A stretch of 27,698 nt of DNA, taken from the NCBI GenBank assembly GCA_038816475.1, contig JAWBAI010000013.1, forward strand, positions 1-27,698, read 5' to 3'. Each line of letters starts with the position of its first letter. Within the stretch, counting starts at the first letter, position 1. The notes beneath the pieces were generated by a model. It was given only the letters and a program-made list of their open reading frames with translations. It was not told the DNA's origin and ran no database searches. Below, piece by piece: positions 1-27,698 of the stretch. The translations under genes were made by a program, and so were the position numbers. Source of the DNA: Desulfurococcaceae archaeon (GTDB lineage: Archaea > Thermoproteota > Thermoprotei_A > Sulfolobales > Desulfurococcaceae).

Positions 1-3
1 TTG

Positions 4-78
4 CGGGCCCGCCGGGATTTGAACCCGGGTCCTCCGGCTTAGGAGGCCGGCGCCCTCTCCAGGCTAGGCGACGGGCCC
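4..78 (-). tRNA. tRNA-Arg(CCT), intronless
   Basis: Minus-strand cloverleaf: acceptor GGGCCCG/CGGGCCC, anticodon arm CCGGC-CT-CCT-AA-GCCGG, T arm CCGGG-TTCAAAT-CCCGG, discriminator G; CCA not encoded. Confidence 0.97.
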
Positions 79-208
79 TAGCGTTTTCCCTAATCATATA
101 GTATCTCAGAGATTTTTATTAATTAACCTACGAGTCGCCGTGTAATCGTGTTCTTTGAAACCGCGCTGGAGACAGCATAGCAAACAATGCTCGTGCATAG
201 ATGAATGG

Positions 209-955
209 TCACTGAGTACTGGCGATCGCGCTGTGCAGATCCAGCGTGTTTCCTAATATAGTATTTCCTAGTATGCATCGCGATACGCTGAACGCTTGTG
301 TAGTGTCCTCTCTGATCCACCTTAGTATTGTTGTTTTTCCTTGTTCTCTCACGGGGTGTTTTAAAACAGATAATGGAATAATCCTCCAGCGCCTTTCCCT
401 AACCGGGTGTTTTACCAACTCTGCGATCAGCGAATTACCTCGCTTGATAACTCTCACTATTACTTTGACTACATGGTGGTGAAAACTGCCTCCCTCCGGC
501 ATGTACTTACCGTACCTAGTAACAGCGTTGAACAGTACTACCTGGTTCGAAGAAGCCACCTTGGATATCAACCCTGTGATTCTAGTTGCTTCATGGTACT
601 TCCGAGGATCCACTGAAACGTAGTTGTAAGGGTAAACTAGGAGAATCAGCGAGTTCCGTACTTGAGATAGTTCCTCGAGAGCCTTAACTGTTTCACTCAA
701 CCTGAATGCTCTAGATACTAGTATGTTTTCAAGATTGCAGTTGAAGATTCTACATAGCTTAACTAGGTACAAGGAGTCTATTCCACCGAACTCTAAGTTG
801 AGCAACACGTAGACCTGATCTTCTCGGCTTCTGTAAGCCATTACGTAGTGCATGATGCTAACTACCGGAGTTGCTTCACCGTAGATCTCGGTGATCCAGT
901 GCTTGCAAAAAGGATCAATGAGCTCATCTATCTGGGTAATACCTGTAAGCTTCAC
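209..955 (-). CDS. Inactivated RecA/RadA-fold protein, PolB2-associated
   Basis: RadA-like motifs TGITQIDELI, ITEIYG, LENILVSRAF, VVLFN, PEGG..HH, IAELVKHP. Walker A is replaced by GEATPVVS (no GKT) and the Walker B region LILLVYP has no Asp. Confidence 0.8.
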   Translation of the reverse strand: MKLTGITQIDELIDPFCKHWITEIYGEATPVVSIMHYVMAYRSREDQVYVLLNLEFGGIDSLYLVKLCRIFNCNLENILVSRAFRLSETVKALEELSQVRNSLILLVYPYNYVSVDPRKYHEATRITGLISKVASSNQVVLFNAVTRYGKYMPEGGSFHHHVVKVIVRVIKRGNSLIAELVKHPVRERRWRIIPLSVLKHPVREQGKTTILRWIREDTTQAFSVSRCILGNTILGNTLDLHSAIASTQ

Positions 956-1002
956 TCACCCCCCTGTAGTACATTGAAGAATTTTATTGATGAGAGGTTG
1001 GT

Positions 1003-1010
1003 GAAAGTAT
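1003..1010 (-). promoter_or_regulatory. Candidate DNA-damage-responsive element ATACTTTC upstream of the RadA-like gene
   Basis: Contains ANTTTC; ends 48 nt before the GTG at 955; AATAAAA TATA-like box at 988-982 follows after a 14-nt gap. Confidence 0.45.
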
Positions 1011-1063
1011 CGGCTTACACGTGCTCACTAACCTATTACCTGAGCTAAACTCCAAAGTACTAA

Positions 1064-1294
1064 CTAGTAGTTCTGGGAACACAGAGTTTTCAATCTTCTA
1101 ACTAAGTGCAAGAAGAAAACCTCCAATGGATCAACCACGCCCACATGCATTGCTATTGAAAGCGTTGTTTCAATGTCTTCGAGAAACTTCTCAACTACAA
1201 GCTTCTCATCTGGGGGCAAGGACTCAGCTGTTCTACGTATTCTTTCAACGTACTCTTTTACCATGCTTCTAAGAGAACTAGTTGTTCTACCCAT
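1064..1294 (-). CDS. Small alpha-helical PolB2-associated protein (arCOG07300-like)
   Basis: 76 aa with N-terminal MGRTxxSxR and C-terminal DPLE, resembling the small proteins encoded beside polB2 in other archaea; purine-rich GGGGGAGA upstream. Confidence 0.7.
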   Translation of the reverse strand: MGRTTSSLRSMVKEYVERIRRTAESLPPDEKLVVEKFLEDIETTLSIAMHVGVVDPLEVFFLHLVRRLKTLCSQNY

Positions 1295-1363
1295 ATCTCC
1301 CCCATTTGGAGAACATTTGTAATTACAGCTAGTTAAGCAGTGGGAGATCCTGTCACCGTGGTT

Positions 1364-1371
1364 ATACTTTC
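1364..1371 (+). promoter_or_regulatory. Candidate DNA-damage-responsive element ATACTTTC upstream of polB2
   Basis: Same 8-mer as 1003-1010(-); ends 48 nt before the TTG at 1419; TAATAA at 1387-1392. Confidence 0.45.
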
Positions 1372-1418
1372 GGAGACGTCTGCAGGTAATAAGGTTTCAT
1401 CTCTAGCTGGAGTTTAGC

Positions 1419-3323
1419 TTGACGAAGTGGCTACTGGATGCCTACACTCAGGAAGACGAAGTTCACCTAGTGATCTACGACGAGGATCAGCGCTCGCTAG
1501 AGGATCACGTTGTAAACCTCTACTTCTACGGCTACATCACTGGTGGTGAACCAGAGAAACTAGCTCGTAGCCTCCTGGAGGCTGATGGAGTTGAAAACGC
1601 GTGGATAGAGACGTGGAGAGCTCCACCATACTACGATTCCCTGATCAAAGTTGTTGTGTTCAAAACCAAGAGCATGCGTATTCTGAAGAGAATTCTAAGT
1701 GAAGCAGTATCAAAGGGGCTGAAAGTTGTTAATACTACTCCGCATCCACTTGTTGAATCACTCTACAGGTTTAACCTAAGACCATTATCAATGGTGAAGC
1801 GTTTCGGAAACAGCCGAGTTGAACTCTACGAGTGGAATCCACTTGATCGGGATCCAGTGGTGGATTACGTTGTAGTAGACCTGGAAAACGGGGTTTTCAC
1901 TGCTAGAACAAGCAAGTCCGTGGAGAGCTTCACAAAACTGGAGGACATGGCATTGTATCTTTCTTCAAGAAGGTTTCACCTAGGCTTTGTAGATCCATAC
2001 GTTTACGTTAAACTAGTTGAAGCTGATCCACGAGTATCAAGCGTGGCTAAGTGGGTAACCGGTGGAGCATTCAATCCAAGCGAGTTCTTCGAGTGGAGTA
2101 GACTTAGCTACACCCCCTTAAGCCTAATGAACAACTTAACGATTGGGAAAGTGTTAACTACGATTGAAGCTCTACTAGCTAGAGACAGAAGAATGATCTC
2201 GGACAGCTACACTGGTAGAGTAGAAAAGTGGAGAAGAATGAGTGAGCTAATGGTCTACGATAGAGGTGGCGTAGTCTACGTACCAAAACCAGGTGTTTAC
2301 TGGAACGTGTGTCAAGTAGACTTTAAGAGCTTGTACCCCAGCATCATGATCAAGTACAACGTATCCGGTGAAACCATCAACAAGCCTAACTGCCGTAACA
2401 CACTTAGATTAAGCTGGACACCGCACAGTGTGTGCTTAGACGAGGAGGGAGTAGTTCCAGCTAGTATAAAAAAGCTGGTTGAGTTGAAAGAACTCTACAG
2501 CGACCTCTACGAGAAAACCCACGACGAGGTCTACGCCTACAGAAAGAGCGCTGTAAAGTGGATCCTGGTTGCAAGCTTCGGGTACCTAGGGTACAGAAAC
2601 AGCCTTTTCGGCTCCGTTATGGCTCACGAAGTTGTTACTAGCACTAGTAGAGAGATCATGAGAAGAGCCAGGCAGATAGCTATGAAAAAAGGGTACAGAG
2701 TTGTTCACGCAATAGTAGACAGCATATTCGTTGAAGGAGTTAAAACACTAGATGAGTGTTTCTGCTTGAAAAACGAGATCGAGAATGCTACTGGGTTTAA
2801 AGCAAAAGTAGAAGCTCACTACGTGTGGTTGTACATACCTAGGAGTCTTAATGGTAGTGAAGCTGTTGCAAACAAGTACTACGGGTTACTATCCAGCGGA
2901 TCCCTGAAGATAAAGGGAGTAATGGCTGTTCGCAGAGATGTTCCACTCCTGATTAAAAGAGCACAGCTAGATGCTATCTCTAAGCTTGCTGAGGCTACAA
3001 CTCCAGCTAGCTTCGAAGAGAAGGTTGTTGAATCACATAGAGTCATAGATAGGTACATTGAGTACTTGAAGAGTGGTGATGTTGAAATTCACGAGCTTAT
3101 AGTAACCAGGCGTAGTCGAACACGTGGCGAGTACAAGAAGCCACCATCCTACATGCACGAAGCGTTTCCACCATACAGATTAGTGTACTCGAGCAGTGGA
3201 CTTATCCCTTTTGAGAAAGCAAACATGAGTAGGGTTGACCTAGACAAGTACGTACAACTCCTGGAAAAAGCACGCAAAGAACTACCTTCATGCTTGCACC
3301 CACATACAGGTTCAAAAGAATGA
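1419..3323 (+). CDS. polB2: Family B DNA polymerase, PolB2/Dpo2 group
   Basis: Motif A DFKSLYPS intact; motif B KWILVASFGYLG; motif C HAIVDS instead of YGDTDS; NKYYG and KIKGV...RRD present; no recognisable exonuclease motifs; 634 aa. Confidence 0.92.
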   Translation: MTKWLLDAYTQEDEVHLVIYDEDQRSLEDHVVNLYFYGYITGGEPEKLARSLLEADGVENAWIETWRAPPYYDSLIKVVVFKTKSMRILKRILSEAVSKGLKVVNTTPHPLVESLYRFNLRPLSMVKRFGNSRVELYEWNPLDRDPVVDYVVVDLENGVFTARTSKSVESFTKLEDMALYLSSRRFHLGFVDPYVYVKLVEADPRVSSVAKWVTGGAFNPSEFFEWSRLSYTPLSLMNNLTIGKVLTTIEALLARDRRMISDSYTGRVEKWRRMSELMVYDRGGVVYVPKPGVYWNVCQVDFKSLYPSIMIKYNVSGETINKPNCRNTLRLSWTPHSVCLDEEGVVPASIKKLVELKELYSDLYEKTHDEVYAYRKSAVKWILVASFGYLGYRNSLFGSVMAHEVVTSTSREIMRRARQIAMKKGYRVVHAIVDSIFVEGVKTLDECFCLKNEIENATGFKAKVEAHYVWLYIPRSLNGSEAVANKYYGLLSSGSLKIKGVMAVRRDVPLLIKRAQLDAISKLAEATTPASFEEKVVESHRVIDRYIEYLKSGDVEIHELIVTRRSRTRGEYKKPPSYMHEAFPPYRLVYSSSGLIPFEKANMSRVDLDKYVQLLEKARKELPSCLHPHTGSKE

Positions 3324-3378
3324 AAAGCCCTCTTTGCTCAGGCTTGTATTCTTCCTTTGAACATCACGCTAGAGGCTA

Positions 3379-3603
3379 CTAATCGATTTCAACAACAATG
3401 TTTTTTGCAATGCTTCTACCAATGGATATCTCAGCTTCACCTACTTGAATAACCAGTGGACCCCTACCTCTGTTGAACACAACTTTCACTCGTGATCCCG
3501 GGAGTACTCCCATTTGATACAGTCTACGCGTCCACGCTTCTCCGTTAACTTCCTTTACTGTTACCACTTTTCCTTCTTCTACTTTGTCCAGTGTTGTAAG
3601 CAC
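3379..3603 (-). CDS. feoA: FeoA-family ferrous iron transport protein
   Basis: RRLYQMGVLPGSRVKV...GPLVIQVG..EISIGRSIAKNIVV signature; 74 aa. Confidence 0.92.
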   Translation of the reverse strand: MLTTLDKVEEGKVVTVKEVNGEAWTRRLYQMGVLPGSRVKVVFNRGRGPLVIQVGEAEISIGRSIAKNIVVEID

Positions 3604-3623
3604 TTACAAACACCCTGTTGTAG

Positions 3624-3639
3624 TTTAGACATGTCTAAA
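3624..3639. promoter_or_regulatory. Putative DtxR-family operator TTTAGACATGTCTAAA
   Basis: Perfect 16-bp palindrome of TTAG-N6-CTAA form, 20 nt upstream of the feoA start and next to an AT-rich TATA-like tract; the adjacent gene is a DtxR regulator. Confidence 0.75.
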
Positions 3640-3670
3640 TTTATGATTTCTCAAAGAGACCTATAGGTTT

Positions 3671-4345
3671 TTATGTTCTAGGCGTGCACGAGACAAGGAT
3701 AAGACTAGCTACTCGTAGAGGTACCTCTTTGACGTCTTGTTCACCGATTCTAACCACGATGCTCTCGGGTTTACTCGATACCACGGTGATCACTGTTCCA
3801 ACCCTGACTGTTCCACTTCTAGCAAACTCTAGAACATCCCTGAGCTCTCCCAGCAGCCTTTTCACGGTGCATAATGCACCCGGCTGAGCTGTGCTAAGGG
3901 TGATAAGTCTTTCATCAGCATGGTAGTTCTTTGAACCTGGAAGAGGATTACCGTGTGGGCACATTACCGGGGATCCAAGTAGTTGGTATATCCTCTCGAT
4001 GATAACGTCTGGTAAATGCTCTAGGTAGTGTGCGTAGTAGTGTGCATCATAGTCGTTGAAACCAAGTATGCTTGATAAGAAGAGCTCTGCTATTCTGTGC
4101 TTTCTAATGATGACCTCAGCGAGCTGTTTACCAGTGCTAGTTAACGCAACGTAGTGGTACTTTTCCCTTACAACAAGACCCTTCTTCTCTAGATTACCTA
4201 TCACCTTGGATACCGTAGCTGATGAAACACCAAGTTCGCGCGAAATATCGGTTATTTTCGCAACACCCTGAGCTTCCTCAAGCCTGTAGATCGTGGTTAA
4301 ATAGTCCTCTACTCTAGACTTCGAAAACCGCATAGTAAACCACAT
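3671..4345 (-). CDS. DtxR/MntR-family metal-dependent transcriptional regulator (start may be ATG 4333)
   Basis: EDYLTTIY, HTH, RKHRIAELFL, LEH, CPHGNPLP, C-terminal FeoA/SH3-like domain. Confidence 0.93.
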   Translation of the reverse strand: MWFTMRFSKSRVEDYLTTIYRLEEAQGVAKITDISRELGVSSATVSKVIGNLEKKGLVVREKYHYVALTSTGKQLAEVIIRKHRIAELFLSSILGFNDYDAHYYAHYLEHLPDVIIERIYQLLGSPVMCPHGNPLPGSKNYHADERLITLSTAQPGALCTVKRLLGELRDVLEFARSGTVRVGTVITVVSSKPESIVVRIGEQDVKEVPLRVASLILVSCTPRT

Positions 4346-4422
4346 TGCATGCCTTAGAACCCTGGTTCCACGAAGATGACTTTTAAACCACTTGATATTT
4401 CTATAAGTGGAGGGTGCTTATA

Positions 4423-4629
4423 ATGCCCAAGGAGGTAACCAGCGTTGATGAGTTTGTAAAGATAAGCGAGAGAGCAGAAGAATGCAGAGTTGTTAAGCTT
4501 GAGAAAGAGGGCATAGCTAAAGTGAAAGCTAGAACAAGTAGATACCTATACACAATTAAAGTACCCTTAAGCAACCTAGATGAGTTTCTAAAGAAGCTTA
4601 AATGCCAAAACATAAAGTTTATTGAGTAG
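4423..4629 (+). CDS. rpl38e: Ribosomal protein L38e
   Basis: MPKEV...KVKARTSRYLYT motif; SD-like GGAGGGTG places the start at ATG 4423. Confidence 0.92.
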   Translation: MPKEVTSVDEFVKISERAEECRVVKLEKEGIAKVKARTSRYLYTIKVPLSNLDEFLKKLKCQNIKFIE

Positions 4630-4681
4630 TTGTTCGAGCATTCTCTGAGAACACAGCAGTACATAGAAGTAAAACCATCAA

Positions 4682-4788
4682 AGCCGGGGGCGGGATTCGA
4701 ACCCGCGGTTAAACGGGTATCCGAGCCCCTGCTCTAAGCCAAGGTTAGCCCTGCAGCCCGCCGCCTTCGACCGCTCGGCCACCCCGGC
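4682..4788 (-). tRNA. tRNA-Cys(GCA) with 32-nt intron (4719-4750) at 37/38
   Basis: Acceptor GCCGGGG/CCCCGGC, discriminator U, anticodon arm GCGGG-CT-GCA-G|A-CCCGT, T arm GCGGG-TTCGAAT-CCCGC. Confidence 0.93.
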
Positions 4789-4885
4789 GTACTCACTTAT
4801 TTATTCTCTACTATGACCACTTATAAGTCTTTTAGACGAGCAGGAAAGCTGGTTGTCTATCTGGATGAACCTAAAAAGTGCTGTC

Positions 4886-4953
4886 TGAGTGGGCGGTCCG
4901 TCTCCCGCTCATTTGCTCCCGGGACTCGGGAGTATTGCGGGAGTCCGGGGCTC
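4886..4953. ncRNA. Candidate structured non-coding RNA, class and strand unresolved
   Basis: About 69% GC by hand count (46/67) in an AT-rich intergenic region; nested stems CTCCCGC/GCGGGAG and TGCTCCCGG/TCGGGAGTA. Confidence 0.5.
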
Positions 4954-4981
4954 TTGGTTGACTTATAGAAACGCTCCTTAT

Positions 4982-6016
4982 TTACTTTACTTCGAGTTCT
5001 GGCATTTTAGAAGCCTTTATGTTTAGAACAGCTTCAGCAATACCGTTTGAATACCTTGCAATTCTCTTTATGCTATCCAGTATCATTGCTACTGTGATCT
5101 TCTCCTTTGGTTCGAGAGGAGCTTCCAGAACTTTTCCATATATTACCTCCTCTATCTCTGTTACAATGTTTTTCACCTTAGCAATAACCTCCTCTGCTTC
5201 TTTTCTGTTGAGAGAGTACAGTGCCGACATGGCTTTCTCGAAAACTTCAATGTCTCCTCGTAGGTAGTTGTATACGTACTCGGGATGCGATAAGCCACCT
5301 ACAGCTACAACTCGCTTTGCTATGTTAACTGCGTGATCTGCTATTCTCTCGAGATTTCTTGCTATAATTCTGTAACTTAGAACTTCAGTTACGTTTGAAA
5401 TCCCTAGCTCGTGTTGAACCTTGATATCCAGTAGTGCAACCGAGAGTTCTCTGACTATCAGGTGGTGAAATCTATCGGCTTCGTCATCTCTTTGAATAAT
5501 CATCTGAGCTATGCTCAAATCACCGTTACTAATCAAGTGCAGTGTATCATTTAGCATACTACTTACAATTAAGTGTAGTCTTCTAATTGCGTTTATCAAC
5601 GGGAGCTCCTGGAGATTCAGTAGGACCTTGAACGTGATTGAACTAGTGGACTCCTCTATAACCTCCATACCAGCGAGCTTCAGTCTTGCAAGGTTTTTAA
5701 TCTCGCTGATCAGGGATGCTAAGTTCGGAGTACTTCTCTCGAAAACCAGCGAGATTATACTGTAACCCGAGATGTATGTTGCTAAGAGTACTCTCAACAA
5801 TTGCATTTTATCAACACCAGAATGCACTTTCAAGGTAGCTTTCAGCTGCGTAGGCTCAGCTGTTGATGGTACTATAACAAGCTTATTACCAAGTTTTTCA
5901 ACAATAACAAAGTCTCCACTCTTCAAACCAGTAGCATCAATCCAGTCCTTGGGTAGTGTAATAATGAAAGATGATGAACCAGTTTTCTGAACACGTCTTC
6001 TTTCCACACTATACAT
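4982..6016 (-). CDS. phoU: AbrB-PhoU family phosphate uptake regulator
   Basis: N-terminal RRVQKTGSSSFIITLPKDW (AbrB-like); PhoU repeats RDDEADR and RNLERIADHA; GGTGA SD favours ATG 6016 over GTG 6028. Confidence 0.9.
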   Translation of the reverse strand: MYSVERRRVQKTGSSSFIITLPKDWIDATGLKSGDFVIVEKLGNKLVIVPSTAEPTQLKATLKVHSGVDKMQLLRVLLATYISGYSIISLVFERSTPNLASLISEIKNLARLKLAGMEVIEESTSSITFKVLLNLQELPLINAIRRLHLIVSSMLNDTLHLISNGDLSIAQMIIQRDDEADRFHHLIVRELSVALLDIKVQHELGISNVTEVLSYRIIARNLERIADHAVNIAKRVVAVGGLSHPEYVYNYLRGDIEVFEKAMSALYSLNRKEAEEVIAKVKNIVTEIEEVIYGKVLEAPLEPKEKITVAMILDSIKRIARYSNGIAEAVLNIKASKMPELEVK

Positions 6017-6163
6017 GAGATCACCCACTTTTTACACATTTAACTCCATACAATCCTTGTATTTTTGAAAATCGCAATTACAGGTATTTATAGTTTATAG
6101 ACTACTATATACTCCTAACCCTGTACGATTAGCGTTGTTAGTAAGAAAAGCAGATGGGTGAAA

Positions 6164-6252
6164 TGGGCCCGCGGGGATTTGAACCCCGGACCTCCGCCTT
6201 TCTCAGTTTGAGCTTGTAAGGGCGGCGTCCTACCAGGCTAGACGACGGGCCC
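6164..6252 (-). tRNA. tRNA-Val(TAC) with 15-nt intron (6200-6214) at 37/38
   Basis: CCGCC-CT-TAC-A|A-GGCGG; BHB central helix CUUA/UGAG; T arm CGGGG-TTCAAAT-CCCCG. Confidence 0.95.
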
Positions 6253-6332
6253 CAATGCTCTCAAAACATCTAATTGTGGTTTAAAAGTTTAAAACAATTA
6301 GTGAGCACAAGCACGTGTTAGAACAGAAGCAG

Positions 6333-6468
6333 TGGGCCCGGGGGGATTTGAACCCCCGACCTACGGGTCGCACCCCTTTCCAGACCTCTTTCATCCCTCT
6401 GGGGGTCAACCGACCCATAGTGTACACGGTCTGGAGCCCGCCGCTCTGCCTGGCTGAGCTACGGGCCC
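6333..6468 (-). tRNA. tRNA-Trp(CCA) with 62-nt intron (6369-6430) at 37/38
   Basis: GCGGG-CT-CCA-G|A-CCCGT; acceptor GGGCCCG/CGGGCCC; relaxed BHB CUCC/GGUG. Confidence 0.95.
6369..6430 (-). ncRNA. tRNA-Trp intron with partial box C/D guide architecture
   Basis: Guide CTATGGGTCG, D' TTGA, C' GGATGA, second guide GGTCTGGA; both guides are complementary to the host tRNA. Confidence 0.6.
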
Positions 6469-6570
6469 ACTGCCGGGTACACGACTCCAATAACTAGTTT
6501 TATAAAGGTATTAAAAACTTTTAACTTTAATTAGCTAGGGGGCCTGCTTAGCTGAGTGGTGTAGGAAGGT

Positions 6571-7065
6571 TTGAAATATCCACTAGATAAAATATGTATA
6601 AAGAGCGGAGTGTATTGTTCTTCATGCCAGAGAAAAATAGATTCTGGAGAAGTAACAAGCGATGACATAGAAGTACTCAAGGCTCTCATAGAGTTGGAGG
6701 ATAAGCTGAAGTTCATGAAGAAAGGAGAGTTCATAAAAGCTGTAAACCTCAAGGACAAGTCTATAGTGTTCGTAAGAAACGAGTTCACAGTTGAGGAGAA
6801 GAAGCAGCTTGAAGAAGAGCTTTCATCCCTACTTGGTAAAAAAGTAAGAGTAGTTGAATACATAGGTGATTTAAAGAAGCTAATAGAGCAAATACTGTAC
6901 CCGGCAACACTATATGGAGTAAACAGAGTGTGGATACCCGGTGGCTCCGAAATAATAAACATAAGAGTATCCAGAAGAGATAAAAAGTTCATCAAAGACA
7001 AGGAAGAGTACGAAGAACTCATCGCTAAGATATTCAATACTCAAGTCAAAATAGTTTTTGAGTAA
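6571..7065 (+). CDS. NusA-like KH-domain protein with N-terminal Cys cluster
   Basis: ICIKSGVYCSSC, LGKKVRVVEY, GVNRVWIPGG, typical of the archaeal NusA paralogue. Confidence 0.75.
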   Translation: MKYPLDKICIKSGVYCSSCQRKIDSGEVTSDDIEVLKALIELEDKLKFMKKGEFIKAVNLKDKSIVFVRNEFTVEEKKQLEEELSSLLGKKVRVVEYIGDLKKLIEQILYPATLYGVNRVWIPGGSEIINIRVSRRDKKFIKDKEEYEELIAKIFNTQVKIVFE

Positions 7066-7089
7066 ATAGAAGCATCCATTCTACCACAT

Positions 7090-8181
7090 TTAACTACGTA
7101 TGACCAGGTTTTCCTTGAATAGCTCTCTTAGAACAACCGTAGCGTACATTCCTGGATCCAGCGTGAACTTGTACACTACTTCATTACCCTGTACCTCGAT
7201 GGTGTTTCCATGTGGTTTAAACAAAGCTGGCCTCTTGTAACAAGGCATGTACTTAAGCATCTCCATTGTTAATCCTTCTCTCTTAACTATGGACTCATAG
7301 TAAGTGTATGACTCGGTGCACCCAGGTAACGGTAAACTCTTGTTTTGAAGAAACTCTATTCCAAACGAATCCACGAGTTCATTGATTAGCATGTTGAACA
7401 GGTAACTCCCGTAGGCATGAATGAAAATACTCCTCGTGTACCTTGAGATCAGCTTTAATCCTGCACGTAATGGTGAACTAACATACCTCTGCTCGTACCA
7501 CAAGGTATCGAAGTCTAGTTTTACTCTTTTAATCAAGACATCGTCGCTCTCAAGCGGATACGGTGAACCCAGGAAATCCCTTGCGAAGAGATCTTCACGC
7601 TTTACTAGCATGTACTTTCCAAGCAAGTGAGTATTGTACCTTGAATACCCGAACCTCTGATATCCATAGTACGATGGCAACCCTACCTTCAAGATTAAAT
7701 CTACGATCTCCTTTAGTACATCGATATCCTCTCTAGTAGCATCTTTAATGTATACTGTGAACTTGTTTCCTAAGTGATGCACACGCCTAGGTTTACATTT
7801 CACGTAACCAATCAATTCGATGGTTACATTCTTCGTTACTATTGGAAAAACTGCTTTATCAACGAACGATGACTTCACGAAGAAGTACGATACTGCTAGA
7901 GCGTTTTTATCCTTCAATCCAAACAAGTGTATGTTAGACAATGGTACACCAAGATGCCTCTCCAAAAGCCTAATCACTTTTAGTGTATCAACTTCTCTTC
8001 GTACAGCACGTAGAACAGCGTAATCACCTTTCTCCACGTTAAAACCTAGCTTATCGAAATCCACAAGCTCTTCAACATGGAAGCTACTAGAGGAAGCTTC
8101 GAAAAGTATGTTTAGTTTTTTGCTTGTTAAAGCGTACTTTAAACCAGTTGCGTAATCCAATGGATGAGGGTATTTTATCAA
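7090..8181 (-). CDS. truD: tRNA pseudouridine synthase TruD/Pus7
   Basis: FHVEE, catalytic GLKDK, HLGNKF, PSYYGYQRFG, GMYATVVLREL. Confidence 0.92.
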   Translation of the reverse strand: MIKYPHPLDYATGLKYALTSKKLNILFEASSSSFHVEELVDFDKLGFNVEKGDYAVLRAVRREVDTLKVIRLLERHLGVPLSNIHLFGLKDKNALAVSYFFVKSSFVDKAVFPIVTKNVTIELIGYVKCKPRRVHHLGNKFTVYIKDATREDIDVLKEIVDLILKVGLPSYYGYQRFGYSRYNTHLLGKYMLVKREDLFARDFLGSPYPLESDDVLIKRVKLDFDTLWYEQRYVSSPLRAGLKLISRYTRSIFIHAYGSYLFNMLINELVDSFGIEFLQNKSLPLPGCTESYTYYESIVKREGLTMEMLKYMPCYKRPALFKPHGNTIEVQGNEVVYKFTLDPGMYATVVLRELFKENLVIRS

Positions 8182-8199
8182 GCAAACTCCCCGAGGAAT

Positions 8200-8547
8200 C
8201 TATAGTAGTTTCAAGTGACCCGTTATCTCGTCCACTCTATGGTCTGGCGCAGGTCCTATCGCTAGTGCTGTAGTTGTTCCAGGAGGAAGCTCCGTTAAAC
8301 CTGCATCGGCTACAAGAGCAACTGGTAAGCGCTTATCCAGTACCTTATTGTAAAGTTCAAGTAGTTCTTTTTCACTATCTACCTTTAAAACTACTTTCTT
8401 CTGTCCTTCTCTCCACCATTCAATAAACCATTCACGAAAATTGTGGTAAGCCTCAAACGCAGCCATCAAGGAGGCGTGCGCTACTTGAACCGCTAATTTC
8501 CCCTTGCTCATCTTTAGATCCGTTCTTACAACTATAACCTGCTTCAA
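8200..8547 (-). CDS. pth2: Peptidyl-tRNA hydrolase Pth2
   Basis: KQVIVVRTDLKMSKGKLAVQVAHA, DAGLTELPPGT, ITGHLKLL. Confidence 0.96.
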   Translation of the reverse strand: MKQVIVVRTDLKMSKGKLAVQVAHASLMAAFEAYHNFREWFIEWWREGQKKVVLKVDSEKELLELYNKVLDKRLPVALVADAGLTELPPGTTTALAIGPAPDHRVDEITGHLKLL

Positions 8548-8711
8548 ACCATGATCCCAAGCTCTGTACTCTAACCAGTTTTATGGTTTATCCTTAGGAT
8601 TTTTAACTAAGTGAAGTGCTACGTATGGTAAACGAGCACGATCGTATTTATAAAGCTTGAAATTCATGAAATAAACGCCGATGCTAGTTCACCGGGTTAA
8701 AGGTGCAAGGA

Positions 8712-8921
8712 ATGTCTACAGCTCAAACCTCGCTTATACACATGGAGGAAGAAGCTGTAATGCCGATCTGCAGTAGCTGTAAAAGACCGTTCAAGCCGGG
8801 AGACTACGGTGTAGAATTCACTTGTCCAAACTGTGGAAAAAGCATTATCAGAAGATGCAAGAGATGCAGAAAACTCTCAGTAGAGTACATATGTCCTAAC
8901 TGTGGATTTAGAGGTCCATGA
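8712..8921 (+). CDS. Small zinc-finger protein (DUF1610/HVO_2753-like)
   Basis: Four CxxC pairs (CSSC, CPNC, CKRC, CPNCGFRGP); conserved position upstream of EF-1beta; start uncertain (8703/8712/8742). Confidence 0.85.
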   Translation: MSTAQTSLIHMEEEAVMPICSSCKRPFKPGDYGVEFTCPNCGKSIIRRCKRCRKLSVEYICPNCGFRGP

Positions 8922-8924
8922 GTT

Positions 8925-9197
8925 ATGTCCAGAGTAGCAGTTGTACTAAGAATATTCCCAGAGGATGTAGCTACAAACCTGGAGAATATAGTGAACGAGA
9001 TAAAGCAGAAGTTACCGCCAGAGTACTCTCTTGAACTATGGGATACAGAGCCCATAGCCTTTGGGTTAAATGCACTAAGGGTTCTCATAGTAATGCCAGA
9101 GAACGTGGAGGGAGGTACTGAACACCTTGAAGAGCTTATCAGTCAAATACCCGGAGTAAGTCAAGTTGAAACAATCGTTGTACATAGAGTTTTCTAG
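8925..9197 (+). CDS. ef1b: Elongation factor 1-beta
   Basis: EPIAFGLNAL, GGTEHLEE, GVSQVE. Confidence 0.95.
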   Translation: MSRVAVVLRIFPEDVATNLENIVNEIKQKLPPEYSLELWDTEPIAFGLNALRVLIVMPENVEGGTEHLEELISQIPGVSQVETIVVHRVF

Positions 9198-9206
9198 CTG
9201 GAATCT

Positions 9207-9285
9207 GGCAACCTCGTGAAGCGGGCCTTTTCAACACTGAGAGAATACAGCATTTTAAACCCGGGTTCCCTCGTCATCGGTTGCC
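9207..9285 (-). ncRNA. Candidate K-turn / box C/D-like small RNA
   Basis: 7-bp terminal stem GGCAACC/GGTTGCC directly flanking C-like ATGACGA and D-like ACGA; internal C'-like GTGTTGA; TTATTATA about 25 nt upstream. Confidence 0.5.
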
Positions 9286-9324
9286 TATAGAGTAGTAACC
9301 AGGAACTCTATAATAAGCATTAAG

Positions 9325-9930
9325 CTACTTAAACTCTTTTCTCCAAAGCTCCGTCATTCTTCTTCTTCTGATGCTGAACATTTCTCTATCTACGTACTTG
9401 TATACCGTTGAGTGCATTCTACCTTCAATGAGCATTTCGATCGCTCTTTTCGCTATATTTGCTGTTTCATAGTCTCCTATTATCGCAACATATGGTTCAT
9501 AAACGGAGATGTATGTGCTGGTTAGTTCTTCGAGTGTTCTTCTAGCTCTACCCTCTTCACCGATCACTCTTCCTAGAACCCTCCTTACGTGGTTAGGTCT
9601 ATTTCCAACGTACTGTCTTACGTCTATGACTTCAAGGGTCTGATCATCCTCCAGTAATCTGAATGCTCTTTCAGGACTAAACCCGTATCCAATAGCTTTC
9701 ACGGTGTTCTGGGCTTTCATCAAGTCGAGAGCCGATGTGTGTGGAAAGGCCGGTTCTATTACAACAGCTCCAGTATCGGGGTTAACCGTTATAATAGTCT
9801 TCGTTTTCTCTTCTATTTCTTTCTTTACGCTTCCGTTGTTTGCTAAGAGAACTCCTACTCTCTCTGTTGGTATCTTCTCGTATAATCTCGTTACTCCTAA
9901 GATAAACTTACCTGTTTCTTCTCCAGACAT
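9325..9930 (-). CDS. KH-domain pre-rRNA processing protein Dim2/Pno1
   Basis: AIGYGFSPERAF, GRVIGEEGRARRTLEELT, GRMHSTVY; in the rio1 operon. Confidence 0.92.
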   Translation of the reverse strand: MSGEETGKFILGVTRLYEKIPTERVGVLLANNGSVKKEIEEKTKTIITVNPDTGAVVIEPAFPHTSALDLMKAQNTVKAIGYGFSPERAFRLLEDDQTLEVIDVRQYVGNRPNHVRRVLGRVIGEEGRARRTLEELTSTYISVYEPYVAIIGDYETANIAKRAIEMLIEGRMHSTVYKYVDREMFSIRRRRMTELWRKEFK

Positions 9931-10727
9931 AGCCTTAAACGCCCCAGTAGCTCTTCTGCCTTATCCACAGAGATGCCTACTTCTTTCTCAAAAAACTGCA
10001 CAATGTTCCTTATATCTCTGGTTAAGAATTCCAGTGCATTAGGGTGGTTTAAATCAACAGCTTGACTAACATCTATTATAGCTATATCGATGTTCGATTC
10101 ATCCAGGAACTTGACCACAATGTTGTACTCTGATAAATCCCCGTGGACAAGTTTAGCTTTACAAACGATTTTCTCTAGCTCTTCAATCACCAAATGGTAT
10201 ACTTTCACTAGTTCTTCCTTTGAGAGCTCTCTATATACCTCAACTAGGAGAGGATATCTTGTTCTATCCTCGCCGACGAACTCCATTACAAGAACATTAT
10301 TTAAGCACGTAATAGGCTTAGGAACTTTAACACCAGCTTCGCACATTCTCATGAGATTTCTGTACTCTTTACGTGCCCATGCTATAACGAGGGCTCTTGT
10401 ATCCTTCGGCTTTAACCCTTCGAACCGAGGATCACCCAGAATGTACTTGTACCTGCCCTTCTTGAACTCAGCCGAGCTCGTTAAGTATATCTTTACTGCT
10501 ACAGGGTTGTTGGCAAAGTCGTAGCCAAGGTAGACCTTTGATTCTTTACCAGCACTTATTACACCACTTATTCTCTTCAATACGCGTCTTCTATACAACT
10601 CTATGATCGTCATAACTGTAGAGTAATCAAAAACTTCGTCTACCACCTCGAATAGGTCTCTATCCTTTATTCTCTCTTCTAGTGGTTTCTGCTTCTTTTT
10701 TATTAACCTCTCTATCTCATCCTTCAT
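9897..10727 (-). CDS. rio1: RIO1 atypical kinase/ATPase
   Basis: ISAGKESKVY, AVKIY, LVHGDLSEYNI, IIDVSQAV. Confidence 0.95.
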   Translation of the reverse strand: MKDEIERLIKKKQKPLEERIKDRDLFEVVDEVFDYSTVMTIIELYRRRVLKRISGVISAGKESKVYLGYDFANNPVAVKIYLTSSAEFKKGRYKYILGDPRFEGLKPKDTRALVIAWARKEYRNLMRMCEAGVKVPKPITCLNNVLVMEFVGEDRTRYPLLVEVYRELSKEELVKVYHLVIEELEKIVCKAKLVHGDLSEYNIVVKFLDESNIDIAIIDVSQAVDLNHPNALEFLTRDIRNIVQFFEKEVGISVDKAEELLGRLRLCLEKKQVSLS

Positions 10728-11059
10728 ACTAATCCGCTTATTGCATCAACGAACTCCCTTGGTATTATCCCCTGCTCAACGAGCTTGTTTACATCGCTCT
10801 TGCTGTACTTGTGTATAATATCGCACTTATCTGAGTCAGGTCCCCACAAACCCACGAGAACTATGTCTCCTTCTATAATCCACATTTTTCTTCTGATTTT
10901 TCCAGGAATTCTTGCTTTTCTATCGCGTCCATCAATGCATTTAACTAGTAGGTAGTCTGCTCCAAGGTGTCTTATAACACCACATACTATTATGCCCTCG
11001 GAGGGGTTGGGTAGCGGTATTTCTGGAGCTACTTCTTCTGGTTCCTTCTTCTTAGGCAT
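10724..11059 (-). CDS. eif1a: Translation initiation factor aIF-1A
   Basis: RKARIPGKIRRKMWIIEGDIVLV; GGTGA SD favours ATG 11059. Confidence 0.95.
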   Translation of the reverse strand: MPKKKEPEEVAPEIPLPNPSEGIIVCGVIRHLGADYLLVKCIDGRDRKARIPGKIRRKMWIIEGDIVLVGLWGPDSDKCDIIHKYSKSDVNKLVEQGIIPREFVDAISGLV

Positions 11060-11078
11060 AGAGTTCACCCGTGTTCTT

Positions 11079-12125
11079 CTATGGTATGAGCGCCTCTATA
11101 TTGCTGTCAACTCTTACTAATAATACCTTGCTTCCGGGCTTAAGACTACTGAAGATATTGATGAATGGGCGAAGCTTTCTTCGAGTATCACTGGTTAAAC
11201 TTCTCAAGGTCACTGTACCATCATCGTTTACAGATTCAACAAGGTATTCCTCGTACTCCACTCGAGTTGGATATCTCAGAAGCTCGCTCCAATAGTACTT
11301 TACATTTACACTCTCGTATTTATCAGTCTCCGGTATCCATAGAACAATTTTACCTCGCTCAGCACTTTTGACGTATGCAAGCTTGTTCTTGTAGATGACC
11401 ACATCTCCTTCTGATAACACGGGAACTCTAACAGAGTATGTAACAACACCGAGTGGCTTACTTCTCCGCGTGTTAAACCCGGTTTGTTTGAACGAACTCG
11501 TGATTTTTGCACCGTAGTGTTTACTTAGAACATCTATGATTTTTCTAGTAACGGCTGCATCTTCTAGCTCGAGATCCAGTCCTTCTTTCACTTCTTTAAT
11601 GTTTACAAACCTATCTCCAACATAACTTAGTACCTCCTGCATTATGGATCCAAGTACTTTAGCTGGTACTCTTGGTGTTGTAAATCTTACTTGAACCAAG
11701 TACTTGTACTTCCCTGTAGCTCTGGATATACAGGTGGGACATGTTCTGTGGTTAATGTAGACCTTTAAAGGAACCTCGTAGTACAAGGTTTTCTCATCAA
11801 CCCTTATTTCTAGAACTGTGTTCACACTATATACATTAGAGGATATTCTATCGAAGCTGGTTATTAGCAAGCCCTGGAGATCGACTCCTTCTATGATGCA
11901 TCGATGCAGATTACTCTCTAGTGTTGCCTGAAGTACCTCTTCCTCGGTAGAGGGTGGATACCACTCTCCCTTGTTTACCCATGATCCACACCTAGGACAA
12001 ACCGTTACTTCGAACTCGGGACTGCCAGTAATGATGTTGACGTGTTTTCTGAAGCACTCTGAACACATTCCCTTCACTAGCTCCTCCTTGGGTAGAGGTC
12101 TACCGCATCGAATGCAAAAACGCAT
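11079..12125 (-). CDS. nmd3: NMD3 ribosome biogenesis factor
   Basis: Four CxxC pairs (CIRC, CSEC, CPRC, CPTC), LVQVR; conserved gene context. Confidence 0.88.
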   Translation of the reverse strand: MRFCIRCGRPLPKEELVKGMCSECFRKHVNIITGSPEFEVTVCPRCGSWVNKGEWYPPSTEEEVLQATLESNLHRCIIEGVDLQGLLITSFDRISSNVYSVNTVLEIRVDEKTLYYEVPLKVYINHRTCPTCISRATGKYKYLVQVRFTTPRVPAKVLGSIMQEVLSYVGDRFVNIKEVKEGLDLELEDAAVTRKIIDVLSKHYGAKITSSFKQTGFNTRRSKPLGVVTYSVRVPVLSEGDVVIYKNKLAYVKSAERGKIVLWIPETDKYESVNVKYYWSELLRYPTRVEYEEYLVESVNDDGTVTLRSLTSDTRRKLRPFINIFSSLKPGSKVLLVRVDSNIEALIP

Positions 12126-12128
12126 GTC

Positions 12129-12455
12129 TTAGATCCTCGTGAAGTACGCTATTGGAACACCACCAACTCTTAGTACAGCACTTGGATGGACGAGTCCACT
12201 TGTTAGTGCTACCTTTACCGCTTCTTCACCAACAATATTAGCCATATCCGCGGATTTCAAAAGCTCCAGTAGTTCTCTAGCTGTTTTTAATTCACCCATG
12301 TAAAAACTAGGTGTGATGTAAACCCTGAGGTTCTTTTCGGGTTCTTCGAGGACTCGACCTATCAACTCTTCATCGCAAGCTGCAATGAGTATTCCCATTG
12401 TGGTTTCATGAAGCTTAACGTAAACACGCTTACCACTGGAAGTTGTACTCAACAT
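12129..12455 (-). CDS. DUF424 family protein
   Basis: LIAACDEELIG, FYMGE, ANIVGEEAV, GVPIA. Confidence 0.88.
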   Translation of the reverse strand: MLSTTSSGKRVYVKLHETTMGILIAACDEELIGRVLEEPEKNLRVYITPSFYMGELKTARELLELLKSADMANIVGEEAVKVALTSGLVHPSAVLRVGGVPIAYFTRI

Positions 12456-12467
12456 ATTACACCTAGG

Positions 12468-12893
12468 TTAAAATGCGGGAAGAGTTGTCTCAGCACCGCA
12501 GGCTTCACACTTCAAGCTGAATACTTTACCTTTCTTGATGAGCTTCGTGTGCACCGAACCGCACGTTAAGCACTTAACGTACTTTTGAACAAAGTGTTCA
12601 AGGAGCTGATTTATAGCCGTTGAGCTGAACTTACCACGTAACTCTAACTGGCCTGCTTCATTAATGGATCCCGGCACGTTGAGCTCTTTCATGAAGTACC
12701 TTCGTAAGAGCTCTTCATCTCTTCCCAGTACGTGAGCTATATCCCTGAAGTTCTGTATAATAGTTTTACCACCAATTACTAGTACATTTGCTTTCGGCAT
12801 TTCGAAAACCTCTTCGCTTCCTCTTCTTCCAGCTAGCTTAGCGTAAGCTCTATCGAGCAGCTCTTCGTAAGTATACCACTTGTAGCTACTCAA
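12468..12893 (-). CDS. eif2b: Translation initiation factor aIF-2 beta
   Basis: YEELLDRAY, TIIQNF, zinc ribbon CLTC...CEACGA. Confidence 0.96.
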   Translation of the reverse strand: MSSYKWYTYEELLDRAYAKLAGRRGSEEVFEMPKANVLVIGGKTIIQNFRDIAHVLGRDEELLRRYFMKELNVPGSINEAGQLELRGKFSSTAINQLLEHFVQKYVKCLTCGSVHTKLIKKGKVFSLKCEACGAETTLPAF

Positions 12894-12967
12894 AGAATCA
12901 CCCCCTACTCTTGAGTCTAATTAGGGAATATTATATAGATGTTACTGCAAAGCAGGTATTAAATACT

Positions 12968-14242
12968 ATGAAAGTGTACATTGAAACCTACGGTTGTGCG
13001 CTTAACAAAAGCGATGAAGCTCTTATGATAAGTGCTTTGATGAGCAGAGGACACCGGGTAGTTGATACTATAGATGAAGCTGATGTTGTAGTTGTCAACA
13101 CGTGCACCGTAAGACTTGATACAGAGTATAAAATGATCAGCAGAATACGGGAACTTCACAAACTATGCTCTGAAACAGGGAAAAAGCTCATAGTAGCAGG
13201 GTGTATGGCTAAGGTACAACCATACACAGTAAGCTTAGTTGCACCTAGTGCATCGCTTGTTTCACCTCAGAATGCAGGTAGAATACACGTTGCTGTCGAA
13301 TCCAAGAACAGAGTAGTACTGCTCGAGGGTAAACGTGAGAGAAACCTCATAGGAGTATGTCAAGGCAAGATTACTCCAATAGCTGTGCAGGAGGGGTGTT
13401 TGGGAAACTGCACTTTCTGCATAGCGAAGTACGCTAGAAGAGAGCTTGTAAGCCACAGCATAGAAGCGATCACTAGTGCTGTGAAAAAGGCCGTTGAACA
13501 AGGTGCTGTAGAAATAGAACTAACTGGAATGGATCTAGGAACATACGGGCTTGATCTCTACAGGAGAAGAGCTCTACCAGACCTCTTAAGAACACTGGTG
13601 AACATTGAGGGAAACTACAGGATAAGGATAGGCATGATCAACCCAGAGCACTTCCGCTATATACTAGATGACCTGGTGGATGTTCTGAAAACGAGTAGCA
13701 AGGTGTACAAGTTTCTCCACATACCACTTCAGTCCGGTAGTGACAAAGTACTAAAGCTGATGGGAAGAAGATACAGCGTTGACGAGTACAGGTCTTTCGT
13801 GAAGGAAATTAAGAGAAAAATCCCCAATGTAAGCATAGCAACAGACATTATAGTGGGTTTCCCCGGCGAAGAAGAGGAAGACTTTGAATGCACAATTAAA
13901 GTCATAAAGGAACTTGAATTCGAAAGAGTGCATTTAGCAAGCTATAGCATTAGACCACTAACCCTTGCCGCGTCCATGAAGCAGATTAACACTCGCGTTA
14001 AGAAAAGCAGAATGAGGAGAGCTCTCGAGGTAATTGTAACCGTAGGACTGAGAGTTAGAGAACAGTATATAGGAAGAGTTGTGGAGGGTTACATAACCGA
14101 GAAGACTGATAACTGGATTGCACGGTTAGACAACTATATTCCAGTAGTATTAAAGACTAGCCGCAACGTGGATTTTGGTGGCTTCGTTAAAGTGTTCGTA
14201 GATGAGGCAACGTTTTTCGACTTAAGAGGCCATGTTATTTAA
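12968..14242 (+). CDS. MiaB-like radical SAM tRNA methylthiotransferase (archaeal MtaB-type)
   Basis: ETYGCALN, NTCTV, GCM, CxxxCxxC (CLGNCTFC), HIPLQSGS, TDIIVGFPGE, TRAM-like C terminus; ATG 12968 preferred over TTG 12911. Confidence 0.92.
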   Translation: MKVYIETYGCALNKSDEALMISALMSRGHRVVDTIDEADVVVVNTCTVRLDTEYKMISRIRELHKLCSETGKKLIVAGCMAKVQPYTVSLVAPSASLVSPQNAGRIHVAVESKNRVVLLEGKRERNLIGVCQGKITPIAVQEGCLGNCTFCIAKYARRELVSHSIEAITSAVKKAVEQGAVEIELTGMDLGTYGLDLYRRRALPDLLRTLVNIEGNYRIRIGMINPEHFRYILDDLVDVLKTSSKVYKFLHIPLQSGSDKVLKLMGRRYSVDEYRSFVKEIKRKIPNVSIATDIIVGFPGEEEEDFECTIKVIKELEFERVHLASYSIRPLTLAASMKQINTRVKKSRMRRALEVIVTVGLRVREQYIGRVVEGYITEKTDNWIARLDNYIPVVLKTSRNVDFGGFVKVFVDEATFFDLRGHVI

Positions 14243-15074
14243 AGTGCTCAATACCCGAAAGAGGAATACTTACTACAACGTCTTTTAATACTACGTTAGG
14301 CGAAGACTCCATAGCTACGTTGTTAACGACCTCGCTGATTTCTCTGGAGATCTTAACCAGATCCAGGGAGCGAACGGGGTAACTCACCGGGTTTAGTTTG
14401 ATCAGGAGTTTTGTCCGCGTTCTCGATATTTCGCTGACTTGAACTTTCTTTTCTCTCTTTGTACCTGTAAACGTGTAATTCTCGAGAGAGGAAACCGTTT
14501 TTTCAACAAATAGGTAGCATTTGTCTAATTCCACGCATTCATATTCTACGGAGACTTCGATTGGGATACACACGAACGAGGGTGCCAGGATGGCGTTGAA
14601 GAAGTGCTCGTTTCTAATTAGATAGATGTTTCCGTGTACATCGTGAATTTCAACATACTGTGGATGCATGTGAAGAGATGTTGCTTCTACTTTTAATCCA
14701 TACTGTGGTAAGTAGATCGCATGTGGTGTGGGCTTGAGGGTTGCACGAATGGCTACTCCGATAATGTAGGATCTTATGATGTTGAAGAACATTACGAAGC
14801 CTACTACAACGAACCCTGTTATTACGGCTGCTACGATAACCCAGTATTCCTTCACTACGATGAACGTGCTTACTACTAGTATACTTGCTATCACGAATAG
14901 GTTCACTATGGTGAGAACCACGTTTCTAACGGAATAAGTTAGTCTACCAGTAGCTACTAGAGAATCCAGTAGTTTCTTAATAGCTAGCCTGAAAACTCCT
15001 AGAACAAATATAACCACTATGATGAGTACAATATCACTCATGATCGTCGCAAATCCCTGTGAGCCAGGTGACAT
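14235..15074 (-). CDS. MscS-like membrane protein (divergent)
   Basis: Three N-terminal hydrophobic segments followed by a beta-rich soluble region (EIHDVHGNIYLIRNEHF resembles the MscS DG..V.IPN motif). Confidence 0.6.
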   Translation of the reverse strand: MSPGSQGFATIMSDIVLIIVVIFVLGVFRLAIKKLLDSLVATGRLTYSVRNVVLTIVNLFVIASILVVSTFIVVKEYWVIVAAVITGFVVVGFVMFFNIIRSYIIGVAIRATLKPTPHAIYLPQYGLKVEATSLHMHPQYVEIHDVHGNIYLIRNEHFFNAILAPSFVCIPIEVSVEYECVELDKCYLFVEKTVSSLENYTFTGTKREKKVQVSEISRTRTKLLIKLNPVSYPVRSLDLVKISREISEVVNNVAMESSPNVVLKDVVVSIPLSGIEHFK

Positions 15075-15081
15075 AGCGTGA

Positions 15082-15741
15082 TTAACCTCTTATTTTTCTT
15101 ATGAACGAGTCGTCGGGTGCCAACACAAACAGCACGCTTCCCGGAGTTAAAATAGTATCTTCCGAAGCAGGTTTCAACTCCGAGTCCTGGAATACAAGTA
15201 CGGGCTTTGCACCGTTCTCTTCGAGCTTTAGATCACCCAGCTTACTGTTAGCACTGAAATCAGATTCACTTATAGTTACAACGTACAGCTTCTCCGTTGG
15301 CGTTTCAGCTAGTAGATGCGCCTCTGTAATTGAAGCTAGTATGTACTTCAAAATACTTGTAACAATGGTGTGTTTAGTTAATGGTAATCCAAGCTGTAGC
15401 TTACTAGCAATTCTGGCAACCTCGGAGTTACTGAACAACCCTATTCTAATAGGTACTTCGTAAACCTTTGCTACGGATAAAGCTAGTAGATTAACCTCGT
15501 CTCTATCCGTTAAGGCGAGAACAGCGTTTACTTCCTGCATGTTTATGTTAGTGTACACGGAAGCGTCCGAGGCATCCGCCTCTATCACTAGAACATCGCC
15601 AAGTCTTTCAAGGATAGGTCTACGGGAGGGGTCCTTCTCGATAACTATGACCTCTTCGAATTTTTCCTTGGCAAACTGAGATGAAAGAAGCAACTCGGTG
15701 ACTCGACCACCACCTACGATTAAGACCTTTAAACGAGCCAT
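15082..15741 (-). CDS. TrkA/RCK-domain protein
   Basis: VLIVGGGRV, VIEKD, EADAS, ALTDRDEVNLL, followed by a TrkA-C-like domain. Confidence 0.85.
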   Translation of the reverse strand: MARLKVLIVGGGRVTELLLSSQFAKEKFEEVIVIEKDPSRRPILERLGDVLVIEADASDASVYTNINMQEVNAVLALTDRDEVNLLALSVAKVYEVPIRIGLFSNSEVARIASKLQLGLPLTKHTIVTSILKYILASITEAHLLAETPTEKLYVVTISESDFSANSKLGDLKLEENGAKPVLVFQDSELKPASEDTILTPGSVLFVLAPDDSFIRKIRG

Positions 15742-15871
15742 TTGTAACCCTCTATTAAACAAAAGCATTATACACTACTAAGCTACTAAAATAGTCACCT
15801 TCACCTTATATAAGTAAACCTGCGGTAGAGGAGCCAGCCGCAAGAATAATTTGAAAAGTAATCGTGGAGAG

Positions 15872-15978
15872 CGGGCCCGCCGGGATTTGAACCCGGGTCC
15901 TCCGGCTATCCTCGAGCAAAGTAGCCGTTGAAAAATACTTAGAAGGCCGGCGCCCTATCCTGGCTAGGCGACGGGCCC
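15872..15978 (-). tRNA. tRNA-Arg(TCT) with 32-nt intron (15908-15939) at 37/38
   Basis: CCGGC-CT-TCT-A|A-GCCGG; BHB central helix CUUC/GAGG; exons nearly identical to tRNA-Arg(CCT). Confidence 0.95.
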
Positions 15979-16035
15979 ATTCCCAAGTTTCACAAGATGT
16001 GTGAGGGAATTATATACTTTACTGTTTCCCATCCT

Positions 16036-16123
16036 ATGTTTCGTGGGTTTCCTAAGGAGGATCACCATGTTTTCTCAGGTTTCCCCCAGGATCGCGCAAA
16101 AACGTTGAAATCCTAGAGAAACC
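16036..16123. repeat. Three copies of GGTTTC-N3/4-AGGA (two direct, one inverted)
   Basis: 16046-16058 GGTTTCCTAAGGA; 16078-16091 GGTTTCCCCCAGGA; 16111-16123 inverted GGTTTCTCTAGGA. Confidence 0.55.
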
Positions 16124-16141
16124 GCAGACAAAAGGTAGCTC

Positions 16142-18880
16142 TTAGCCCTTATGGCATAGGACACTTTCTACAGCTTCCAAAATAACTTCCTTGTTTATTC
16201 TCTGAAGTATTCTACCAGTTACATGGTCTTGTTTGCCTCCACCCTTTACTCCGTACTGGGATAGCTTTTGCATCACGTTCCTCAGATCTACTCCAAGTTC
16301 TCTCGCTTTCTCAGGAGTTACCGATATTTCCACGAGGTCTCCTGCGATTAGTACAAGTAGCATTTTTTGCCTAAAGACTAGTTCCTCGGTAATCATTTTG
16401 AAAAGCTTTTCATCCTTGAACGGGGTTTCTACGACAACAACGTCTAATCCGCAGATCGACCTCTTCTCTCTATCGATCTTCTCCATTAAAGCTTTGTAGA
16501 ACGCGCCTCTGTACATGTCTAGGTTCTTCTCGACCTCATCTAGACTGGTTTTCAACTTCTTAACAGCATCTTCGAGTTTAACACCTCTTATACCTATAGC
16601 TTCAAGCGCTCTTTCTCTCTCCTCCTCCAGTTCACCTACGTACTCCACAAGTCTTTGACCGGCTATGAACTCTAACCTTATTACACCATCCTGTATTCTC
16701 TCAACATTGATGATCTTTATTCCACCAACCTCTATGGTATTCCGTAGGTGCGTACCGAAACAGGCCTGTGCATCCCATCCAGGTATTTCAACTATTCTAA
16801 GAACAGGTGTGTATACAGCTCCACCCTGGTATATCTTCAACCCGTACGCGCTCTCAGCGGTGAATCTGTCTAGGTAGTTAAACTTCAGGTCTAATCTACT
16901 GTTAACAATGCTATTTGCCAACTCCTCGATTCTCTTTATCTCCTCCCGAGTAGGAAGCTTATGATGCGTTATGTCTAGTCTAGCCTTCTTAACGGTTTTT
17001 TCAGCACCCGCTTGCCAAACATGATCACCTAGAACTTTTCTAGCAGCAGCAAGAACTATGTGCGTTGCTGTATGATGCTTCATTAGCTGATATCTCTTCT
17101 TCCAGTCTATCTCCACAACAACCTTGTCTCCAACTGAGAAAACCGGAGGTCTATCGAGCACGTTGACTATTACATCTCCAACTTTCCCGATGTAAACTAT
17201 CTTGTAAACCTGCCCGTTGAAGATGATAACACCATCATCGTGATCCTGGCCACCAGCCCATGGATAAGCCACTGTTCTATCCAAGACTACAAAGTTCTCC
17301 TTTACTCCTAGCACGGTAGCCTCTGTTCGCGTTGCGTAGGGATCTTCGTGGAAAATCCTAGCTGTGGGTGGAAATGTACTAGCCCATCTTGAGATTTCTT
17401 CTGGTAGCTCGTGCTCTTTCTCCTTGATTAGAACGCCTGGTGATAAATGCCTGGAGGCTAAAAGTGCGTAGAAGTTCGAGGGTATAGATATGCTTACTCC
17501 GAAAGCCTTGGCTCTCTCAGCTACCACCTCTGGAGGAATACCATGAGAGTCGTATATTTCCACTAGATCCTCCACGGCGATGGTCTTCGTTCTTCTGATG
17601 ATCTTCTCCAGTATTTCCATACCACGCATAAGTGTGCTTATGAACTTCTCTGCTTCTAGAGAAACTACGTCATTGATGTACTCTCTGTAGTTCTCAAATT
17701 TACCGTATATGTAATCACCTTTCCAGAACTCTATCTGCCTATTAACAAGCTCCAGTAGTGTATCCCGTAGCCTGTGGTGCTCTACACCAAGCTTAACTAA
17801 GTTTCTGAGAAGTCTTCGAATAACAAGCCTTGCAAGGTAGCCTTCACCGGTGTTCGATGGAACAATACCGTCTGAAAGCATTAGCATTAGTGTTCTAACA
17901 TGGTCCAAGGTGCTGTACAGGTAAACGCTATTTACGAGTTCCTTATGGTAATCTCTGAACTCGGTTTTACTAACATAGTGGGAGAGCTCTTCAACACTGT
18001 TCAGTTCTTTGTTGCTAAGCTCGTAAACAATTCTTCTAAGTACATCATCAGGTGGTTCTTCAACACCTAAAGTATCCTTGTAGGATTTCAGTAGATCCTG
18101 GTATACAGCGTGAAAACCTGTGGGACTCTTCTGAGTAAACCACGCTATTCTTTCAATACCATATCCACAATCCACTACTAGAACAGGATTTAGCTCGTAC
18201 CTGCCGTTGGAGACCTTATAAGCCATATGAACTAGGGTTGCCAATTCCATTCCATCAACTAAGACTTCGGGGGCTGGTCCAGCGTTACCTCCTCCCTCCC
18301 ACCAGCCCTCCTTGAACACAAGTTCGTCTATGTCTACGCCTATTTCATCAACGAAGAACCTGATTGTGTTTTCAAATATTCCTTCCGACCAGTAGACTTG
18401 TTTACCCGGTTTGTTGAAAGCGTGCATACCACCCATTTCGAAACTTGATAAGTGTCTACCAAAGGTTAATCCAACATTATCTATGTCTGTTAGCCTGATA
18501 GACGGTTGCACGATAACCAGAGGATTGTAGGGTGGATCCACTATACCTTCTGTCACCGCTGGTTGAAAAACAACAATGGATGCTATTGTTAAATACAGGT
18601 CATTCCTCCACTTAGCAAGCACTGGGTAGGGGTCTACTAGGCCATGTCCTCTTCTAACTAGGAACTCTATGAACTTTTTACGAACATCATTCAGAGATAA
18701 AGGCTTTACTCTGCTGTAATTCTTGTACAGGAATTCGTATTTGCTACACGGTCTATCAGGACACGTATCTCGTGGAACCCTACTCCAGAAGTATTCACCA
18801 CAAACCTTACACTTATACCTGTGGAATCCGTACTCTTTCTCAAGGTAATTGTAGTTCACAATGCCTTTCTCTGATTCCAT
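16142..18880 (-). CDS. alaS: Alanine--tRNA ligase (archaeal type)
   Basis: GRHLSSFEMGG, DCGYGIER, editing motifs HHTATH and CFGTH, C-terminal GGGK; ATG 18880 or GTG 18889. Confidence 0.97.
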   Translation of the reverse strand: MESEKGIVNYNYLEKEYGFHRYKCKVCGEYFWSRVPRDTCPDRPCSKYEFLYKNYSRVKPLSLNDVRKKFIEFLVRRGHGLVDPYPVLAKWRNDLYLTIASIVVFQPAVTEGIVDPPYNPLVIVQPSIRLTDIDNVGLTFGRHLSSFEMGGMHAFNKPGKQVYWSEGIFENTIRFFVDEIGVDIDELVFKEGWWEGGGNAGPAPEVLVDGMELATLVHMAYKVSNGRYELNPVLVVDCGYGIERIAWFTQKSPTGFHAVYQDLLKSYKDTLGVEEPPDDVLRRIVYELSNKELNSVEELSHYVSKTEFRDYHKELVNSVYLYSTLDHVRTLMLMLSDGIVPSNTGEGYLARLVIRRLLRNLVKLGVEHHRLRDTLLELVNRQIEFWKGDYIYGKFENYREYINDVVSLEAEKFISTLMRGMEILEKIIRRTKTIAVEDLVEIYDSHGIPPEVVAERAKAFGVSISIPSNFYALLASRHLSPGVLIKEKEHELPEEISRWASTFPPTARIFHEDPYATRTEATVLGVKENFVVLDRTVAYPWAGGQDHDDGVIIFNGQVYKIVYIGKVGDVIVNVLDRPPVFSVGDKVVVEIDWKKRYQLMKHHTATHIVLAAARKVLGDHVWQAGAEKTVKKARLDITHHKLPTREEIKRIEELANSIVNSRLDLKFNYLDRFTAESAYGLKIYQGGAVYTPVLRIVEIPGWDAQACFGTHLRNTIEVGGIKIINVERIQDGVIRLEFIAGQRLVEYVGELEEERERALEAIGIRGVKLEDAVKKLKTSLDEVEKNLDMYRGAFYKALMEKIDREKRSICGLDVVVVETPFKDEKLFKMITEELVFRQKMLLVLIAGDLVEISVTPEKARELGVDLRNVMQKLSQYGVKGGGKQDHVTGRILQRINKEVILEAVESVLCHKG

Positions 18881-19050
18881 AGTTACCACTAGTACAGTTG
18901 CTCTACTTCACTCGTAGTATTCTCAGATGCAGGTTGTATTTTATCTTTTTCACTATCTACCAGGAAAGACTGATGATAAGTGTTTGTGAAAGATGTTTGA
19001 ATTCCAGCTTCCAAGCGATGATGTCGTTTAAAACTAAAGCTGTTTTCAGT

Positions 19051-19377
19051 TCAGCCGAAGAGAGCTGCAAACCCCTCTGCGAGCGCTTCCTCGCTAAGCT
19101 CCTTAGATTCCTCCTTCTTCTTCTCTTCTTTCTTCTCCTCGGTTGCAGCAGGTGGACTTGCAGGCGCTGCGGAGACTGTAGCTACAGGGGCTGCTATAGC
19201 TTGCTCTAGAACCTTGGCTATGTCGATGTTCTTTATTGCTGCGACTATTGATTTAACTCTGACTTCATCTACCTCAACACCAGCTGCTTCGAGTACTCGT
19301 TTCAAGTTCTCCTCATTTATCTCCTTACCGGCTTTGTAAAGTAACAGAGTTGCATATACGTACTCTATAGGGACCAC
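19051..19377 (-). CDS. rpl12: Ribosomal stalk protein P1/L12 (true start possibly ATA 19368)
   Basis: EYVYATLLL, Ala/Glu-rich hinge, C-terminal GFAALFG. Confidence 0.95.
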
Positions 19378-19446
19378 CCTGTAATCATGTTACCTTTTGG
19401 TTAGAATGGAGTTAGGGGTTTTTAAATCGTAAATTCCGTGAGCTTA

Positions 19447-20448
19447 TTAACCGAAGAGCGCTGCAAATCCTTCAGCTAGTGCTTCTTCGCCGAGTTCCCT
19501 GGATTCTTCTTCCTCCTTCTTTTCTTCCCTCTTCTCCTCTTTCTCCGGTGCCGACTGTACAGCTGGTTTTACTTCTATACCAAGCTCTGGAGCGTACTTT
19601 GACACTTCTAGTGCTAAGGCCAGTGCTTTCGTATGAGCTACTCTAATAACGTACTCAGCTGTATCAGGTGTAATGAACCCTAGCTCTGCAACTAGTGCTA
19701 GTGCGTGTCTTTGAGCTTTGACAATGGTGTAATTCAATACTATTGGTTCTGGGATCACGAGTTCTACGGCTAGCTTAAACGCATCTAATGCTGCTTGCTT
19801 TATGCTCTCCTCGTACTCGGCAAGGTTGATCTTCAGCTTATCTCCAGGTATGAAGAGGTTTTCGTCGAAACCGCACTTTACTCGAACCTTGATCTCCTTT
19901 AGAGCTAAGCCTAGCTTCTGTAGAATGCTTGCTAGATCAGCCGAGATGATGTCCCCGGGTTTCGCAACAACAGTATCCTTGGCAACATATACAACGTTTC
20001 CTTGTACCTTCGTGGGTATTTTGAGTCTACCAAACACACTGAGAATAGGGCCTGGTGGTAGCCCGGTGTTACCCTCTGGGACCACTATTTCCTTGTCAGC
20101 GATGTCACCTGGACTGTAGTAATCGTATGTTATGAAACCTTCAACGGTGTTTGCAAGTTCAAACACGTTCTTGTTGGAGAATATTAGCATGATTTGACCA
20201 GTCATGTATGGTTTAAGCTTCTCAGCATCTCGGTAGATATTTTCAAGTGCTTTGAGAGCTACCTTAGGTTTTACAACCTTCATGATAGCATGCTTCGCCA
20301 ACTTCTTTCGAAGCATTTGAATATGCTTTGCTGGTACTCCGTTGAGATCCACTATGAGCATGCTTCTGTGGTTCTTCGCAAGCTCTTCGATCTCCTTTGC
20401 TAGTTTCACTTTTTCCTCAGGTATTCTGCGATAATACACTATACTCAT
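19447..20448 (-). CDS. rplP0: Ribosomal stalk protein P0/L10
   Basis: GNTGLPPGP, LQKLG, C-terminal [13 protein letters not shown]. Confidence 0.96.
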   Translation of the reverse strand: MSIVYYRRIPEEKVKLAKEIEELAKNHRSMLIVDLNGVPAKHIQMLRKKLAKHAIMKVVKPKVALKALENIYRDAEKLKPYMTGQIMLIFSNKNVFELANTVEGFITYDYYSPGDIADKEIVVPEGNTGLPPGPILSVFGRLKIPTKVQGNVVYVAKDTVVAKPGDIISADLASILQKLGLALKEIKVRVKCGFDENLFIPGDKLKINLAEYEESIKQAALDAFKLAVELVIPEPIVLNYTIVKAQRHALALVAELGFITPDTAEYVIRVAHTKALALALEVSKYAPELGIEVKPAVQSAPEKEEKREEKKEEEESRELGEEALAEGFAALFG

Positions 20449-20454
20449 GGTTCT

Positions 20455-21105
20455 CTACCTGGTGCTCACCTCTACTGGTATACCCATAGTTGTTTTAACT
20501 AGGATTTTACCGATGTTAGCGTATCCTGCTGGTAGTTTACCTTCTATTGCTGTGAGAACCGCGAGAGCATTCTCAGCTAAGTCTTCAACCTTCATATCCT
20601 CTACACCTATTGCTGCCATGATTTGAGGCTGGTTTCTTAGCGATACCAGCACGGTGTTTCTGTACCTCGCAATCATACCTTTCAACGCACTACTCGAAGA
20701 TACCGGAACGGGGATTTTGCCTCTGGGTCCCAGCGATGGACCTAGAACTCTTCCAACAGTACCCATGAACTCTGGTTTTACCAGAACCCAGTCGCATGAT
20801 GATGCGATCTTCTTTGCTTGTTTTTTAGTAATGTTCTTTACATCGTCACCGAGTATCGCTAAGTAAGCACCTTCCGATTTACCTATTTCAACCATTTCCG
20901 AGTCGCCGATCACGCAGATCTTTTGTTCCTTGCCGCGTCCTTTGGGTAGGTAAACAGGCTCTCTTATCTTAACCTGCTGAGATTTCAGGTCAATATCCTT
21001 CAGAACAACTATTAGTTCAACGCTTTGCTTAAAGTTTCTCCCCTTGCCGAGTTCGACGGCCTTGGCAATCGCGTTTACAAGCTTATCCTTTGGAATGGTC
21101 GACAT
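20455..21105 (-). CDS. rpl1: Ribosomal protein L1
   Basis: RNFKQSVEL, LGPSLGPRGKIP, VKTTMG; ATG 21105 avoids overlap with rpl11. Confidence 0.96.
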   Translation of the reverse strand: MSTIPKDKLVNAIAKAVELGKGRNFKQSVELIVVLKDIDLKSQQVKIREPVYLPKGRGKEQKICVIGDSEMVEIGKSEGAYLAILGDDVKNITKKQAKKIASSCDWVLVKPEFMGTVGRVLGPSLGPRGKIPVPVSSSSALKGMIARYRNTVLVSLRNQPQIMAAIGVEDMKVEDLAENALAVLTAIEGKLPAGYANIGKILVKTTMGIPVEVSTR

Positions 21106-21112
21106 AGAAGCA

Positions 21113-21622
21113 TCACGCCTCCTTTTCCCACTCAGGTTCGTATTTAGCAATTAGGTCATCGTAATTACCTCGATTTATAAGCTCTATTACCTCCTTTGCA
21201 TCCTTGTTGTCAACAGTTATACCAATTGCGCGTGCTGTACCTAATATGGTTTTCACAGCTGCCTTAAGAGTTTTTGCTGACAGCTGATGCTTCTTTATTA
21301 AAGCTATTTTTATAGCGTCCTCAAAGGTTATATTCCCGATCTTCTTGTGAGCAGGGTCTCCCGTGGGTTCTTTTGCACCTGCGAACTTCATTAACAATGC
21401 TGCTGTTGTTGGTATCCCCACTTTTACCTCGAATTTTCTCGTATCGGTATCCACTGTAACTTCAACAGGTACGGATAAACCCTCGTAGTCTTTTGTAGCA
21501 TTGTTTATAGCATTTACAACTTCCATCACATTCACCTTGTAGGGTGATAGAGCTGGGCCTATTGGTGGTCCAGGTGTTGCTTTACCACCTTCAACTATGA
21601 ATTTAAGTGTTTTCTTCACCAT
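21113..21622 (-). CDS. rpl11: Ribosomal protein L11
   Basis: [24 protein letters not shown]. Confidence 0.97.
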
Positions 21623-21628
21623 GCCTGA

Positions 21629-22102
21629 TCATCTCTTAGCCTTCTTCACATACGTGATTTGGATTGTAACTGGGATTGTAAACGCGGCTTCAAGAAGATT
21701 AACTGTTACAACATTTTTACTTTTATCGATTGAAACAACTCTTGCTCTCATACCTCTGAATGGGCCTCGAACTATCTCCACTTCGTCTCCCACATTTAGC
21801 TCTTCGACTTCAAGTTTTGGTTTAAGCATTACCATGATCTCCTCGACGGGTATTTTAAGAGGTCTTGCCGTTTTAACGTACTTAATGTTACTAATCAGCT
21901 TGTATATCTCCTCGGGTTTTTCCACCTCGATGAAGACGAACCCTTTAACGCCAGGTGCTATGAATATTGATCTAACACCTGATTCTCCCTCCTTCTCGAT
22001 CTTCTCGAGAACTCTTCTCTCCACTATAAATGCTACATCCATTTCTCTACCACTGGTTGTTCTAATAGCGTAAACACTCAACCGCTGCGAGCTTGAGCTC
22101 AT
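21629..22102 (-). CDS. spt5: Transcription elongation factor Spt5 (NusG)
   Basis: NGN domain (TTSGRE, KGFVFIE) and KOW motif (GDEVEIVRGPFRG). Confidence 0.96.
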   Translation of the reverse strand: MSSSSQRLSVYAIRTTSGREMDVAFIVERRVLEKIEKEGESGVRSIFIAPGVKGFVFIEVEKPEEIYKLISNIKYVKTARPLKIPVEEIMVMLKPKLEVEELNVGDEVEIVRGPFRGMRARVVSIDKSKNVVTVNLLEAAFTIPVTIQITYVKKAKR

Positions 22103-22107
22103 AGTTC

Positions 22108-22287
22108 CTAACCTGGATATGGAAACAGCAGTGTGTAAAATATCAACCTAATTACAAAAGCTATAAGACCTATTAAAACTAAACCAAGCAGTGTTATCTT
22201 TAGAACAGCAAAGTACTCGCTTCTCTCAGGTTTAGACGATATCTGAATGATCTTCTTCCACATATCAACCATTTCTCTTAGATTCAT
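22108..22287 (-). CDS. secE: Protein translocase SecE/Sec61-gamma, 59 aa (absent from ORF track)
   Basis: Hand translation MNLREMVDMWKKIIQISSKPERSEYFAVLKITLLGLVLIGLIAFVIRLIFYTLLFPYPG; KP..EY motif plus TM helix; lies between ftsY and spt5. Confidence 0.93.
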   Translation of the reverse strand: MNLREMVDMWKKIIQISSKPERSEYFAVLKITLLGLVLIGLIAFVIRLIFYTLLFPYPG

Positions 22288-22299
22288 CGCTGAAACCCA

Positions 22300-23187
22300 C
22301 TAGTCTACCGGTACAAGCTTATCCACATATTCTAAGGGATCAAAGGGCTTTAAATCCGAGTAATCCTGACCCGTCCCCACGAAGATCACCGGCTTCTTGG
22401 TGATGTATACGATTGATAGTGGAACACCCCCTTCTTCGTACGCATCAAACTTTGCAACTATGAATGCGTCAACACCTACAGCTTCGTTAAAGAACTTGGC
22501 TTGCTCAATTGCATCGTTTCCCGTAAGAGCATCAACAACCAGTATTTTCAACGAGGGTTTAACCACCCTAATGATCTTCTTAAGCTCGTTTACCAAGTCC
22601 ACATCGGTGTGCATTCTACCTGCTGTGTCTATCAACATAACGTTAAAGCCTCTCGACATTCCGTAGAGCACTCCATCATACGCTACGGATGCTGGATCAG
22701 CCCCGTACTTGCCGAGGAAGAGTGGTATACCTGTTTTCTCTGAATGCTTCTTTAACTGCTCTTGTGCAGCTGCACGAAAAGTATCTGCAGCTATCATAAT
22801 TGGTCTATACCCTTTCTCTCTCAGATACACTGCGACTTTTGCTATAGTAGTAGTCTTTCCAACACCGTTAACACCCATGAAGATCACCTTGAGAGGTTTC
22901 TCTGTTCTTGCAAGTAGTTCTAGGTCTACTCTCGGAACTCCATCGAAGTATGAAAGTAGAACTTCACGTAGTCTTTTAACTAGTGCATCTCTGTTCTTGA
23001 TTAGGCCGTTTTTAACATCCAGTGCTAGTCTCTGTGCTATATCGTCTGCTACATCGTATGCAACATCTCTACATACCAGTTCGTACTTGAATTGATCTAT
23101 AAGCTCTATGAGCTTGTCCTTTGAGTATAGTAGGTTAGAAGCTGCATCTACGAATTTCTTAAAAACCTCTCTTAGCTTAAATAGCAA
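22300..23187 (-). CDS. ftsY: SRP receptor FtsY
   Basis: GVNGVGKTTT, DTFRAAAQEQL, DTAGR, GTGQDY. Confidence 0.97.
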   Translation of the reverse strand: MLFKLREVFKKFVDAASNLLYSKDKLIELIDQFKYELVCRDVAYDVADDIAQRLALDVKNGLIKNRDALVKRLREVLLSYFDGVPRVDLELLARTEKPLKVIFMGVNGVGKTTTIAKVAVYLREKGYRPIMIAADTFRAAAQEQLKKHSEKTGIPLFLGKYGADPASVAYDGVLYGMSRGFNVMLIDTAGRMHTDVDLVNELKKIIRVVKPSLKILVVDALTGNDAIEQAKFFNEAVGVDAFIVAKFDAYEEGGVPLSIVYITKKPVIFVGTGQDYSDLKPFDPLEYVDKLVPVD

Positions 23188-23193
23188 CGTTTA

Positions 23194-23658
23194 TCACTTT
23201 GCTTCCTCGACAGAGCGTGCTTCGAGAGTTTGACTTAGTACTCTCTGTATTGCAACGTACTCTTTAACGAGTCTTTGTTGATGAGTTTGAATACTGCTGA
23301 TGATCCTTTCAACTTCCTGGATTCTCCTCTGCAGGATCTCGATCGCCTTCTCCTTGGTGGTCTTAATGTAGTAGCCTAGTCCCAGGTTCACGAGCACATT
23401 GTTAGCCCATCCCTCATCTATCTTAGTTGGAATGAAAACCATGGATAATCGATCAAGCATAACGTAGCCCTGTGGAGCACTTGGTGGCAAGTTTTTGAGG
23501 GTTTCTTGTGCTAACTGAAGTTCTCTGTACTGGTTAAGGTAGGTGTTTAATGTTGCTGTAATAGCTTCTATCTGGTCTTTCAACTCAGTAGCCCTAGCTA
23601 CGAGTTCATCTACGCTGACAACAAATCGAGTCTCTTTACTCTCCTCCACCTTACTCAT
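23194..23658 (-). CDS. pfdA: Prefoldin alpha subunit
   Basis: Coiled coils around VLVNLGLGYYI; conserved position. Confidence 0.9.
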   Translation of the reverse strand: MSKVEESKETRFVVSVDELVARATELKDQIEAITATLNTYLNQYRELQLAQETLKNLPPSAPQGYVMLDRLSMVFIPTKIDEGWANNVLVNLGLGYYIKTTKEKAIEILQRRIQEVERIISSIQTHQQRLVKEYVAIQRVLSQTLEARSVEEAK

Positions 23659-23921
23659 TGCTTAACAATCCTCTCTATTTGTAGTAGTTTCTTTACATAG
23701 GGCTTTACTGCTTCTTCAGGGCTGATCGCCTCTATGTTTAGGATTTTTATGTGAAAGCGCTTTAACTTGTGTCTGCTCCCCAATAGTGAGTACAGCTTTT
23801 CAAGTGCCTGTTCTTTGTTTAGTGCTCTCAGCTCTAAGGTGAACTTTTGCCATGTTGGATTCTTGTCGTGACTTATGAGCATGTAACCTACTATTCTATA
23901 GATTTTCACTTCCTCACTCAA
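23655..23921 (-). CDS. rpl18a: Ribosomal protein L18Ae (LX)
   Basis: VKIYRIVG, EKLYSLLGSRHKLKR; TTG 23921 follows a GGTGG SD. Confidence 0.93.
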   Translation of the reverse strand: MSEEVKIYRIVGYMLISHDKNPTWQKFTLELRALNKEQALEKLYSLLGSRHKLKRFHIKILNIEAISPEEAVKPYVKKLLQIERIVKQ

Positions 23922-23922
23922 G

Positions 23923-24612
23923 CTAACCACCAGACTCGAAACCGGCTTTTATTCTAAGAATCTCGGGTCCAGTAGTATTACCACCCACTACAACACCTTT
24001 ATTATTTGCAAGTATACCACTTTTAACGTAGGGTGTTCCCGCGTTAACAGTTGCTCTCTCCACGGAAATCTTTACTACATTTTTAACAAGTGCTACGTCG
24101 TCTTCGCTGGCATCTGGGTGTATAACTCCACCGCTGTCCACTATTACCAGAACACTTCCAGGAACATCGGTGTTCACGAGTCTGGCTTTGACTACTTCTA
24201 CTCCCAGAACATCGGATATGGACTTTACTGCTTCCTTCTCGAGTAGCGGGCTGACAATACAGCCTTTGCTATTGCAAGCGACGAGATTGCCAAGAGCTGT
24301 GTACCTGCTGTTAAGTACATGGACAACTATGTCTATGCCTGCGTCCTTTACAACTCTGTTTATGTGGTGCAACTCTGCGTCGAACACTATTCTAGGTAAG
24401 ATAATGCCGTTGCTATTCCCAGTGACTAGAACACCGTTGAGTATTGTTCCAGCAATTTTAGTTTCTACGGGAACAACTCCTAGCAGAGAAGAAAGCTCCT
24501 TGACATCGTCAGAAGGTAATCCCGAGGGGATGAACATTAGCTTATCGTTTACGTAAGCATATACACCTATATTCGGGTTTCCAAAAAAGCTCATTCTGAT
24601 TATTTCAACCAT
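23923..24612 (-). CDS. eif6: Translation initiation factor aIF-6
   Basis: GNPNIGVY, GNSNG, ALGN, TVNAG, TTGPE. Confidence 0.96.
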   Translation of the reverse strand: MVEIIRMSFFGNPNIGVYAYVNDKLMFIPSGLPSDDVKELSSLLGVVPVETKIAGTILNGVLVTGNSNGIILPRIVFDAELHHINRVVKDAGIDIVVHVLNSRYTALGNLVACNSKGCIVSPLLEKEAVKSISDVLGVEVVKARLVNTDVPGSVLVIVDSGGVIHPDASEDDVALVKNVVKISVERATVNAGTPYVKSGILANNKGVVVGGNTTGPEILRIKAGFESGG

Positions 24613-24629
24613 CAGCAATACTACCCTGG

Positions 24630-24917
24630 TTACTTTGCTTTGCTGGGTCTAACTAGTAAAACCTCTGCAACCTTGTTCTCCTTGTCAAACATGATCTCAA
24701 CGGTAATCCTCCTGGGGGGTTTCTCCCGTCCACGAGACCATACGTACTGGTTGACAGCTGGATCGATCACTATTTTCTCAGCGTCCTTGAAGTGCCTAGC
24801 AACGTATTTTTTGATTAATCTCACAGCTCTATCTGCTCTGTTGAATCTTCGCCCAAAGTACACTCTTTTCAGTGGTATCACGTGCACGCTTTTTTCAACA
24901 CTAGATTTTTGACTCAA
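24630..24917 (-). CDS. rpl31e: Ribosomal protein L31e
   Basis: RADRAVR, VNQYVWSRGREKPPRRI. Confidence 0.96.
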   Translation of the reverse strand: MSQKSSVEKSVHVIPLKRVYFGRRFNRADRAVRLIKKYVARHFKDAEKIVIDPAVNQYVWSRGREKPPRRITVEIMFDKENKVAEVLLVRPSKAK

Positions 24918-24930
24918 GACTTCTCGCCTT

Positions 24931-25089
24931 CTAGATGTTCTTTAGTTTAACTCTTCTCCAGTGTCTTAGTCTAAACATTCTTCTAACTCTTAACCGAGTC
25001 TTAATTGTAACCCATATCGGAATAGGCTTGTTGCTTTTACCTGCTGCCGCAAGTCTCAGCTTTCGCGCCAGGTGTTTCGCTCTTGCCAT
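24931..25089 (-). CDS. rpl39e: Ribosomal protein L39e, 52 aa (absent from ORF track)
   Basis: Hand translation MARAKHLARKLRLAAAGKSNKPIPIWVTIKTRLRVRRMFRLRHWRRVKLKNI; GGTGA SD. Confidence 0.96.
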   Translation of the reverse strand: MARAKHLARKLRLAAAGKSNKPIPIWVTIKTRLRVRRMFRLRHWRRVKLKNI

Positions 25090-25107
25090 ATAATCACCGC
25101 TTCTTCC

Positions 25108-25440
25108 CTACTTTCTTTTAAAGGTTATTTTTGTTTCACGCTTACTCTGTTCATATAGTTCAGTTAAAATCTTTCTTAAAAACTCGTCTGTGACCGGAAT
25201 GGGTATTCTACCGCTTTGAGCGAGAAGTATCAGTTGCTCTTCAAGCATAGCTGCCAGCTGGGGTTTTACCAGCTTAAGATTGTAAAGTCTTTCCCTAGCT
25301 TCAGGTGTAAGGATTTGCCTTAGAATAGACTCTATTCTTGCACGTCTTTCCTTTTCTTCCTCCATTTTTCTCCTGAGTTCAGCTAGTTTACGTGTCTTAA
25401 GAGCCTCCAGTTCCTCGTCACTAATGTATTCATCGCTCAT
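25108..25440 (-). CDS. PDCD5-like DNA-binding protein
   Basis: [27 protein letters not shown]. Confidence 0.93.
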
Positions 25441-25446
25441 GAGCTA

Positions 25447-25935
25447 TCACGTTTTTAGCTTTGTTTTGTAAGAGTCGGGAAGATACTTAGCTAGCTCTGG
25501 GTTCTCCTTTGCTAATTCGAGCATAACCTCTAAGGCTATTCTATCAAGTAAAGCTCTACCTTGCGGTGTTAGAATACGTCCTTCCTTTGTTCTCCTAACC
25601 AGTTGAGCTCGTTCAAGCTGCTGTAGTATCTTTCTAATGGCATTACCCGGTGCTCTGTAGACTCTCTCCGGAGCTGACCCCCTGTTCTTTCTTCCCCCAT
25701 ACGCTCTCCTGAGCTCTGAAAGCCCTACAGGTTTCCCAGCCTTGTAAAGCTTTCTTAAGATACTTGCTGCTCTATAGTACCACCAGTTTGGATCCTCTGG
25801 TGGTTTTTCCTTGAAGCACCCTGTTTTAACAAATAAAGCCCATGGTAATGGCTTTACCTCTGGCACGTTTTCTCTTAAATAGCTTGCCAGCTTATTGATG
25901 AATCTGTCTGCTGGAACTTCGATTGCAGTAACCAT
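25447..25935 (-). CDS. rps19e: Ribosomal protein S19e
   Basis: VKTG..KEKPP, WWYYRAASILRK, YGGRKNRG. Confidence 0.97.
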   Translation of the reverse strand: MVTAIEVPADRFINKLASYLRENVPEVKPLPWALFVKTGCFKEKPPEDPNWWYYRAASILRKLYKAGKPVGLSELRRAYGGRKNRGSAPERVYRAPGNAIRKILQQLERAQLVRRTKEGRILTPQGRALLDRIALEVMLELAKENPELAKYLPDSYKTKLKT

Positions 25936-26008
25936 TGTATACACCCTCTGGTGTCTAAAATGCTTGACTACTTATTATTCGTAAACTTATTTCCTTTATT
26001 TCCTTATT

Positions 26009-26302
26009 TTACTTACTTCTCTGCTTCTTCGTAAGCACTAGTGTGAATCCTCTTACTTCATATATGCTGGAGCCGGTTTGTTCGGCTAAGTACCTAGCAA
26101 CCTGTTCTACTTCCTCAGCACTATACCTTCTGAAGGACTTGAGTACTCGTATTTTAACTACACCATGCTTGTTAAGCCTGTTTCTCAATTCGTTTAGAAA
26201 CCCCTCTGTAATACCACTCTTACCTAGTTGCATATCCACTTTTCCGGCTATTCTTGCTTTGACTTTCTCGTACGATTCTTTATCATGTATCTTCTTGTCC
26301 AT
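26009..26302 (-). CDS. YhbY/CRM-domain RNA-binding protein
   Basis: QLGKSGITEG, HGVVKIRVLKS, VRGFTLVL; start uncertain. Confidence 0.9.
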   Translation of the reverse strand: MDKKIHDKESYEKVKARIAGKVDMQLGKSGITEGFLNELRNRLNKHGVVKIRVLKSFRRYSAEEVEQVARYLAEQTGSSIYEVRGFTLVLTKKQRSK

Positions 26303-26622
26303 CCGCAGAGTAGACACCTGTATACAACACGTGAGCCTTTACCTTCACTTCTTATTCTAACACTGAGTGTAATACCTGGTATTAAGGGTGCAAAGCAGCT
26401 TCTGCAGTAGCTTCTTTTATAGCTTCTCTTGAGTTTTACTTTTGCTTTCTTCGATATTTTCAACGCGATTTCAATGTATCTTCTCGCTAGCTCGTAGTCT
26501 CCTAATCTGGCTCTACTTCTCGCTAGGTTAAAGAGTATTGCTATTCTTTGTCTAGCTAAATCCTTGAGTATGTAAACTCTAGTGGACACTGTAATCATCT
26601 CCTCGTGTTGGTGTTTTAGCAA
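26248..26622 (-). CDS. rnp4: RNase P protein Rpp21 (component 4); true start likely near 26589-26598
   Basis: LARRY, KRSYCRSC, PG, VYRCLLCG..RRY. Confidence 0.93.
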   Translation of the reverse strand: MLKHQHEEMITVSTRVYILKDLARQRIAILFNLARSRARLGDYELARRYIEIALKISKKAKVKLKRSYKRSYCRSCFAPLIPGITLSVRIRSEGKGSRVVYRCLLCGWTRRYMIKNRTRKSKQE

Positions 26623-26678
26623 GATCAGCTAATTTAAGTTGCTAATTGCACTTTATTTGACTGAGTGGTGAATACTAG

Positions 26679-27368
26679 TTGAGACAGTTAATCTTGCTAC
26701 TACTGGAGGCGTCTCTAGAAACTGTTCCCTCTTCAATAGTTCATCACCCCTCTGTAGTTAAAACGGCGAAAAGGAGGTCAAAGAAGCCTTTAGAAATGCT
26801 ACTAGATGTTAGTTTACACTACCATGCAATGAGGGATCTCCCCAAGAGAGAAAAACGAGGAAGACCAGACATCGTACACGTGTCTCTTCTCGAAGCTCTT
26901 GAGAGTCCATTGTGCAAGAACAATTTGCTGAAAATAGGTGTTCACACCATTGGTGGTCACGCTATATTCGTGGACTCCTCAACTAGAATACCCAAGAACT
27001 ACAATAGGTTTGTTGGACTAATGGAGCAGTTGTTTAAGCACGGCAAGGTGCCTCCTAACGCTGAAACCCCCCTGCTGTATGTGAAGACCATTGAACTCAA
27101 GCACTTTCTAAGAGAACTTGGTGCGAGGGGTTTAATTATATTGAGAGAAGTCTGCGAGTATAAACCTTTACCTGAAATAGTAAAGCAAGCTGTTGCCGAC
27201 AAGATGGCTATAGGTATAGGAGCGTTTCCACACGGTGATTTCGAGGAGAGTACTTTGAAGGAAGCAAACTACTGCTACTCCATATACAGTAAGCCTCTTT
27301 CCACGTTAATCGTAGTATCCAGAGTAATATCATCTGCGGAGAGAACTTTCGGCTTAATGGAACTCTAG
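26679..27368 (+). CDS. nep1: 16S rRNA N1-pseudouridine methyltransferase Nep1/Emg1
   Basis: RGRPDIVH, RIPKNYNRFVGLMEQL, IGAFPHGDF. Confidence 0.96.
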   Translation: MRQLILLLLEASLETVPSSIVHHPSVVKTAKRRSKKPLEMLLDVSLHYHAMRDLPKREKRGRPDIVHVSLLEALESPLCKNNLLKIGVHTIGGHAIFVDSSTRIPKNYNRFVGLMEQLFKHGKVPPNAETPLLYVKTIELKHFLRELGARGLIILREVCEYKPLPEIVKQAVADKMAIGIGAFPHGDFEESTLKEANYCYSIYSKPLSTLIVVSRVISSAERTFGLMEL

Positions 27369-27451
27369 ACTCCCCACCCGAAACTTTCATCAATACTCTT
27401 ATAAGTAGGTTAACAACAAGAATGTAATGGAAACAAGCTGGGTGTTGTTTC

Positions 27452-27698
27452 TTGTCAAAGACTCTATACGAGCAACGAACAGCTACTGATCCTCTATTAG
27501 ACTACGCTAGCTGGAACCGTCTCGATGTAAACGAGAACGCTAACCGCTACCAGGGTCCAAGCAGCTTCTTTGCTTGGCTTTTGGACAAGTACATGGAGAA
27601 GGAGGCGTTGAGCCTGCTACCAAGCCACGTCCTGAGGGCTCACCTCGATGGTACCATCTACGTTCACAAGCTACCCTACAGCGTTTACATACCCTACT
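27452..27698 (+). CDS. nrdD: Class III anaerobic ribonucleotide reductase, 5' fragment running off the window (absent from ORF track)
   Basis: Open frame from TTG 27452: MSKTLYEQ...DVNENAN...RAHLDGTIYVHKLPYSVYIPY; ENAN and AH..G.IY.H motifs; GGGTG SD. Confidence 0.8.
   Translation, partial: MSKTLYEQRTATDPLLDYASWNRLDVNENANRYQGPSSFFAWLLDKYMEKEALSLLPSHVLRAHLDGTIYVHKLPYSVYIPY

Follow-up and report, generated by a model that had tools for sequence, protein, structure and literature searches.

The window analysed here, a stretch of 27,698 nucleotides at the start of contig JAWBAI010000013.1 from a Desulfurococcaceae archaeon, carries three neighbouring genes for a family-B DNA polymerase (PolB2), a small helical protein (PPB2) and a RadA-like protein (iRadA). 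The ORF list bears out the coordinates, strands and lengths of all three exactly as given in the original prediction. The genes and the features discussed below are as follows.

209-955, minus strand: iRadA, 248 amino acids, GTG start, a RadA/Rad51 ATPase core without N-terminal domain or P-loop.
314-337, minus strand: PIP-like (PCNA-binding-like) motif KTTILRWI, iRadA residues 207-214, with Lys where most homologues have Gln.
991-1012, minus strand: damage-responsive-element (DRE)-like site of the iRadA promoter, ACTTTC core at 1003-1008, 53 nt before the GTG start.
1064-1294, minus strand: PPB2 (arCOG07300 family), 76 amino acids, helical, N-terminal arm MGRTTSSLR (R3, R9).
1362-1383, plus strand: DRE-like site of the polB2 promoter, ACTTTC core at 1366-1371, 53 nt before the TTG start.
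1419-3323, plus strand: PolB2 (Dpo2-type family-B polymerase), 634 amino acids, TTG start, no proofreading site.
2208-2264, plus strand: predicted iRadA-docking loop and D281-R282, PolB2 residues 264-282, with predicted contacts at 264, 266-275 and 277-278.
2706-2723, plus strand: PolC motif HAIVDS, PolB2 residues 430-435, an HxxxD-type motif with Ile in place of the first Asp of DxD.

The polB2 gene is divergent from the PPB2-iRadA pair; a 124-bp divergent region separates it from PPB2, and a gap of 108 bp lies between PPB2 and iRadA. We propose, with a probability of about 0.85, that the locus is the Desulfurococcaceae copy of the known PolB2 mutasome cassette (PolB2-PPB2-iRadA). It is an ordinary copy and a rediscovery rather than a new kind of system; what is added here is a damage element in two promoters, the absence of a Y-family polymerase and the flipping of PPB2 orientation among relatives.

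The iRadA protein has no match in Pfam or NCBIfam, and its 29 homologues are 211-273 amino acids long. Its structural model (pLDDT 80.3), in which the fold begins at residue 7 and a variable tail, modelled with low confidence, follows residue ~215, matched RAD51/RadA cores in a Foldseek search of the PDB (E 3.2e-11, probability 1.00, TM 0.6-0.67). None of the 30 aligned iRadA homologues has the Walker A pattern G....GK[ST], and LILLVYPY, without an acidic residue, is read at the place where Walker B would be expected; the protein had been described from the start as a RecA fold lacking both Walker motifs, and that description stands. Within the PIP-like motif W213 is nearly invariant among the homologues. 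The strict pattern Q..[ILMV]..[FWY] occupies this place in 15 of the 30 and a looser pattern in 26, and a strict Q-type clamp motif was found in the last 60 residues of 0/17 PolB2 sequences. Clamp motifs of iRadA are described in PMC11791011, a clamp-binding motif being present only in a fraction of members. Across 19 aligned PPB2 sequences, G2 and R3 never vary, M1, L8 and R9 reach at least 90% conservation, and the PPB2 model (pLDDT 89.9) is all-helical with four helices. An MGRT arm with Arg3 and Arg9 is described for PPB2 in PMC11791011; the 76-residue MGRT protein first noticed at this locus is PPB2 with the arm of its family.

Joint prediction of PolB2, iRadA and PPB2 gave an ipSAE of 0.72 (0.66, 0.72 and 0.73 in the individual runs) against 0.00 for the best of three controls, the ipSAE mark being one passed by 116 of 157 solved complexes versus 2 of 215 mismatched pairs; because our own alignments served as input and the three chains included a single PPB2 copy, the run is unlike the tool's calibration, and the high score may in part reflect known structures learned by the predictor, since the RadA-RadA type of interface is abundant among solved structures. 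Contact agreement between runs was at least 76%, with partner pLDDT of at least 78. Modelling of the trio, suggested alongside the original prediction, yielded an interface well above the controls. In the predicted interface, PolB2 residues 264, 266-275 and 277-278 meet iRadA residues 49-95 and PPB2 residues 4-6, 10-11, 14 and 54-56, and PPB2 residues 4-6, 10-11 and 14 touch iRadA in the model. As predicted, the contact between PolB2 264-278 and iRadA corresponds to the architecture published in PMC11791011, where modelling is likewise the basis for a complex in the PolB2 family.

The same RadA-fold partner could suggest that the complex serves recombination rather than lesion bypass, with iRadA bringing PolB2 to RadA filaments or D-loops for the extension of invading strands, and the top structural matches of the iRadA model do include filament-capping RAD51 paralogue complexes. 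However, iRadA, which starts at the ATPase core, has neither the N-terminal domain nor the linker motif that RadA uses to join a filament, and the groove that would receive the motif of a neighbouring subunit is filled by PolB2 in the predicted complex. Further against this alternative, which we consider improbable, a model of PolB2 with active RadA scored poorly (0.28) in the work of Timinskas et al. (PMC11791011), and there is no radA gene in the window.

PolB2 matches the Pfam family DNA_pol_B (PF00136, E 3.4e-22), and its best match among archaeal PolB structures is 5mdn_A (E 3.8e-24). The protein was aligned with PolB1 and PolB3 of the same genome and, separately, with 16 relatives (17 sequences in all). 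Motif A is intact (DFKSLYP, residues 301-307), and a variant of the motif occurs in 17/17 aligned PolB2. The alignment confirms HAIVDS, pointed out in the original prediction, as the PolC motif; the pattern H.[IL][IV]DS is found in 17/17, and HxxxD is given as the PolB2 signature in PMC8764526. Motif B reads KWILVASFGY versus KILANATYGY in the genome's own PolB3, an Asn to Val replacement, with KW[IV]LVASFGY in 17/17 aligned PolB2, and the KKRY region reads ANKYY when aligned with the same PolB3. The earlier statement that exonuclease motifs are missing holds in substance: the residues of Exo II and Exo III have been substituted, the exonuclease region is much shorter than in the genome's own PolB1 and PolB3, and the D-L-E found here at the Exo I place has an Asp that is not kept among the 17 sequences. 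The D(K/R) motif sits in the loop before motif A (D in 17/17, R in 16/17); D281, G283 and G284 show no variation, R282 is at least 90% conserved, and the four residues read DRGG in 16 sequences and DCGG in one.

Replacement of the first Asp of DxD, of the motif B Asn and of the exonuclease residues would also be consistent with a catalytically dead PolB2, the trio then having a structural or regulatory role, for example at stalled forks or in the control of origins or of replication. PolB2 was first read as an 'inactivated' polymerase, and such roles, together with a link to orc genes, are discussed by Makarova et al. (PMC4104785). On the other side, 17/17 sequences keep motif A and the second PolC Asp unchanged, and palm motifs so strongly conserved speak for catalysis. 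The Dpo2 enzymes of S. islandicus and S. solfataricus, which share the HxxxD motif, are active polymerases without proofreading that extend from mismatches and from ends opposite a lesion, and Sulfolobus Dpo2 equals Dpo1 in primer-extension activity (PMC8764526). With no orc gene in the window either, we regard a dead polymerase as quite improbable.

The small MGRT gene (PPB2) adjoins iRadA in 21 of 21 related loci and PolB2 adjoins in 18 of the 21, so the grouping of the three genes is not chance. At the genome level, a PPB2 match was found in 44 of the 47 genomes having an iRadA match, a figure obtained by comparing the two match tables by hand. The orientation of the PPB2 gene flips among relatives. 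The cassette is patchy in both the order (47 of 151 genomes) and the genus (one of four other genomes) and is therefore dispensable. To the idea that it serves no function in the organism today, being a decaying or silent remnant or mobile-element cargo, we give next to no weight, since the patchiness even within the genus, the position beside a tRNA-Arg gene where a congener has other genes and the broken copy in one relative (L020) are set against three open, full-length frames with the invariant residues of their families, 26 neighbouring ORFs that are all housekeeping and include no integrase or other mobile-element gene, and promoter elements that are conserved when the surrounding intergenic sequence is not.

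These promoter elements lie before polB2 and iRadA. That of polB2 is within the 124-bp divergent region and is followed by a TATA-like TAATAAG at 1387-1393; that of iRadA is within the 108-bp gap after PPB2 and is followed by an A/T-rich TATA-like stretch at 981-991. In S. islandicus, Orc1-2 binds an ANTTTC element and the induction of dpo2 is Orc1-2-dependent (PMC6061795); the published range for the element is -23 to -55 from the start. The polB2 site agrees with the S. islandicus 20-bp consensus at 15/20 positions and ranks within the top 25 of the genome's 2155 ANTTTC sites, and the iRadA site agrees at 14/20. With a position weight matrix built solely from the sites of relatives, the iRadA site scored 22.1, the third best in the 1.15-Mb genome, and the polB2 site only 14.9. 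The top-scoring site has no ORF near it, and the second lies 55 nt before a gene for a 214-residue TFB with the zinc ribbon only (TFB3-like), which the extended motif precedes in 27 of the 29 family genomes examined. Genome-wide, hits scoring at least 10, 12 and 14 numbered 91, 37 and 13 versus 47-136, 19-55 and 4-24 with column-shuffled matrices, which is no excess; the top end alone stands out, with 4 sites scoring at least 20 versus at most 2 in 20 controls. A sense-orientation ANTTTC at -100 to -30 was found before 18/22 iRadA, 11/19 PolB2 and 1/22 PPB2 genes and before 8/101 other ORFs; the PPB2 gene at this locus has no sense-orientation damage element. Judged from these sequences, polB2, iRadA and the TFB3-like gene of Desulfurococcaceae all seem to be preceded, at a fixed distance, by a conserved copy of the Sulfolobus Orc1-2 damage element.

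The genome has two Orc1/Cdc6 genes. One product is Orc1-1-like (2qby_A, 1.6e-123); the other has its best PDB matches to 1fnn (1.2e-61) and to A. pernix ORC2 1w5s (3.4e-47), the latter an Orc1-2 homologue according to PMC12490963, and by these matches is an Orc1-2-cluster paralogue. Since polB2 and iRadA have promoters of their own with an Orc1-2-type element 53 nt before the start, this paralogue would be expected to switch both genes on after DNA damage. Parts of iRadA and polB2 are matched by contigs from the RNA library of a relative (90-95% alike); as such a library may contain DNA, they are weak evidence for expression of the two genes.

All sequence hallmarks of the PolB2 mutasome that can be tested here are present, namely the HxxxD form of PolC, D281-R282, the MGRT arm and the P-loop-less RadA core. 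The association of the three genes and the idea of a complex go back to Makarova et al. 2014 (PMC4104785), so that the original prediction was right in calling the association not new; the term 'PolB2 mutasome' is that of Timinskas et al. 2025 (PMC11791011) for a heteropentamer of PolB2, a PPB2 trimer and iRadA, modelled for 40 diverse complexes. The central proposal of the original prediction, that the three products form one damage-tolerance complex, is supported by the synteny, the hallmarks, the predicted interface and the damage-element-like promoters, and is already published in these two papers. The present locus agrees with the published system in its three families, the D(K/R) motif, Arg3 and Arg9 of the arm, a RadA core without N-terminal domain, the predicted interface of the PolB2 loop with iRadA and a putative clamp-type motif located in iRadA and not in PolB2. 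It differs in the Lys for Gln of the PIP-like motif and in having no orc1/cdc6, SRAP or DUF72 gene among the neighbouring ORFs of the window. The published genes are 'in most cases' co-directional (PMC11791011), whereas here polB2 is divergent and iRadA has its own promoter, an arrangement that may already be contained in the supplementary operon tables of that paper. The Dpo2 and Orc1-2 regulon of Sulfolobus and Saccharolobus (PMC7390963, PMC8764526, PMC6061795) has the same polymerase type and, as here, an Orc1-2-cluster paralogue and ANTTTC in a similar 20-bp context and at a similar start distance, also before a TFB3-like gene. Eukaryotic Pol zeta (Rev3-Rev7-Pol31-Pol32), with which PolB2 is compared in PMC8764526 and PMC11791011, is likewise a B-family, multisubunit extender without proofreading that is responsible for damage-induced mutagenesis, but its accessory subunits are unrelated and include no RadA-like partner. 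The catalytic subunit at this locus is family B, not a Y-family UmuC or a C-family DnaE2.

The bacterial mutasomes offer a further parallel. ImuA-ImuB-DnaE2 couples an error-prone polymerase with a RecA-family partner and a small subunit and is damage-induced, and E. coli Pol V (UmuD'2C-RecA) shares this principle with the present trio. Both differ in the polymerase family (Y or C), in their small subunits and in having LexA as regulator. The comparison with ImuA-ImuB-DnaE2 made in the original prediction is one of analogy only, not of membership; the published analogies are Pol zeta and Pol V, the latter drawn in PMC11791011.

On this basis, a mechanism can be proposed in which the PolB2 loop just before D281-R282 would dock on iRadA by mimicking the binding between RadA subunits, iRadA being a RadA core presumably incapable of binding ATP or of polymerising. 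PPB2, probably as a trimer, is predicted to insert its MGRT arm between PolB2 and iRadA, and a link to PCNA may be provided by the PIP-like motif with which the conserved portion of iRadA ends. Homology with Sulfolobus Dpo2 suggests that this assembly would act as a polymerase for damage tolerance, extending primer ends that are mismatched or lie opposite a lesion, with mutations as the cost.

A search for the Y-family polymerase domain (PF00817) found none in this genome (92% complete), and 132 further genomes of the order, all from outside Sulfolobaceae, likewise yielded no Y-family polymerase. In contrast, Sulfolobaceae also have the Y-family Dpo4, with a Dpo4-Dpo2 switch at abasic sites (PMC8721586). 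A tentative and rather doubtful joint reading is that, in Desulfurococcaceae and most other families of the order, PolB2-PPB2-iRadA might be the sole dedicated translesion polymerase, both inserting opposite lesions and extending from them, rather than just an 'extender' after Dpo4 as in Sulfolobus. It might then belong to an Orc1-2/DDRE damage regulon reaching beyond Sulfolobaceae, in which polB2 and iRadA would each respond to damage through a promoter of their own and a TFB3-like protein would act as second-tier regulator.

The apparent conservation of the element makes testable a question raised by PMC6061795, whether the Orc1-2 damage response exists outside the model Sulfolobales. A PolB2 cassette without a Y-family polymerase is a natural setting for asking whether lesions can be bypassed by the PolB2 holoenzyme alone and what iRadA and PPB2 contribute, and Desulfurococcaceae are suited to this question because the cassette is present and a Y-family polymerase is absent.

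The polB2 gene of the window is divergent from two genes whose products have been named PPB2 and iRadA (Timinskas et al. 2025, PMC11791011); a tRNA gene lies on the same strand as these two.

Genes at this end of the window
3-78, minus strand: tRNA-Arg(CCT) gene
209-955, minus strand: iRadA ORF, 248 aa
1064-1294, minus strand: PPB2 ORF, 76 aa, starting MGRT
1419-3323, plus strand: PolB2 ORF, 634 aa, TTG start

The linkage of PolB2, arCOG07300 (PPB2) and an inactivated RadA gene was described by Makarova et al. 2014 (PMC4104785), where a damage-response complex of the linked products was also proposed, and 40 heteropentamers of one PolB2, three PPB2 and one iRadA were modelled by Timinskas et al. 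2025 (PMC11791011). We propose that the window trio is an intact, ordinary member of this published cassette, with a probability of about 0.9 or more; compared with the published cassette, it shows every sequence hallmark that could be tested.

PolB2 matches the Pfam family DNA_pol_B (E 3.4e-22) and solved structures of archaeal PolB (best E 3.8e-24), and NCBIfam type-B polymerase models also match it, but below their cut-offs. The protein was aligned with PolB1 and PolB3 of its own genome, and separately with 16 relatives. Motif A (DFKSLYP) is kept at residues 301-307, motif B reads KWILVASFGY, and PolC is HAIVDS (residues 430-435). Exo II and Exo III are absent in the alignment with the own-genome PolB1 and PolB3, and at the place of Exo I the window copy has D-L-E, of which the Asp is not kept among relatives; the original observation of a PolB without exonuclease motifs holds in substance. 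A D(K/R) motif of PolB2 is described in PMC11791011, and D281-R282 of the window protein is conserved (D in 17/17 sequences, R in 16/17). It is unlikely that the protein is catalytically dead and serves a regulatory role; Dpo2 of Sulfolobus, in which PolC takes the form HxxxD, is an active extender polymerase without proofreading (PMC8764526).

For iRadA, no Pfam or NCBIfam family was matched, and a PDB sequence search yielded chance matches only (E >1). The protein starts straight at the ATPase core, and its model (pLDDT 80.3, from an alignment of 30 sequences) was matched by Foldseek to RAD51/RadA cores with an E-value of 3.2e-11, a probability of 1.00 and TM scores of 0.6-0.67, while the Walker A pattern occurs in 0/30 homologues. 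The ORFs, the polymerase motifs and Pfam match, the RadA core at the N-terminus and the absence of Walker A therefore confirm the arrangement first noticed, in which a PolB with HAIVDS is encoded divergently from an MGRT gene and a gene for a RecA-fold protein without Walker A. Recombination-coupled synthesis, a reading that a RadA-like core might suggest, is unlikely. A PIP-like motif, KTTILRWI (residues 207-214), closes the conserved part of iRadA, with Lys replacing Gln in the window copy; the strict Q-type pattern is found at this place in 15/30 homologues and a looser one in 26/30, and the strict Q-type motif occurs in the last 60 residues of PolB2 in 0/17 sequences. Clamp-binding motifs are reported to be commoner in iRadA than in PolB2 (PMC11791011), and the putative clamp motif of the window's iRadA is in line with the 'shuttling' clamp motif as published. 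In the C-terminal tail of iRadA, which is modelled with low confidence, a 15-nt tandem duplication (window 245-274, minus strand) encodes ILGNT twice; one copy is missing in the 96%-identical relative L001 (protein P0001, 243 aa), and a 1-nt deletion at window 255 is present in part of the DNA contigs from two hot-spring runs.

PPB2 has no significant Pfam or NCBIfam match. Because a word-based homologue search found just 2 relatives, PPB2 sequences were taken from the related loci; across 19 sequences G2 and R3 of the N-terminus MGRTTSSLR are invariant and R9 is nearly so, and an MGRT arm with Arg3 and Arg9 is described in PMC11791011. The model consists of four helices (pLDDT 89.9), for which Foldseek against the PDB returned nothing at E <1 and VIA-align returned generic helical matches only (Z <=6.1). 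A sigma-factor likeness of PPB2 was reported in the 2025 paper (PMC11791011); the ECF sigma-factor chains 5zx2_F (Z 4.7) and 1h3l_B (Z 4.4) appear in our VIA-align search among many unrelated rows.

The claim that the three products form one complex was carried forward by a structure prediction in which PolB2, one PPB2 and iRadA 1-216 were entered with their alignments and iRadA was the scored chain. An ipSAE of 0.72 (runs 0.66, 0.72 and 0.73) was obtained, against 0.00 for the best of 3 controls, in a job that held one PPB2 copy only (size limit) and is unlike the tool's calibration, in which the ipSAE mark was reached by 116/157 solved complexes and 2/215 mismatched pairs. Contact agreement between runs was at least 76% and partner pLDDT at least 78. 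The confident contacts involve PolB2 residues 264, 266-275 and 277-278, directly ahead of D281-R282, PPB2 residues 4-6, 10-11, 14 and 54-56, and, on the iRadA side, residues 49, 55, 59-65 and 75-95. In the published models a PolB2 loop binds iRadA in the manner of a RadA-RadA subunit contact (PMC11791011), and the predicted window interface is the same, with the caveat that RadA-type interfaces are frequent among solved structures. The prediction supports, rather than demonstrates, binding among PolB2, PPB2 and iRadA.

When one genome per species was scanned for loci that encode an iRadA relative, 21 were found, all from Desulfurococcaceae-type MAGs and their kin. The gene association held up in this synteny comparison: PPB2 adjoins iRadA in 21/21 loci (truncated in L020), and PolB2 adjoins in 18/21, two of the 18 being cut by a contig end. 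Three gene orders were found.

Gene orders of the cassette
(a) PPB2-iRadA pair transcribed away from polB2: 7 loci besides the window
(b) PPB2-polB2 pair transcribed away from iRadA: 8 loci
(c) all genes in one direction, in the order iRadA-PPB2-polB2: complete in 3 loci, incomplete in a further three

PPB2 flips orientation among close relatives (L001-L021 compared with window 1064-1418), and polB2 and iRadA remain divergent in both (a) and (b) despite the flip. In the near-duplicate loci L018 and L021, iRadA and PPB2 stand together and polB2 does not adjoin them. In L020 (4941-6774) the cassette is decayed: PolB2 is left as two fragments (82 and 61 aa), and a truncated PPB2 has 60 aa. Across the order, iRadA was matched in 47/151 genomes and PPB2 in 57/151 (E <=0.01), and when the tables were compared by hand, 44 of the 47 genomes with iRadA also had PPB2; among the other genomes of the genus, 1/4 has the cassette.

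The intergenic DNA of the relatives is unalignable save for one element, ACTTTC or AGTTTC in a longer conserved context, with a TATA-like box 12-14 nt after it. In S. islandicus, Orc1-2 binds the damage-responsive element (DDRE), ANTTTC within a 20-bp consensus; induction by NQO requires the element, and dpo2 induction requires Orc1-2 (PMC6061795). The window element has the form of this DDRE. The 20-bp consensus is matched at 15/20 positions by the polB2 site and at 14/20 by the iRadA site, which puts them within the best 25 and the best 87, respectively, of the 2155 ANTTTC sites of the genome. ANTTTC was counted in sense orientation at -100 to -30 of the start, with the window counted in and the near-duplicates window/L001/L002, L004/L007, L011/L014 and L018/L021 included.

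Promoter elements of the window and occurrence of ANTTTC
1366-1371, plus strand: core of the polB2 element, 53 nt before the polB2 start
1003-1008, minus strand: core of the iRadA element, 53 nt upstream of the iRadA start and within the 108 bp that separate iRadA from PPB2
ANTTTC upstream of iRadA: 18/22 loci
ANTTTC upstream of PolB2: 11/19 loci
ANTTTC upstream of PPB2: 1/22 loci
ANTTTC upstream of other ORFs in the same loci: 8/101

A silent remnant, the reading in which the genes persist without use, is unlikely for a trio with intact ORFs and such elements before both polB2 and iRadA. The literature search returned no report of the element beyond the model Sulfolobales, a negative that carries little weight.

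The 1.15-Mb genome was scanned with a matrix of 22 sites, all taken from relatives; sites of the window, L001 and L002 were excluded from it. The top scores were 25.6, 22.3, 22.1, 20.4 and 17.4, of which the 22.1 site is the iRadA promoter; the polB2 site scored just 14.9. Sites scoring at least 20 numbered at most 2 with any of 20 column-shuffled matrices. At scores of at least 10, 12 and 14 the genome counts were no higher than in these controls, so a genome-wide regulon is not claimed beyond the few top sites.

Other top-scoring sites of the genome (contigs C3, C4 and C6)
C3:79618-79639, plus strand: 22.3, second-best, 55 nt before a 214-aa gene (L025:1078-1722)
C4:81160-81181, plus strand: 20.4, 53 nt before a 388-aa gene (L026:2218-3384)
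C6:60285-60306, minus strand: 25.6, best in the genome, flanked by an MCM gene and a zinc-ribbon ORF of 85 aa (L027, about 2286-2307)

The 214-aa protein has a TFIIB zinc ribbon only (PF08271, 32.6 bits) and lacks cyclin domains, hence its assignment as a TFB3-like TFB paralogue. As an independent check, the upstream regions of this gene were examined in other genomes of the family. It was matched in 37/41 genomes, and among the best 30 loci, 1 of which had no ORF hit, the extended element lies at -100 to -30 in 27/29; the element-bearing loci include congeners without the cassette. The N-terminus of the 388-aa protein is hydrophobic and pilin-like; the protein has no match in Pfam and could act at the cell surface or in DNA exchange as part of a damage regulon. 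The 25.6 site is followed by a TATA-like box, with no ORF of at least 40 aa starting within about 150 nt, and may be the promoter of a small RNA, of a very short ORF or of a long leader.

Two Orc1/Cdc6 genes are present in the genome, one of them Orc1-1-like. The second (L029:568-1830, contig C1) is nearest to A. pernix ORC2 and 1fnn and is on that ground assigned to the Orc1-2 cluster in the sense of PMC12490963. No strong element was found at its usual upstream place; AGTTTC lies inside the annotated first codons of the longest ORF, and an in-frame TTG 55 nt past it restores the usual spacing, a start choice made post hoc. Since this TTG coincides with the point where the PDB homologues begin aligning, the true start may lie farther downstream; like orc1-2 of S. 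islandicus, the gene may regulate itself.

The cassette sits between the tRNA-Arg(CCT) gene and an orphan feoA (window 3379-3603), which is followed by genes for a DtxR-type repressor and phoU and then by translation, ribosome and tRNA-processing genes. Among the 26 neighbouring ORFs of the window there is no orc, SRAP, DUF72 or radA gene; a mobile-element reading was rejected, with no integrase or similar gene among the same ORFs. In the congener G103, without the cassette, the tRNA-Arg(CCT)-feoA interval holds feoB and a membrane-protein gene (comparison of L038 and L040); in G148 the cassette adjoins a homologue of that membrane protein, on a different contig from feoA, and feoB of the window's genome is on contig C6. 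These differing neighbours indicate that the cassette occupies a rearranged site, which fits its patchy distribution. Contigs covering parts of iRadA and polB2 were found in the metatranscriptome X20 (90-95% alike to the window) and in X19, a run guessed to be RNA. As they are a relative's contigs, may include DNA and carry no starts, ends or levels, no conclusion on expression is drawn, nor from the uncovered PPB2 stretch.

Sulfolobus Dpo2 is described as an extender that may work with Dpo4 (PMC8764526, PMC8721586). The Y-family domain PF00817 was not found in the window's genome (92% complete); across the order it occurs in 18/151 genomes, all of one family (18/18), and in 0/132 other genomes outside that family, with control genomes matching as expected. 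Consequently, 39 of the 47 iRadA-positive genomes (hand count), lying outside the one family, have the cassette without a Y-family enzyme. We infer that insertion opposite lesions would here be the work of another enzyme or of the PolB2 holoenzyme itself.

Dpo2 of Sulfolobus is damage-inducible (PMC7390963). Our search of the open-access literature found no experimental work on PPB2 or iRadA, and a February 2026 review (PMC13324097) still asks that the complex be verified by experiment. The window trio probably works as a three-protein complex that is induced by damage and carries out error-prone extension. The present analysis makes modest additions: a DDRE-type promoter element common to the cassette and a TFB3-like gene, the lack of a Y-family polymerase and a PPB2 gene that flips.
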